Below, piece by piece: positions 1-64,000 of a DNA stretch of 64,000 nt. Source of the DNA: Zhongshania sp. (lineage in GTDB: Bacteria; Pseudomonadota; Gammaproteobacteria; Pseudomonadales; Spongiibacteraceae); the NCBI RefSeq assembly GCF_041584495.1, contig NZ_JBFHDY010000007.1:1231-65230 (forward strand), read 5' to 3'. Position numbers and translations under genes: made by a program. Under the pieces are notes generated by a model that saw nothing but the letters and a program-made list of their open reading frames with translations, had not been told where the DNA came from and searched no databases. Every line of letters begins with the position of its first letter. The stretch's first letter is position 1.

Positions 1-409
1 CCTTAATATGATGAGTGCCCGCGATATTCATTTTGGGAACGATATCGACTAATACCAAGGCGCGGGCGATATCGGTGTCGCGACTACCAATCGCTAATAA
101 CGATGAAAGACCGCCGAGTGAGGCGCCCACCAGTATCGGTTTGTGGTCAAACATGGCGCAAAGGTTGATAATGTCGTCGGCAAAATCAGCTAGATGATAA
201 TTGCCGTCTTTCGCCCAATCGCTATGCCCGTGACCACGCATGTCTACGGTGGCGGCAAAATATCCTTTGGCGGCGAGTACTTCTAGTGCTTCGCCCCAAG
301 CATGACGAGTTTGTCCACCGCCATGAAAAAAGATAACGGCTTGATCGCTTGAATTTCCCGCAAAATCAATAGCTAATCTCATGTTGTTGCTGATTTGTAG
401 CTTGATCAT
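1..409 (-). CDS. Alpha/beta fold hydrolase, 5' part (runs off the window start)
   Basis: Manual translation from ATG at 409: MIKLQISNNMRLAIDFAGNSSDQAVIFFHGGGQTRHAW...DMRGHGHSDW...LVGASLGG. Contains the HGGG oxyanion motif, DxRGHGxS and the GxSxG nucleophile elbow. Absent from the ORF track because it is truncated. Confidence 0.9.
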   Translation of the reverse strand, partial: MIKLQISNNMRLAIDFAGNSSDQAVIFFHGGGQTRHAWGEALEVLAAKGYFAATVDMRGHGHSDWAKDGNYHLADFADDIINLCAMFDHKPILVGASLGGLSSLLAIGSRDTDIARALVLVDIVPKMNIAGTHHIK

Positions 410-503
410 AGTCAAATACTCTGTCGCTTCATATTTAAGGTGCGTGGCATTGTAGCGCTAAAAGGACCATTTTAAAGTGGCGGATGACGAAGTGGGGCTG
501 TAA

Positions 504-806
504 ATGTGGCATTACACGGCGGTAGACGGTTTTGGGCATGGACAATGCAAAGAAATAACACAGGCGGAGGTGTTTTAAGTGGCCAAGGCATCGGAGCCTC
601 GGGCGCTGCCCACCAGTACCGAGCATGGTCTGCTGCATATTGGGCAAGTGGTTCAGGTTGCACCACTCGACTACGGTGTGGTGCCAATCACTAGAACGCT
701 AGCGGCGGTCACTGAGAATCGTATTATTGTCGCTTGGCAAAGTAGCGAATTTGGAACACTGCATGTTCACTGTCTCTGCGCGGGCTATTTACTGACTGCG
801 GGATGA
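504..806 (+). pseudogene. C-terminal remnant of a glutathione S-transferase family gene
   Basis: One frame reads WHYTAVDGFGHGQCKEITQAEVF*VAKASEP...QVAPLDYGVVPI...GTLHVH. This resembles the GFGHG...DYGxxP...GxVHVHFPR tail of proteobacterial GST-family proteins as I recall it. In-frame stops at 501-503 and 576-578; no N-terminal domain. Confidence 0.55.
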
Positions 807-834
807 TCGACGGTGACGTGGTTCAGTGGTCTAT

Positions 835-879
835 GGATGCCGGATCAAGTCCGGCATGACGACTTGTGCAGTCATGCCG
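835..879 (-). repeat. CGTC-tagged REP-like palindrome plus a truncated inverted partner
   Basis: Minus strand reads CGTCATGCCGG-ACTTGAT-CCGGCATCC (835-861). A partial opposite copy, GTCATGCCG, lies at 871-879 just beyond the DUF2959 gene stop. Confidence 0.75.
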
Positions 880-905
880 TGTTTAAGCGTTTACCGTCTC
901 CCGTC

Positions 906-1547
906 TTACTTCAGCTGCTTAATAAAGGCATCCGATTCCCGAATGGCTTTTTTCATCGCGTCAATGAGCTGCTGAACATCGCGGTCTATTCCCGCCAGTT
1001 CACCCTTCAGCGCGCCAATCGCCGAGGCGTTTAAATTGTGCTTGAGATACAGCACATTATCCCGCAGGGCGTTGAGTACAGGGTCTATACTCTTTTCGGC
1101 GCGACGCATTGATTTAATTAACGCAGTGTACTGGCGTTTGGTGGTTTGTAGCTTATTGGCGCTGTCAGTGCGTAGGCGGGCATTGGTGTATAGCTTGAGC
1201 TCCTCTTGCCACTCATCGAACAGCGCCTCGGCAACCGACTCGATTTTATTAATTCTATCCGTCACTTCCTTGGCGGCGGCTTCGCTGTCTTCAAACTCAC
1301 TGTTTAGGCGATTGTAGTGGGTTTCTAAATTGCCGCCGTCAAAACTCACCACCGATCTAAATTCACTCAGGGCGTCTTTAAATTGCTCTTGTGCTTCCTC
1401 TTGGGCTTCTTTAGCTTCACCGACCCGTTCAACTAATATGTCACGTTTGTGAACGCCTACTTTCTCCATGGCGTTGTAATAGGTCGATTCACAACCACTC
1501 ATCGAGATCATGGCGGTGGTGGCAAGCAGCAGCATTAAAAAACGCAT
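906..1547 (-). CDS. DUF2959 family lipoprotein (coiled-coil)
   Basis: Start MRFLMLLLATTAMISMSGC carries a lipobox; YYNAMEKVGVHKRDILVERV and LRDNVLYLKHNLNA are typical DUF2959 motifs. Start moved downstream of the ORF-track start. Confidence 0.85.
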   Translation of the reverse strand: MRFLMLLLATTAMISMSGCESTYYNAMEKVGVHKRDILVERVGEAKEAQEEAQEQFKDALSEFRSVVSFDGGNLETHYNRLNSEFEDSEAAAKEVTDRINKIESVAEALFDEWQEELKLYTNARLRTDSANKLQTTKRQYTALIKSMRRAEKSIDPVLNALRDNVLYLKHNLNASAIGALKGELAGIDRDVQQLIDAMKKAIRESDAFIKQLK

Positions 1548-1628
1548 GGGGTGTCCTAAAGCATGATTGGTATAGCGCTTAATGGTAGCCTGCATGCTGG
1601 GGTGCGGCAAATTTATGGCTGTTTGATG

Positions 1629-2711
1629 TTATGGAGATGGTTGCGCTCCCGCTGCAGCGCTGATTTTTTCGTCATCGAGGAACCCTAAACGCCGTGCGCG
1701 CTTGGCCCATAATTCCCGTGCCAAGGTTTGCATATGTTCGGTAGTATCGGTTTCATCAACAATTTGCATACCCAGCATGGTTTCAATTAAATCCTCCACG
1801 GTCACTAGGCCCATTACGCTGCCGTATTCGTTGACGACTAGCGCCATTTGCGCGCGCATTTCGATCATATTTTGTAGCAACTCCGAGGTGGGCAAGGAAT
1901 CCGGTACTACAAATAATTCGCGCTTTAGGGTGCTTAGCAGCGCCTCTGGCTCGCGGCTGACGGCGAGCATTAGTTCGTCTTTACGAATATAACCCGTAAT
2001 ATTGTCGGCATCGCCGGCATAGATTGGGATTCGCGAAAACAATATCGCCTTATTATTCTCAACTACCGACTTCACCTTGGCGTCTTCCGCCAAACTAAAA
2101 ATGACCAGTCGCGGGGTCATTACGTCTCGGGCCTGAAGGGAGCGAAAGCGAATTAAACTAGTGACTGCATCCGCTTCTTCTTGATCTAAAATTCCTTCGC
2201 TAACGGCAACTTCGGCGAGCGCAACAAATTCTTCGCGGCTAATGGAATGGGCGCTATCACCGTGCGATAACAAATTGGTGATTCCCTGTGCCATAACCAC
2301 CAAGGGGTACATAGACCACATTACACCGCGTAGAATAATCGCGCACAACGGCGCGAGCTTACGCCAATATAAGGCGCCAAGTGTTTTAGGAATAATTTCA
2401 GAAACAATTAAAATAAGCAGGGTTAACACCGCAGAAATAACACCGAAATAAACTTCACCAAACAAGGTTGTTGCCTGGGCGCCAGCGCCAGCGGCACCGA
2501 CGGTATGGGCGATGGTGTTCAAACTTAGAATCGCGGCAAGGGGGCGGTCGATATCCGTTTTGTATTCACGCCACAAAACCCCATTTTTATGTCCACGACG
2601 TTCATCGGCGGCGATATACGAGGGAGTGACACTTAGTAATACCGCCTCTAATACCGAGCATAAAAAAGACACGCTCAAGGCAATACCAATATAAACCAGT
2701 AATAAAATCAT
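1629..2711 (-). CDS. CNNM/DUF21 + CBS-pair membrane protein (hemolysin/CorC-like)
   Basis: SFLCSVLEAVLLS, AAILSLNTIAHTVGA and SEIIPKTLG (CNNM domain); VMTPR, FSRIPIY and VNEYGSVMGLVTVEDLIE (CBS pair). Confidence 0.92.
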   Translation of the reverse strand: MILLLVYIGIALSVSFLCSVLEAVLLSVTPSYIAADERRGHKNGVLWREYKTDIDRPLAAILSLNTIAHTVGAAGAGAQATTLFGEVYFGVISAVLTLLILIVSEIIPKTLGALYWRKLAPLCAIILRGVMWSMYPLVVMAQGITNLLSHGDSAHSISREEFVALAEVAVSEGILDQEEADAVTSLIRFRSLQARDVMTPRLVIFSLAEDAKVKSVVENNKAILFSRIPIYAGDADNITGYIRKDELMLAVSREPEALLSTLKRELFVVPDSLPTSELLQNMIEMRAQMALVVNEYGSVMGLVTVEDLIETMLGMQIVDETDTTEHMQTLARELWAKRARRLGFLDDEKISAAAGAQPSP

Positions 2712-2819
2712 GCTAATACCAGTGTGCAGAAAGAACTTGATTGCCGCATTGCTGGCTAGCAAAGTCAAGGCTTAGTGCTAGAGCCAATGCTAAGCTTAAC
2801 AGGTCTAGAGGAAGCCATT

Positions 2820-2858
2820 TGCAACAGCGCTACTAATGGATATAGTAGCGCTGTTGCA
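2820..2858. repeat. Perfect 16-bp inverted repeat with no U-tract
   Basis: TGCAACAGCGCTACTA-atggata-TAGTAGCGCTGTTGCA, between the DMT pseudogene 3' end and the CNNM gene start. Confidence 0.8.
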
Positions 2859-2880
2859 GGGTATTAGGCGTGCGGTTTGC

Positions 2881-3634
2881 TCATAATAAAAGTGCCATGC
2901 CACCCAGTACGGCAATTGAGGCTAAGCGAAAACGTAGCGTTATTGCCTCGTCCAAGAATAGTACCCCACCGAGTGCGGCAAGTCTTGGTAGGCTTAATTG
3001 AATCGTTGCGGCGTGACTCGCGGGCAGGGTGGGTAGGACCGCATACCATAATGTGTCACCCAGCCCTGAGGCCAAGGTGCTAGATGCGGCGGCATAGGCT
3101 AAGCTAAGGCTAATCACCGGCTGTGAATCACGCATAAGTAAAAAGGACGATGGCAAAGGGAGTAGCGCGCAGGGAGTGACCGGCAGTCGCGACGCTTGGT
3201 TAACGAGCGCTGCGTTCCAGCAGAGAATACGCCCCCCAGCAAACCCCGGCGGTGATCATAATAATCGCGCAGAGCAAGGGTGGCGCTTCGACACCGGCCA
3301 GTATCAGCCAAATAAGCCCAGCGCTGGCGGTAATAGTACCACTAATTTGCAGGTGACTAAGGGGTTCGCCGCGTCATAAGCCATAGCCGATCATCGTTGT
3401 TTGCACCGCACCAAACAATGCAGCGGCCGTTAGCCAGCTGCCGCCAAGGGTGTAGCGGTGAAATTGGATGAGTAACAGCATGCTGAGTACCAGTGCACCG
3501 GCAACGATGCGCACTAAGGTAAAACTAGACGCGTCGATATGGCCTGCAGCCAACGCTGCGCGGCACAGCAGTGAATTAGCCGCAAACGCCATCATGGTAA
3601 TTGGAGTAAGGGACGCTAAACGCAGGCGCGACAT
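2881..3634 (-). pseudogene. DMT/EamA family transporter, disrupted
   Basis: MMAFAANSLLCRAAL...GAVQTTMIGYGL*RGEPL has TGA in place of a Trp codon at 3374-3376. At least one frameshift pair near 3230-3150. The segment normally found between ALF and GAVQ is missing. The C-terminal LGGVLFLDEAITLR motif is in ORF 2881-3156. Confidence 0.85.
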
Positions 3635-3887
3635 TATTGTGTCCCATTGCATGAGAGTAGACGGCGTCGTTCGCGCCAGACCAACAGTTTACTGAATTCA
3701 TCGCGGGGGGTAGTTAAATTTTTAGATTAATTTGAGATGGGCACGCCGCACAGCCGCAAATTAAAGCCACGTTATAGGTGGTGATTACGTAATACTGACG
3801 CGATATGCGTTACAGTCTTCATCCTGTGTTTAATCGTTTCTATGCTGGCCGACGGCGCCCATCAATAAAAATCTCAAGGACGTGCGT

Positions 3888-4724
3888 ATGGACCGTTTAA
3901 AAGCGCTATTTATCTCAACGTGGATGAGCTTGCTCATGGTAGGCGCAGCGCGCAGTGCCTGGGCAATTTACCAGGACCCTAATGCAGTAGCATGGTATTG
4001 GGCTTTGCTATGCATGCTAACGCCCCTATCCTTTTTTGCGTGGGTGTTTATCGCTAATGTCGCTCGCACGCAAATCGCTAGCAAAGTGGTTTTAGGAGTG
4101 ACTCTGCTTACGTTGCTCGGCGCGTTGTTGTCGCCAATAATTTTTGAAACCTTGGCGTGGATACTCGGTGCAGGGCTAATAGGAACCGCTTTGTACGAGT
4201 GGTGGTACTCCAGTTTTGGTGGCAGGCACAGTGACATACTGACTGTTGGTCAAACACTGCCAAACTTAGAATTTATTAATGATGCTGGTATGCAGCTTAA
4301 ACCTCACGAACTGAATAAGCCCTTGCTCATGATTTTTTATCGCGGCAATTGGTGTCCACTGTGTATGGCGCAGATAAAAGAAATTGCCGGGCAATATCGC
4401 GTCCTGGCCGACAAAGGCGTGGAGATTCTGCTCATTAGTCCTCAGTCGCAGGGTCATACCGCCGATCTGGCTCAGCGCTTTGACGCGCCAATGCGCTTTT
4501 TGGTAGATCGAGATAGCGCGATGGCGAAACGCCTCGGCATTGCCGTCCCCAATGGCTTACCGATGGGCATGGAGGTGCTGGGCTATGATAGCGACACCGT
4601 GATGCCCACCGTCATCATGACTGACGCCACGGGTAAACTTTTGTTTGCGGATCTTACCGATAATTATCGGTTAAGACCTGAGCCGGAAACATTTCTTAAG
4701 GTGTTCTCTCAGGCGGGAATCTGA
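3888..4724 (+). CDS. Membrane-anchored peroxiredoxin-like (AhpC/TSA, redoxin) protein
   Basis: About four N-terminal hydrophobic helices, then a thioredoxin-fold domain with FYRGNWCPLC (CxxC). AAGGA RBS 7 nt before the ATG at 3888. Confidence 0.8.
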   Translation: MDRLKALFISTWMSLLMVGAARSAWAIYQDPNAVAWYWALLCMLTPLSFFAWVFIANVARTQIASKVVLGVTLLTLLGALLSPIIFETLAWILGAGLIGTALYEWWYSSFGGRHSDILTVGQTLPNLEFINDAGMQLKPHELNKPLLMIFYRGNWCPLCMAQIKEIAGQYRVLADKGVEILLISPQSQGHTADLAQRFDAPMRFLVDRDSAMAKRLGIAVPNGLPMGMEVLGYDSDTVMPTVIMTDATGKLLFADLTDNYRLRPEPETFLKVFSQAGI

Positions 4725-4749
4725 GAATACACAATTGTAGGGCGAAAGA

Positions 4750-5445
4750 TTATTCCAACGCGGCGAGCCAAGAGCGGCCCCCGAGTTTGCGTTGCTGACC
4801 AAGATTCCAATTGGCGCGCGCAATCAAATGTGGCGCTGGTGCGGCAGGATTGTACTTGCGGGGGCTTGGCAAGCTGGAGGCTAACAGTGCCGACTGCCAG
4901 TGGTTTAACTGTGACGCGTTAATGCCAAAGTGATGCCGGCTGGCGGCGCCAACACCAAACACCCCGTCGCCCCATTCGGCGATATTTAAATAAATTTCTA
5001 AAATGCGTTGCTTCGGCCAGCACAATTCGACGAGTCCTGTGAACCAAACTTCCAAGCCTTTGCGTAGCCAGCTGCGATCCGTCCACAGGTACATATTGCG
5101 GGCGACCTGCTGGCTGATGGTACTGGCGCCGCGCAAACTGCCACGCCTTTCCCGGTCGGCAAAGGCCTTTTGAATTGCCTTTATATCAAAGCCATAATGA
5201 TTGGGAAAATTCTGGTCTTCAGACACAACTGCGGCTAGTGCGGCATGGCGGGGTATTTCATTCCAGCTTAGCCACCGCTTGTCGAGGTGGTAGTGGGTGC
5301 CGCGCTGCTGCCAGCTGCGCTCTAGCATTACCATGCTAATCGGTGGGTCAATCCACCGAAAGGGCAATACTAAGGCAACACTGAACAACACCAATATCAG
5401 CAAGCTGCGCCAAAGCAGTCGCGCAAATCTGCTCTTTTTAGCCAT
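4750..5445 (-). CDS. mtgA: Monofunctional biosynthetic peptidoglycan transglycosylase
   Basis: GT51 motifs SEDQNF, GASTISQQVARNMYLW, RKGLE and IYLNIAEWGDGVFG; N-terminal TM anchor. Confidence 0.95.
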   Translation of the reverse strand: MAKKSRFARLLWRSLLILVLFSVALVLPFRWIDPPISMVMLERSWQQRGTHYHLDKRWLSWNEIPRHAALAAVVSEDQNFPNHYGFDIKAIQKAFADRERRGSLRGASTISQQVARNMYLWTDRSWLRKGLEVWFTGLVELCWPKQRILEIYLNIAEWGDGVFGVGAASRHHFGINASQLNHWQSALLASSLPSPRKYNPAAPAPHLIARANWNLGQQRKLGGRSWLAALE

Positions 5446-5589
5446 CACTTATTCCATAAAGAATTCTGCTTGCCCCATTTATACAGGGAAAGATCGGGGA
5501 TAATCTAGCGAATGCTCAGACGAATGTTTTGGATATTAGTTTCACCGTCCGTTTCCTTTCAGTGTTAAGTGGACTCTCGAACGTCAACC

Positions 5590-5736
5590 TCGCCATACCG
5601 ATGCTTGAGGCAGCTGCCGCGAGCTGTCTTGTTATACCGGCTTCCATGCAGGAATCCTCTACCTCTCTTGTCATACCGGCCCCGAGCAGGTATCCGCTGC
5701 GCCCCTCCCGTCATACCGGCCCCAGAGCCGATATCC
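5590..5736 (+). repeat. Tandem array of four degenerate CGTC/GTCAT-type REP units, 39-40 bp period
   Basis: Cores GYYATACCG start at 5592, 5631, 5670 and 5710. Best units are GTCATACCGGCCCCGAGCAGGTATCC and CGTCATACCGGCCCCAGAGCCGATATCC, with hairpin ATACCGGC..GCCGGTAT in the consensus. Confidence 0.75.
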
Positions 5737-5805
5737 ATGATTGTGGCAGTGGCGTAGTTCAATGGCGAATGGCTGCGGTATTACGTCCGGCCGGGCAAGA
5801 AAACG

Positions 5806-6531
5806 TTATTCGCCCTTCACACAAACATATACGGAGTTTGTCGATTCGCCATTCTGAAACGGATTATAAAAAGAGACCACGTGGGAAGTGACGGTAGCAA
5901 ATACTGTTTTCAATAAGGCCTCAAAGGGTTCTTCTGGGAGGTTTTGCGACCACATGGCAAATACGCCATTGGACTTAAGTTGATCGGCCATGAGCGAGAG
6001 ATTTTCGGTGGAATAAAAGCTGGCGTTGGCGGCGTTCAAGAATTCAGTAGGGGAGTGGTCAATGTCTAAGAGAATGGCGTCGAACTTCTTACCGGCATGT
6101 TGGGGGTCAAAGCTTGTGCTAGGATCCGTGGCTAGGTCGAAAAAGCTGCCGAGGACATAGCGATTTCGTATGTCGACGTTGAGTATTTTTCCCAGCGGCA
6201 CCAGCTCGTCTTTATGCCAGCCGACAACAGTCGCGAGTGCGTCGATCACTAGTAGTTCGCTAATGCGTTGGTCTTTGAGCGCTTCTACGGCGGTGTAGCC
6301 TAGCCCTAAGCCGCCTACAACCACGCTTAAATTATGGCCCTGAACGGCGGCTAAGCCAAGGCGAGATAAAGCCTCCTCAGCATCGACAAACATGCTCGAC
6401 ATGAGAAACTCATCGCCAAGCTTAACCTCATAAATGTCTCTGTCGCCAAAAGCAGGAATACGCCGTTTCCGTAGGGATATTTCTCCTAGGGGCGAGGCTT
6501 GGCTATCAATTTCTTCAAATAATAATGGCAT
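5806..6531 (-). CDS. Spermidine-synthase-like class I SAM-dependent methyltransferase
   Basis: VVVGGLGLGYT (SAM motif I), FDAILLDIDHSP and GVFAMWS. Confidence 0.85.
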   Translation of the reverse strand: MPLLFEEIDSQASPLGEISLRKRRIPAFGDRDIYEVKLGDEFLMSSMFVDAEEALSRLGLAAVQGHNLSVVVGGLGLGYTAVEALKDQRISELLVIDALATVVGWHKDELVPLGKILNVDIRNRYVLGSFFDLATDPSTSFDPQHAGKKFDAILLDIDHSPTEFLNAANASFYSTENLSLMADQLKSNGVFAMWSQNLPEEPFEALLKTVFATVTSHVVSFYNPFQNGESTNSVYVCVKGE

Positions 6532-6620
6532 GCTGTTTGTCCTAATGATCTAAGTTGCTCGCGTCGTTCATTTGACAAACGCGTGGTATTGGTAGATATC
6601 GCACGATCAGCATGGTGCCG

Positions 6621-7418
6621 CTAACGGTATTCCATTCCCGCCGAAATACGGTTAAATAAGCGCGGAAAGAAACGCTTAATTGTTGGTGCAAGCGCGCTAA
6701 TTCCTTTGCCGATGATAATTTCGTCACGGTCTTTAATCATCGCGTGAATAATCTCTTGCGCGCACTGCTCGACAGGCATGCCATTGATGATCGACTCGTC
6801 ATCTTTATTCTGGGCCTCACCATTACCATTTAATGCATTCACTGCAATATTGGTTTTAATTGAGCCTGGGCATACCGTAAGGCAATAAATACCGTGCTGT
6901 GCGGTTTCGGCACGTAAGCAATCCATAAAGCCCACTACCGCATATTTGGAGCCAGAGTAGCCGGTACGCAATTTAGAACCGACCTTGCCAGCAACGCTGC
7001 TAATGCTAACAATCATCCCTTCGTGTTGCGCAATCATTGCCGGTAACACCGCTTTAGTCATTGCCACCGTGCCGAGGTAGTTGACCTCCATTAATTGGCG
7101 ATAAACAGCTAGATCGGTATCAACAAATAGTGAGCGCTGCGAGATACCGCCGTTATTAATTAAAATATGCACAGGGCCAATGGCGCCAAGCTGCGTCTGT
7201 ACCATGTTAATCAGACTGTCGGCATCCGCTAAATCCAGCGGCACCACCCAATGTCGATCGATACCTCCGGGTAGCGATTCTGCTAATTCAGCTAAGGTCT
7301 CCTTACGGCGGGCAGACAACACCAATCTGGCGCCGCGCTGTGCAAGTTGTTTACACAGGGCCATGCCAATGCCAGAGCTAGCACCCGTGACCCAAATGGT
7401 TTTACTATCAATATCCAT
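6621..7418 (-). CDS. Short-chain dehydrogenase/reductase (DHRS7-like)
   Basis: TGASSGIG cofactor motif, NNGG, and catalytic YSGSK (YxxxK). Confidence 0.93.
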   Translation of the reverse strand: MDIDSKTIWVTGASSGIGMALCKQLAQRGARLVLSARRKETLAELAESLPGGIDRHWVVPLDLADADSLINMVQTQLGAIGPVHILINNGGISQRSLFVDTDLAVYRQLMEVNYLGTVAMTKAVLPAMIAQHEGMIVSISSVAGKVGSKLRTGYSGSKYAVVGFMDCLRAETAQHGIYCLTVCPGSIKTNIAVNALNGNGEAQNKDDESIINGMPVEQCAQEIIHAMIKDRDEIIIGKGISALAPTIKRFFPRLFNRISAGMEYR

Positions 7419-7490
7419 CTCTCTTCCTCAAAGGCTTAGCTGGGGCGTAATTGTTATTTGGCTATAATGAGTAGCAACTAAATGGGTTGC

Positions 7491-7856
7491 TTAGCTATTG
7501 CCCTTAACTTTAGCGATAATGGCTGCAAGCTCTGGGGTTACCGGCATCACTTTAATCGGGCTTACATTACTACCTCCAGTGTTACCTTCTGGGATACGGT
7601 TAATCGCGGTCAAAGCTGCTGCACCTACAATTCGCAGCAGTTGACCTAATATTTCGTTACCGTCACGCTGTTTTATTCCCCAGTGCAACATTAATAGGTG
7701 CACCTTAACATGCCAATAGGTTGAGGCTTGGCCAAGTACATGGGCGTTCTCTAGATGCGTAAATGCCAATGCATAATCGCCGGATCGCCGTAACTGATCT
7801 GCTTGACGCAGTTCAGCCTCAACATAGGGCGCTATACCGTATGCAAACTTACTCAT
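7491..7856 (-). CDS. DUF3703 family protein
   Basis: AFTHLENAHVLGQ...HVKVH...GNTGGSNVSPIKVMP pattern typical of DUF3703. Confidence 0.8.
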   Translation of the reverse strand: MSKFAYGIAPYVEAELRQADQLRRSGDYALAFTHLENAHVLGQASTYWHVKVHLLMLHWGIKQRDGNEILGQLLRIVGAAALTAINRIPEGNTGGSNVSPIKVMPVTPELAAIIAKVKGNS

Positions 7857-8358
7857 TGCTATTCTTGCTCGCGAGCTGCTTACGCTTATGACTTAAGACA
7901 TATTGATGGTGAGAGAAGTTGTCGCCCTTGGCGAGCCGGTCATACAGCACCACATTAACTGTGGCGGCTAAATTCATACAACCCTCTGTGGGAATATAGA
8001 CAATGTCTTGGCAAAGGTCAGTGATTTCCTTTTTAAGGCTGCCGTCTTCTGGGCCAAAAATATAAAAGGCTTGAGCGGGGTGCTTGTAGCTGGTCAGTGA
8101 CTTAGCACCTTTGACAAGCTCTACGGCGACGGGCACGCAGCCTAGAGGAATAATATCCATTAGGTCTTTAACACCAATCAGCGGAATTTTTTCATAGACC
8201 TTTTTGGTGTCGGTGTAAAAGGGCTTGGCGCGATTGTAGCGTACGCCGGTATAAAACACGGAATTAACACCATAGCAACCAGCCGCTCGCATCACCGAGC
8301 CGACGTTTTCAACAGATTTTGGATTGAACAAGCCAATGCAGGCGTAGTTATTTTTCAT
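7849..8358 (-). CDS. SpoU/TrmH-family RNA methyltransferase
   Basis: NPKSVENVGSVMRAAGCYG, YIFGPEDG and CMNLAATVNVVLYDR (SPOUT motifs). Confidence 0.92.
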   Translation of the reverse strand: MKNNYACIGLFNPKSVENVGSVMRAAGCYGVNSVFYTGVRYNRAKPFYTDTKKVYEKIPLIGVKDLMDIIPLGCVPVAVELVKGAKSLTSYKHPAQAFYIFGPEDGSLKKEITDLCQDIVYIPTEGCMNLAATVNVVLYDRLAKGDNFSHHQYVLSHKRKQLASKNSNE

Positions 8359-8600
8359 AGGATTTACACAGTCGTGCTAAAGTAAAGTCGATAACATAAG
8401 GGAATGCCTTGTTCGTAGCGGCGTCTTAGAGGCAGGTGTAATGATGGCACTTTTTGGGGTGGTTTTGGGGAAAAAGAAGTAAGCAAGAAATTCGCTGCGC
8501 TCACATGGTTACCTGCCTACGTAGGTAAGACGAATTTTTAGCCATGATGAAAAACGCCTACATCTTCGCAGCTAAAACGATTGTCTCAGTATATCCACAC

Positions 8601-8627
8601 CGTCTCCCCTGCGAAGGCAGGGGCCCA
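8601..8627 (+). repeat. CGTC-tagged REP-like palindrome
   Basis: CGTCT-CCCCTGC-GAAG-GCAGGGG-CCCA in the 515-bp intergenic region between the divergent SpoU and DASS genes. Confidence 0.7.
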
Positions 8628-8872
8628 TCGTTACGACGAAGCATTAGCTAGCAGCTGAGATTAAACTCGCTGGCGAAGCGCGCAAGGTTTTGATGAGTTT
8701 CGTTGCCATTGACGGCGGAAAAAGGCTAGCAATAATATGCCACAGTCAGCCTGAGGGCGCAGGTTAGCGACTATTTGGTCGGTCACGCCATAAGCAAAAA
8801 ATTCCCCCCACCGGCATCTGGTCTATACTGTAAATCTGCCTTTGCCATTTATCCTAAAGACCAGAACGCTTC

Positions 8873-10321
8873 ATGACCACTAAGCAATCTCACAAAACTG
8901 CCAAGCTCGGGCTACTCGCCTTAATTATCGGCCCAGTCATGCTGGTCGTTACGCTACTCGTCCCAGCACCCGCCGGAATGAACCCCGAAGCATGGTTAGC
9001 TCTTGGTGCTGCTCTATGGATGGCGACATGGTGGGCGACAGAGGCGGTGCCAATTCCGGCGACGGCGTTATTGCCCTTAATTCTGGTGCCGGTCTTGGGT
9101 ATTGCCAAGGTTGGGGATTTGGCGGATGCCTATGCCAACGGCATTATCTTTTTATTTTTGGGTGGTTTTCTTTTGGGTTTGGCAATGCAGCGCTGGAATC
9201 TGCACCGCCGTATTGCGCTGAATATTCTACTGGCGGTCGGTCAGCAGGCTGCGCGCCAGATCGCGGGCTTTATGATCGCCACTGCGTTTTTGAGTATGTG
9301 GGTGAGTAATACCGCAACCAGTATCATGATGCTGCCAATTGGTTTGTCGGTGATTAGTTTTTTGCCTGCGGGCAATGATGGCGAGCGGCGCCGCTTTGCG
9401 GTGGCCTTGTTACTGGCCATTGCCTATAGTGCAAGCATTGGCGGTATTGCGACCTTAATCGGTACACCGCCCAATGCGATGTTGGCGGCGTATTTAAAAG
9501 ACAACCACGATATTAGCATCGGTTTTGCTCAGTGGATGATGATTGGCCTGCCGGTGGCTGTGGCTATGCTGTTGTTTACTTGGTGGTGGTTGTGTCGCAA
9601 GGGCTTTGCGGGCTTGGAAACCGCAGGCAGTCAAGATTTGCTGCGCGTAGAATTGCATCAGCTGGGACCATTGAGTGGGGCTGAGGCGCGGGTCTTGTTG
9701 ATTTTTGTGGGCACTGCGGCGGCCTGGATTTTTCGACCCCTATTAAACGATTATGTGCCAGGGGTTAGCGACACGGTGATCGCAATGGCGGCGGGCGTGT
9801 TGCTGTTTGCGGTGCGTTCCGGCGGCCCCGACTCGCAGGCCTTGCTCGACTGGGACAGCGCCCAAAAATTGCCTTGGGGGGTATTACTGTTGTTTGGCGG
9901 CGGCTTGGCCTTGGCGGTAATGATTAAAGATTCCGGTTTGGCCGAGTGGCTGGCGCAGAACTTTGCCTTGCTCCAGGCTTGGCCGTTGTTTGCGGTGGTG
10001 CTGGTGATTGTCACGGTAATTATTTTCTTAACCGAGATCACCAGTAATACCGCCACCACGGCCACCTTCTTACCGTTGTTAGGGGCCTTGGCCGTGGCGC
10101 AGTCGGTATCGCCTATGTTGTTTGTGATTCCCGCCGCGATTGCCGCGTCGTGCGCGTTTATGATGCCGGTGGCTACGCCGCCAAATGCCGTGGTGTTCGG
10201 CAGCGGTGAACTGCGCATTAACGATATGATGCACGCAGGCCTTTTAGTGAATCTATTTGGTATAGGATTGGTAAGTATTTTGGGCTATTACATTGTGCTA
10301 GCGGTGTTTATCGCTAGCTAA
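8873..10321 (+). CDS. SLC13/DASS family sodium-coupled anion symporter
   Basis: LSMWVSNTATSIMM, GGIATLIGTPPNA, EITSNTAT and FMMPVATPPNA (two SNT/PPN motifs); many TM helices. Confidence 0.93.
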   Translation: MTTKQSHKTAKLGLLALIIGPVMLVVTLLVPAPAGMNPEAWLALGAALWMATWWATEAVPIPATALLPLILVPVLGIAKVGDLADAYANGIIFLFLGGFLLGLAMQRWNLHRRIALNILLAVGQQAARQIAGFMIATAFLSMWVSNTATSIMMLPIGLSVISFLPAGNDGERRRFAVALLLAIAYSASIGGIATLIGTPPNAMLAAYLKDNHDISIGFAQWMMIGLPVAVAMLLFTWWWLCRKGFAGLETAGSQDLLRVELHQLGPLSGAEARVLLIFVGTAAAWIFRPLLNDYVPGVSDTVIAMAAGVLLFAVRSGGPDSQALLDWDSAQKLPWGVLLLFGGGLALAVMIKDSGLAEWLAQNFALLQAWPLFAVVLVIVTVIIFLTEITSNTATTATFLPLLGALAVAQSVSPMLFVIPAAIAASCAFMMPVATPPNAVVFGSGELRINDMMHAGLLVNLFGIGLVSILGYYIVLAVFIAS

Positions 10322-10524
10322 GCTAGTGCCGTGTTTCTGGTAATTATTTAGTTGGAGACGCTACGATGAATATTGCACGTATATTTTTGGTCTGGCGCTG
10401 TGTGTTGCAGTTGTGCAGTTGGCAGCGAGGTAAAACTTAACGGGAGTTGCGAAACCAAAAAGCGCGTCCAAGTTCAGCGCGTCGAATGTCTTTTGTATCT
10501 CCCGTCGAGCAAAGAGCGGTTAGC

Positions 10525-12285
10525 TCAAATATCCCAGCTCGGTGTGGTAGCTAGCTTCTGCTCGGCATTCGCGGCTACAATATTTTGCACTCCGAGATGG
10601 TGCGATAAAAACACTTGCCCGCTCAGGTGTTTTATAAACTCGGTATGGGCGAGTACATCCATCACTGGCCCTTTTACTTCAGACAAATGCAGGGTAATGC
10701 CACTGTCTTTTAAGCGTAGGTTGATAGATTCCAGTACTTCCAGTGCGCTGAGATCAATTTCATTCACGGCAGTGCACATCAATATCACGTGCTGAATACC
10801 CGGGCAGGCGTCGACTAATTCATAAACCTTGTCTTCAATAAAACCGGCATTGGCAAAGTACAGGCTTTCGTCAATGCGCAGCGACAGGATATCGCTGTGG
10901 GTAATGACTTTATGGCGATTTATATTGCGATAGTGTTCGGTGCCGGGTACTTCGCCAACCACCGCCATGTGGGGCACCGAGGTTTTGTATAGGTGCAGGG
11001 CGAGCGAGGCGAACACGCCACAGGCGACGCCAGTTTCTACCCCCATAATTAAGGTCACAACAAGTGTGGTGACCACGGCGATAAAGTCGCTGCGTGCATA
11101 AGCCCAGGATTTTTTGAGTATGGAGAAATCCACTAGCGATAAAACTGCGACGATGATGGTCGCCGCTAAAGTGGCCTTGGGTAAGTAGGCTAAATAGGGG
11201 GTGAAATACATGGCGGCGGCGGCAATGCCCACGGCGGTAAATATACCGGCCGCTGGGGTGACGGCACCGGCATCAAAATTAACCACCGAGCGCGCGAAGC
11301 CACCAGTAACCGGATAGCCGCCAGAGAATGACGCGGCAATATTGGCGGCGCCGAGACCGATCAGTTCTTGGTTTGGCACAATGCGCTGGCGGCGTTTGGC
11401 GGCCAGCGTGTGACCCACCGATACTGACTCAACAAAACCGATAATGGATATAAACACCGCTGACAACATGAGTTCACGCCAGGCGTCGTGACCGAGCTTG
11501 GGCATTTGAAAACTGGGCAAGCCGGTGGGAACCTCACCGACCAAGACGACACCCTTGCTGCCGAGGTCAAAATAGTAGGCGGCATAACTGGTGGCAATAA
11601 TGCCGAGCACGGGGCCGGTCTTCGCTAGCATGGCCGCGGCTTTGTCACTGAGCCCCGTGCGCACTAACAGCGGTTTAAGGCCGCTGCGTACCCAGAATAA
11701 AAAGATTAGCGTGGGTAAACCCACCGCCACGGTATAAAAGTTAGTATTGGCCACCGAGGCATAGAGCGAGTGCAGCAGGGCAAACAGGTTTTCGCCATGG
11801 GCATTGATGCCCAATATATATTTAAGCTGGCTAAACGCAATGATAATACCCGAGGCAGTGATGAATCCGGCAATGACCGGGTGGGATAAAAAGTTCGCTA
11901 AAAAGCCCATGCGTAGCAAGCCCATGCCGAGTAGGAATACACCCGACAAAAAGGCCAGCAATAAGGCGGCTTCGATATAACTCACACTGCCGGCACTGGC
12001 AATATGGCCAATGGCCGATGCGGTCATTAGCGAGACCACCGCCACTGGGCCCACCGACAGGGTGCGGCTAGTGCCAAAAATACCGTAGGCGACCAGTGGC
12101 AACATACTGGCGTACAAGCCCATTTGCGGTGGCAGCCCGGCGAGCAGAGCATAGGCGAGGGACTGGGGAATTAGCATGATGGTGACGATTAATGCCGCCA
12201 GCAGATCGCTAAATAGCACATCGCGGTGGTATTCGCCTGCCCAGCCCAGAATGGGAAAGTAAGATTTAAGCGTCGTTTTTTGCAC
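10525..12285 (-). CDS. sulP: SulP/SLC26 family anion transporter with C-terminal STAS domain
   Basis: IPQSLAYALLAGLPPQMGLY, VGPVAVVS, NQELIGLGAANI and GGFARSVVN; STAS domain LRIDESLYFANA. GTG start. Confidence 0.95.
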   Translation of the reverse strand: MQKTTLKSYFPILGWAGEYHRDVLFSDLLAALIVTIMLIPQSLAYALLAGLPPQMGLYASMLPLVAYGIFGTSRTLSVGPVAVVSLMTASAIGHIASAGSVSYIEAALLLAFLSGVFLLGMGLLRMGFLANFLSHPVIAGFITASGIIIAFSQLKYILGINAHGENLFALLHSLYASVANTNFYTVAVGLPTLIFLFWVRSGLKPLLVRTGLSDKAAAMLAKTGPVLGIIATSYAAYYFDLGSKGVVLVGEVPTGLPSFQMPKLGHDAWRELMLSAVFISIIGFVESVSVGHTLAAKRRQRIVPNQELIGLGAANIAASFSGGYPVTGGFARSVVNFDAGAVTPAAGIFTAVGIAAAAMYFTPYLAYLPKATLAATIIVAVLSLVDFSILKKSWAYARSDFIAVVTTLVVTLIMGVETGVACGVFASLALHLYKTSVPHMAVVGEVPGTEHYRNINRHKVITHSDILSLRIDESLYFANAGFIEDKVYELVDACPGIQHVILMCTAVNEIDLSALEVLESINLRLKDSGITLHLSEVKGPVMDVLAHTEFIKHLSGQVFLSHHLGVQNIVAANAEQKLATTPSWDI

Positions 12286-12326
12286 AGGGATTCCTTGGCC
12301 TTATGTCGCTGTTTAGCATAGCTAAT

Positions 12327-13220
12327 TTATAGGGTATCTAAGGGCACTTTGAGGTACACGGTGCCATTGCTGTCGGCTTCGGGCAAATGTCCGGCGCGCA
12401 TATTGATTTGTAGCGCGGGAATGATGAGCTTGGGCATGCCTAAGGTGGCGTCGCGTTGCTCTCGCATGGCGACAAAGTCGTCTTCGCTTATGCCGCGGTG
12501 CACGTGAATATTATTGTCGCGCTGTTGTTTAACGGTGGTCTCAAATTCCACGTCGCGACCATTGGGCATATAGTCGTGGCACATAAACAAACGCAGTTCA
12601 TCGGGTAGTGACAGTAAGCGCTGAATTGATTGGTAGAGGACCCTGGCGTCGCCGCCGGGGAAGTCGGCGCGGGCGCTGCCGCCGTCGGGCATGAACAAGG
12701 TGTCGCCCACAAAGGCAGCATTGCCCATAATATGGGTCATGCACGCCGGCGTGTGACCAGGGGTGTGCAATGCGTGGCACTGCAAATTGCCCACGGTGTA
12801 TTGGTCGCCGTCTTTAAAGAGTTGATCAAACTGAGAGCCGTCGCGCTGGAACTGATTGCCTTCGTTAAAAATTTTACCGAAGGTTTCTTGTACCGTAATA
12901 ATGTGTTCGCCAATACCGATTTTGCCGCCAATCTGGCCTTGGATATAGGGCGCTGCCGACAAATGATCGGCGTGCACGTGGGTTTCAATAATCCACTGTA
13001 AATCGAGTTGTTGTTCGCGAATATACTGAATAATTTTATCTGCGCCTTGTAAGCCTAAATGTCCTGCGGCGTAGTCTATTTCCATAACCGAATCGATAAT
13101 TGCGCAGGCCTTGGATGTTGGGTCTTGCACAACATAGGAAAAGGTATTGGTGGCTTCGTCAAAGAAGGGAATGACGGCCGGTATTTGTTTTAGATTGGGT
13201 GTAAACGCAATGGTGTTCAT
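12327..13220 (-). CDS. MBL-fold persulfide dioxygenase (type II, Blh/ETHE1-like)
   Basis: ETHVHADHLS, TPGHTPAC, GDTLFMPDGGSARADFPGG, CHDY and LPEADSNGTVYLKVP. Confidence 0.9.
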   Translation of the reverse strand: MNTIAFTPNLKQIPAVIPFFDEATNTFSYVVQDPTSKACAIIDSVMEIDYAAGHLGLQGADKIIQYIREQQLDLQWIIETHVHADHLSAAPYIQGQIGGKIGIGEHIITVQETFGKIFNEGNQFQRDGSQFDQLFKDGDQYTVGNLQCHALHTPGHTPACMTHIMGNAAFVGDTLFMPDGGSARADFPGGDARVLYQSIQRLLSLPDELRLFMCHDYMPNGRDVEFETTVKQQRDNNIHVHRGISEDDFVAMREQRDATLGMPKLIIPALQINMRAGHLPEADSNGTVYLKVPLDTL

Positions 13221-13280
13221 TAGGCATCTCCGGTTGTAACGCGTCGCGGATTGTTTATGGTCATCATTATTGTCAAGACA

Positions 13281-14273
13281 CTATTCATAGGAAAGCGCGG
13301 TGGCTTTGCCATGAAAAATGCGGTACATAAAAAAGGTATAGAACAAAATCGCGGGCAGGGTGATAACAACACCGACTAAGGTAAATTGCAGCGACTTAAC
13401 CGAGGCGGCGGCGTCCCAAATTGTCATGTGACCAATAATAATGTCGGGAAAAATACTGTAAGCCAAGCCCAGGCTCGCCATAAGGCAAATTACCGCGGTG
13501 GCGGCGTAAATTAGCCAGCCGTAGCCGTGGCGAAGAATATTGGGTTTGCCCAACAAAATAAAAATTGCCACATAACAGATAATACAGCTTAGCGGGATGG
13601 GCAGCAGTAAGATGGTGTAGGGGAGGGTAAACCATTTCGCGGCAATAGCTGGGCTGACCATGGGCGTGGCCACCGAGACCATAAATAGGCCAAGCCCCAT
13701 GGGCCAGATTGCCATGCGGCCCCAGCTGATGGCCTTATCTAATAATGCGCCTTCGGTTTTCATTAGCAGCCAGCCGCAGCCTAATATTAAATACAGGGCG
13801 GGTAAGGTCATGGCAATGAGCGCCGAAAATAACAGGCTGGTGATGTTGTCTTGCAAGCCGGTGATGTAGGCGCCGAGCATCCAGCCTTGGGCTGTTGAGG
13901 CAATTAAGGACCCAGCAAAAAAAGCCTTATTCCAACGGCCGCGATGGTGGTCGCCCGCTTTTACCCGCAGGTCAAAGGCCACCCCGCGCAGCATTAAACC
14001 CATGAGCATGATGGTGACGGGCAAATACAAGCCGCTAAGAATAATGCCGTGGGCAAGCGGGAATGCGATTAATAAAATGCCAACACCCAGTACAATCCAA
14101 GTTTCATTGGCGTCCCAGAAGGGGCCAATAGAGGCGATCATCATGTCTTTTTCGTCTTCTTCCGCCAGTGGCAGCAATAAGCCCACGCCGAGATCGTAGC
14201 CGTCTAGCATCACGTAAATGAGCAGCGCCAAGCCCATAATGCCCATATAAATAATTGGTAGCCAATATTCCAT
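13281..14273 (-). CDS. cydB: Cytochrome bd ubiquinol oxidase subunit II (CIO-type)
   Basis: YVMLDGYDLGVG, IGPFWDANETWIVL and LMLRGVAFDLR. Confidence 0.96.
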   Translation of the reverse strand: MEYWLPIIYMGIMGLALLIYVMLDGYDLGVGLLLPLAEEDEKDMMIASIGPFWDANETWIVLGVGILLIAFPLAHGIILSGLYLPVTIMLMGLMLRGVAFDLRVKAGDHHRGRWNKAFFAGSLIASTAQGWMLGAYITGLQDNITSLLFSALIAMTLPALYLILGCGWLLMKTEGALLDKAISWGRMAIWPMGLGLFMVSVATPMVSPAIAAKWFTLPYTILLLPIPLSCIICYVAIFILLGKPNILRHGYGWLIYAATAVICLMASLGLAYSIFPDIIIGHMTIWDAAASVKSLQFTLVGVVITLPAILFYTFFMYRIFHGKATALSYE

Positions 14274-14276
14274 TGT

Positions 14277-15647
14277 TCAGTGCCCCCGGTTCTGTGGCGA
14301 TGTATCGCCAGCGCTGTTGCGGCTCGGTAAATTCATCATTCCTAAGGAGGCCGCAGGCTTGTTCGACATGTGGCGCAGAGCGGCAATATAAGAGCCCAAC
14401 AGAAACACATAAAGCGCGACATAGCCAAATAAGGTACCGGTGAGGGTGGCGCTGCTGTGATCGGCCGCGACGTCGTTCACTGTTAAAACGCCGGTGACAA
14501 TCCACGGCTGGCGGCCAATTTCAGTTACATACCAGCCGGCCAGAACTGCGATCCAGCCAGAGAATGCCATAGCCGATAAAACATGGAGCATCGGCTTGTT
14601 GGGCTGATGATGGCCGCGAAATTGCCAAGCACAGATCCACGCCGTGAGTAGCATTAGACCACCCATAGCGAGCATTACGCGAAAGGACCAAAATACCATG
14701 GCAACCGGTGGATGCTCGCCTTTAAAGTCGTTCAAACCCTGCACTTTGCCATGGGGGTCATGGGTTAAAATTAGGCTGCCAGCGTAGGGTACCTCTACGG
14801 CAAACCGGTTGCTGCGACTGGCTTCGTCCGGCAGGGCGAATACCGTAAAAGGCACTGCTTGGTCGGTGTCCCAAATAGCCTCCATTGCAGCGATTTTGGC
14901 GGGCTGATGTTCTAAGGTATTAAGGCCGTGAAGATCGCCGATAAAAATTTGCAAAGGCGTTAATACGGCGGCAATGATGACACCGGTTTTCATTACTTTC
15001 CACGTAGCTGGGCCATCAACGTTTTTCAGTGCCCGCCAGGCACTGACCCCCGCCACTAAAAAGGTGCTGGTGAGTACCGAGGCAACTAGCATGTGGAAGA
15101 AGCGATAAGGGAAGGAGGGGTTGAAAATCACTGCTATCCAGCTGTCGACCACCACCACGCCCTCTTCTAAATGATAGCCGCTTGGGGTTTGCATCCAAGA
15201 ATTTAGGCTGAGGATCCAGAATGCCGACAAGGTAGTGCCGAAGGCGACTAAAAAGGTGCTAATTAAATGTAGGCGGTTGGATACACGGTCTTTGCCAAAC
15301 AGCATAATGCCGAGGAAGGAGGCTTCTAAAAAGAAGGCCGTCAGCACTTCGTAACCGAGCAGCGGGCCTGCGACGTTCCCGGCCTTTTCCATAAACCCGG
15401 GCCAATTGGTGCCAAACTGAAAGCTCATGGTAATACCAGACACCACGCCCATCGCAAAGGTGAGGGCGAAGACCTTCACCCAAAATAAGTAGGCGTATTC
15501 CCAAGCCTTGTCGCCGGTTAGCGTGTAGCGCAAACGAAAAAATAGCAGTATCCACGCAAGACCAATAGATATGGCGGGAAAGAGAATATGAAAACTCATA
15601 TTGGTGGCAAATTGAATGCGTGCCAGTACAAAGGGGTCGAAATTCAT
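14277..15647 (-). CDS. cydA: Cytochrome bd ubiquinol oxidase subunit I (short Q-loop, CIO-type)
   Basis: ARIQFA...FHILFP, GITMSFQFGTNW, YEVLTAFFLEA, NSWMQTP, QPAKIAAMEA and GWYVTEIGRQPW. At 456 aa it has a short Q-loop; no cydX ORF seen downstream. Confidence 0.96.
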   Translation of the reverse strand: MNFDPFVLARIQFATNMSFHILFPAISIGLAWILLFFRLRYTLTGDKAWEYAYLFWVKVFALTFAMGVVSGITMSFQFGTNWPGFMEKAGNVAGPLLGYEVLTAFFLEASFLGIMLFGKDRVSNRLHLISTFLVAFGTTLSAFWILSLNSWMQTPSGYHLEEGVVVVDSWIAVIFNPSFPYRFFHMLVASVLTSTFLVAGVSAWRALKNVDGPATWKVMKTGVIIAAVLTPLQIFIGDLHGLNTLEHQPAKIAAMEAIWDTDQAVPFTVFALPDEASRSNRFAVEVPYAGSLILTHDPHGKVQGLNDFKGEHPPVAMVFWSFRVMLAMGGLMLLTAWICAWQFRGHHQPNKPMLHVLSAMAFSGWIAVLAGWYVTEIGRQPWIVTGVLTVNDVAADHSSATLTGTLFGYVALYVFLLGSYIAALRHMSNKPAASLGMMNLPSRNSAGDTSPQNRGH

Positions 15648-15720
15648 GCCTGCGCTCCCAAAAGAGATGCTATTACCAAGATTGGCGAGTGGATTAAGAT
15701 TATGGCCCTGTGTGCCTAAA

Positions 15721-15737
15721 CAGCAATAGCTGTGCCA
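15721..15737 (-). promoter_or_regulatory. Sigma54 (RpoN) -24/-12 promoter for the cydA-cydB-pdo-sulP operon
   Basis: Minus strand TGGCAC-AGCTA-TTGCTG matches consensus TGGCAC-N5-TTGCW with exact GG/GC spacing. It lies ~75 bp upstream of the cydA ATG, next to a sigma54 activator gene. Confidence 0.88.
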
Positions 15738-15843
15738 CGGCGAGCATGCCGCACTTAGCTGTACTTAAGTTGCTGTTTTATAAGTAGTATCTAATTTTCT
15801 TTGAGTGGCTTGTCAAAAATAGGCTCGATAAGCACGCGCTTTG

Positions 15844-15881
15844 TTGCCATTATTGGCAAACTATTTTGACAAATTTGGCAA
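15844..15881. promoter_or_regulatory. Two tandem palindromic upstream activator sites (putative bEBP binding sites)
   Basis: TTGCCA-TTAT-TGGCAA (15844-15859, perfect) and TTGACA-AATT-TGGCAA (15866-15881, one mismatch), 22 bp apart and roughly -140/-160 from the predicted start site. Confidence 0.7.
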
Positions 15882-15885
15882 GATC

Positions 15886-17202
15886 ATGCAGTTGATTGCA
15901 AGTGATACTGATAAAGGCTTGGCGCGGATGCTGGACGGCTACAATGATCCCGCGATTTTAGTGTCGGCAAATTATGAAATTTTGGCGACAAATGAGCGCT
16001 ACCGCGAAACCTTCGGCGAGATTGAAGTTGATCGTGGCGCCCATTGCTATGAAGTTTCCCACGGCTACCGGGTGCCCTGTGACCAAGCCGGTGAAAGCTG
16101 TCCGCTGCTTGCCTGTAAAAGCTCTGGTGCCAAAGAGCGCGTGCTGCATATTCATGGTACACCCCGGGGCAAGGAGCATGTTGATGTTGAAATGTTGCCG
16201 ATTCGCGGCGACGACGGTGAGTTACGGTATTTTGTCGAAATTTTAAGACCCGTTACGATTGCCAGTGCCGAATTTAGCACCCAGCAAATGGTGGGGCGCA
16301 GCCCGGCGTTTAATAGCTTGGTTGATATGATTAACCTCGTTGCCAGACGCGATACCTCGGTGCTTCTTATGGGTGAGTCGGGCACGGGCAAGGAGTTGGC
16401 CGCTAAGGCGATTCACGAGGCCAGCCCTCGTCATAAGCATCTTATGGTGACGGTGGAGTGCGCCGGTCTCACCGAAACCTTATTCGAGAGCGAGTTATTT
16501 GGTCACGTTAAAGGCGCATTTACCGGCGCGGTCAATAATAAACCAGGCTTGTTGGAGAATGCTGAAGGCGGCACCCTCTTTTTGGACGAAATCGGCGATG
16601 TGCCACTGGGTATGCAGGTTAAATTGCTGCGCTTGATCGAAACGGGCAGCTATCGCGCGGTGGGCAGTACCCAGCTTAAGCGCGCCCAGTTCCGTTTAAT
16701 TTGTGCCACCCACAAAAATTTAAAAGAACAGCTTGCCCGTGGGGCGTTCCGAGAAGATCTCTATTATCGCATTAACGCCTTTCCCATTGTGTTGCCGCCA
16801 CTGCGCGAGCGCCGCGAAGACGTGGGTATTATTGCTAAATCCATTCTCGGTAAACTCAGTCCAGACGAAAATTATCGTTTAACCGACTCTGGCATTAAAC
16901 TGCTCAGTGGCTGCCATTTTGCGGGTAATGTGCGGGAATTACGCAATGTGTTAGAGCGGGCAACAATTTTTGCGCACTCGAATATTATTGATGTGAAAAT
17001 TCTCGGGCAGTGTCTGTTGGATGCAGCGCCATTGCAGGCTGTTGATCAGACCGGGGAGTGGCCCGATTTAAAAACCCAGCAAGCGCGTTATCTCAATGAT
17101 TTACTTGAGTATTGTCACGGCGATAAAAGTCAGGCGGCAAAAATAGCGGGCATTAGTTTGCGATCATTTTACCGCAAGCTGGGTTTGCTGAAAAAGGAAT
17201 GA
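15886..17202 (+). CDS. Sigma54-dependent enhancer-binding protein, FisR-like (Cys-containing PAS + AAA+ + Fis HTH)
   Basis: Walker A GESGTGKE, intact GAFTGA, Walker [16 protein letters not shown] and a C-terminal Fis-type HTH. N-terminal [21 protein letters not shown]. Confidence 0.92.
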
Positions 17203-17691
17203 CGCTCAGTGTTGTAAGTATTTTACAGGGATGGCAGGGTAATGATGACTTTATTAAAATACTGTTCTTTGGCGGAGCGAGTCTACTAACGCCCAATGCA
17301 GTCGATTTGCTGGATACCACCACAGTCATTCAGTTAGTTGAGCCCATAAGCGCGATAACTGAGGGCGCAGCACTTGAGATTGATGTGAGCCAGTATATTC
17401 GCGCTGACAACGACGAAGAGGCGGCACGGGTGTTCCCAGAGTTCTGTCAACGCTATGTTGCACTCTAAGTTTGGGGTGTCGGTGTATTTAGACAAGGTTG
17501 CGGGCAGGGCCGTAGGCGGCAAAAAATCATTGCGTTTAAGCGCATCGAGCGGAATGGCGACAGGCGTTAATTTTAATCGACTCAAACTACAGGTGTGTAA
17601 AGAATTCCGTCATACCGCACTGACTTGGTATAACTATGACAAACCCGCATTTTTGCCCTAAAGTTAAGAAAAGACACAGAGGTGTGTGTTC

Positions 17692-17898
17692 ATGAGCAGC
17701 GAGGCGATGCTGTTATGGGGCTTATTGTTTAGCTCTATCGGTTTGGGCTATTTTGTCTATGGTCGCAAACAGAGCAATAAAGTGGTGCTGTATACCGGCA
17801 TTGCTTTAATGCTCTATCCTTATGTATTTAGTAGTGCTATTACTGTGGTTGTGGTTGGTGTAATGCTAATGTGCGTGCCACGGGTTTTATCTTTATAA
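17692..17898 (+). CDS. Small conserved membrane protein (hypothetical)
   Basis: GAGG RBS; 68 aa with two to three hydrophobic segments and a LFSSIGLGYFVYGRKQ motif. Confidence 0.7.
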   Translation: MSSEAMLLWGLLFSSIGLGYFVYGRKQSNKVVLYTGIALMLYPYVFSSAITVVVVGVMLMCVPRVLSL

Positions 17899-17919
17899 GA
17901 CTATTTCTTTGGAGCCAAT

Positions 17920-18285
17920 ATGCTTGAAATTTTTCATGGTGCGGGTAACCGTATCGATATCGTTCTCAATGGAAAAATAGATGCTAAGGTCATGAAAAAA
18001 GCGCTAGACGATATGCTGAAAGAATCAGAAAACATTGAAGACGGTGTCATGCTATACCGTATCGAAGATTTTCAGTTTCCGTCACTGGCGGCAATTGCAC
18101 ATGAGCTATCGCGTATGCCAACGCTGCTAAAATTGATGAAAAAATTTAAACGCATTGCCGTATTGAGCGATAAAAAATGGCTTAAAAATATCAGTGAATT
18201 AGAAGGTAAATTTTTTCGAAATTTAGAAATAAAGGCTTTTGATTTTAAAGATATTGAACTTGCTGAAAACTGGCTGCAATCTTAA
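17920..18285 (+). CDS. STAS/SEC14 (SpoIIAA-like) domain protein
   Basis: GGAG RBS; KKFKRIAVLSDKKWLK and EIKAFD...AENWL motifs. Confidence 0.85.
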   Translation: MLEIFHGAGNRIDIVLNGKIDAKVMKKALDDMLKESENIEDGVMLYRIEDFQFPSLAAIAHELSRMPTLLKLMKKFKRIAVLSDKKWLKNISELEGKFFRNLEIKAFDFKDIELAENWLQS

Positions 18286-18305
18286 GCCTAGCTGGAGAAA
18301 TGCGC

Positions 18306-18897
18306 TTAACGTTTTTGAGAAATGATATAAGCGTGCTTTTCTGGAAACTGATCCAATTCGAGATGAAAAATCGACAGTTCCATATTGAACAGAAATTGGC
18401 AGTTTTCGCGCAGGCCAATTGCGCTGCAATAAAAGGTATCGTTATGCCATTGGCCGCTATGCTCACCGTAGTCGTCGCCAAAGCTATAAATAAGTACACC
18501 GTGGTGGTTTAGCGTTTGACAAAGCTTTTTGAGCACGGGCTTTTGCATACTAAAAGGCAGGTGAAATAGGCTGTCCCAAGCAAGGATAAAATCAAAATTC
18601 TCATCGCTTTTCCAGTTGCAAATATCACTGTGTATAAAACTATGCTGAGGATGATTTGCTTGTGCGAGCGCGATCATTTCCGCAGATATGTTTAGCCGAT
18701 CACTGAAGAATTTTTCTGGTGAAGAGTACGGATAAACCGCCTCTGGGTCCCCAGCTAACATCCAGCGCCTTGCCGCCAGCAGTGCGAGCGCCAATCGCCG
18801 TTTCAAATTGCGTTACGCCGTAGCGTGAATCGCTATGTTGCTTATGCCACCAATGAACGATGTTGTTGTATTTTTCACCAGGTATTATTGGCTCCAT
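18306..18897 (-). pseudogene. Class I SAM-dependent methyltransferase with two frameshifts
   Basis: Frame A MEPII...GKALDVSWG; frame B RRFIRTLHQKNSSVIG; frame C LNISAEMIALAQANHP...FDFILAWDSLFHLP...HLELDQFPEKH. Together they form one continuous methyltransferase. Confidence 0.85.
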
Positions 18898-19281
18898 CTT
18901 TACGCCTCTCCTTGCTGCCAGTAGCCGTCGCACCTACTCGGGTAGCGGGCCGGCGAAAAAGAACTAAATTGAATGTCGCGCACTTGTGTAAGATTAGTCC
19001 ACAGCAGCTTGTGTGCGCGCAGCTTGCGGGTGACCCGAATGCTTTTTTCTAACTCCATGGTCTATCCTTTAGCGATATCCGTACACTAATTTTTTGAATG
19101 GGGCTTGGCTTGTGGCCTGCCGAGCAGGCATTAGTGTCATGCACGCATTTTAGAATGGGATATCTAGACCAGTGACATGGCTACCGGGCTGCTTAGGCGC
19201 TATTTGGCACCGACGCTTTGCTCAGCGTAGTCTAGTATAAGGGTGGCTTCGCCGACGGTGACGAATGATTTCTGGACTTCG

Positions 19282-19328
19282 ATACAGTAAAGCTATCGAT
19301 CTAATCTAAATATATAATTTTAAACTAT
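19282..19328 (+). promoter_or_regulatory. Putative OxyR binding site upstream of katG
   Basis: ATAC-N7-CTAT-N17-ATAA-N7-CTAT, i.e. two LysR/OxyR-type ATAG-N7-CTAT dyads, ~100 bp before the katG start. Confidence 0.55.
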
Positions 19329-19400
19329 TTATCGTCATTGCTATGGTGGTGTCATGCACAAGTAAGTACCGAAGATAATTAATGTGATTTATCAATTTAG

Positions 19401-21638
<2,238 letters not shown>

Positions 21639-21653
21639 TCATCCGCAATTGTA

Positions 21654-21683
21654 TTTAAGCGCCGTGTTAGCACGGCGCTTAAA
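21654..21683. terminator. Likely bidirectional terminator hairpin between convergent katG and the CoA-transferase gene
   Basis: TTTAAGCGCCGTG-ttag-CACGGCGCTTAAA, a 13-bp stem with A/T flanks. Confidence 0.65.
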
Positions 21684-22887
21684 TTACCGCGTCTTCTTTA
21701 AGCGCTGTTATGCGCTCCTCGTTAAACGCCAATAATTGGCTTAAAACCTCGTTGGTATGCTGGCCTAGGCTTGGGCCTGGCCATTGTGTGCTGCCGGGTG
21801 TACCGATTAATTTTGGCACCATGCCGGGAATAGTTAGGGTATCGCCGTTTACCTCCACTTTTTCAAACAAATCTCGGGCTTGAAAATGTGGGTCTTCGGC
21901 CATGTCTTGGGCATTGTAAATTGGCCCAGCGGGCACCCGTACCGCTTCTAATTGCTCGATAGTCGATTGAATGGTGTGGGTGGCACACCACTGGGCAATT
22001 GCGGTGTCGATTTTCTCTTGGTGAATAACCCGTCCGGCGTTGTCACTCATGGCCGGGTCCTTGGCAAAATCTTCGCGGCCAATGGCATTCATTAGTCGCT
22101 TGAAAATAGAGTCGCCATTGCCGCCAATAATCACGTATTTACCGTCGCTACAGCGGTAGGTATTGGTGGGCACAATGCCGGTAAGGGTGGTGCCAGAGGC
22201 TTGCCGAATAATACCTTCTTCTGCGTATTCGGGTACGACGGACTCCAGCATATTGAACATGGTTTCATAGAGCGCTACGTCGACGACCTGCCCTTTGTGG
22301 AGGCCGCGCTCGCGCGCGTTAAGGGCCATTAAAATACCGATGATGGCGTGCAGTGAGGCGATGCTGTCGCCGAGACTAAGGTTGGGTCTGACCGGGGCTT
22401 CACCGGGGAAACCATTCAAATGACGAAAGCCACTGATGCCTTCACATACCGAGGCAAAGCCAGGCTTGTCGGCATAGGGGCCGGTTTGGCCGTAACCGGA
22501 AATACGGGTGTAAACCAAATTGGGGTTATCGGCTTTTAAGTCGTCGGGCCCGAGCTGCCAGGCTTCCATCACACCGGGGCGAAAATTCTCCACCAGTACA
22601 TCGCACTGTTTAGCGAGGTCGCGAACAATGGCTTGGCCCTCGGGGTGGCGCAAATCGAGGGTTACCGACTTTTTATTGCGGCCAATGCTATACCACCACA
22701 GCGAGGTTTCGCCCCTCATGCTGCGCCAGCGGCGAATGGGGTCGCCAATACCGGGGGCTTCGATTTTGATTACCTCGGCTCCAAAATAGGCGAGCATGGC
22801 GGTAGTGAAAGGCCCCGCGATGAGCTGGCCCAATTCTAATATGCGAATACCCTGTAAAGGGCCGGTGTTGGCTGTGCTTGTGGTCAT
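21679..22887 (-). CDS. CaiB/BaiF (family III) CoA-transferase
   Basis: PLQGIRILELGQLIAGPF, GRNKKSVTLDLR, DVLVENFRPG and ISGYGQTGPY. Confidence 0.95.
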   Translation of the reverse strand: MTTSTANTGPLQGIRILELGQLIAGPFTTAMLAYFGAEVIKIEAPGIGDPIRRWRSMRGETSLWWYSIGRNKKSVTLDLRHPEGQAIVRDLAKQCDVLVENFRPGVMEAWQLGPDDLKADNPNLVYTRISGYGQTGPYADKPGFASVCEGISGFRHLNGFPGEAPVRPNLSLGDSIASLHAIIGILMALNARERGLHKGQVVDVALYETMFNMLESVVPEYAEEGIIRQASGTTLTGIVPTNTYRCSDGKYVIIGGNGDSIFKRLMNAIGREDFAKDPAMSDNAGRVIHQEKIDTAIAQWCATHTIQSTIEQLEAVRVPAGPIYNAQDMAEDPHFQARDLFEKVEVNGDTLTIPGMVPKLIGTPGSTQWPGPSLGQHTNEVLSQLLAFNEERITALKEDAVI

Positions 22888-22902
22888 GGCGTTGCTCTTT
22901 GC

Positions 22903-23289
22903 TTACGGGCGGTTGCGGCCGAGTTGATCGTGGCTCGATACCCATTCGTCAGAGACAATGGCGGCAGTCAGCGAAAGATCGCCAGCGAGTACTGTGGCGC
23001 CAATAATTTCGGCCAATTTTCGGGTTTTGCATTGGCCGTAGCAGTGCATCATTTCTAAGCATTCGCGCTGGGTGGGTAGGCCGGTGCCGCCGCCATAACT
23101 GGCGCAAATGATGGAGGGCCGTGTCACTGAGTAATACAAATCCCCGGCCGGAGTGAGATCCATAAAGGCGATGCCAGTGTGTTTAAGGCTGGCCCCGGTA
23201 TCAGCTTCAATAAACTCATGGCACAGTGTGGCGGCGGCTTCGGAATAACTGTCTTCTTTAAGGCCGGGAATTGGCTTACGTAAGCTCAT
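22903..23289 (-). pseudogene. Hydroxymethylglutaryl-CoA reductase (class I-like) with a large in-frame internal deletion
   Basis: C-terminal ~90 aa GDLYYSVTRPSIICASYGGGTGLPTQRECLEMM...KLAEIIGATVLAGDLSL...GRNRP is the HMGR C-terminus (GGGT motif). The N-terminal ~39 aa resemble the start of the bacterial full-length protein. The catalytic middle is absent; the ORF is only 128 aa. Confidence 0.8.
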
Positions 23290-23395
23290 TGTTGTCTCTT
23301 ATTTTTGTGGGAATGTGTACGGGATAGGCCGGACGAAAAGGTAAAATACCCCGAAGCACAGCGGAGGCTGGAATCTAAGCTGCCGACCTCCGACT

Positions 23396-24670
23396 TCAAG
23401 CCAGCGCAGCAACCTTAGTGGTCTCGCCTTCAGTGCGCGCAATAATGACCGCCGCGCAGGAATCGCTAAACACGTTCACGGCGGTGCGCACCATATCGAG
23501 AACGCGGTCAGTAACCAATAATAAGCCAATCCCTTCAAGAGGAAGCCCTATTGCACCGAGAATTACCGAGATGGCAACCAAGCTTGCGGCGGGGATTCCG
23601 GCCACACCAATAGAGGTGAGCAGGGCAATAATGACCACGGTAAATTGCTGCACCCAGGTCAGCTCAAGCCCGTAAACCTGGGCGATAAACATGGCGGCAA
23701 CGCACTCGTACAGGGCTGTGCCATCCATGTTAACAGTGGCGCCGAGGGGCAATACAAAGCCGCTTACCCGTTTCGACACCCCAGATTTTTCTTGAATGCT
23801 CTCAAGGGTCAAGGGCAAGGTAGCAGAGCTAGATGCGGTGGAGAAGGCGGTTAGCATTGCTGGGGTCATGGCCGCAAAATGGGCTTTGGGGTTAACTCTG
23901 CCCACGTAACGGAGTAAAAGTGGAAGTGCCACAAAGGCGTGAATTAATAAGGCCAACAAGGCCGTAAAGAAAAACAATAGCATGGGTTTGAACGCGGCAA
24001 ATCCGGTGGCGGCGACGGTCTTGGCCACTAAACCGAATACCCCGAGTGGGGCAAATTTCATCACCCACATGGTGATTTCGGTCATGATGTCCATCACCCC
24101 TTGCCAGAAATGCATAAGGGTGGCGGCGTGTTCGGATTTACTGCGCGCCAGAAAAAAGCCAAATAGCAGACTAAAAAAGATCAAGCCTAGCATTTGGCCG
24201 TTTGCGGCGGCCGCCACGACATTGGTGGGCACCATGCGCACAAACACTTGCACAACATCGGCCATACCGCGCCCTTCGACCTTGGCCAAGGTGTCGCTCA
24301 ATTCTGGGTCGCTGCTGCTGATGGTGGCAGCAAGGGCTTGGTTGTCACCGCTGCCCGGCGCGATAATATTCACCACGGCCAAGCCAATGAGTATGGCAAT
24401 AAGGCTGCTGGAAGCGTAAAAGAGCAGAGTTTTGCCGCCGAGCTTCTCTAATTTATCACCGCCTACGCCCGCCATGCCGCTAATAATGGAGGCCACTACC
24501 AGCGGCACGATGAGCATTTTTAAGGCGTTAAGAAAAAGGGTGCCAAGAAACTCATATACCGATATAAAAGCCAGCCCGCCTATACCGCCGTCGGCGCCGC
24601 CGAGTATTCCGGCCAATACCGCAAGAAGAATGGCGATGCCAATTTGCCAGTGCAGGGGAATAGTGCGCAT
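23396..24670 (-). CDS. Dicarboxylate/amino acid:cation symporter (DAACS, GltP-like)
   Basis: FLNALKMLIVPLV, AFSTASSSATLP, PLGATVNMDGTALYE and DRVLDMVRTAVNV. Confidence 0.95.
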   Translation of the reverse strand: MRTIPLHWQIGIAILLAVLAGILGGADGGIGGLAFISVYEFLGTLFLNALKMLIVPLVVASIISGMAGVGGDKLEKLGGKTLLFYASSSLIAILIGLAVVNIIAPGSGDNQALAATISSSDPELSDTLAKVEGRGMADVVQVFVRMVPTNVVAAAANGQMLGLIFFSLLFGFFLARSKSEHAATLMHFWQGVMDIMTEITMWVMKFAPLGVFGLVAKTVAATGFAAFKPMLLFFFTALLALLIHAFVALPLLLRYVGRVNPKAHFAAMTPAMLTAFSTASSSATLPLTLESIQEKSGVSKRVSGFVLPLGATVNMDGTALYECVAAMFIAQVYGLELTWVQQFTVVIIALLTSIGVAGIPAASLVAISVILGAIGLPLEGIGLLLVTDRVLDMVRTAVNVFSDSCAAVIIARTEGETTKVAALA

Positions 24671-24826
24671 GTGCTATTTACTCTTTAATTGTAGTGGCTG
24701 AGCGACATAGCGCTTTACTTTAGCACGCCTTCGTCCGACGTCGGAAGTCGGACCGGGCAGTACGCCTCAACTTGGGCGTATGGCTGCGTATGATTTTTCG
24801 TCAGACATCAGACGCCGGACTTACGA

Positions 24827-25447
24827 CTAATTTTTGACCGCTATTCCATAATACATATACCCCGCGATTCGCGGTGTGTCGTCTACATAGCATTGTTCAA
24901 GGCTGTTAATTTTAAATCCACAGGCGGTGATGAGCTCGGGAATGCGGCGGTTGAGGTGGCATCCCCCCGCTAGCTTTTTCCATACAGGGGTGATGCGGTT
25001 TTGCCAGTTTTGAATATTGTGGTCCGGCGCCAGGCCGTGCTCACAAAATAGTAATTTGCCACCTGGCTTTAGTACCCGCCGCATTTGCTGCAGGGCCTGC
25101 TGCCAGTCGGGGATGGTGCATAGGGTGTAGGTGAGTAATACGGTGTCGACACTATTGTCGTCTAGGGCGATGTCTTCGCCGTTTAAATTGAGCCACTTTA
25201 CGTTGAGATTGGTGTTTTTTAGATTTGCGCGGGCCTTTTTACGCATGCCTTCGGAGGGTTCAAGTCCCCAAATAAAGTCGATGTTGTCGGCTTGATACAG
25301 CGCTAAGTTAATACCGCTGCCCATGCCGACCTCCAGCACCACCCCGCTTGCCAGTGGCACGATTTTTTCTCGGAGCGCCATAATTGGCGCCATCGAGCAG
25401 GCTTTGTCGATAACAAAGGGAAGTATTTTATTTTCGTAAAAGCCCAT
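24827..25447 (-). CDS. Class I SAM-dependent methyltransferase (phospholipid N-methyltransferase-like)
   Basis: VLEVGMGSGINL, DTVLLTYTLCTIPD, RVLKPGGKLLFCEHG and GGCHLNR. Confidence 0.9.
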   Translation of the reverse strand: MGFYENKILPFVIDKACSMAPIMALREKIVPLASGVVLEVGMGSGINLALYQADNIDFIWGLEPSEGMRKKARANLKNTNLNVKWLNLNGEDIALDDNSVDTVLLTYTLCTIPDWQQALQQMRRVLKPGGKLLFCEHGLAPDHNIQNWQNRITPVWKKLAGGCHLNRRIPELITACGFKINSLEQCYVDDTPRIAGYMYYGIAVKN

Positions 25448-25817
25448 ATTGTTCTTCCTATTAGGGTGTTTTGACGTATCTCATAGCTGATATGCGAGTA
25501 TTCCACAATACCGGAGATTGGCAAGTGTTGTTTTCAAGGCAAACATGCTACATAAATAGCAATAAATGCCCCCTCACGTTGCCTCTAGTAGGCGACAAAT
25601 TCTTGGCTGCGGAGTCAGACCGGTTTCTCACGGGTGAATCAATGAAATTCCCTAAGACGCTCGACGGCACCTACAATGAAACCGTGCCTTATTTTGAGTG
25701 TGTGGTTGGTCCAAACATCCCGTCTGACAGTTGTCCGGTGGATCAGCTTCAGCTCTAGCTTATTGGATAAAGAGGCGCTGCCTGTTACTCCTTGGTAGCG
25801 CGTGTTTAGTATCGACA

Positions 25818-25847
25818 TTGACCGCGTTAAAAAGCAGTGACTATACT
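25818..25847 (+). promoter_or_regulatory. Putative sigma70 promoter for the PP2C-FHA pair
   Basis: TTGACC-N18-TATACT, ending 35 bp before the PP2C ATG. Confidence 0.5.
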
Positions 25848-25882
25848 CAGTTCTTAATAATGTAGAGCTTTGGCGCAAATTC

Positions 25883-26698
25883 ATGGATGAGAATATACAT
25901 TTTCGTGCTTTTGGCATCACTGATATAGGTCAAGTGCGCGAACATAATGAAGATGCTATTGGTCTAGCCATAGACCAAGGCTATATGGTGGTGGCCGATG
26001 GTATGGGTGGCCACAACGCGGGCGAGGTTGCTAGCACCATTGCCATTGATGAAATTGCTCGTCACCTGTCCTTTAGTGATTGTCCGGCGCCTAGCACCGA
26101 CAATACGGTGTATTCTCCGCAGACCTTGCATCTTCGCGATGCGGTAGTTGTTGCTAATGCGGCGATCCTCGATGCTGCGAAACAAGATGATACCCGTCAA
26201 GGTATGGGCACCACGGTAGTGGCCATGCAATTCACGGCTAACCGCGTGGCTATCGCCCATGTTGGGGACTCGCGCTTATACCGGTTTCGCGAGGGGTTTT
26301 TAGATCAGCTCACTACCGATCACACCCTGGTGCAGGAATGGCTGACCCGCAAGTTGTATACCGAAGAAGAAGCCCGCAATGCCAAAAACAAAAATGTCAT
26401 CACCCGCGCGCTTGGTTTGTTTGAGGAACTTGAGGTAGATTTATTAGAAGAACTGGTTCGCAGTAAGGATCTCTATTTGCTGTGTTCCGATGGCTTGAGC
26501 GGTATGCTCGATGATACTGAAATCAGCAAGGTGTTAAGTAAACACGGGCAGGAGCCCGAAGCCGCCGCAATGTTACTGCTGAAACTGGCAAATATGGCCG
26601 GTGGTAAAGATAATATTTCTATTATTGTTGTGTGTGTTGATGAGGTGGTCGCCGGACAAGACGATGCGTTAGACGAAACGCTTGACTGGTTCGACTAG
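25883..26698 (+). CDS. PP2C-family Ser/Thr protein phosphatase (Stp1/PppA-like)
   Basis: TDIGQVREHNEDA, VVADGMGGHNAGEVAS, HVGDSRLY, LLCSDGLS and GGKDNIS. Confidence 0.95.
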   Translation: MDENIHFRAFGITDIGQVREHNEDAIGLAIDQGYMVVADGMGGHNAGEVASTIAIDEIARHLSFSDCPAPSTDNTVYSPQTLHLRDAVVVANAAILDAAKQDDTRQGMGTTVVAMQFTANRVAIAHVGDSRLYRFREGFLDQLTTDHTLVQEWLTRKLYTEEEARNAKNKNVITRALGLFEELEVDLLEELVRSKDLYLLCSDGLSGMLDDTEISKVLSKHGQEPEAAAMLLLKLANMAGGKDNISIIVVCVDEVVAGQDDALDETLDWFD

Positions 26699-26726
26699 GG
26701 AAATAGCTCAGTAACGGATTTGAATT

Positions 26727-27371
26727 ATGGCAAAGCTGGTTCTCAGTTTTCAGGGTAGAGTGCTTGAGGATTTTCCCCTCGACAAAGAGCGGGTCACTAT
26801 TGGCCGGGCGGCCGATAATGATATTTGCATAGAAAACCTTGCTGTGAGTGGTCGTCATGCTGCGGTCGAAACCTTTCAGAATGACAGCTTTCTGATTGAT
26901 TTAGGCAGTACCAATGGCACCTTGGTTAATGGCAATCCGGTGACCCGCCATGCCTTGCGCAGTGGCGATTACATCACTATTGGTAAGCATTCACTTACCT
27001 ATCACGGCCTACAGCGCACTGCAGACACAGATGACGAGGTCGAAAAGACCATTGCCATTCGCCCTGCGATGCGCAGTGCCGAAGCCGCGCCAGTAGCCCT
27101 GTTAGGGTATTTGCGGGTGCAGAATGGTGGGGCCGCTGGTCGGGAAATGGTATTGAGCAAAGCCCAGACCAAATTAGGTAAAGCGGGCTTGCAAGTGGCG
27201 GCAATTAGTCGACGCCAGCAAGATTACTACTTGGAGCATATCGAAGGCCAAGATGGTCGCACTCCGACGATTAACGGCGTACAGATTGGTTTGCAGCCGC
27301 GTAAATTAGCGCATGGCGACATCTTGGAGATTGCCAATACGCGCTTGGGTTTTGAATTGCGGCCGGCGTAA
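26727..27371 (+). CDS. FHA domain protein (canonical N-terminal FHA plus a degenerate second FHA-like domain)
   Basis: TIGRAADNDI...VSGRHA...DLGSTNGTLVNG; second domain TINGVQIG...LAHGDILEI. Confidence 0.9.
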   Translation: MAKLVLSFQGRVLEDFPLDKERVTIGRAADNDICIENLAVSGRHAAVETFQNDSFLIDLGSTNGTLVNGNPVTRHALRSGDYITIGKHSLTYHGLQRTADTDDEVEKTIAIRPAMRSAEAAPVALLGYLRVQNGGAAGREMVLSKAQTKLGKAGLQVAAISRRQQDYYLEHIEGQDGRTPTINGVQIGLQPRKLAHGDILEIANTRLGFELRPA

Positions 27372-27922
27372 TACTGAGCGGGTTTTCAATAAAATTGTGA
27401 ACACATAAAAATGGGGGCGCTTTGTGGGCGTTGATTTTGATTGTGGAAATCGATGTCAACGGCGGGTGCGGGAGCCTATTTGTGGCACTTAACGCAATGA
27501 ACCGGATAGGCGATGTTTAGAAAAATGCAATTTTCAAGAACAACGGGCTACAGATGATCTTAGTGAGCAAATTGAAGAGTGTATTGATGAGCGGGATTGG
27601 GTCAAAGATAAGTTAGAAGACATTGAGTAGATTATAAAAGTGTGCAATCGCGAGTATTGGCCTTATATGACCAATATGGGCAGGTTAACGATGAAATAGT
27701 ATCAGTTGCCAATAGCAACGAAAGTGCTGTTGCGGAGTTGGATTAGTTCCTAGCTCAATTACTCCCAGCAATATTTTATATACTGAATAGTGAGTTTAGC
27801 GCTGACGGTGTGAATTCGGTATCGTAGCGATCAGATTAAGGGCGTCATTTCCCCCCTGAATCTAATAGCGCAGAATTGACTCACTAGGTGAGCTGAGTGG
27901 TAATCGACTAAGCACAGTATGG

Positions 27923-27954
27923 AAACAAAAAAACGGCTGCCTCAGTGGCAGCCG
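27923..27954 (-). terminator. Rho-independent terminator of the rubredoxin-reductase gene
   Basis: Minus strand CGGCTGCC-actga-GGCAGCCG followed by TTTTTTTGTTT. Confidence 0.85.
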
Positions 27955-28014
27955 CTTCAATCAAAAATGCCAAGGCGTTTTAGGCCATGGCATTCATACC
28001 AACAAGGCATTTCG

Positions 28015-29385
28015 CTAAGGCATAATCGCCGGCAACTGCTTTTGCAGGGCCATTTTCTGCTTAGTGCCTTCGCCGGTTAAAGCGAAGCCAAGTAATTCGC
28101 CATTCGTGCCGACAAAACGCGCTACTACATTGACGCCATCTTGTTCGATTTCCCAGCTGCCTTTAGCATCTCTAGGCGCAGGGCTAACCGTGACGGGGCA
28201 AGCCGGTGTTTTAATGGTGACCGGCATGGCGGGGTAGCTGACCTCGGTGGCGTCGCCGGTGAGGGTTTTGGCCAAGGCGCGGGCCTGGGCCATGAGTGGG
28301 GCAACATAAACCAGAACGTGGCCAGCGACTTCTGCGCAGTCACCCATGGCGTAGACATTGGGCGCACTGGTTTCGAGTAGGCGGTTGGTTGCGATACCTC
28401 GGTTTACTGTGATGCCAGCGTCTTGGGCGAGCTTGATTTGCGGACGCACGCCAACGGCGGACAAGACCAAGTCACAGTGAATAGTTTCGCCATTGTTGAG
28501 GCTCACTGCCAGTGCATTACCCGCGTTATTTACCTCAGTTACCAGCGGCCCAAAATGGAATTTTGCGCCCTTGGCTTCGAGGCCTGCTTGCACGGCTTTT
28601 CCTGCGGCTTCGGGTAGTAGGGTAGGAATACAGTAACCGAGTGGGTCGACGGTTTCTGTTTCAATGCCACCATTGAGCAGGTCGTTGGTAAATTCGCAGC
28701 CGATAAGACCGCCGCCAATAATGCAGACTTTCTTCACGTTGTTTTTTGCCACCGCGGTGCGGAAGTCGTCATAGTCCAGCAAATCATTAACCGAGTAGAC
28801 GTATTCCAAGGCATTACCTTTGATGGGCGGCCGGATAACATCGGCGCCCAGTGCCAAGACCAGCTTTTTGTAATGTACTTGGGTGGCTTGGTCGCCAATG
28901 GTAATGGTTTGGCTGGCGGTGTTGATGGCGGTGACTTTGGTTAGCGTCCACACGCTGGCATTAAGGTCTTCACCCATGCCGCCAGCATCTTTCTGGGCGA
29001 GGGCGTCGGCGTCCATATTTTTGGTGAAGCCGGTTGATAGCATTGGCTTGGAATAGGCACGGCCGTCGTCGGCGCTAATCATAATGATGGGGCTGTCTTT
29101 ATCGTATTTGCGAATCTCGCGAACCAGGCCGTAACCAGCTAAACCGGTGCCAATAACCACAATGGCGGCTTCAGCGCTGGCAGAGGCGGGTTCTTCATGA
29201 TGGGGTATATCGCTTTCTTCCGACTTTTCAATCATTTCAAAGTCTTCTTTACCCACGCCGCAGTCCGGGCATAGCCAGTCGTCGGGAATGTCCTCCCAGC
29301 GCGTGCCTGCGGCGATTCCGGAATCCGGGTCACCCACGGCTTCGTCATAGACCCAACCGCAAACAATACATTCCCATTTACTCAT
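28015..29385 (-). CDS. Rubredoxin fused to NAD(P)H:rubredoxin reductase (FAD-dependent oxidoreductase)
   Basis: Residues 1-53 are a rubredoxin (CIVCGWVYD...[13 protein letters not shown]). An acidic linker follows, then [36 protein letters not shown] and MPVTIKTP (RubB/AlkT-like). No stop between the domains. Confidence 0.95.
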
Positions 29386-29589
29386 TCGCTTACATCCCCT
29401 AAATACAGTGCTTCTATTGGTGAAGCTTAAATTAAAAAACCCCTAGATATCATGGTTCATTCGGCCGATATTGAAACTTGCAAGTCGCAGATGAATAACG
29501 CATTCTGCCGCCACACACAGTTAATTAGTGCTGCATATACTGCGGCCGAAGCCAACTATTTTCTTATACATCATTCTGGAAGGCCGCTA

Positions 29590-30150
29590 TTGTACGCTTT
29601 TCAAACAAGTCGAATCCAGACCGCTGAGCCATCCTGGTTGAGTGGTAAGCGACGTGCCGTCTCTCATTTACCGGCGAAAGAAGCTCGCTGGCTGCTGGAT
29701 ACCGGCTCTTTAACTGCCCATTTGCGTCGAGCTTCGGAGGGGCATTTCCACGTTGAGGTTTTGTCGCAGCGCTGGCAGTTGCCCCGCTTATCTGAGCGCC
29801 GCCTATTGAATATGGGCGATCGGGAATGGGGCTTGGTTCGCGAAGTGTTGCTCTGTTGCCGAAATGAGCCGTGGGTGTTTGCCCGCAGTGTTATGCCTGC
29901 CACCTCCCTGGTTGGGCGTTTGGCGCGCTTGCGCCATCTCGATAATCGGCCATTGGGCCATTTATTGTTCACCGACCCCATGATGTCCCGCGATCCTTAC
30001 GAGATTTGCCAACTGCCCACGGCAGATCTGTCGCTAGGTATAAGTCCTGATTCAGAGAAATTACTGTGGGGACGGCGGTCACGGTTTTTGCTGAGCCAAC
30101 ACCCTATTATGGTGAGTGAGATTTTTCTACCAGCGTTTTGCCCCTGGTAG
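29590..30150 (+). CDS. ubiC: Chorismate--pyruvate lyase
   Basis: WLLDTGSLTAHLR, REVLL...PWVFARSV, LDNRPLG and WGRRSRF...VSEIFLP; directly upstream of ubiA. Start codon uncertain (TTG at 29590 chosen). Confidence 0.9.
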   Translation: MYAFQTSRIQTAEPSWLSGKRRAVSHLPAKEARWLLDTGSLTAHLRRASEGHFHVEVLSQRWQLPRLSERRLLNMGDREWGLVREVLLCCRNEPWVFARSVMPATSLVGRLARLRHLDNRPLGHLLFTDPMMSRDPYEICQLPTADLSLGISPDSEKLLWGRRSRFLLSQHPIMVSEIFLPAFCPW

Positions 30151-30210
30151 TCGCTAATAGTGGGGCAATGAGTACTGGTATACTCAATTCAAAGTGCGAG
30201 CGAGTGAATT

Positions 30211-31092
30211 ATGCAGCAGTTAATTACCGAGCTTAAAAAGCAATATCCCCATTACCTCGCCTTGATGAGGGTGGCTCGACCCATAGGCACCTATCTGGTG
30301 CTTTGGCCAACATTGTGGGCCTTGTGGTTGGCGGCGGAAGGTGTGCCAGATTGGCATTTACTGCTCATTTTTATTTTAGGCACGTTTCTTATGCGTTCGG
30401 CGGGCTGTGTTATTAATGATTACGCAGACCGAAAAATTGACGCCCATGTCAGTCGCACCAAACTCCGGCCGTTTGCCCAAGGCCTAGTCAGTGAAAAAGA
30501 AGCGTTGATTCTGTTTGCCAGCTTGTGTCTGTTGGCCTTTGCGCTGGTGTTGTTCACTAATCAACTGACCTTATTCTTGTCTTTTGGCGCGGTGCTACTA
30601 GCGGCCACCTACCCCTTTATGAAGCGTTATACTCATTTACCCCAGTTGGCTTTGGGCGCTGCTTTTGCGTGGGGTATTCCTATGGCCTTTGCTGCGCAGA
30701 CCGCTTCGCTGCCGCCTGCGCTGTGGTTGATTTACATTGGGGTGCTGATCTGGACGGTGTGCTACGACACCTTTTACGCGATGGTAGACCGCGACGATGA
30801 CCTAAAAATTGGCGTTAAATCCACCGCAATACTGTTTGGTGATGACGATATTACGATCACCGCGATGCTCCAGGTGTGCGTGATTATTGTTATGCTCATG
30901 GTTGGCGTACGCTTTGGGATGAGCTTCATATATTACGCCAGTCTTATTGCTGCCAGTGGTCTGTTTATTTACCAACAACGCCTTATTCGCTACCGTCTGC
31001 CCGATGACTGTTTTAAGGCCTTTTTAAACAATAACTGGGTAGGCGCGGTTATTTTTGCCGGTATTGTACTGCACTTTATGTTGGCCGCTTGA
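30211..31092 (+). CDS. ubiA: 4-hydroxybenzoate polyprenyltransferase
   Basis: [35 protein letters not shown] and [22 protein letters not shown]. Confidence 0.97.
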
Positions 31093-31102
31093 GATCGTAT
31101 TG

Positions 31103-32248
31103 ATGGTGGATTTAGAGTTTATTAGCGCCATTGCGGATCTCGGCATCGAGAGCTGGAATGCGATAGCGGGCGTTGAGTACCCCTTTACCCGCTATGAGTT
31201 TCTATCTGCGCTGGAAACCAGCGGCGCGGTGACGGCTGAAAAAGGTTGGCAGCCCCATCACATGGTCGCGCGGCGTGAGGATCGCGTTATTGGCGTGATG
31301 CCGATGTACATTAAAACCCATAGCTACGGCGAATACGTTTTCGACTGGTCTTGGGCCGATGCCTATCAGCGCCATGGGCGCTCTTACTACCCTAAATTAT
31401 TAGCGGCAATTCCCTTTACGCCAGCAACTGGTCCGCGTTTGTGTGTGAGTGACGAGGCCGATCGCGATGCCGTGATGACGGCCGTAGCGACTGTGCTACC
31501 TGCACATGTAAGAGCGCTTGGCGCGTCGTCGGCCCATATCTTGTTTACCAAGCCTGAAGTGTCGACGGCGTGGCAAGCGCAGGGTTTTCTGCAGCGGGTT
31601 GGTCCTCAGTACCATTGGTATGATCGAGATTACGGTGATTTTGATGGCTTTTTAGCCAGCTTTAGCTCTCGCAAGCGCAAGACCTTGCGCAAAGAGCGGC
31701 GGGTCGTGGCGGAGCAGGGTTTAGATTTGCACGTTGTAGTGGGCGATGAAATCAGCGCCGCGCAGTGGCGTTTCTTTTTCCACTGTTACCAATTAACGTA
31801 CGCCAAGCGCAGCGGTCACGGTGGTTATTTACCAGAGGTCTTCTTTGCCCAGCTAGCCGCGACCATGTCTGAAAATTTAGTGATGGTGGTGGCAAGTCAC
31901 GGCAATGAGCCGGTGGCGGTGGCACTGAACTTCCGCGATCAGCACACCCTCTATGGTCGTTACTGGGGGTGCGTGCGAGAGTATGAGTTTCTGCACTTTG
32001 AAACCTGTTATTACCAAGGGATTGAATATTGCTTGCGCGAAGGTTTACGCCATTTTGACCCTGGCGCGCAGGGCGAGCATAAAATTCAGCGTGGATTTAC
32101 GCCAATACTGACTTACTCAAATCACTTCTTAGCCGATGCAGATTTTTCTGAGGCGGTGGCGCGCTTTCTCAATGAGGAAAAGCAGCATATTGCCCAGTAT
32201 TTGCGCGAGGCCAGCGCCATGCTGCCGTTTCGGCGGGGCGACGAATAG
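31103..32248 (+). CDS. GNAT/FemAB-like protein (DUF482 family)
   Basis: KTHSYGEYVFDWSWA, YYPKLLAAIPFTPATG, LYGRYWG, LHFETCYYQGIEYC and GAQGEHKIQRGF. Confidence 0.92.
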   Translation: MVDLEFISAIADLGIESWNAIAGVEYPFTRYEFLSALETSGAVTAEKGWQPHHMVARREDRVIGVMPMYIKTHSYGEYVFDWSWADAYQRHGRSYYPKLLAAIPFTPATGPRLCVSDEADRDAVMTAVATVLPAHVRALGASSAHILFTKPEVSTAWQAQGFLQRVGPQYHWYDRDYGDFDGFLASFSSRKRKTLRKERRVVAEQGLDLHVVVGDEISAAQWRFFFHCYQLTYAKRSGHGGYLPEVFFAQLAATMSENLVMVVASHGNEPVAVALNFRDQHTLYGRYWGCVREYEFLHFETCYYQGIEYCLREGLRHFDPGAQGEHKIQRGFTPILTYSNHFLADADFSEAVARFLNEEKQHIAQYLREASAMLPFRRGDE

Positions 32249-32293
32249 GCCCCTGAATGCAATGTTTCAAGCGGTTCAGGGGCGGGGGTGGCG

Positions 32294-32677
32294 TTATTGC
32301 TGGGCGTTCTTTAGCACCCGCTCAACATAGAGCAAACACAGTATAGGCAGCACATAACTTGTGGCGATTTGGGTGAGCAGAACAATCTCTGAAAGTGACC
32401 ACTGGGCATCGCTGCTGATCCAATAGATGAAAATCGGCATGGCAACAAAAATTAAGGTTGGAAGATAACGCCACAAATAATAGGCCATGCTGGATGCCGC
32501 TTCACTATCGGCGCGGCGGTAACAGTAGAAGGTTATCAGCACCACTAAAAAGCCAATGACGAGCACGTAGTTATTGCCGAGCAGGTCGCCTAGTAAGTTG
32601 AGAATAGCGCCAAACACCATGCTTAGCAGACTGATGTTGACTAGTCCCCGCAAATTGCGCAATTTTTGCCGTTCCAT
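32294..32677 (-). CDS. Hypothetical four-TM membrane protein
   Basis: 127-aa ORF with four hydrophobic segments; fills the gap downstream of trhP on the same strand; plausible RBS (AGGA). Confidence 0.7.
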   Translation of the reverse strand: MERQKLRNLRGLVNISLLSMVFGAILNLLGDLLGNNYVLVIGFLVVLITFYCYRRADSEAASSMAYYLWRYLPTLIFVAMPIFIYWISSDAQWSLSEIVLLTQIATSYVLPILCLLYVERVLKNAQQ

Positions 32678-32726
32678 ATTGTGTCCTGTTATTTATTGTC
32701 AGTTTTCTACAGTGTAGCTTGCCACA

Positions 32727-34064
32727 TTAAGCGTTGATGTCTTTGACCAAGAGCCCGTATTTTAGTGCCGCTTCGGGCAGGGACTGATCTAGCGGGATTT
32801 GCACGCGGTGACCGGAACCGGGCGCGGCATTAATAACCTTGCCATGCTTGTCGCTAAGGGTTTTCAGTTGGAAGCGAGTATTGCCACCAGGCAGCATTAA
32901 CTCCAGGGTATCTCCGGTTACAAAGCGGTTTTTTACATCGACGGTGATAACCGAATCGCGGGCATCGACGACTTCACCAACAAACTGCTGCTGTTGGGCA
33001 TTATTGAGCCCCATTTCGTAGTTCTGGTATTCCTTTGGCGGGTGGCGACGGTAAAAGCCTTCGGTATAACCCCGATTGGCGAGGGTGTCGAGCTCATCCA
33101 TTAACTGCATGTCAAAGGGCTTGCCGTGGGCGGCATCATCTATGGCGCGGCGGTAGACTTGGGCGGTGCGCGCTACGTAATAATGGGATTTGGTGCGGCC
33201 TTCAATTTTTAACGAGTGCACACCCATCGCGGCAAGGCGCTCGACGTGCTGCACCGCCCGTAAATCTTTGGAGTTCATTATATAGGTGCCGTGTTCGTCT
33301 TCGTAGGCAGGCATGAACTCGCCGGGGCGCTGAGCCTGCTGTAGTAAGACAGGCTCAGTGACAATGGCGGGCTGCGGTTCTGGCACATAGGTTTGTACTG
33401 GTGCGGGTTTATTTACCGCAACAATGTCGCCGGTTTCATCTTCTTTGGCTTCGTGAGCCTGATATTTCCAGCGGCAGGCATTGGTGCAGGCGCCTTGATT
33501 GGGGTCGCGGTGGTTCATATAGCCAGACAGCAGGCAGCGGCCGGAATAGGCAATACACAGGGCGCCGTGCACAAAGACTTCAATTTCCATCTCAGGCACA
33601 CGCTGGCGAATTTCTTCAATTTCGTCAAGAGCCAGCTCGCGAGACAGAATGACTCGTTGAATGCCGTTTTGATGCCAGAATTTTACGGCAGCCCAGTTCA
33701 CTGCATTGGCCTGCACGGACAGGTGAATAACTTGCTCGGGCCATTTTTCGCGCACCAACATCATGAGGCCGGGGTCGGCCATAATCAGGGCGTCGGGCCC
33801 CATCTCAATTACCGGTTCTAAATCCCGCAAATAACTGCGTATTTTGTCGTTGTGTGGGGAAATATTCGAGGCCAGGTAGAATTTTTTGCCCTGGCCATGG
33901 GCCTCTTCCATACCGGCGCGCAGGGTATCGAGATCTTTAAATTCATTATTGCGGACGCGCAGGCTGTAGCGGGGTTGTCCGGCGTAGACAGCATCTGCAC
34001 CATAAGCAAAGGCGTAGCGCATATTGCGGAGGCTGCCGGCGGGGGACAGGAGTTCAGGGATCAT
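32727..34064 (-). CDS. trhP: tRNA 5-hydroxyuridine modification protein (peptidase U32 family, YegQ)
   Basis: PELLSPAGS, YGADAVYAGQPRYSLRVRNNEF, HGALCIAYSGRCLLS, CTNACRW and SLKIEGRTKS. Confidence 0.95.
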   Translation of the reverse strand: MIPELLSPAGSLRNMRYAFAYGADAVYAGQPRYSLRVRNNEFKDLDTLRAGMEEAHGQGKKFYLASNISPHNDKIRSYLRDLEPVIEMGPDALIMADPGLMMLVREKWPEQVIHLSVQANAVNWAAVKFWHQNGIQRVILSRELALDEIEEIRQRVPEMEIEVFVHGALCIAYSGRCLLSGYMNHRDPNQGACTNACRWKYQAHEAKEDETGDIVAVNKPAPVQTYVPEPQPAIVTEPVLLQQAQRPGEFMPAYEDEHGTYIMNSKDLRAVQHVERLAAMGVHSLKIEGRTKSHYYVARTAQVYRRAIDDAAHGKPFDMQLMDELDTLANRGYTEGFYRRHPPKEYQNYEMGLNNAQQQQFVGEVVDARDSVITVDVKNRFVTGDTLELMLPGGNTRFQLKTLSDKHGKVINAAPGSGHRVQIPLDQSLPEAALKYGLLVKDINA

Positions 34065-34203
34065 GGGCTAGGCTGCCTTGGGGTAAAGAGTGGATACAAG
34101 AGGTGTATGGTATCGCAAAGTACTGTTTTCTGCGCTATTGGTGAAAGTGGCCGCCGGGGATACACTCGGTGCTCAGCAGCGAGGTATTGAGTTGTGACGG
34201 GAT

Positions 34204-35496
34204 GTGAGCGTGCAAAAGCATAGTTATTGGCAGGGCCTAGCGCTCTTCGCCAGCATTTTGCCATTTGCCTGCGATGCGACTGAGGCAAATGGCCACTATT
34301 ATTTAAAAGCGGGTCTGGGCGGGTCTTGGCCGTCCGGTACGGCTGAGGCTTATGCCAATGGTGTTAGTGACTCGTCTTCTGTGTTGTTTCCGGCATCGCG
34401 CAATCCCAATAATTACCCGCTAGATCAAACCAGAGGGGACAACTACCACATTGCGGCGGGACTGAGCTTTGCCGATGACTGGCGGCTAGAAACCGGGTAT
34501 TTATCTGAGCGCCGCCGCCTCCGTGGCGGCTCTGCGGCGGAGTCTATAAATGTGGAGCTTGCCCAACACGCATTGAGCGTGTCGCTCTGGCGTGACTTTT
34601 CGCTGATGACCCCAGGGTTTCACCCCTATCTGGGTGCCGGGCTGGGTGGTTTACAGCGCCGGCTTGCGGGGGCGTCTCACCAGCAGTGGACGCTATTTAC
34701 CGGTGCAGGTGTTGGCCTAGCTTTGACGCCGCAGTGGCAGCTTGATATGTCGTATCAGTATGCGATTGGCGAAGATGCGCAACTGAAAACTGCCGAAACT
34801 AGGTTTACTATTCCGCAAGGGGGTGGGCGCTGGCAGGTGGGGCTGCGCTATCACTTTACGCTTACGACAGAGCCCTTGATCACGGATAGCGATGGCGACG
34901 GGATTGCGGACGAGGATGATCGTTGTCCCGAAACGCTGTGGCGTGCGGTTGTTGATATTTATGGCTGCGCCGACAGCGATGGTGATGGGATCATTGATTC
35001 ACTTGATCGCTGCCCTAATACTCCAGCAGAGAATGAAGTCGATAGTAATGGTTGTATGGATAGCGACAACGATGGCGTCAAAAACAGTGCAGATCAATGC
35101 CCCAATAGTATTCTCGGTGAGCGAGTATTGCGTAATGGCTGTGCGGCGCGACAGAGCGTTGGCTTGGAAAGTATCCGCTTTGCGCTCGGTGGAACGGAAC
35201 TAAATGCCGATGCGAAAGTCCGTCTAAGCGAGGTAAGCGCAGTGATGTTAGCCTCACCACAATATCGATTAGCGGTTCAAGGCCACAGTGATGATAGCGG
35301 CGATGCTGACGCTAATTATCGTTTGTCCCGGGCGCGAGCGCGGGCAGTGGGAAAGGCGCTAGTTGGTCTGGGTGTGGCCGCCGAGCGTATTGAAATTCAA
35401 GCATTTGGCGATAATATGCCGGTAGCAGATAACAGCACTAGTGAGGGCCGGGCGCTGAATAGGCGGGTTTCTTTAAAGGTGATACGCCCTAAATAA
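34204..35496 (+). CDS. OmpA-family outer membrane protein (beta-barrel + 3 TSP3 Ca-binding repeats + OmpA C-domain), paralog 1
   Basis: Signal peptide; barrel strands PYLGAGLG and VGLRYHF; DSDGDG..D..D.CP repeated three times; QGHSD...NYRLSRARA...NRRV. Confidence 0.88.
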   Translation: MSVQKHSYWQGLALFASILPFACDATEANGHYYLKAGLGGSWPSGTAEAYANGVSDSSSVLFPASRNPNNYPLDQTRGDNYHIAAGLSFADDWRLETGYLSERRRLRGGSAAESINVELAQHALSVSLWRDFSLMTPGFHPYLGAGLGGLQRRLAGASHQQWTLFTGAGVGLALTPQWQLDMSYQYAIGEDAQLKTAETRFTIPQGGGRWQVGLRYHFTLTTEPLITDSDGDGIADEDDRCPETLWRAVVDIYGCADSDGDGIIDSLDRCPNTPAENEVDSNGCMDSDNDGVKNSADQCPNSILGERVLRNGCAARQSVGLESIRFALGGTELNADAKVRLSEVSAVMLASPQYRLAVQGHSDDSGDADANYRLSRARARAVGKALVGLGVAAERIEIQAFGDNMPVADNSTSEGRALNRRVSLKVIRPK

Positions 35497-35703
35497 GTAA
35501 ATGTGGTTCGCCTTTAAATGGCAATGCTTTACGGCGGTGCTTTGCCGGTTTAGCATGCGGGTTTGCATATTCGTTAATTGTGCACGCATTTTTAATGATA
35601 ATTTGCACTACTATGGACTAGTATTGCGCAAGTGAAAATGACCTCCGCGTTGAAACTGCTCAGTTTTGATGGGAGGTATAACTTTAATGATCAGGGGATG
35701 TTT

Positions 35704-37272
35704 ATGAGTAAGCAATGGAAATCTGCTCTGGCTGCGGGTGTGATATTGGCATCAGCAACCGGCGCGGCAATGGCTGAGGAGCAGGAAACTGGCTTCTATA
35801 TTGGCGGTAATGCTTTTTATAACGAAGTATTTGACGCTGATGGTACCGCGACGACGACAACTGCGGGCGGCTTTGCCGCTATTCCGCTGCTTGGCGATGT
35901 ACTCAACGGATTGTTGGGTGGCTCTGCGAGTAGTTCTGCAAATATAGAAACTAGCTATGACAAAGATACCAGCTACGGTTTTAGCATTGGTTATAAATTT
36001 GCTAGCCCAGTGCGTATTGAATTTGAATACCGTCAGGGCGAGAACGACGTTGATAAAATTTCAAGTGGCGGTGTGTCAACCGCTGGCGACAGCAGCCTTG
36101 AAGTAACGTCGATGATGGGTAATGTGTGGTATGACTTCGCCGCGGGCGAACGTCTGCGTCCTTACATCGGTTTTGGTTTAGGTATGGCTAACCTCGACAT
36201 GGGCGATGCCGATGACGACGTTACCATTGGCCAATTGGGTGCTGGTATCACTTACTTCCTGACCCCGCGTTTGGCGCTTGATGCAGGCTATCGCTATAGT
36301 GTTACAGAAGATGCGACCTTTAAATCAGCGGCAATTGAGCAAGAGAATGAATACAGCGCGCAAAGCGTGCAACTCGGCTTGCGCTATAACTTCTTTGAGG
36401 CCCAGTACGGCGTAAAAGACAGTGATGGCGACGGCGTTTCTGATGAAACTGATGAGTGCCCAGGCACCCCGCGCGGTGTTCAAGTAGACAGCGTTGGCTG
36501 TCCGCTCGACGGCGATAACGACGGTGTTGCTGACTATCTCGACCAGTGCCCCAATACCCCAGCTGGCGCTAAAGTTAATGCCAGTGGTTGTCCTTTAGAC
36601 AGTGACAACGATGGTGTAGTTGATGCCGATGATGCATGCCCTGATACCCCGGCTGGTCAAGCGGTTATGTCTAATGGCTGTGCTAAAGACCAAGCGGTTA
36701 TTCTGCGCGGTGTAAACTTTGAGCTAAACAGTGCTCAGTTAACCATGAATGCGGAAACCATTCTTAACGGTGTTGCTGAAACGCTGGTGAGTTCACCTAG
36801 TTTCGATGTTGAGCTACAAGGCCACACTGATAGCACTGGTAGTGACAGCTATAATATGAACCTGTCGCAAAACCGTGCTAAGTCTGTAAAAAGCTACTTG
36901 GTTAGTAGGGGTGTTGAAGCGAATCGTTTAACTGCTCGCGGCTACGGCGAAGAGCAGCCTATTGTCAGCAACGACACTAAAGATGGCCGTGCGCAAAACC
37001 GTCGTGTAGAGCTGAAGGTTATTGGCGATGGTTCTAGTGATTCAGTAGAGCCAATGCTGTATGACGAGCCAATGGTTGCAGAGCCTGCAGTCGAAGAGCC
37101 GATGATGGACGAGCCCATGATTGAAGAAGAGCCGATGATGGACGAGCCAATGGTTGAAGAAGAGCCGATGATGGACGAGCCGATGATGGAAGAAGCCCCT
37201 GCAGAAGCTGAGCCATCAGTAGAAGACGAGTACGAGTACGAGTACGATCCTTCTGATGAAACTGACTACTAA
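35704..37272 (+). CDS. OmpA/OprF-like outer membrane protein (barrel + 3 TSP3 repeats + OmpA C-domain + acidic Met-rich tail), paralog 2
   Basis: Signal peptide MSKQWKSALAAGVILASATGAAMA; PYIGFGLG and LGLRYNF; three DxDxDG..D..D.CP repeats; GHTDSTG...NMNLSQNRA...NRRVE; ~80-aa E/D/P/M tail. Confidence 0.92.
   Translation: MSKQWKSALAAGVILASATGAAMAEEQETGFYIGGNAFYNEVFDADGTATTTTAGGFAAIPLLGDVLNGLLGGSASSSANIETSYDKDTSYGFSIGYKFASPVRIEFEYRQGENDVDKISSGGVSTAGDSSLEVTSMMGNVWYDFAAGERLRPYIGFGLGMANLDMGDADDDVTIGQLGAGITYFLTPRLALDAGYRYSVTEDATFKSAAIEQENEYSAQSVQLGLRYNFFEAQYGVKDSDGDGVSDETDECPGTPRGVQVDSVGCPLDGDNDGVADYLDQCPNTPAGAKVNASGCPLDSDNDGVVDADDACPDTPAGQAVMSNGCAKDQAVILRGVNFELNSAQLTMNAETILNGVAETLVSSPSFDVELQGHTDSTGSDSYNMNLSQNRAKSVKSYLVSRGVEANRLTARGYGEEQPIVSNDTKDGRAQNRRVELKVIGDGSSDSVEPMLYDEPMVAEPAVEEPMMDEPMIEEEPMMDEPMVEEEPMMDEPMMEEAPAEAEPSVEDEYEYEYDPSDETDY
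37093..37191 (+). repeat. Three tandem 33-bp coding repeats, EEPMMDEPM(I/V/M)E
   Basis: Units GAAGAGCCGATGATGGACGAGCCNATGRTKGAA at 37093, 37126 and 37159. Confidence 0.95.
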
Positions 37273-37298
37273 GTGCATTGTTTGTGATTAATAGCTCA

Positions 37299-37332
37299 TA
37301 AAAAAGCCCGGCCACTGCGCCGGGTTTTTTTA
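37299..37332. terminator. Bidirectional intrinsic terminator
   Basis: AAAAAAG-CCCGG-ccactgcg-CCGGG-TTTTTTT between the convergent ompA paralog 2 and DUF938 genes. Confidence 0.85.
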
Positions 37333-37349
37333 TGTCTTTAATACGCCTA

Positions 37350-37955
37350 TTAGTTGCCTTGCGAGCGCCAAATTAACAGGCGATTATTGGCGGGCATAGT
37401 ATGATCTGCGAACAAGTGTAAGCCAATTTTCTCGGCCAAGGCATTAATAGCCTCAAAGTCCCGGATGCCACTCTGAGGATTGCGCTGTTTTAGCCATTGA
37501 TCAAAACTTGCGTTGCTGGCGGCGGTGTATTTTCCCTGATAGTTAAACGGGCCATAAATACAGAGCAGGCCGTCGTCTCTGAGGCTTTTGGGTAAATGGC
37601 TAAAAAACAATTCCACTTCGTGCCAGCTCATAATATGTAGGGTATTGGCCGAATAAATACCATCAAAAGCAGGCTGTGGCCAATCTACGTCTCTGGCGTC
37701 TAGCGCGACTGGGGGGGCTAAATTGGGGAGCTTGGCGTCGTCGATCCAGGCTTGAATACCCTTTAAATTTTCACGCCGATCACTGCACTGCCAATGAAGC
37801 TCGGGCAAATTAGTGGCAAAATGCACCGCGTGCTGGCCTGTGCCGCTGCCAACTTCCAATACCCGTTGCCCGGCGGTAAATAGTGGGGCAAGGATCTCTA
37901 AAATAAACGGCTGATTGTTTTCACAAGCCTGTGAAAAGGGTTTGGCTTGATTCAT
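37350..37955 (-). CDS. DUF938 family SAM-dependent methyltransferase
   Basis: KPFSQACENNQPFIL, VLEVGSGTGQHA, ANTLHIMSW, YGPFNYQG and MPANN. Confidence 0.93.
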   Translation of the reverse strand: MNQAKPFSQACENNQPFILEILAPLFTAGQRVLEVGSGTGQHAVHFATNLPELHWQCSDRRENLKGIQAWIDDAKLPNLAPPVALDARDVDWPQPAFDGIYSANTLHIMSWHEVELFFSHLPKSLRDDGLLCIYGPFNYQGKYTAASNASFDQWLKQRNPQSGIRDFEAINALAEKIGLHLFADHTMPANNRLLIWRSQGN

Positions 37956-38056
37956 GGTTAAATCCCTTTGAATTATGCTTAATTCATTCCTTGGCGAAGG
38001 TTGATAGCCTATCCTCGGTTGTCGCCAAGTGTAACGGCTTTTTCAGGAGTACAACA

Positions 38057-38515
38057 ATGGCTTACTGGCTGATGAAATCTGAGCCTGATACGTTTAGTCT
38101 CGATGATCTTCGCAAGCGGCCAAAGGGCACTGAACATTGGGACGGGGTCAGAAACTATCAGGCTCGCAATATGATGCGCGACCAAATGAAAGTGGGTGAC
38201 AAAGTGTTTTTTTATCACTCCTCTTGCCCGCAACCGGGTATTGCAGGTATTGCCGAAGTGGTGCGCGAGGCATACCCCGACAGCAGTGCACAAAACCCAG
38301 AGTCTCGCTATTTTGACCCCAAGGCCAGCCCAGAAAACCCGCGCTGGTATATGGTAGATGTGCGCTTTGAGCGAAAATTTAAGCGCCTGATTTCGCTGGC
38401 GGAGCTGAAAGCTGAACCCGCGCTGGGGGAAATGACACTCGTCCAAAAAGGCAGTCGCTTGTCGATTATGCCCGTTACTCCAGAGGAGTGGCGGCAGATT
38501 TTAGCGATGGAATAA
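38057..38515 (+). CDS. EVE domain protein (THYN1-like)
   Basis: YWLMKSEP, WDGVRNYQARN, FFYHSSC and SRLSIMPV; AGGAG RBS before the ATG at 38057. Confidence 0.95.
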   Translation: MAYWLMKSEPDTFSLDDLRKRPKGTEHWDGVRNYQARNMMRDQMKVGDKVFFYHSSCPQPGIAGIAEVVREAYPDSSAQNPESRYFDPKASPENPRWYMVDVRFERKFKRLISLAELKAEPALGEMTLVQKGSRLSIMPVTPEEWRQILAME

Positions 38516-38522
38516 AGTCTGC

Positions 38523-39299
38523 TTACTCTTGGCTGTCTCTAAGAAAAACCCATTCTCTGGCAGTAGATTGTTCCGGACAAAAATAATAACCATCGCTATT
38601 GAATTGCTTAAGGTCATCGACATGTTTAATACGGCTTTTAATTACATAGCAGGCCATTAAGCCCCGGGCTTTTTTGGCGTAAAAGCTAATAATTTTGTAT
38701 TTGCCGTTTTTAAAGTCTTTGAACGTTGGAGTAATAATGTCAGCAGCCAGCGCCTTGGGTTTGATGGCACTAAAGTATTCGTTGGACGCGAGATTCACCA
38801 AAACCTGTGATTTAATCTCGGCGAGTTGGTGATTCACCGCCTCGGTAATTGTGGTATCCCAAAATTGATAGAGGTTTTTGCCTGCCTTATTTTCAAATTT
38901 GGTGCCCATTTCGAGCCGGTAGGGCTGGATCAAATCAAGTGGGCGCAGTAGGCCGTAGAGGCCAGAGAGTATGCGCAAATGTTGCTGGGCAAAGGTGAAA
39001 TCGCTGGCGCTGAAACTGTCGGCATCAAGGCCAGTGTAAACATCTCCGCGAAAGGCGAGTACCGCCGCCTTGGCATTGTCGGGGCTAAAAGGCAGTTGCC
39101 AGTTCATAAAACGCTGGTGATTGAGCTCCCCCAGCTTGGGGCTAATTTTCATTAAGCCGGAGATGTCTTCAGGATTGAGCGCTTGTAATTGCTCAATTAA
39201 AACCTGCGAGCGGTCGAGGAAGTCGGCTTGGCTAAACTTTTTTGTGTGCGCCGGGTTTTCAAAGTCCAAGGTTTTGGCTGGGGAAATTAGCAGTAACAT
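38523..39299 (-). CDS. yaaA: Peroxide stress protein YaaA
   Basis: [52 protein letters not shown] and [10 protein letters not shown]. Confidence 0.96.
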
Positions 39300-39321
39300 G
39301 GGGAGTCCTGTGACGATTGAT

Positions 39322-39825
39322 TCAAACCTGCAGTAACGCCTGCCACCAATTGAGCGGGTCGCCGGTCTCGGGGTCGTAGACATTGCCGTAAACCCACTTA
39401 GCGTGATCGCTATTGGCCCATTGATTGAGTAAGGCTTCAATACTGCTAAAGCCGACGCCAAAATGGATGCTGTAGACCATCGCACGTTCAGTTTTAATGT
39501 CCAAGCTGCCGCCGAGTTTTTCTAATTCGGCAGTGAGTTGAACCTCCAAGTTTTCATTGGGCTGACGCAAAAACACGCGCACGCAGAGATTGCCGCTGTG
39601 CTCGAGCAGCGTAAAGCGGCCACGGGCATCCTCGTTTATCTTTATGCTATCTAATGCGGCAAGCCCGCGAACAAAGAGAGGGGACTTGAGCAGCCGGTAT
39701 TCGCTTACGTTGGCGAGCGGCGTGGCGAGCACCTTTTCGAAAATGGGCTGATTATTTGTTGGATGGATACCGGCAAATAACTCTAATAAGGTCTCTTGGT
39801 CGGCGAAGGGGGCCTGATCTGTCAT
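39322..39825 (-). CDS. DUF4265-like hypothetical protein
   Basis: [23 protein letters not shown] and a C-terminal [18 protein letters not shown] motif. Confidence 0.7.
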
Positions 39826-39915
39826 AACACTCTTGAATTCACATAAGCATGGGGGAGCAATGATACCGATTTAACGCGCTTAGATCACGGTCTCACTGGC
39901 CGCCCCGCGACCGTC

Positions 39916-40563
39916 TCAACGGCTAGCGGCGGGCATATTGAACTGAATGCCGATGGGTGGCGGTGTGTAGTGCCCGCTCGGGCGCTGCTCGTGGCTAATA
40001 CTGAGCAGTTTGAAGCCACCTTCCACATAGAGTACGCCGCGCTCAGCTTGGTCTTTAAAGCTGTTTTCGAGGGCGAGCAGTTTTTTGCCGCGATCATTTT
40101 TCATGGCACCGGCAAAGCGCCGAAAGAATTGGCGCAGGGCGTCGCTGGCCTCGATAACGGCAGGGCTGTCGGTGAGCACGGTGCGGTAACTGTTGGCGCC
40201 ATCGCTAGCAATATAAAGCCGCCCCTTGAAACCGGCGATATTGCTAAATTCCTTGGTGGCTTTGAGACTCACGGCGTGGGCGTCAGGAATACTGATGCGC
40301 TGATCCTGTTGCGCACTGGCTATGACATCGCCCATATCGTCGACGTTCATGACGATTTGTGCACCGCCTTGGCTAATGATTGCGGTCGCTTGATCGCCGT
40401 TAATAATCGAATAGGCCATTTGGCCGCGGTCAACGCGAATATGTTGATTGTCGCGGTAACTTAATACCACGGTTTCTGGCCCCATCGCGTAGCGGGCGAT
40501 AATATCGGCGGAACCAAAGTTAGCAGATGTCGCCAATAAAATACTTAGGATTACAGAACGCAT
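39916..40563 (-). CDS. Secreted hypothetical protein
   Basis: Signal peptide MRSVILSILLATSANFGSA; GGAG RBS; 215 aa; no recognised catalytic motif. Confidence 0.75.
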   Translation of the reverse strand: MRSVILSILLATSANFGSADIIARYAMGPETVVLSYRDNQHIRVDRGQMAYSIINGDQATAIISQGGAQIVMNVDDMGDVIASAQQDQRISIPDAHAVSLKATKEFSNIAGFKGRLYIASDGANSYRTVLTDSPAVIEASDALRQFFRRFAGAMKNDRGKKLLALENSFKDQAERGVLYVEGGFKLLSISHEQRPSGHYTPPPIGIQFNMPAASR

Positions 40564-40639
40564 AGATTCTCCTGGTCTAAACTCGCGGCAGCGGCACTAG
40601 AATGGCTATAATGAGGCGCTTACTCAGGGATACCGATCA

Positions 40640-41158
40640 GTGAAACAGTGTGTATTTTTAATCGATTCGTTTACCGAGCGCTTTGGACGCCTTTTGGCGT
40701 ATTTAATTCCCTTAATGATGTTAGGCACCGCCACCGTGGTTGTGATGCGCTATGGTTTTGGCCAGGGCATGACTGCTTTGCAGGAGTCGGTGAACTATTT
40801 GCACGGCACGGTATTCATGCTGGGCGCGGCCTACACCTTAAGACACGGCGGCCATGTTCGGGTAGATATTTTTTACCATCGTTATTCCGCGCGCGCCAAA
40901 GCGTGGATCGATAGCATAGGCTGCATTGTGTTTTTATTGCCCCTCTGCGGACTTATTTTAATCAGCAGCTGGGATTTTGCCGCTGATGCCTGGGCAATAC
41001 GTGAAACCTCGGTAGAACCGGGGGGGTTGCCCTTTGTTTACTTATTAAAATCCTTGTTGCCGCTCATGGGGATTAACTTAGCTTTGCAGGGCTTGGCTGA
41101 GTTACTGCGCAATGCACTGGTGCTAATCAATCAGGAGGCCCCTCGCCATGCTGATTGA
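40640..41158 (+). CDS. dctQ: TRAP transporter small permease (DctQ)
   Basis: VVMRYGF, LGAAYTLRHGGHVRVDIFY; four TM helices; overlaps the dctM start. Confidence 0.93.
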   Translation: MKQCVFLIDSFTERFGRLLAYLIPLMMLGTATVVVMRYGFGQGMTALQESVNYLHGTVFMLGAAYTLRHGGHVRVDIFYHRYSARAKAWIDSIGCIVFLLPLCGLILISSWDFAADAWAIRETSVEPGGLPFVYLLKSLLPLMGINLALQGLAELLRNALVLINQEAPRHAD

Positions 41159-42521
41159 GCTGCTACCCATTTTGATGTTTGTTGCGATTTGCCTCGTGCT
41201 GATGTTGGGCTATCCGGTGGCCTTTAGCTTGGCGGGCACCGCCATGATCTTTGCCGGTATCGGCATTGTGCTAGGCTATTTCGACGCCTCATTTTTATCG
41301 GCGCTGCCAAATCGCCTGTACGGTACCATTAGCAATGTCACCTTAATTGCGGTTCCCCTTTTTGTACTGATGGGGGTGTTATTAGAAAAAAGCCGCTTGG
41401 CGGAAGAGCTGCTCGACAATATGGCGGCCTTGTTTGGTCGCAAACGGGGTGGCTTAGGCTTTTCAGTGATACTGGTCGGAATGCTACTCGCCGCCAGTAC
41501 CGGTATTGTTGGGGCCACGGTTGTCACTATGGGCTTAATGTCACTGCCGACTATGCTCAATCGAGGCTACGACCCCAAGCTCGCGACAGGCACTATTTGC
41601 GCTACCGGCACCCTAGGGCAAATTATACCGCCGTCCATCGCCTTGGTGTTGTTGGGCGACACCTTATCTAGCGCCTATCAACAGGCGCAATTAAACATGG
41701 GCGTGTTTAGCCCAAAAACCTTGTCTGTTGGTGATTTGTTTATTGGCGCCTTGGTGCCCGGCGTATTACTGGTGTGTTTGTACCTGCTGTATATGGGATT
41801 TGTTGCCATCCGTCAGCCAGAGCGGGCGCCCGCCGCTGAAGATTTGAATCCCCCGCCGTTAAGTGCATTGTTAAAGGGGCTGCTGCCACCGATCGGCCTT
41901 ATTGTGACCGTCTTGGGTTCAATATTGGTCGGCGCAGCAACACCAACCGAAGCGGCTGGGGTGGGTGCATTGGGCGCAGCGCTGATGGCTGTGGTTAAAG
42001 GTCAGTTAAGCTGGGCACGGCTGGGTGAAGTGGCGCGGGAAACCTTAAAAGTCACCTGCATGGTGTTTATGATTTTAATCGGCGCAGCCGTGTTTTCATT
42101 GGTGTTTCGCGGTTTTGGCGGCGACGAACTCATCCAACATTTTTTCGATGGTTTACCCGGTGGCGTGGTTACTGCGACGCTGATCGTGATGGTGGTGATA
42201 TTTTTACTGGGCTTTATTCTCGATTTTATCGAAATTACCTTTGTTGTTGTGCCAATCGTGGGCCCGATCCTGCTGGCTATGGGCGTTGATCCTATTTGGC
42301 TTGGCATTATGATTGCGCTGAATTTGCAAACCTCATTCTTAACACCGCCTTTTGGTTTTTCGCTATTTTATCTGCGCGGAGTGGCGCCGCTGTCGGTGTC
42401 AACCTCAGATATTTATCGCGGGGTGGCACCGTATATTGGGTTGCAATTACTAATGTTATTTTTATTGGCTTGGTGGCCGAGCTTGGCTACCTGGTTACCG
42501 GCCTTAGTCCGTGGGCAATAA
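41148..42521 (+). CDS. dctM: TRAP transporter large permease (DctM)
   Basis: GYPVAFSLAG, AASTGIVGATV, GTLGQIIPPSI and NLQTSFLTPPFGFSLFYLRG. Confidence 0.95.
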   Translation: MLIELLPILMFVAICLVLMLGYPVAFSLAGTAMIFAGIGIVLGYFDASFLSALPNRLYGTISNVTLIAVPLFVLMGVLLEKSRLAEELLDNMAALFGRKRGGLGFSVILVGMLLAASTGIVGATVVTMGLMSLPTMLNRGYDPKLATGTICATGTLGQIIPPSIALVLLGDTLSSAYQQAQLNMGVFSPKTLSVGDLFIGALVPGVLLVCLYLLYMGFVAIRQPERAPAAEDLNPPPLSALLKGLLPPIGLIVTVLGSILVGAATPTEAAGVGALGAALMAVVKGQLSWARLGEVARETLKVTCMVFMILIGAAVFSLVFRGFGGDELIQHFFDGLPGGVVTATLIVMVVIFLLGFILDFIEITFVVVPIVGPILLAMGVDPIWLGIMIALNLQTSFLTPPFGFSLFYLRGVAPLSVSTSDIYRGVAPYIGLQLLMLFLLAWWPSLATWLPALVRGQ

Positions 42522-42638
42522 GGGCTTAGTCTGCTATACCCGCGGCTTTAATAATGCTATACACATCATTGACAATGTCCAATAGTGCACGTTAACTATG
42601 CGGCATTTAATTTTACCCTAATTTAGAGAGGCAATTTT

Positions 42639-43028
42639 ATGCGTGACATCGACGACACGCCCAAGCCTGCCGGTGAACTCGCCCTGCTGACCATCGCCAT
42701 GCCTGCAGATACGAATGCCAGCGGTGATATTTTTGGTGGTTGGCTAATGTCACAAATGGATCTTGCCGGTAGTCAAACCGCCGCGCGTCGCGCGGGCGGT
42801 CGGGTGGCTACGGTGGCAGTAGACTCCATGGCATTTATGACGCCAGTCAATGTTGGTGCAGCGGTAAGTTGCTATACCGATATCGTGGATGTGGGGCGTA
42901 GCTCTATTCGGGTTCGGGTTGAAGTTTGGGTAACCAATAAGCACCAGTACGAGCCCGCTAAAGTGACTGAAGGTGAATTTGTGTTTGTGGCAATTGATGG
43001 TAACGGCCGCACTCGGGTTGTTGATTAA
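42639..43028 (+). CDS. yciA: Acyl-CoA thioesterase (hotdog fold, YciA-like)
   Basis: AMPADTNASGDIFGGWLMSQMDLAG, VGRSSI and FVFVAID. Confidence 0.9.
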   Translation: MRDIDDTPKPAGELALLTIAMPADTNASGDIFGGWLMSQMDLAGSQTAARRAGGRVATVAVDSMAFMTPVNVGAAVSCYTDIVDVGRSSIRVRVEVWVTNKHQYEPAKVTEGEFVFVAIDGNGRTRVVD

Positions 43029-43106
43029 AGCTGAATTATTTAAAGCAACACCACAAAACTATCTCGGCCGATAAGCTTACGACAATACGGGAGAATAATA
43101 TTGTCG

Positions 43107-43696
43107 ATGCGCCATAAGGCCTGTTTGATCACCGGTGTCAGCAGTGGCATTGGTCAAGAAACTGCGCCGGCTTTAGGCTTTAGCCGCACAGAGCGCTGAA
43201 TTGTTACTGTTGTGCCGCAATGCGCAACAGGGCGAGGCGGTAGAAGAAGCGTTTGCAGTAAATCATTTAGCCTATTTTGCTTACCAATTTATTGCTTGAA
43301 CGTATTAAAGACAGTGCACCGGCACGTATAGCAAGCGTGGCATCGGAGGCACATGCCTTTGTGAAAGGCGTGCCATTTAATGATATTGCATATGAAACGA
43401 CGCCCTACAAAATAATATTTAAAGTGTATGGCCAATTAAAACGATACAATATTCTTTGGACTCGCTCACTTTCCCCAAAATTAGCGGGCACTGGTGTTAC
43501 GGTGAATTGCGCACATCGCGGAGCGGTGGCCACCTACCTCGGTCATTAGGACAACGCGCTGCTTGGCAGGAGTTTGGGGGGTATTACTAAATTGTTTTTT
43601 AAAACCCCAGCCCGCGATATTTGTGGCGACTTTACCAAGCTTAGGCAATGTCGGTGGTGAATATTGTGCTAACTGCTAACTGCTAACTGCTAACTG
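43107..43696 (+). pseudogene. SDR oxidoreductase (retinol dehydrogenase-like), deleted and frameshifted
   Basis: MPHKACLITGVSSGIGQETA / LLLLCRNAQQGEAV joined directly to EEAFAVNHLAYF / LLTNLLLERIKDSAPARI...VTVNCAH.GAVAT. The DL and NNAG region is missing; several frameshifts and stops. Confidence 0.85.
43667..43696 (+). repeat. Heptamer tandem repeat (TGCTAAC)x4
   Basis: tgctaac tgctaac tgctaac tgctaac tg at the 3' end of the SDR pseudogene. Confidence 0.95.
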
Positions 43697-43804
43697 GAAA
43701 AATTAAACGCTGGGCCAAGGCCGATGCTGCTGATGAGTGCCTGTGGAAGATTAGCGAAGAATACTAAAAAGCTGCCTAATCGCAGGTTTGCAACTGCGCG
43801 GCGA

Positions 43805-44938
43805 TTAAAGATCCCGCGCATTAATATACGCTTGCTCTGAGATGTGGTGATACTCTTTGGCGTCTTCCATAAACTGTTTCCAGCTATGGTAAACTCGGCC
43901 GGTGATGTCATCAGTTTTTGACAGCTCCAGCAAATACTCGTCCGAAACCCGATGAAGTTCACGAATAACGTCGTCGGGTAATTTGCGCAGTTGCACCTTA
44001 TGTTTGCCGACTAATTCTTTTAGCGCGGCATTATTGCGCGCAGTGTATTCGTCGAGCATATCGGCATTGGCGTAGCGGGCGGCGGCTTCAACAATGGTTT
44101 GCAAATCCTTGGGCAGCGCGTCAAAGGCGTCTTTATTAATGATTAATTCTAGGGTTGAACCGGGCTCGTGCCAGCCGGGGTAGTAATAATATTTAGCCAC
44201 TTCGTGAAAACCAAAGGCCATATCGTTTGATGGTGCCACCCACTCGGTGGCGTCAATAACGCCAGTTTGCAGCGAAGTGTATAGCTCGCCGCCGGGAAGG
44301 GTTACTGCGCTGCCGCCGAGGCGATCCCATACTTCTCCTCCCGAGCCGGGAATGCGCATTTTTAGGCCTTTAACATCTCCAATAGAATTGATTTCTTTAT
44401 TAAACCAGCCCGCCATTTGCACGCCGGTATTACCTCCGGCCATGGGAATTATATTGAAAGGCGCATAGGCTTCGCGCCATAGCTCTATACCGCCGCCGTG
44501 ATACAGCCAGCCATTCATTTCTTGGGCTGTCATGCCAAAGGGCACCGCCGTAAAGAAAATTGAGGATGCGAGTTTACCCTTCCAGTAATAGGCGGCGCCG
44601 TGGCCAGCTTGCGCGCTGCCCGCAGATACTGCGTCAAACACGCCCATGGCGGGCACTAGCTCTCCGGCGCCATACACTTTGATGAGCAGGCGGCCCTGGC
44701 TCATGGCGTTGACGATGGTGGCGAATTTTTCCGGTGCAGTGCCTAAACCGGGAAAATTCTTAGGCCAGGTGGTAACCAGCTTCCAGTGAAATACTTGTTG
44801 GCCGCTGCTGCTTTTTTGTTGCTCGCTGCGGCTGTGGTCGCGACTGCGCTCGCCAACATAAAGCCAGCTCATGCCGACCAGTGCGGCGAGCAAAAGGAGA
44901 ATAATGAGCGGCGTATAATTATTTTTACTGGGCGTCAT
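43805..44938 (-). CDS. dctP: TRAP transporter substrate-binding protein (DctP/TakP-like)
   Basis: WKLVTTWPKNFPGLG, HGAAYYWKGK, GNTGVQMAGWFNKEI, GLKMRIPG and YYYPGWHEPG. Confidence 0.93.
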   Translation of the reverse strand: MTPSKNNYTPLIILLLLAALVGMSWLYVGERSRDHSRSEQQKSSSGQQVFHWKLVTTWPKNFPGLGTAPEKFATIVNAMSQGRLLIKVYGAGELVPAMGVFDAVSAGSAQAGHGAAYYWKGKLASSIFFTAVPFGMTAQEMNGWLYHGGGIELWREAYAPFNIIPMAGGNTGVQMAGWFNKEINSIGDVKGLKMRIPGSGGEVWDRLGGSAVTLPGGELYTSLQTGVIDATEWVAPSNDMAFGFHEVAKYYYYPGWHEPGSTLELIINKDAFDALPKDLQTIVEAAARYANADMLDEYTARNNAALKELVGKHKVQLRKLPDDVIRELHRVSDEYLLELSKTDDITGRVYHSWKQFMEDAKEYHHISEQAYINARDL

Positions 44939-44962
44939 GGTCTTTCCTATTCAAAATCGGTC

Positions 44963-47137
44963 TTACAAAATTTGAAGATTGGCGTATTGCAGTACCAGCC
45001 ATTTACTGCCTTCGTCTTCGAAATTCACTTGCACGCGGGCGCTAGCGCCCTGGCCTTCAAAACTGAGTACTACGCCTGCGCCAAAAATGCTGTGTAAAAC
45101 GTGTTGACCCAAGGCGATGCCCATTGCCGCTGCCGAGGCTTGTTGCGCCGTGGTTGCGCCGCTTTGCGCGTAACTGCTTGGCCGGCTAACGGTATTGTTA
45201 AGTCGCACTTCGTCAATTAGCTCATTGGGTATTTCGCGAATAAAGCGCGACAAGCTATTACAGCTTTCTTGGCCGTGCAGGCGACGAGACTCGGCGTAGC
45301 TTAAGAACAGCTTTTGCTCGGCGCGGGTTATACCGACATAGGCGAGGCGACGTTCTTCTTCCAAACGCTCGGGATCTTCCATCGACATTTTGTGGGGGAA
45401 GAGGTTCTCTTCCACGCCGACAATAAACACCGCCGGAAATTCCAAACCCTTGGCCGAGTGCAAGGTCATTAACTGCACGCTGTCTTCGTGTTCGTCGGCC
45501 TGCTGTTCGCCGGCGTCCAGCGCGGCCCGGTCGAGAAAGGCGCGCAGGGGTTCGATGTCTTCGTCTTCCGGTTCAAAGGCGGCGGCGGCCGTAATCAGCT
45601 CGTGTAAGTTTTCGACCCGCGCTTGACCCTTTTCGCCTTTTTCTTTTTCGTGAAAGGCCAGTAGCCCCGAACGATCAATGGCGATGTTGATCTGCTCATC
45701 GAGGGGTTTATCCTGACACTGCTCGGCTAAATCCTCAATCAGTGCTAAAAATCCGCGCAGGGCGTTACCAGCACGAGCGGGGAGCAGGCCATTTTCGATG
45801 ATGGCCAGTGCTGCACGCCACAGCGAGGTTTGATGCTCGCGGGCGTATTCGCGCAGAATTTCTACTGTGCGGGTGCCAATGCCACGGGTGGGAGTATTGA
45901 TCACCCGCTCAATGGCGGTGTCGTCGTCGCGCAGTTCAACAATGCGCATATAGGCCAGCGCGTTTTTAATTTCTAGGCGGTCGTAAAAGCGCTGACCGCC
46001 GTAGATGCGGTAGGGCAGACCGGCGCGAATCAGATATTCTTCCAGTATTCGCGACTGCGCATTGCTGCGGTATAGCACGCCAATATCGCTGCGGCGGTAA
46101 TCGTCGCGGACCAGCTCGGCAATGCGGTCGGTGAGGAAGCGCGCTTCATCTTGTTCGTTAAAGGCGGCAAACAGCGAAATTTTGTCGCCGTCGCTGTCTT
46201 CGGTCCACAGTTCTTTACCGAGGCGCTGGCTGTTATTGGCGATCAGCGCATTGGCGGCTTTGAGGATGGTGGCGGTGGAGCGATAGTTTTGTTCAAGGCG
46301 CACCACGTGGGTGTTTTCAATGTCTTTAGAAAACTGCTGAATATTCTCAATGCGGGCGCCGCGCCAGCCGTAAATCGATTGATCGTCATCGCCCACCGCG
46401 GTCATGGCCATACCTTTGCTGGCGAGTAGGCGCAGCCAAGCGTATTGCACGGCGTTGGTGTCTTGAAACTCGTCAACCAAAACGTGCTTAAAGCGCTGTT
46501 GGTAATGGTCGAGAATGGCCGGATTGTCGCGCCACAGTTCGAGGGCTCGCAATAATAGCTCGGCGAAGTCGATCACCCCTTGCTGGCGGCAGATCTCTTC
46601 GTAGCGGCGATAAACCTTGAGCATGGTTGTTAGGTAGATATCGCCGCCAAAATCGTCGATGTGGGCGGCGCGGCGACCTTCATCTTTGTGACCATTGATA
46701 AAATACTGCGACTGCCTGGGCGGCCAGCGGCTATCGTCGAGCGCTAGCTCGCGATGGATACGCTTGAGCTGGCGGAGTTGGTCGTCGCTGTCCAAAATCT
46801 GGAAATTATTGGGGAGTCCTGCTTCATGGGCGTGGGCCTTGAGCAGGCGATGAGCCAAGCCGTGAAAGGTGCCCACCCACATCCCGTGGTTTAAGCTGCT
46901 ACCCAGCAGGCTTTCGATGCGGCCGCGCATCTCTTTGGCGGCCTTATTGGTAAAGGTTACCGCCATAATACTGTGGGTCGACAGTCCCTCTACCTTGATC
47001 TTCCAGGCAATACGGTGCACTAGTACGCGGGTTTTACCGCTGCCAGCACCGGCAAGTACTAAAGTGCCAGGGCTGTCGGCGGTTACCGCGGCACGCTGCG
47101 CGTCATTGAGTTCGTCAAGAATATAAGATACGTCCAT
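44963..47137 (-). CDS. uvrD: DNA helicase II
   Basis: LAGAGSGKTRVL, VTFTNKAA, LVDEFQDTN, VGDDDQSIYGWRGA, LEQNYRST, TLHSAKGLEF and EERRLAYVGITRA. Confidence 0.98.
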   Translation of the reverse strand: MDVSYILDELNDAQRAAVTADSPGTLVLAGAGSGKTRVLVHRIAWKIKVEGLSTHSIMAVTFTNKAAKEMRGRIESLLGSSLNHGMWVGTFHGLAHRLLKAHAHEAGLPNNFQILDSDDQLRQLKRIHRELALDDSRWPPRQSQYFINGHKDEGRRAAHIDDFGGDIYLTTMLKVYRRYEEICRQQGVIDFAELLLRALELWRDNPAILDHYQQRFKHVLVDEFQDTNAVQYAWLRLLASKGMAMTAVGDDDQSIYGWRGARIENIQQFSKDIENTHVVRLEQNYRSTATILKAANALIANNSQRLGKELWTEDSDGDKISLFAAFNEQDEARFLTDRIAELVRDDYRRSDIGVLYRSNAQSRILEEYLIRAGLPYRIYGGQRFYDRLEIKNALAYMRIVELRDDDTAIERVINTPTRGIGTRTVEILREYAREHQTSLWRAALAIIENGLLPARAGNALRGFLALIEDLAEQCQDKPLDEQINIAIDRSGLLAFHEKEKGEKGQARVENLHELITAAAAFEPEDEDIEPLRAFLDRAALDAGEQQADEHEDSVQLMTLHSAKGLEFPAVFIVGVEENLFPHKMSMEDPERLEEERRLAYVGITRAEQKLFLSYAESRRLHGQESCNSLSRFIREIPNELIDEVRLNNTVSRPSSYAQSGATTAQQASAAAMGIALGQHVLHSIFGAGVVLSFEGQGASARVQVNFEDEGSKWLVLQYANLQIL

Positions 47138-47332
47138 GGCGCCGTATTCTACTGGGATTATCCGCCGCTGGCACCGCTAAAATGGTGATTAGCGTGAGTG
47201 AGCGCCAATATTCGCGATGGGCTCTACCGTGATAGCTGAAAATAAACAAGGCTGAGAGGGTAGCGCACGCTTTATTGCCAAGGTTAAGCGCTAGAGTAAG
47301 CTATTGAAAGGATACCCGAACTGAGCAATGCA

Positions 47333-47380
47333 GAAAGCCCTCGGCATCATGCTCGGATGGGCCGGATACCGAGGGCTTTC
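47333..47380. repeat. 16-bp inverted repeat (one G-U pair on the minus strand); possible terminator or stabilising hairpin
   Basis: GAAAGCCCTCGGCATC-N16-GATACCGAGGGCTTTC, 110 bp downstream of the lipoprotein gene and upstream of uvrD. Confidence 0.7.
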
Positions 47381-47491
47381 ATGGACCAGTGTATTGTAAT
47401 GCGCTTTGTTGCGTCCGCATTTTGCGTTTCATCGTTGCCAACAGCAGCTTCAATACCACAGCTCCAGTCACTTCAAAGTGACGCGGTGTCG

Positions 47492-49117
47492 TTACTTTTG
47501 TAGCTCATTGCTTGTAATAGGCGTAAAACTAGCTTCCACGAGGACATCGGCGAAATCTTCTTGACCGGCCGGGCTCTGGCTACTGATTAACACACTATTT
47601 TCTGCACCTTTTACCGGGACGAAGTTGAGGAACCAAGTGTCATCGAATTCGTCTGTTTCAATGTAAGACAAGGTGCCCGCTGAGTTCACCTCCCAAACAA
47701 GCGTGGTAACGTCATCTTCTTCAAAGGTCACGGTGCCGGTGCCATCCGCCTCAAGTTGAATACTGAAACTTTCAACAAAGCCCACTTTGTCGTGATAAGA
47801 CGGCGAGGTAGAAGTGACCTGCCAATTGCCAACTAAGGCGGTTGCATCAAAACCGACGTCACGATTCACGAGAATATCGACTAAATCGTCACCCTCGCCA
47901 ACGAGGGTGGTGGCAAACTGCCCTACTCGCGCAAAAAACATCTGTTCGCCCTCGTCCACGAACTTTAAGTCGCCCCATCGCTCGGCCGTTAAGCCACTGA
48001 TGTTGTAACTCAGCTCATCTTTATTGTATAAACCGCCGTCACCGTCGCTATCTACACTGGCAGTGAAGGTATAGCTGCCCCCATCCACCGTAAACGTACC
48101 AAACTCACCCGATAAAGCCTGTGGAGGGAGGTCCTCGTAGCTTTCGAGGTTATTGGTGTGCGCGAGAACGTACTCGGAGTTAGACAGGAAGGTGAGGATA
48201 TTGAGGTTATCTGCGTCGGGCTCATAGAGTTGCCACGCGCCCTGTATTTCATTGTTCAGATTTTTTACGCGGCTAAACGCGACTGTGCCGCTTTCGGTGT
48301 CGGTAAAACTGAGTGTCAGGGTGTCGCCGGTGACGCTGGCCGTTGATACTGAGCTTCCTTCATCGTAAAGGCCGCCAGAATTATCAGATTGGGCGATTAG
48401 CGAGGTGCTGAACGCACCATCCTCCACGTTCCAGCTGTAGTTGCCAAATTCAACTGAACCGGCAGTTTGATCACCGTCATCGCTGTGTTCATGAATAATG
48501 ATATAGCGTGATTCGTCAATAAAGGTCAGTACATTGCGTTTGCCGTCCCCTTCACTGTATAGCCAGCTGCCGAGAATTTGCGATTGCTGCGCGCGTTGAA
48601 AATGCGCTTCAGCCTGGGCTTCGCTGACAAGCTGAATACCGTCTTTGATGGTATCCAGTATCGTTTGGGCTTCGCTGTCGAAGTCGGCGCTTTCTAAATC
48701 TAAGGTGCTGCCTTTAAAGGCGTTTTCTGCTTCCGCTGAGATTTCAATGCCATTGTCGGGGTTACCATCGCTGTCTAGCGATTGCAGTAGCTGCAAGATA
48801 TTGGTGCGAACCTCGCTGTTATCTTGGGCGAGGTCGGTTGGGGTGATTTGTTCATTAGCACTGATGCTGGGGAACTGTAAGTCGCCAATAGAGAAGACAA
48901 TTGACTCACCCTCGCGGTAGTTGAATTCGCCGAGGGCATTGGTCAGCCCTTCCAAGCTATCGGTTTGGTATTTAACACCGTACACCGGGCTATCGGTAAA
49001 AATGCCTTGCAAGTTATCATCGGCTGCGGGCGAGCCGCCGCCACCGCTAGAGCCACTTCCACCGCCGCAGGCACTGATAAGAAATATACAGTTCAAACCA
49101 AGCAATTTTAACTTCAT
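47492..49117 (-). CDS. Large acidic lipoprotein with internal beta-rich repeats (hypothetical)
   Basis: Lipobox LISAC followed by a GGGSGSSGGGG linker; N-domain GIFTDSPV...TNALGEFNY...DSDGNPDNGI; repeated xGxW...LTF...EFG...DxxGGLY modules. Confidence 0.85.
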   Translation of the reverse strand: MKLKLLGLNCIFLISACGGGSGSSGGGGSPAADDNLQGIFTDSPVYGVKYQTDSLEGLTNALGEFNYREGESIVFSIGDLQFPSISANEQITPTDLAQDNSEVRTNILQLLQSLDSDGNPDNGIEISAEAENAFKGSTLDLESADFDSEAQTILDTIKDGIQLVSEAQAEAHFQRAQQSQILGSWLYSEGDGKRNVLTFIDESRYIIIHEHSDDGDQTAGSVEFGNYSWNVEDGAFSTSLIAQSDNSGGLYDEGSSVSTASVTGDTLTLSFTDTESGTVAFSRVKNLNNEIQGAWQLYEPDADNLNILTFLSNSEYVLAHTNNLESYEDLPPQALSGEFGTFTVDGGSYTFTASVDSDGDGGLYNKDELSYNISGLTAERWGDLKFVDEGEQMFFARVGQFATTLVGEGDDLVDILVNRDVGFDATALVGNWQVTSTSPSYHDKVGFVESFSIQLEADGTGTVTFEEDDVTTLVWEVNSAGTLSYIETDEFDDTWFLNFVPVKGAENSVLISSQSPAGQEDFADVLVEASFTPITSNELQK

Positions 49118-49337
49118 TGTCGCTACTCCAATAGCCGCACTATTTTTTAATAAGATCAAACCCTAAATACACACTTTGTGCAGAGCCTCCCCTAGAGTAA
49201 GGCTAGGGCTTATTGCGCGGGGTGACCTCCCCAATATTGGGGGGACGCGCCGTTTAGTGGCGAGTAGGCGCCAATACTTCTAGGCTGAGTTACAATAAAG
49301 GGCCTAAATCACTAAAACTGAGCTGTCGGAGTTAAAT

Positions 49338-50201
49338 TTGCGACCGAGAAATATTATCCGCGCCATGGAGACCTGCCGGGAGCAAATGCGTCGCTCCGAG
49401 CGCAAGGTGGCCGACTATATTCTTGAAAACCGCAAAGAAGTCATTCATATGCGGATTGTCGATTTAGCTCAAGAGGCCCATGTTAGTGAGCCAACGGTAG
49501 TGCGCTTCTGTCGCGCGATAGGCTGTGATGGCTTTCAAAACTTTAAGGTCGCCCTAGCTCAGCATCTCGCTCACAGCCCAGACTACGAAGAATTCAGCTT
49601 TGGCGACGAAGACTCTGCCCGCCAGTACACCTTTAAGGTGTTTGATTCCACCATGGAAGCTTTAAAAAAAGTGCGCGACAGCATTGAAGTCAGCGCCATT
49701 GAAGAGGCTGTAGCCCTGCTTAGCGCGGCGCGGCGGGTGGAGTTTTACGGTTTTGGTGCTTCGGCGGCGGTGGCAACGGATGCGCAGCACAATCTGTTTC
49801 GTCTGCAAATTTCGGCCAGTGTGTATTCCGACCCCCATGTGCAAGCGATGTCGGCCATGTCACTGCAGCAAAACGACGTGGTGGTGGCCATCTCTCAGTC
49901 GGGCCGAACCCGCGCCCTACTTGACGCCATCAAGCTGGCCCAGCAAAGTGGCGCACCGGTGATTGCTTTGGCGCCCTCGGGCTCGCCAGTAGCAGCGTTG
50001 GCTGATCTTGCCATTGCCATTGATGTCGATAAAGACGACGGCGATTACACACCGCTGCCGTCGCGCCTCGCCCATATGGCGGTATTGGATATTCTTGCGG
50101 TGGGTATCTCGCGTAGCAAAGCCGGGGTTCGCGAGCATTTGAACACCATTGCAAAAGGCTTGCAGGCACTGCGCACGGATTCTAAAAACAGCGGTCTATA
50201 G
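49338..50201 (+). CDS. hexR: RpiR-family transcriptional regulator (HexR-like)
   Basis: HTH RIVDLAQEAHVSEPTVVRFCR; SIS domain FYGFGAS, AISQSGRT and SRLAHMAVLDILA. Confidence 0.85.
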   Translation: MRPRNIIRAMETCREQMRRSERKVADYILENRKEVIHMRIVDLAQEAHVSEPTVVRFCRAIGCDGFQNFKVALAQHLAHSPDYEEFSFGDEDSARQYTFKVFDSTMEALKKVRDSIEVSAIEEAVALLSAARRVEFYGFGASAAVATDAQHNLFRLQISASVYSDPHVQAMSAMSLQQNDVVVAISQSGRTRALLDAIKLAQQSGAPVIALAPSGSPVAALADLAIAIDVDKDDGDYTPLPSRLAHMAVLDILAVGISRSKAGVREHLNTIAKGLQALRTDSKNSGL

Positions 50202-50249
50202 TACACCTTAGGGTTATTAAGCGTATTTGTATTGGGAGTGGGCTAATAA

Positions 50250-51671
50250 GTGATAGATCAAGTAAAAAGGCTTAGTCAATTATGGCCGCTACTTGCTCAC
50301 GTCTGCTATTTAGTATTGCTGTCGCTATTTCTAAGCGGCTGCGTTAGCTACCAAAGTAGCGATTTTGTCCAAAATATCGACCAGCGCTACCAAGCAGGGC
50401 AATACCTCGCGGCGGCCGAGGCTATTGAGCAGCAGCTCGGTTTAATGGACCTTAAAACCCGAGAATTACAGCCGGTTGTGGCCCGCTCTGGCGAAGTATT
50501 ATTGCATCTTGAGGTGGCCGAAAATTGGCGTTTGGCGGGCAACCCCCGCCGGGCGATTGCCCATTACGATGCCCTAGAGAACCTATTTAAAGACAAAGAT
50601 GTGCAGGGCGGTGCCCGAAAACTCGGCGAAAATATCGGCGCCGTCTTGGTGAACGACGCGGTGCGCTCCTATGAGCCGCCGCCAGCCGAGCGTATTTTAA
50701 GCAATTTTTACAAGGCACTGGCATTTTGGTCATTGGGCGAGAAAGACAATGCCCGGGTGGAATTTAACCGTGCCAATGAGCGGGCACGGATTGCGGTAGA
50801 ACGCTATCAAGAGATGATTGTCGAAGCGCAACAAGAAAGTGCGGAAGCCAAACGTAACCTGCGCTCACCCGGTGTGCAGAGTGCGCTGCGCCAGAACTTT
50901 CCGAATATGGATCAGTGGCAGGTCTACGACAGTTTTGTGAACCCCGCCGTGGCCTATATGAATGCGATGTTTCTCGCGAGTGGTTCGGGTAGCGACATTG
51001 GTCAGGCCGAGACCTTATTAGAGCGAGTGAATGGCATGGTTGGTGGTCATCCCATTATCGCTGAGGATTTATTGAACTTGCGGCAGCGGGGGCGCTTGAG
51101 TACCGGAGCTGCTCAGCGCTGGATAGTATATGAAAGCGGCTTAAGCCCGGTATATAGCGAAAAGCGTTTTTCGATACCCTGGTTTACCATGAACGCCTTG
51201 ATTCAGGTAACGGTGGCGCTCCCTGAGCTAGTAAACCGACCTAGCCACAGCGTGAATAGCATAGCGTTGGGCGTACAGCTGGTGGAGCTCCAGCCCTTTG
51301 CGCGCATGGACAGAGTCATGCAAACCGAGTTTCAAAAGCGCTGGTCGGCAACGGTAACACGGGCAATTGTGTCGGCGGCGAGCAAGGCCGTGCTCCAAGA
51401 TCGCATGGCAAAAGAGTTGGGGCCGCTGGGCAATATTGCGGGCATGGTCTATGCCAATGCTAGCGCCTCAGCAGATACCCGTGGCTGGCATGCCATGCCG
51501 GAGCAGTGGTCTTTAGCAAAAATGCCCGCTAAACAGGCAGTAGATTTACGAATACCCTATGGTAGTGGTTTGGCGACGACAATGAGTTTGCCTGCAGATA
51601 AAGATGTGTTGATCTATATTAAGCAGCCAAGCCCAAATGCCGCGCCCTATGTCGAGTTGTTTTATTTATAA
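50250..51671 (+). CDS. COG3014-family lipoprotein
   Basis: Lipobox LSGC; DAVRSYEP...FYKALAF...ARVEFNRA and ADTRGW; first gene of the COG3014-ycfL-lpoB triad. Confidence 0.8.
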   Translation: MIDQVKRLSQLWPLLAHVCYLVLLSLFLSGCVSYQSSDFVQNIDQRYQAGQYLAAAEAIEQQLGLMDLKTRELQPVVARSGEVLLHLEVAENWRLAGNPRRAIAHYDALENLFKDKDVQGGARKLGENIGAVLVNDAVRSYEPPPAERILSNFYKALAFWSLGEKDNARVEFNRANERARIAVERYQEMIVEAQQESAEAKRNLRSPGVQSALRQNFPNMDQWQVYDSFVNPAVAYMNAMFLASGSGSDIGQAETLLERVNGMVGGHPIIAEDLLNLRQRGRLSTGAAQRWIVYESGLSPVYSEKRFSIPWFTMNALIQVTVALPELVNRPSHSVNSIALGVQLVELQPFARMDRVMQTEFQKRWSATVTRAIVSAASKAVLQDRMAKELGPLGNIAGMVYANASASADTRGWHAMPEQWSLAKMPAKQAVDLRIPYGSGLATTMSLPADKDVLIYIKQPSPNAAPYVELFYL

Positions 51672-51683
51672 AAGGAATCATCG

Positions 51684-52067
51684 ATGACTATATTAAAGCG
51701 GATTATGGTGGTTTTTGGAGTAGCCCTTTTGGTCTCGGCTTGTGCTGGTTTACGGCAGGGAGACAATGCGCCAGCGTGGGCGGCACACGTTAGCTACGAC
51801 GGAAGGTACCTCGATATTTTGGAACTGCGCGAGTGGCCAGACCGTGAAACCGGTACCAAATTAATGCTGCGGGTTGAGTCCAAGGCCATGAGCACTGTGC
51901 GGATTTCTTTCCGTGTACTGTGGTATCGGGCCGATGGCCAGCCAGTACCAACCGTGCTGGGAAAATGGCAGGAGCGCACTATTGAGCCGGGTCAAACCGT
52001 GGAAATTGTGCAGAGCGGGCCGGGGCCAGATGCTGTTGATTATCGTTTTGAAATTGCCGAAAAATAA
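51684..52067 (+). CDS. YcfL/DUF1425-like lipoprotein
   Basis: Lipobox VSAC; FRVLWYRADG...W....P..A.DYRFEI; position upstream of lpoB. Confidence 0.8.
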   Translation: MTILKRIMVVFGVALLVSACAGLRQGDNAPAWAAHVSYDGRYLDILELREWPDRETGTKLMLRVESKAMSTVRISFRVLWYRADGQPVPTVLGKWQERTIEPGQTVEIVQSGPGPDAVDYRFEIAEK

Positions 52068-52079
52068 AGGGGTAAACAC

Positions 52080-52682
52080 ATGAAAAAATTATTTGCAGCC
52101 TGCGCTATGGCGCTGGTCCTCACAGGCTGTGCCAGCGGCGTGAAAATTGTTGACACCAACAACGACACCGCCGATTCGGTAATGGGCTTGGAATACCGCG
52201 ATTTTGAAAAGGCCGCCGGTGAAGCTGTACAGTCGATGATTGCCAGTGGGGCGGTGAGCAAGCCCGGCGGCGGTCGCTATATTTTGGCGATTGGGCGCAT
52301 GATTAACGACACCATGCAGCGGATTGATACCGACCAACTCGTGAAAAAAATCCGCATTGAACTGCTTAATTCCGGCAAGGTTATGGTCACTACCGCGGTG
52401 GCGTTTAATGGCCCCGAAGACGAAATGAGTTATGTTGCCCGTGAACTGCGTGGTAATAGTGAATTTGACCAGAAAGGTGTTGCCGCAAAGGGGCAGTTGC
52501 AAGCACCAGACTTGTCGCTTACGGGTAAAATATTACAGCGCAATCACAGCATGGGTCGTAACAAAACCCAGGTGGAGTATTTCTTTCAGCTAAGCCTAAC
52601 AGAGATTAAATCTGGCCTAGCGATTTGGGAAGGCGAAACCCCGATTGTAAAGCGTGGCTCCTCTAAGTCGGTAAGCTGGTAA
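52080..52682 (+). CDS. lpoB: Penicillin-binding protein activator LpoB-family lipoprotein
   Basis: Lipobox LTGC; INDTMQRIDTDQLVKKIRIELLNSGK, LTGKI and LSLTEIKSGLAIWEGE. Confidence 0.85.
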   Translation: MKKLFAACAMALVLTGCASGVKIVDTNNDTADSVMGLEYRDFEKAAGEAVQSMIASGAVSKPGGGRYILAIGRMINDTMQRIDTDQLVKKIRIELLNSGKVMVTTAVAFNGPEDEMSYVARELRGNSEFDQKGVAAKGQLQAPDLSLTGKILQRNHSMGRNKTQVEYFFQLSLTEIKSGLAIWEGETPIVKRGSSKSVSW

Positions 52683-52727
52683 GTTTTGTGGTGCTTGTTT
52701 GGCCGGTACCTAGCGAGCGCTAGGCAT

Positions 52728-52774
52728 TCATTTTTCCGAGTGCTGTGTAACGCGGCACTCGGAGAAAAAAATGA
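52728..52774. repeat. Extended palindrome with the T-run before and the A-run after the stem (not terminator polarity)
   Basis: TCATTTTTCCGAGTGCTG-tgtaacg-CGGCACTCGGAGAAAAAAATGA. Confidence 0.7.
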
Positions 52775-52836
52775 CGCTTCCGTGTCCGTCGTAACTGCGT
52801 GCCATTGACGACGTACGCTTTGTTCGATAGATGAAG

Positions 52837-52868
52837 GCAGCCACAGTATTGTCGTGGCTGCTCTTTCC
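52837..52868 (+). terminator. Possible intrinsic terminator after lpoB
   Basis: GCAGCCAC-agtattgtc-GTGGCTGC followed by TCTTTCC. Confidence 0.45.
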
Positions 52869-53067
52869 CCCTTATTTAAGCAATTCTTAAAATTCGGTTT
52901 TTACGTTAGCTGTATTACATTGCGATGTGAGGGCGAAAAGACCTACTCAAAATCGTTTTGATAGAAACTGGATGAAGCAGTAAGACGATGCTCTCTTGCG
53001 CTAAAACGGTGCTTGTTAGTATGCCAACACCGAATGCGTTACGCTTGCTAAAAAGTGAGTTTCAATA

Positions 53068-53496
53068 ATGCGTTTACTGCTTGTCGAGAACAATGAAAGT
53101 TTAGCCCAAGCTATAACCGCGTTGCGACGAGCGGGGTATGCCGTTGATCACGCGGCGACAGGCGTCAATGCTGTGGGTTTTTATGAAGCAGGACAATTAG
53201 ATTTAGGAATATTGGATTTGGGCTTGCCAGATATCGACGGTCTCAGCCTGTTACAAGCGCTACGCAAAATTCAAGCCGATTACCTGCCAGACGGTCAGGT
53301 TTGGGATAGCGGCAGCTTCTTACCTGAAGACGGCCTGCCGGGGCAATTGCTTGACGCCATGCTGGGCTATGAGGCGACACCCGCACCAGCACAAGTTGCG
53401 ATTTATGTATTTGCGATTATGGTGAAGCTTGCCACTTTAACTTTGCGTTATCGGGCGGGTATAACAGCGGCATCGTCAGAGCCGTATGGAAAGTAG
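53068..53496 (+). pseudogene. Chimeric remnant: OmpR/QseB-type receiver N-terminus fused in frame to an FTR1/EfeU iron-permease C-terminus
   Basis: Residues 1-66 MRLLLVE...GYAVDHA...DLGILDLGLPDIDGLSLLQALRK form a receiver domain cut before its end. Residues 67-142 IQADYLP...WDSGSFLPEDGLPGQLLDAMLGYEATPAPAQVAIY match the FTR1 last loop and TM as I recall it. Confidence 0.75.
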
Positions 53497-54081
53497 TGCT
53501 GATTACGCCCTTCGCTTAAAGCTTGAGTATGAGTTCTACTAGCTGCTGGTCGACAATCTAGCGCAATTCCTGTATTGAATAACGGTGTGGCTACTTTTAT
53601 ATCAAGGTGGATTTTTGGTCAGTTAAATTTTATAAGCTGGCGCGCAGTATTGGTGTTCTCTCTTGAATAAGTAAGGAATTATTAAATACTAAGAGCAATT
53701 TGGCGCTAGACCAAAACGGCGATACAGTGTGGGACCCATCAGTAAAGCAGAGACGGAGTCGTCTTGGCTCGCTGAGCGCAGATCACGCAGAAGCGTGTTT
53801 TGCTAAGAGATGATGGCCAGTGGAACAGCCCGGCGTGTCACTCTGGGCTAGTTTGTCTTGACAACGCTGTTACCGGTGAAGGGCCTTGGCATATGGCCGA
53901 ATTTCCCGTGACCACGATTCTTGATCTGTGGCTATTGCTAGCTGATGGCAGTCTTCAGGAGCTTCGCCAGCTCCCGTGGCTGTACGGAGATGGCTTCTAC
54001 GTCGCACTGGATTCCTTTTCTGGGCTGTGCTTTTACAGGCTAAGTCATAATCATCAAATATTTACATTTATAGGCAAGCTA

Positions 54082-54447
54082 ATGAGCGGTCAAAAAAAGA
54101 CACTGGATCAAGTTTTAGCAGAACAGCGCGAGTACAATACTAAGCGGGCCAGCGGTTATCGAGAAAAAGCCTTAAAGCTATACCCTTGGGTTTGCGGGCG
54201 CTGCGCGCGTGATTTTGAGCGTAGGAATTTATCTGAGTTAACGGTGCATCACGTCGACCACGATCACGATAATAACCCGCCTGATGGCAGTAATTGGGAG
54301 CTGCTATGCATTTATTGCCATGACGAAGAGCATACCAAATACGAAAACTTAGTTCGTTACGGCAGTACCACGGAGAAAAAGTCAAAAGCGGCTACATTTA
54401 ATCCCTTTACTGATCTCAAGGCAAAGATGGATGGCGATAAAAAATAG
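54082..54447 (+). CDS. yajD: YajD-family HNH nuclease
   Basis: GYREKALKLYPWVCGRC..F...NLSELTVHHVDHDHDNNPPDGSNWELLCIYCHDEEH. Start set at MSGQKK (54082). Confidence 0.92.
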   Translation: MSGQKKTLDQVLAEQREYNTKRASGYREKALKLYPWVCGRCARDFERRNLSELTVHHVDHDHDNNPPDGSNWELLCIYCHDEEHTKYENLVRYGSTTEKKSKAATFNPFTDLKAKMDGDKK

Positions 54448-54463
54448 ATTCGTGGAAAAATGT

Positions 54464-54634
54464 ATGTCAAAGAAAGTTCTTAAATTTGAGCTTGAGAAAG
54501 AGACAAAAAACAGTGTTCGCTATAAAGAGATTCCCGACGAAGGAACCGCACCTATTGTCGGTTCCTTGTATATACAAAAGTGGTTTGTGGGTAGTAGCAA
54601 AACCATTGCGATTACAATCGACAAAAAGGATTAG
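54464..54634 (+). CDS. Small conserved hypothetical protein (56 aa)
   Basis: MSKKVLKFELEKETKNSVRYKE...VGSLYIQKWF; beta-strand-like pattern; 16 bp after the yajD stop. Confidence 0.75.
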   Translation: MSKKVLKFELEKETKNSVRYKEIPDEGTAPIVGSLYIQKWFVGSSKTIAITIDKKD

Positions 54635-54690
54635 TGGCAAATAGCCAGTGACCCATCTTTACAGCAGATGAAATGAATAAAGGGTTAATG

Positions 54691-55029
54691 ATGGAATATT
54701 TTACTGACGCGTTTAAAAAGTATGCTGAATTTTCCGGCCGGGCAAGTCGACAAGCGTATTGGATGTTTGTGCTGGTTTACTTCCTTATTTATGTGGCCAT
54801 TTCAGTTGCCGACTATGTGCTAAACACAGCGTGGTTGGCCCCGCTTTTTTCTTTGGTGGTATTACTGCCAAGTATTAGTATTACCGCGCGGCGGCTTCAC
54901 GATACGGGTCGGTCGGGGTGGTGGCAGTTAATTTACCTGGTGCCGCTAATTGGTCTCATTGTGATGCTGGTGTTTCTTTGCCAAGCGAGTGGTGGCGACA
55001 ATGAATACGACTCTGTTAACGCGTCTTGA
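54691..55029 (+). CDS. DUF805 (YhaH/YhaI-like) inner membrane protein
   Basis: FKKYAEFSGRASRQAYW, RRLHDTGRSGWW and NEY. Confidence 0.93.
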   Translation: MEYFTDAFKKYAEFSGRASRQAYWMFVLVYFLIYVAISVADYVLNTAWLAPLFSLVVLLPSISITARRLHDTGRSGWWQLIYLVPLIGLIVMLVFLCQASGGDNEYDSVNAS

Positions 55030-55078
55030 TATGGGGCAGCTTTTCTAATGAAGGGGCTTAGCTAGGCGCGGCAGTGAG

Positions 55079-55453
55079 TTAATGGCTTGCCTTAAAGTTC
55101 TCTCGTATTGTATAGCGGAAAAATACCGGAAAGGTATTTCTGACATAAATTTGTTCCTGCATCATGTATTTCGGACTAATGCCTTGGCTTAAGGTAATGA
55201 TCACCCCACGCGGGTCTAGCCGGTACACTTGGCCTTCGATTTCTTCGCTGTGTTGGTCGTGAAACCGAATATTGCCCCGTAGGGTTTCGCCGAGTTGCAG
55301 TGGCGCATCTGATTTTTGGGCCAGTAAAATGCCGCGCTCGGAAATTTCTAGCACGCGGTAGGTAGTGTCTTTATTTACGGTGAGCGGGGGCTCGGCGGCC
55401 TTGGGGTAGGGCAGCCGGAAGAAGCGGCGCAGGTTTTTAATTTTATCGATCAT
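55079..55453 (-). CDS. PilZ domain protein
   Basis: RRFFRLPYP (RxxxR) and EISERG (D/ExSxxG) c-di-GMP-binding motifs. Confidence 0.8.
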   Translation of the reverse strand: MIDKIKNLRRFFRLPYPKAAEPPLTVNKDTTYRVLEISERGILLAQKSDAPLQLGETLRGNIRFHDQHSEEIEGQVYRLDPRGVIITLSQGISPKYMMQEQIYVRNTFPVFFRYTIRENFKASH

Positions 55454-55518
55454 TCTTTATGTGTAGTTGATGATTTCGGTGATGTCGACTAGGAGCGCAA
55501 GGCTTTTCCAAAAAGGTT

Positions 55519-57639
55519 TTATACCGAGGCGTACACACTGCGCCCAGAAAGCCAGCGTTGAATAAGCGGTTTAACGTTATTTGGGTGGTTGTCGATGATG
55601 TGCTGGGCTTGTTCGCGCACCGCGTCGAGCAAATCGTCGTCGCGCTGTAAATCGGCTATTTTAAAACTCATTAAGCCGGTTTGGCGGGTGCCTAGTACTT
55701 CACCGGGACCGCGCAGTGCCAAATCCTGCTCAGCAATAACAAAGCCGTCATTGCTGTCGCGCAGAGCGGCTAAACGCTCGCGACCATTGCGTGACAGCGG
55801 CGTTTGGTAAAGCAGTACGCAAAAGCTTTGCTGGCTGCCACGGCCGACCCTGCCGCGTAATTGGTGTAACTGAGCAAGGCCGAGGCGCTCGGCGTTTTCA
55901 ATGATCATTAGCGAGGCGTTGGGCACGTCTACCCCGACTTCAATTACCGTGGTGGCGACGATTAAATCTAATTCTGCCGCTTTAAAGTCGGCCATGACGG
56001 CGGCCTTTTCTTTGGGCTTCATGCGGCCGTGCACCAGACCAATGCGTAATTCCGGCAGGGTTTCTTTTAATAGCGCCCAGCTGGCTTCAGCGGCTTGAGC
56101 TTGAAGTTTCTCAGATTCTTCGATCAGGGTGCACACCCAATAGGCCTGCTGCCCGCTAGCGCAAACACCTCGGAGTCTTTCCATCACATCGCCGCGCCGG
56201 TCATTGGCCAGTACCACGGTATTGACTGGGCTGCGGCCCGGAGGCAATTCATCGATGACCGAGGTATCGAGATCGGCGTACGCAGTCATGGCCAAGGTCC
56301 TTGGAATAGGAGTTGCGGTCATGATGAGCTGGTGGGGCTGGCCGACCTCGGCGGCTTTTTGTTTTAGCGCCAGGCGTTGGTGCACACCAAAGCGATGTTG
56401 CTCGTCGATGATGACTAAACCGAGACGGGCGAACTCCACATCGCTTTGAAATAGTGCGTGGGTGCCAACCGCGACATGGGCGCTGTGATCGGCAATTGCG
56501 TCGCTTTGCAGTTGGCGGGCTTTGCCTTTTAATTTACCAGTAAGCCAGGCCACATTTAAACCGAGGGGTTCAAACCATTGGCTGAAGCTTTGGTAGTGCT
56601 GCTCGGCCAAAATTTCGGTGGGCGCCATAATCGCGACCTGGTAGCCGCTGGCGACTGCTCGCAATGCGGCGAGTGCCGCTACGGCAGTTTTACCGCTGCC
56701 AACGTCACCTTGAACCAAGCGCAGCATGGGGGTATGGCTGCGCAAGTCCTTGGCAATTTCCTTGGCTACGCGTTGTTGTGCGCCCGTTAGCGTAAATCCC
56801 AAGCCTTTTAAAAATCCGCGCTGCAGTGATGTTGGGCCGTCGAGGGCCGGGCCGCCACTGCGTTGGGTTTCGCGTCGCAACTCTTGCAGGGCTAAATTAT
56901 GGGCGAGCAATTCTTCAAAGGCCAAGCGTCGCTGGCTGGGGTGCAAGCCTTCTTGTAATTGACTGATGGAGGCGTCAGTTGGCGGGTGGTGTAAGTAGCG
57001 CAGCGCCTCGGCCAAGGTCCATTGCTTGTTATTAAGGGCATAGGGCAGTGATTTAGTTGGTAAGCATTCACTTACTGGGTGGTGTTCTAGATATATCAGG
57101 GCTTGGTCGCAGAGCTTGCGCCAACTGGTTTGGGCAAAGCCTTCGGTGCTTGGGTAAATCGGCGTGAGTCGCTCTTCTACAGGTACGGGTTCGTCGCCGC
57201 CGAGAACCCGGTATTCGGGGTGGTAAAATTCTAGGCCACCGCTGCCTCGTCGGGGTTCACCAAAGCAGCGCAGCCGCGCACCAGGGGTGAGTTGGGCTTT
57301 TTGCGCCGCACTAAAATGGAAGAAGCGCAGGGTGGTGGTGCCGCTACCATCTTGGATTCGGCAGACTAAGCTACGGCGACGGCCGAACACGACATCGGCA
57401 ACCAACACTTTACCTTCAATGACGACGTCGGTGCTTAATTGCATGGCCCCAATCGGTGTAATACGGGTGCGGTCTTGGTAGCGCAGGGGCAGGTGGAACA
57501 GTAAATCTTGTACGGTTTTAATACCCAGTGCGTCGAGCTTTTTGCGTACCTTGGGGCCCACACCTTTTAAGGTGGCGACACCAAGTTGATTTAGCGCCAC
57601 GGTGGTAGCTGGATTGCGTCTGTCAGTGGCTTGGCTCAT
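55519..57639 (-). CDS. recG: ATP-dependent DNA helicase RecG
   Basis: FHLPLRYQDRT, QGDVGSGKT, IDEQHRFGV, MTATPIPRTL, QLHQLRGRVGRG and GPGEVLGTRQTG. Confidence 0.99.
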   Translation of the reverse strand: MSQATDRRNPATTVALNQLGVATLKGVGPKVRKKLDALGIKTVQDLLFHLPLRYQDRTRITPIGAMQLSTDVVIEGKVLVADVVFGRRRSLVCRIQDGSGTTTLRFFHFSAAQKAQLTPGARLRCFGEPRRGSGGLEFYHPEYRVLGGDEPVPVEERLTPIYPSTEGFAQTSWRKLCDQALIYLEHHPVSECLPTKSLPYALNNKQWTLAEALRYLHHPPTDASISQLQEGLHPSQRRLAFEELLAHNLALQELRRETQRSGGPALDGPTSLQRGFLKGLGFTLTGAQQRVAKEIAKDLRSHTPMLRLVQGDVGSGKTAVAALAALRAVASGYQVAIMAPTEILAEQHYQSFSQWFEPLGLNVAWLTGKLKGKARQLQSDAIADHSAHVAVGTHALFQSDVEFARLGLVIIDEQHRFGVHQRLALKQKAAEVGQPHQLIMTATPIPRTLAMTAYADLDTSVIDELPPGRSPVNTVVLANDRRGDVMERLRGVCASGQQAYWVCTLIEESEKLQAQAAEASWALLKETLPELRIGLVHGRMKPKEKAAVMADFKAAELDLIVATTVIEVGVDVPNASLMIIENAERLGLAQLHQLRGRVGRGSQQSFCVLLYQTPLSRNGRERLAALRDSNDGFVIAEQDLALRGPGEVLGTRQTGLMSFKIADLQRDDDLLDAVREQAQHIIDNHPNNVKPLIQRWLSGRSVYASV

Positions 57640-58610
57640 CCGGATTTTTTAATTTTACGTTTTGTTTTGGATGGACTTTGTGAGCTTGGCAGCGAGGTTA
57701 GTGCCACCGCCGAGGCTTTTATGGCTCGGCTAATGACATCCACGGCTTGGTGGCGGGGAAAACTCGCGCGCCAGGCCAGCGCTACGGTGCGGGTTGCAGA
57801 GGGGTCGATAAAAGGCCGAGTACACAGCACACCATCGCCGTAGGGAGCGACTTGCGCGGCCGACAGCGGCAGTATGGTAATACCGAGCTTGGAGACCACC
57901 ATGTGCTTTAAGGTTTCGAGTGAGCTGCCTTCGACAACGGACTGGAGTAAGCGATCTCCTTTGGCAAAGGTTTGTCGAAGTCCAGGGCATGCGGCCATGA
58001 CTTGGTCGCGAAAGCAGTGGCCTTCACCGAGGAGCAGAACATTTTCATTGAGTAAGTCGTCTTGGTGTAGCGCCGTTTTTTGCGCTAAGAGGTGGTCGCA
58101 GGGCAGCAGCACAACAAAGGGTTCTTCGTAGAGCGGCTGGGTAACAACGTCGGGTTCATTAAAGGGGAGCGCGACAATAATGGCGTCGAGCTGGGAGGCG
58201 CGCAGGCGCTCTCGCAAGACCCCGGTTAAATTCTCCTCAATATATAAGGGCATCTCTGGCGCATACTCGCGAATTAGCGGAATACAGCGCGGGTAAAGAT
58301 AGGGACCAACGGTGTGAATTGCGCCAATGGCCAGCGGCGTGCCCAGGGGGTCGCGGCCCTGATTGGCGAGCTCGCGAATATGGTCGGCTTGCTCGAGCAC
58401 ATAGCGCGCTTGGCGAATGACTTGTTCGCCCACTGGCGTCGTTTTAATTTGCCCGCGATTGCGCTCAAACAAAGAAATGCCGAGTTCGTCTTCCAGTTTT
58501 TTAATGGCCACACTGAGGGTGGGCTGGCTAACAAAGCATTTTTCTGCCGCTTTGCCGAAATGCCCTGAATCTTTCAGGGCAATAATGTAGCGCAGTTCGG
58601 TAAGCGTCAT
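57636..58610 (-). CDS. oxyR: Hydrogen-peroxide-sensing LysR regulator OxyR
   Basis: LysR HTH; GEGHCFRDQVMAAC retains both redox cysteines (C199/C208 equivalents); ATGA overlap with recG as in pseudomonads. Confidence 0.96.
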   Translation of the reverse strand: MTLTELRYIIALKDSGHFGKAAEKCFVSQPTLSVAIKKLEDELGISLFERNRGQIKTTPVGEQVIRQARYVLEQADHIRELANQGRDPLGTPLAIGAIHTVGPYLYPRCIPLIREYAPEMPLYIEENLTGVLRERLRASQLDAIIVALPFNEPDVVTQPLYEEPFVVLLPCDHLLAQKTALHQDDLLNENVLLLGEGHCFRDQVMAACPGLRQTFAKGDRLLQSVVEGSSLETLKHMVVSKLGITILPLSAAQVAPYGDGVLCTRPFIDPSATRTVALAWRASFPRHQAVDVISRAIKASAVALTSLPSSQSPSKTKRKIKKSG

Positions 58611-58716
58611 AAAAATACCTGTGCAATAGCGAAAACGTAATAGTTAATATCTATCACGCTCAATACTACCCTGCCGCGCTGAAAAGGCAATTTATACTTT
58701 AACGGAAAAGCCGAGA

Positions 58717-59715
58717 TTACTCTGCTAGCCGCAGTAAAATTTTGCCGATATGGGCGCCACTTTCCATGCGGGCATGAGCGGCGGCGATATCGGCAAATGG
58801 AAAGACCTGATCAATCACCGGTTTAATTTCGCCGTTGCCGTACAGTGGCATAACCTGCTCTTCTAGCTCGGCGGCTATTTGCGCTTTTTGTTCAGTACTT
58901 TGGGCGCGCAAGGTTGAGGCGGTTAAGGTCAGGCGTTTCATCAGTACCGGTAAAAAATTCAATTCGGCGGTAAAGCCCGCTTGAAAGGCGATAAAAGCGA
59001 TGCGGCCGTCGGCGGCGGCGAGCTTAATATCCTTTCGCACATAGTCGCCGCCTACCATATCCAGAATCACATCCATGCCGTGGCCGTCAGATGCTTCGGC
59101 GAGGACGTTTTCAAAGGCCTCGGTTTTGTAATTAACGGCTTTTAGCGCGCCGAGGCCTTCGCAGGCCAGGCATTTGGCATCGCTACCGGCGGTGGTATAA
59201 ACCTTGGCACCCATCGCTGTGGCGAGACGAATGGCGGTTGTGCCAATGCCGCTACTGCCGCCGTGAACCAGGAAGTGCTCGCCAGCTTTTAATTTGGCGC
59301 GCTGAAAAACATTGTGCCAAACCGTGAATAAGGTTTCTGGTAGCGCCGCCGCATCGAGTACCGACATGCCCTTGGGAACAGCGAGGCATTGGCTGGCGGG
59401 GGCTATGGTATAATCGGCGTAACCGCCACCATTGCACAGCGCGCACACCATATCACCGACGGCCCAGCGGCTGACGTCGCTGCCGATGGCGACAATTTCA
59501 CCCGATACCTCTAATCCCAGTACAGGGCTGGCGTCTGCTGGTGGTGGATAGAGACCATAGCGCTGCATTAAGTCGGGACGATTGACGCCGGAGCCAATAA
59601 CGCGCATCAAGACTTCCTTGGCGGCAGGCTCTGGCATCGCCTCATTGGCGAAGCTCAGATGGTGATCTTCGCTGTTAACGGTAACGATACATCGCGTGAT
59701 GGGAAGGCTTGCCAT
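58717..59715 (-). CDS. NAD(P)H-quinone oxidoreductase (PIG3/zeta-crystallin family)
   Basis: GVNRPDLMQRYGLYPPP, LGLEVSG, VHGGSSGIGT, ILDMVGG and HIGKILL. Confidence 0.95.
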   Translation of the reverse strand: MASLPITRCIVTVNSEDHHLSFANEAMPEPAAKEVLMRVIGSGVNRPDLMQRYGLYPPPADASPVLGLEVSGEIVAIGSDVSRWAVGDMVCALCNGGGYADYTIAPASQCLAVPKGMSVLDAAALPETLFTVWHNVFQRAKLKAGEHFLVHGGSSGIGTTAIRLATAMGAKVYTTAGSDAKCLACEGLGALKAVNYKTEAFENVLAEASDGHGMDVILDMVGGDYVRKDIKLAAADGRIAFIAFQAGFTAELNFLPVLMKRLTLTASTLRAQSTEQKAQIAAELEEQVMPLYGNGEIKPVIDQVFPFADIAAAHARMESGAHIGKILLRLAE

Positions 59716-59845
59716 GGTCGTCCTCGGGTGCAAAGTGCTAAGCTCTGCAGCAGCGCTCGTCATCGCCGCTAACACCTAGCAGAAAAAAGATGAGAGCCAG
59801 TATAGCGAAGACTGCTGGCACGGGGCGAATGGTCGTTTTTATTAA

Positions 59846-60748
59846 TTGGAGTTTACGCCGGCGATGATTGTTGAAGGCAAGAGCGAACAAAAAAGGCTGC
59901 TCATTGTGGGTTGTGGTGATATTGGCAATGGTTTAGCTGAAATATACTTGCCAGAAAGCTGGGAAGTACAGGGCTTACGTCGTAATTCGACTAAGTTGGC
60001 GCCGGGGATTACGGCCTTGGCGGCGGATGTTTGTGATCCTGCGAGTGTGGCTGCCCTTGGCCCGCTACACGCAGACTATGTGGTGGTGACCTTAACCCCT
60101 GGCGGCAATAAGGCCGAGGCCTATCAAGCTGTATTTGAGCGCGGTTTGGCCAATGTTTTGGCTGCGATCGCGGTGCCACCCAAGCACATATTTTTTGTCT
60201 CCAGTACCGGCGTGTACGCGCAGGCCAACCACGAGGTCATCGATGAGACTAGTGAAACTGCCCCCGACCGATTTTCTGGTCAAAGCCTCTTAAACGCTGA
60301 GCAGGCAATAGCTGCTACTGCTTGGCCCCATAGTAATATTCGCTTTGGCGGTATTTATGGTAGCGGTCGATTCTTTATGTTGAATAAGGTCTTGGAGGGC
60401 GGCTGCGCTCCGCCACAGCCGCTGCATTACACTAACCGAATTCACCGCGATGATTGCGTCGGGTTTATCGCCCATTTAATAGATAAAGCCGAGGCGGGTG
60501 CCAAACTCGAAAGCTGTTATGTGGGTGTGGATGATGAGGCTGCGAGTATTCAGGATGTACAGGCGTGGTTGGCTGCGCAGTTAGGCGTGGCTTACGCAAG
60601 CAAGGGCGAGCCGATTGCGCGTACTGGGAGCAAACGCTGTGTGAATCGCCGTCTGCGAGAAAGTGGCTATACACTGAAATACCCGACTTTCCGCGACGGG
60701 TTTGAACCGGTACTGCGCGCGTGGCGCGCGAGTACCGCTAAAGATTGA
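59846..60748 (+). CDS. NAD-dependent epimerase/atypical SDR (YeeZ-like)
   Basis: LIVGCGDIG, VSSTGVY, RFGGIYGSGR, TNRIHRDD and YPTFRDG. Exact start uncertain. Confidence 0.88.
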   Translation: MEFTPAMIVEGKSEQKRLLIVGCGDIGNGLAEIYLPESWEVQGLRRNSTKLAPGITALAADVCDPASVAALGPLHADYVVVTLTPGGNKAEAYQAVFERGLANVLAAIAVPPKHIFFVSSTGVYAQANHEVIDETSETAPDRFSGQSLLNAEQAIAATAWPHSNIRFGGIYGSGRFFMLNKVLEGGCAPPQPLHYTNRIHRDDCVGFIAHLIDKAEAGAKLESCYVGVDDEAASIQDVQAWLAAQLGVAYASKGEPIARTGSKRCVNRRLRESGYTLKYPTFRDGFEPVLRAWRASTAKD

Positions 60749-60756
60749 CGCTGTCA

Positions 60757-61140
60757 TTAAAGCGCCAGTATGACTTCAACTTCAATCATGGCGCCGCGGG
60801 GTAGCGCGGCAACTTGAACGCAGGCGCGGGCTGGGTAGGGTTCAGTAAAGAACGTCGCCATTACCTCATTGACCTGAGCAAACACGCTCAGATCCGTTAA
60901 GGAGATGTTTACCTTCACCGCGTTATTTAAGCTGCCGCCGCTGGCATCGGCCACGGCCGACAGGTTTTTAAACACCTGAGTGGCCTGCTCAACAATCCCG
61001 CCGGCAACCATGGTCATGGTTTCTGGCACCAAGGGAATTTGTCCAGACAAATAAACCGTATTGCCCACCTTCACCGCTTGCGAGTAAGTGCCAATAGCCT
61101 CTGGGGCGTGGAGGGTGTTGATGTATTCTTTAGTGCTCAT
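60757..61140 (-). CDS. RidA/YjgF family reactive intermediate deaminase
   Basis: APEAIGTYSQAV, YLSGQIPL, PYPARACVQV and LPRGAMIEVE; downstream of spoT. Confidence 0.95.
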   Translation of the reverse strand: MSTKEYINTLHAPEAIGTYSQAVKVGNTVYLSGQIPLVPETMTMVAGGIVEQATQVFKNLSAVADASGGSLNNAVKVNISLTDLSVFAQVNEVMATFFTEPYPARACVQVAALPRGAMIEVEVILAL

Positions 61141-61195
61141 GAGGTTTGCTTCCTAGTTTCAGGATTGATATTGATTAGTGGAATTGCTTAATGCT

Positions 61196-61248
61196 GGACG
61201 GGAGACGGGAGATGCTAAGAAAAGCAGCTTTTGCGTTCACCGTCTCCC
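61196..61248. repeat. Inverted repeat built from GGGAGAC heptamers
   Basis: GGACGGGAGACGGGAGA ... CCGTCTCCC between the spoT stop and the ridA start. Confidence 0.55.
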
Positions 61249-61265
61249 ATCAAGCGTCTGGCTGA

Positions 61266-63446
61266 TCAATGCCTTTCCCTAGTCACCTTTATCACCGCGG
61301 GAATATTTCTGATCCGGCGCATAATATTGGCTAAATGCACGCGCGAACGGACGCCAACAATAAGGTGAATGGTGCTGATTTTGGCATTTTCGTCTTCTAC
61401 GCTGACTTTTTCTATGCTGCCGTCAGCGCCATTCACGCGGGTTGCTAACACAGCAATAATGCCGCGCTGCTTGGTTAATTCAATTTTCATTTCTACCGAG
61501 AAGTCGCGGTCAATATTTTCGGCCCAACTCAGAGGTACTACCCTGTCGGGCTGGCTGCTAAGTTCAATGCTGTTGTGGCAGTTTTCGCAGTGTACCACCA
61601 CCCCTTTTTCAGAGCTGACGATGCCAATAATGTGGTCGCCGGGTATGGGGTAGCAGCAGCGCGCAAAATTAACCAAAAACCCTTCGGTACCATGGATGAC
61701 CATGGAATGGCGGGTCGGCGGTGGCCGCAGGGCGTCGCCGTCGGCAATATTGTCGCGTAAATTTAGTAATTGGCGGGCGGTCAAATAGGCAACTCGGTTA
61801 CCCATGCCGATTTGTTCATAGATATTGTCTGGCGTTTTGGCGTGGGTAGTGTCGACCAGTTGCTGCAGGTATTTGCCTTCGAAGTCGCCAATGTTCTCAT
61901 TCATGCTGGCCAGTGCGCGTTCGAGCATGCGCTTGCCCAACGTTAAGGCTTCGTTTTTGCGTTGGTATTTCAGGTGGTGACGAATACCCGTACGGGCCTT
62001 GGCCGTGACCACAAAATGCAGCCATGCCGGGTTGGGTTGGGCACCGGGGGTGGTAATCACTTCGAGTGTCTGACCGCTTTGCAGGGTTTCTGACAAGGGC
62101 GCCAAACGGCGGTTGATTCGGCAGGCCACGCAGCTATTGCCGATGTCGCTATGAACCGCGTAGGCAAAGTCTACGGCCGTGGCGCCGGCGGGCAATTCCA
62201 TAATGTCGCCGCGCGGGGTAAAGACATAGACCTCGTCGGGGAAGAGATCAATTTTGACATTCTCGATAAATTCTAAGGAGTCGCCAGCGCGCTCCTGCAT
62301 TTCCAAAAGGCCCTGCACCCATTGGCGAGCGCGGGCATGGCTGGAGTTACGCTTGGGCTCTTGGTCGCTGCTTTTGTACAGCCAATGGGCGGCGATGCCG
62401 TTATTGGCCATTTCTTCCATTTCGTGGGTGCGGATCTGAATTTCAATCGGCACGCCTTCCAAGCCAAATAACACGGTGTGCAGAGACTGGTAGCCATTGG
62501 CCTTGGGAATGGCAATATAGTCTTTAAATTGGCCTGGCACCGGCTTGTATAAGCTGTGTACGCAGCCCAGTACTCGGTAGCAGCTGTCGACCGAGTCCAC
62601 CACTATGCGAAAGGCATAGAGGTCCATAATCTCTTTTAGCGACTTACGCTTATTGCGCATTTTGCTGTAAATACTGAACAGGTGCTTTTCGCGGCCGATG
62701 ACATTGGCGCTGTGGCCTTCTTCGGTAAGGCAGTTCTCGATGCTTTCTTTAATGGTGGTAATGGTTTTTTTGCGGTCGCCAAAGCGCGTGGTAATGGCCT
62801 TGCGAATGCGTCGGGCGCGCATGGGATGCATGGACATAAAGCCCAAGTCTTCGAACTCAACCCGAATATTGTGCATGCCCAAGCGCTGGGCAATGGGCGC
62901 ATAAATCTCCAGCGTTTCTCTGGCGATACGGCGGCGCTTATCTTGGGGCATGGCGCCGAGGGTGCGCATATTGTGAAGGCGGTCGGCAAGTTTAACCAAG
63001 ATAACGCGAATATCCTTGGCCATGGCCAAGGCCATTTTCTGGAAGTTCTCGGCTTGTTGCTCGGCTTTAGATTGAAACTCGATACGGGTGAGCTTCGACA
63101 CCCCGTCGACTAGCTCGGCAACAACATCACCAAATTGATCGCTTAAACCCTGTTTGGTGACATGGGTGTCTTCAATGACGTCATGGAGCATCGCCGCCAT
63201 GAGGCTTTGAACGTCCATGTGCATTTCTGCAAGAATACTGGCAACGGCTAAGGGGTGGGTTACGTATGGCTCGCCACTGCGACGGTTTTGACCTTCGTGG
63301 GCTTGTTCTGCGTAATAGTACGCGCGTCGAACCTGATTTACCTGATCGGGCGTCAGGTATTCAGCAAGGGAGATTGCAAGGGCGTCGATTGATCCGGCTG
63401 GCTCTTTAGCGCCGCTGCTCGGATTGAAAAAACTGTATTGATGCAT
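61266..63446 (-). CDS. spoT: Bifunctional (p)ppGpp synthetase/hydrolase
   Basis: HD domain HEGQNRRSGEPYVTHP...LHDVIED; KLADRLHNMRT; KDYIAIPKANGYQSLHT; TGS domain FTPRG; C-terminal ACT. Start set at MHQYSF (63446) and uncertain. Confidence 0.97.
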   Translation of the reverse strand: MHQYSFFNPSSGAKEPAGSIDALAISLAEYLTPDQVNQVRRAYYYAEQAHEGQNRRSGEPYVTHPLAVASILAEMHMDVQSLMAAMLHDVIEDTHVTKQGLSDQFGDVVAELVDGVSKLTRIEFQSKAEQQAENFQKMALAMAKDIRVILVKLADRLHNMRTLGAMPQDKRRRIARETLEIYAPIAQRLGMHNIRVEFEDLGFMSMHPMRARRIRKAITTRFGDRKKTITTIKESIENCLTEEGHSANVIGREKHLFSIYSKMRNKRKSLKEIMDLYAFRIVVDSVDSCYRVLGCVHSLYKPVPGQFKDYIAIPKANGYQSLHTVLFGLEGVPIEIQIRTHEMEEMANNGIAAHWLYKSSDQEPKRNSSHARARQWVQGLLEMQERAGDSLEFIENVKIDLFPDEVYVFTPRGDIMELPAGATAVDFAYAVHSDIGNSCVACRINRRLAPLSETLQSGQTLEVITTPGAQPNPAWLHFVVTAKARTGIRHHLKYQRKNEALTLGKRMLERALASMNENIGDFEGKYLQQLVDTTHAKTPDNIYEQIGMGNRVAYLTARQLLNLRDNIADGDALRPPPTRHSMVIHGTEGFLVNFARCCYPIPGDHIIGIVSSEKGVVVHCENCHNSIELSSQPDRVVPLSWAENIDRDFSVEMKIELTKQRGIIAVLATRVNGADGSIEKVSVEDENAKISTIHLIVGVRSRVHLANIMRRIRNIPAVIKVTRERH

Positions 63447-63468
63447 CGACGCCCCTTTCAGACGCGAA

Positions 63469-63732
63469 TTACAGTGAAGCGGCGCCCAATTCAGCGCCCA
63501 GATCAATTTCTGGCGCGTCTTCGTGCTTATTGGCAGCCATGACTTGCTCGCGGGTGATCTTGCCTTCGGCCAGTTCACGCAGTGCAATAACCGTTGGCTT
63601 ATCGCCCTCTTCTGCAACTAAGGCAGTTTTGCCGCCGGTTGCCAGAGCATGGGCGCGTTTGCTGGCGACCATAACTAATTCAAAGCGATTATCGACGGCT
63701 TGTAGGCAGTCTTCAACAGTAATTCGGGCCAT
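63469..63732 (-). CDS. rpoZ: RNA polymerase omega subunit
   Basis: MARITVEDC...[13 protein letters not shown]...KPTVIALRE; lies between gmk and spoT. Confidence 0.98.
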
Positions 63733-63815
63733 GATGTGTTTCCTGCAGACTAAACAAAATCAGCGCACAAATTGCGCGCTGTTAATTACTTGGCAGTCTA
63801 ACAAAAAGTTGACAC

Positions 63816-64000
<185 letters not shown>

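Follow-up and report, generated by a model that had tools for sequence, protein, structure and literature searches.

The locus examined here, located within a 64 kb stretch of DNA from a marine Zhongshania bacterium (the window), is probably a FisR-type, sigma54-dependent operon which responds to sulfane sulfur and from which the SQR gene has since been deleted. The sulfur sensor and the operon are both of a known kind; what appears to be new is the presence of cydAB inside a FisR/sigma54 operon, together with the SQR-less form of that operon in Zhongshania. The locus works like part of the SQR-PDO pathway, in an organism which is without the complete pathway.

Organisation of the locus and its encoded proteins

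Open reading frame calls for the window placed cydA, cydB, pdo and sulP on the minus strand, separated by 3, 60 and 41 bp, and the regulator gene (fisR) on the plus strand, divergent from the other four (Table 1). An earlier note on this DNA had reported the same co-orientation and spacing, along with a divergent sigma54 enhancer-binding regulator; the coordinates agree, and the opposite strand was found to encode an activator with PAS, AAA+ and HTH domains. A terminator-like site was searched for in the 60-bp and 41-bp gaps and none was found. All open reading frames of the operon are intact, and the genome carries a single rpoN gene.

Table 1. Coordinates of genes and predicted regulatory features in the window.
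Feature	Position	Strand	Basis or remark
sulP	10525..12285	-	TIGR00815, PF00916, PF01740; last operon gene
pdo-sulP spacer, 41 bp	12286..12326	-	SQR deletion site by synteny with relatives
pdo	12327..13220	-	NF040641 dioxygenase half; metallo-beta-lactamase fold
cydB, cytochrome bd oxidase subunit II	13281..14273	-	PF02322 (Cyt_bd_oxida_II), 257 bits
cydA, cytochrome bd oxidase subunit I, short Q-loop type	14277..15647	-	PF01654 (Cyt_bd_oxida_I), 528 bits
sigma54 -24/-12 promoter TGGCACAGCTATTGC	15723..15737	-	consensus match and conservation
conserved AT-rich block TTATAAAACAGCAACTTAA	15763..15790	-	conserved alignment columns, genus
upstream activator site 2 TTGCCAATAATGGCAA (predicted)	15844..15859	-	perfect palindrome TTGCCA-N4-TGGCAA
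upstream activator site 1 TTGCCAAATTTGTCAA (predicted)	15866..15881	-	imperfect palindrome
fisR	15886..17202 (longer frame from 15841)	+	PAS_4, Sigma54_activat and HTH_8

CydA aligned along its whole length with 5doq, the short-loop enzyme of Geobacillus, but only in two pieces, with approximately 60 residues skipped, with E. coli bd-I/II; equivalents of His19 and His186 were aligned to E. coli bd-II. CydAB is predicted to be a cytochrome bd quinol oxidase of the short Q-loop (CIO-like) type, and a genome search found a single copy of cydA, making this the sole bd oxidase in a genome which also encodes three heme-copper oxidase genes. The pdo product matched Lactamase_B, scored 392 bits against the NF040641 (Blh) model in its dioxygenase half, carries the HxHxDH motif (ETHVHADH) and shares 58% identity with the C. 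metallidurans PDO encoded beside sqr. Its matches among known structures were 9g8t (E 9e-116) and 4ysk/4ysl (7e-110), of which 4ysk, labelled in the structure search only as 'Beta-lactamase domain protein', is an entry we take to be the Pseudomonas putida PDO. This protein is predicted to be a type II persulfide dioxygenase (ETHE1-like MBL). SulP scored 432.6 bits against TIGR00815 (cut-off 380.45), contains Sulfate_transp (PF00916) and C-terminal STAS (PF01740) domains and is predicted to be a SulP/SLC26 anion transporter; we infer that it may export oxyanions. Its gene follows sqr and ends the operon, a conserved arrangement in Zhongshania, Porticoccus, Kineobactrum, Exilibacterium and Aestuariirhabdus.

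The regulator has a complete architecture, consisting of an N-terminal sensor, an AAA+ domain with GAFTGA in the translation and a C-terminal Fis-type HTH (Pfam/NCBIfam matches to PAS_4, Sigma54_activat at 216 bits, AAA_lid_14 and HTH_8). The start is likely the ATG at 15886, giving a protein of 438 amino acids; homologues are mostly ~431-446 aa in length, and the longer frame from the TTG at 15841 would engulf the upstream activator sites. Aligned along its whole length, the protein shares 48% identity with the regulator divergent from pdo-sqr in C. metallidurans CH34, the Cupriavidus locus used for comparison and standing for that of C. pinatubonensis, and its C-X10-C-X6-C aligns with C53, C64 and C71 of the C. 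metallidurans protein. All three sensor cysteines were 100% conserved among 119 homologues, while a fourth Cys was not, and invariant His residues are located beside them (SHG, HIH). A sigma54 promoter and pdo lie opposite the regulator gene; sqr, absent here, is present at the locus in most relatives. By sequence, the regulator is a FisR orthologue with a FisR-type sensor, and the FisR-type identity proposed for it in the earlier note is supported by the Cys triad and by orthology to the Cupriavidus pdo-sqr regulator. In Cupriavidus the FisR Cys triad reportedly senses reactive sulfur species via disulfide and tetrasulfide links (PMC9774590), but sensing may also take other routes, because the FisR of A. 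baumannii works without those cysteines (PMC7315123).

The signal could instead be NO, oxygen/redox, cyanide or a metal bound by Cys/His, in which case the locus would be a respiratory-stress module with pdo and sulP as passengers. The invariant sensor His residues could bind metal, bd oxidases are described in reviews as also protecting against NO and cyanide, and approximately 10 metagenomic FisR-like regulators, as well as L155, were without sulfide genes in the 2-8 kb available upstream. We nevertheless consider a non-sulfur signal unlikely, as the great majority of readable loci with this sensor type adjoin pdo (usually with DUF442-SQR), in Cupriavidus reactive sulfur species are reportedly detected by this triad, and pdo is still under purifying selection after SQR loss.

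Promoter and upstream activator sites

The sequence TGGCACAGCTATTGC was found to be the sole zero-mismatch occurrence of TGGCAC-N5-TTGC in the window, where one-mismatch matches occurred at chance level, and it sits 75 bp upstream of the cydA ATG. In 11 of 13 related loci an equivalent sigma54 box precedes the first operon gene by 62-173 bp, irrespective of whether that gene is cydA or pdo; Porticoccus has a second, weaker candidate nearer to the operon. Two predicted activator sites lie further upstream. Site 1 (TTGCCAAATTTGTCAA) was near-invariant across 7 Zhongshania intergenic regions, and site 2 (TTGCCAATAATGGCAA), which starts 22 bp from the start of site 1 and lies approximately 115 bp upstream of the -24 element, was conserved within the genus in the same set. 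The pattern TGYCA-N4-TGRCA also precedes the promoter in Porticoccus, Pseudohongiella, Kineobactrum and Exilibacterium, and across the 4.0 Mb genome the site 2 palindrome is the only one of its kind that precedes a sigma54-like box by 50-250 bp. Promoter and activator sites were intact in G000, G012 and G002. The consensus sigma54 promoter recognised in the earlier note was thus recovered as an exact -24/-12 box, conserved across genera along with the two palindromes. As the activator sites precede the fisR ATG by only 5-42 bp, they could equally serve fisR autoregulation.

The conserved AT-rich block (TTATAAAACAGCAACTTAA) lies between the activator sites and the promoter. The IHF consensus is WATCAA-N4-TTR, which is fitted by the sequence of one relative at this block (AATCAATAAGTTA), and the block may be an IHF bending site.

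Ancestral position and loss of SQR

Synteny placed a DUF442-SQR gene between pdo and sulP in three related loci (L001, L004 and L002), and the same position was found in 19/27 genus loci and in 45/45 readable metagenome loci, among which the SQR-less form did not occur (0/45). The gene encodes 534-557 aa in the relatives and is of the same DUF442-SQR fusion type as the SQR of C. pinatubonensis (PMC9163753), and the order cydAB-pdo-(DUF442-SQR)-sulP is that of most Zhongshania species, Porticoccus and many marine metagenome contigs. At the window locus the SQR position is reduced to the 41-bp pdo-sulP spacer, and no SQR remnant was found in the pdo-sulP junction sequences. The SQR-less form was seen only in Zhongshania, where it occurs in some species of the genus, and on the PDO tree the SQR-less operons fall into two clades; SQR has been lost at least twice within Zhongshania. 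As read from synteny, the absence of SQR is secondary, a clean deletion from the ancestral operon.

A tblastn search of the genome with three DUF442-SQR proteins gave nothing better than E ~1, and the SQR model NF049943 matched only the Rossmann N-termini of four other flavoproteins, which look like NirB, NDH-2, a ferredoxin-type reductase and TrxR when their sequences are read, rather than by family search. No SoxB, full-length FCSD or full-length SQR homologue was found in the genome. An SQR could have been missed, either in an assembly gap (the assembly is fragmented, with 336 contigs) or as a non-homologous sulfide oxidase, but this is highly improbable given the estimated completeness of 99.2%, the contiguous pdo-sulP junction within the window and the searches above; in addition, a close relative with a PDO 99% identical (G012) has the same junction in a complete, single-contig genome, in which the SQR search gave no match. 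The earlier note had described the module as being without SQR and had suggested checking for sqr elsewhere, and no SQR homologue was found in the 99%-complete assembly.

The same note had placed the oxidase in the slot usually held by SQR, which did not stand, as relatives carry both and the SQR slot is the pdo-sulP spacer. A functional replacement of SQR by the bd oxidase, in line with an operon which has the oxidase and no SQR and with the persistence of the SQR-less form in several species, is also very unlikely. Oxidase and SQR coexist in one operon in most relatives, the SQR position is not that of the oxidase, the SQR-less state is derived and rare, and we know of no bd oxidase that oxidises sulfide to sulfane sulfur.

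Following SQR loss the other genes could have become useless and started to drift, leaving a decaying remnant; no cydB was found in the 1.5 kb upstream of pdo in G020 and G017. Between two SQR-less species, however, dN/dS was 0.03-0.10 for all five remaining genes (dS 0.27-0.45), and it was ~0.05 in comparison with G022 at dS ~1.5. The five remaining genes are under strong purifying selection, which, with the intact reading frames, promoter and activator sites, largely refutes decay and leaves it scarcely credible.

cydAB was present within FisR-linked clusters in 26 of 57 readable metagenomic loci (~46%). In the loci of some relatives cydAB follows sulP, and the Pseudohongiella locus is without sulP. 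The synteny search for fisR-cydAB-pdo-sulP proposed in the earlier note showed cydAB to be a recurrent member of FisR-linked clusters, and a literature search for cydAB in such clusters found no describing paper, in agreement with that note, in which the architecture was not known to be characterised.

Proposed mechanism and relation to known systems

It is proposed that FisR binds the two palindromes (TTGCCA-N4-TGRCAA) approximately 115-140 bp upstream of the -24/-12 promoter and that persulfide or polysulfide would cross-link the three sensor cysteines, whereupon FisR would activate RpoN-RNA polymerase and cydA-cydB-pdo-sulP would presumably be transcribed as one unit. The sulfide-insensitive bd quinol oxidase would sustain respiration while the three heme-copper oxidases are poisoned, PDO would convert glutathione persulfide to sulfite, and the SulP anion carrier would probably move the sulfur oxyanion product, its presumed substrate. 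In the ancestral operon, which most congeners and other marine gammaproteobacteria still carry, SQR would transfer electrons from sulfide to the quinone pool, to be drained by the bd oxidase expressed along with it. A genome without SQR would make no enzymatic sulfane sulfur from H2S, and with SQR lost the inducer and PDO substrate would therefore come from outside or from endogenous sulfurtransferases; an outside source of polysulfide could, speculatively, be neighbours or abiotic formation. The inducer identity and physiological role given here are those which we infer for the operon. pdo-only bacteria do oxidise polysulfide made by sqr-bearing neighbours (PMC5702731), and induction of cydAB by sulfide and resistance of bd oxidases to it are established (PMC7315123, PMC13467558).

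Kineobactrum has a cydAB-sulP cluster without a sigma54 box and, because this cluster stands apart from fisR, SulP may be tied to the oxidase and not to sulfite export. A self-sufficient, SQR-independent polysulfide-response unit made up of bd oxidase, PDO and SulP, with SulP linked to the oxidase in this way, is a doubtful but conceivable extension, to which the separate cydAB-sulP of Kineobactrum and the selection on the trio after two independent SQR losses both point.

Among the closest known systems is the fisR/pdo-sqr sulfide-oxidation operon of C. pinatubonensis JMP134 (Li et al. 2017, as cited in PMC9774590 and PMC7315123; for SQRCp and PDOCp see PMC9163753). In both, a sigma54 promoter is paired with a divergently encoded sigma54 activator that carries the same sensor cysteine triad, and the PDO is of type II; the SQR of Zhongshania relatives is the same DUF442-SQR fusion, whereas the Zhongshania operon starts with cydAB, ends with SulP and has lost SQR from operon and genome. 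In A. baumannii, too, sulfide switches on a persulfide dioxygenase, an exporter and a bd oxidase, and FisR with a sigma54 promoter drives sulfur genes; however, the FisR regulon there is pdo1-sqr-tauE-hom (A1S_1707-1711), the sulfide-induced cydAB (A1S_1433-1434) lies outside it, under a sulfide regulator which that work did not identify, the exporter is TauE in place of SulP, and FisR is without the Cupriavidus cysteines (PMC7315123). Sinorhizobium meliloti 1021 and Agrobacterium tumefaciens (Blh/BigR) likewise have PDO with no SQR in the genome and oxidise supplied polysulfide but not sulfide by themselves; their operons contain no oxidase and are controlled by ArsR-type BigR repressors, in contrast to the FisR activator and bd oxidase found here (PMC5702731). 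Most similar are the cydAB-pdo-(DUF442-SQR)-sulP loci of other Zhongshania, Porticoccus, Pseudohongiella and marine metagenome contigs, which have the same regulator, promoter, activator sites and order, with proteins 65-99% identical, and differ in having kept a DUF442-SQR gene of 534-574 aa between pdo and sulP.

In E. coli, P. aeruginosa, A. baumannii and M. tuberculosis, bd-type oxidases are induced by sulfide; to our knowledge, the regulator that joins a sulfide or sulfane-sulfur signal to expression of the oxidase has for the most part not been defined. The presence of cydAB inside a FisR/sigma54 operon would provide direct wiring, with a sulfane-sulfur sensor controlling both sulfide-proof respiration and persulfide removal; if true, control of cydAB by FisR in roughly half of the marine FisR loci would make FisR the first defined regulator to join sulfane-sulfur sensing directly to the choice of terminal oxidase. 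The Zhongshania sister species, with identical operons with and without SQR, would serve as a natural experiment which separates the input of SQR (making of the inducer and feeding of the quinone pool) from the roles of the oxidase, PDO and SulP, and comparing them can reveal how the common pdo-only marine heterotrophs perceive sulfide stress.

Organisation of the operon and identity of its regulator

The locus was found to comprise four co-oriented genes, cydA, cydB, pdo (persulfide dioxygenase) and sulP, with intergenic gaps of 3, 60 and 41 bp, preceded by a sigma54 box and divergent from a gene for a sigma54 activator (fisR); ORF coordinates, family matches and the promoter match (see table) confirmed this arrangement as it had been described in an earlier note on this DNA. 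No terminator-like site was identified in either the 60-bp or the 41-bp gap, and promoter-like and terminator-like counts across the operon region were at shuffle level. CydA and CydB constitute the sole bd oxidase of this Zhongshania genome; CydA is of the short Q-loop type, which is the only basis for the putative 'CIO-type' label.

Features of the cydA-fisR region (coordinates are those of the window)
Feature	Position	Strand	Remarks
cydA	15647-14277	minus	matches cytochrome bd subunit family (Pfam/NCBIfam)
cydB	14273-13281	minus	matches cytochrome bd subunit family (Pfam/NCBIfam)
pdo	13220-12327	minus	MBL protein; 392 bits on dioxygenase half of Blh model
sulP	12285-10525	minus	above TIGR00815 cut-off, plus STAS domain
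fisR	15841/15886-17202	plus, divergent from cydA	sigma54 activator; PAS_4, Sigma54_activat, AAA-lid, HTH_8
-24/-12 box	15737-15723	minus	TGGCACAGCTATTGC
Palindrome 1 (16 bp)	15881-15866		TTGCCAAATTTGTCAA; conserved in seven Zhongshania species
Palindrome 2 (16 bp)	15859-15844		TTGCCAATAATGGCAA; conserved in seven Zhongshania species
DASS-family symporter gene	8873-10321	plus	convergent with sulP
Catalase-peroxidase-like gene	19410-21638	plus	two peroxidase-domain stretches
89-aa ORF	17199-17468		3' of fisR; discarded

A tblastn search of plasmids and chromids with the sensor domain of the regulator gave a match on the megaplasmid of C. metallidurans CH34, where a homologue of the regulator is encoded divergently from type II pdo, sqr and MFS genes, a layout that has also been described for the Cupriavidus fisR locus. 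Over 440 residues the Zhongshania and CH34 proteins share 48% identity, and the three aligned cysteines (positions 53, 64 and 71, numbered from the Cupriavidus methionine) are invariant in an alignment of 119 homologues, in which a fourth cysteine of the Zhongshania protein is not invariant. In the Zhongshania protein, numbered from ATG 15886, the three are C54, C65 and C72. FisR is reported to sense reactive sulfur by means of three conserved cysteines, which form disulfide and tetrasulfide links with one another (PMC9774590). The proposal of a Cys-PAS sigma54 regulator of the FisR type was borne out by the CH34 orthology and the invariant cysteine triad and, judged by its sequence, the protein is a FisR orthologue. 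Regulators with the Cys-triad sensor were also observed at five further metagenome and genome loci (L155, L161, L166, L181 and L193), where the 8 kb upstream are devoid of pdo, sqr and cyd genes.

The Na+-coupled anion symporter of the DASS family has a homologue near sulP, at variable distance, in several other Zhongshania species. The catalase-peroxidase-like gene, a candidate KatG by reading, lies 2.2 kb beyond fisR, and the other flanking genes (SDR, DUF3703, SpoU methylase, SpoIIAA-like STAS protein and methyltransferase) look unrelated. The 89-aa ORF was conserved in the closest species only and had no family match.

Promoter and candidate activator sites

The -24/-12 box, which precedes the ATG of cydA by 75 bp, was the single exact match to TGGCAC-N5-TTGC in the 64-kb window. 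An alignment of this intergenic region from seven Zhongshania species showed conservation of the box, of an AT-rich block, which in one Zhongshania species we take to fit the IHF consensus, and of two palindromes, with starts 22 bp apart, that precede the -24 element by about 115-140 bp. The palindrome core (TGYCA-N4-TGRCA) was also found ahead of the sigma54 box in Porticoccus, Pseudohongiella, Kineobactrum and Exilibacterium, while the -24/-12 box was present in 11 of 13 related loci, cydA-first or pdo-first alike. A palindrome of this kind followed at 50-250 bp by a sigma54-like box occurs at one place in the entire 4.0 Mb genome, the cydA/fisR locus, and the genome carries a single copy of rpoN.

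The longest regulator ORF opens at TTG 15841, and its extra 5' part spans both palindromes. As homologues are mostly about 431-446 aa in length, the likely start of fisR is ATG 15886, giving a predicted protein of 438 aa; this start would place the palindromes 5-42 bp upstream of fisR, making autoregulation through these candidate sites plausible.

Absence of SQR and its loss within Zhongshania

The genome (4.01 Mb, 99.2% complete) contained no homologue of SQR (sulfide:quinone oxidoreductase), of FCSD (an alternative sulfide-oxidising enzyme) or of DUF442, and SoxB was absent. The best E value obtained by tblastn of this genome with three SQR fusions was about 1, and matches to the SQR model were confined to the N-terminal FAD-binding regions of four flavoproteins, a pattern also seen in all 14 control genomes; by reading of their sequences these four look like NirB, NDH-2, a ferredoxin-type reductase and a thioredoxin reductase. 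The statement that the module is without SQR therefore holds genome-wide.

The further claim, that the oxidase occupies the slot of SQR, was contradicted by relatives which carry cydAB and SQR together. The order is cydA-cydB-pdo-X-sulP in Zhongshania aquimaris and Porticoccus, and pdo-X-sulP-cydA-cydB in a Porticoccaceae MAG, where X is a protein of 534-557 aa in which an N-terminal sulfurtransferase domain (DUF442/BLH_phosphatase) is joined to a C-terminal SQR domain, a fusion of the type of the C. pinatubonensis SQR (PMC9163753). As SQR lies between pdo and sulP in these relatives, its slot here is the 41-bp pdo-sulP spacer, in which no SQR coding remnant was recognisable by eye.

Across 26 Zhongshania genomes, 27 pdo loci were surveyed. 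DUF442-SQR was found 3' of pdo in 19 loci, 16 of them also with cydAB in front; sulP was directly 3' of pdo in seven (G000, G012, G002, G022, G018, G020 and G017), and one (G001) keeps the DUF442 part alone. At this last locus (L141) the DUF442 sulfurtransferase part lies between pdo and sulP at 9534-9923, the SQR domain being deleted. On the PDO tree the SQR-less loci fall into two clades with good support, and SQR has therefore been lost at least twice; G001 groups with the second of these clades, and its state may be an intermediate or an alternative outcome of the loss. The absence of SQR is no assembly artefact, since G012, a single-contig complete genome with a PDO 99% identical to that of the window, has the same pdo-sulP junction. 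Comparison of the window genome with SQR-less G002 gave dN/dS values of 0.03-0.10 for cydA, cydB, pdo, sulP and fisR (dS 0.27-0.45), and comparison with G022 a value of about 0.05 (dS about 1.5). These low values show that the SQR-less operon is kept by maintaining selection and is not decaying.

Linkage of cydAB to FisR and its proposed role

Genomes were searched for fisR-cydAB-pdo-sulP synteny, as the earlier note had suggested, and the order was found to recur in Zhongshania and Porticoccus, there with SQR in most. The genes divergent from fisR are cydAB-pdo-SQR in Pseudohongiella and pdo-DUF442SQR-sulP, without cydAB, in Kineobactrum, Exilibacterium and Aestuariirhabdus; the Cupriavidus order is pdo-sqr-MFS. 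A first contig scan with the whole regulator returned mostly generic AAA+ activators and only about 6 true orthologues, while a metagenome scan with an alignment of the sensor domain returned 80 loci, the first divergent gene being readable in 57. Oxidase genes were included in 26 of these 57 loci (about 46%), with cydA first in 18 and cydAB after sulP in eight; in the remaining readable loci pdo was first and no cyd genes were seen. The gene 3' of pdo was DUF442-SQR in all 45 metagenome loci where it was visible, and no SQR-less form of the operon was seen outside Zhongshania among the metagenome loci and named genomes examined.

In Kineobactrum a separate cydA-cydB-sulP cluster (L237, G061:C1:1036000-1048000, about 3025-7113) was observed far from the divergent fisR and pdo-sqr-sulP genes. 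Its cydAB is single copy, with a CydA 74% identical to the window CydA, and is followed by a second sulP, the product of which is 68.5% identical to the window SulP. No sigma54 box or FisR-type palindrome was found upstream of the unlinked cydAB of Kineobactrum or Exilibacterium; control of the oxidase by FisR is therefore supported solely where the genes are linked. The position of the Kineobactrum cluster away from fisR, with no FisR-type sites, suggests that SulP may have an association of its own with the bd oxidase.

Outside the window, the Zhongshania genome has three heme-copper oxidase (COX1-family) genes (contigs C19, C90 and C2), which by length and sequence reading look like A-type (aa3 or bo3-like) oxidases. 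No cbb3-type CcoN was evident on reading the 336-contig assembly and, if there is none, the bd oxidase of the FisR-linked operon may be the only high-affinity oxidase. A 459-aa frame (C25:11809-13053) combining a weakly PDO-like MBL domain (E 6e-8) with two rhodanese domains was also observed, and is a candidate for a second, CstB/PRF-like persulfide dioxygenase-sulfurtransferase.

From family knowledge and synteny we infer that sulfane sulfur would cross-link the FisR cysteines and that FisR, on the two candidate palindromes, would activate RpoN-polymerase at the -24/-12 promoter, with IHF possibly bending the DNA between the candidate FisR sites and the promoter. The cydAB-pdo-sulP genes would then be transcribed; the bd oxidase would sustain quinol oxidation while the three heme-copper oxidases were inhibited by sulfide, PDO would remove glutathione persulfide and SulP would probably deal with the oxyanion product. 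In the operon's ancestral form, SQR would have passed electrons from sulfide to quinone, and the bd oxidase expressed together with it would have re-oxidised the reduced quinone. A link between SQR and bd oxidase was predicted in A. baumannii by Walsh et al., where cydAB is induced by sulfide from a locus of its own, for which no regulator was identified (PMC7315123); cydAB is away from the FisR-regulated genes in A. baumannii, whereas in Zhongshania it is within the FisR-linked operon. In having PDO without SQR, this Zhongshania sp. resembles pdo-only bacteria, which are unable to oxidise sulfide and instead consume polysulfide that their neighbours produce (PMC5702731); possible sources of endogenous persulfide are a 288-aa tandem-rhodanese protein, encoded outside the operon, and the 459-aa MBL-rhodanese fusion.

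The components of the operon, the class of regulator and the induction of bd oxidases by sulfide are all already known, and the FisR-cydAB operon is no new principle. The literature searched contained no description of a Zhongshania sulfide system and none that places cydAB within a FisR/sigma54 operon. The cydAB-containing FisR operon with SQR is widespread in marine gammaproteobacteria, and that of the window genome is a rarer derivative from which SQR has been lost. FisR-linked cydAB offers a defined candidate regulator for sulfide-triggered oxidase switching, and the SQR-plus and SQR-minus Zhongshania species provide a natural pair for experiments.
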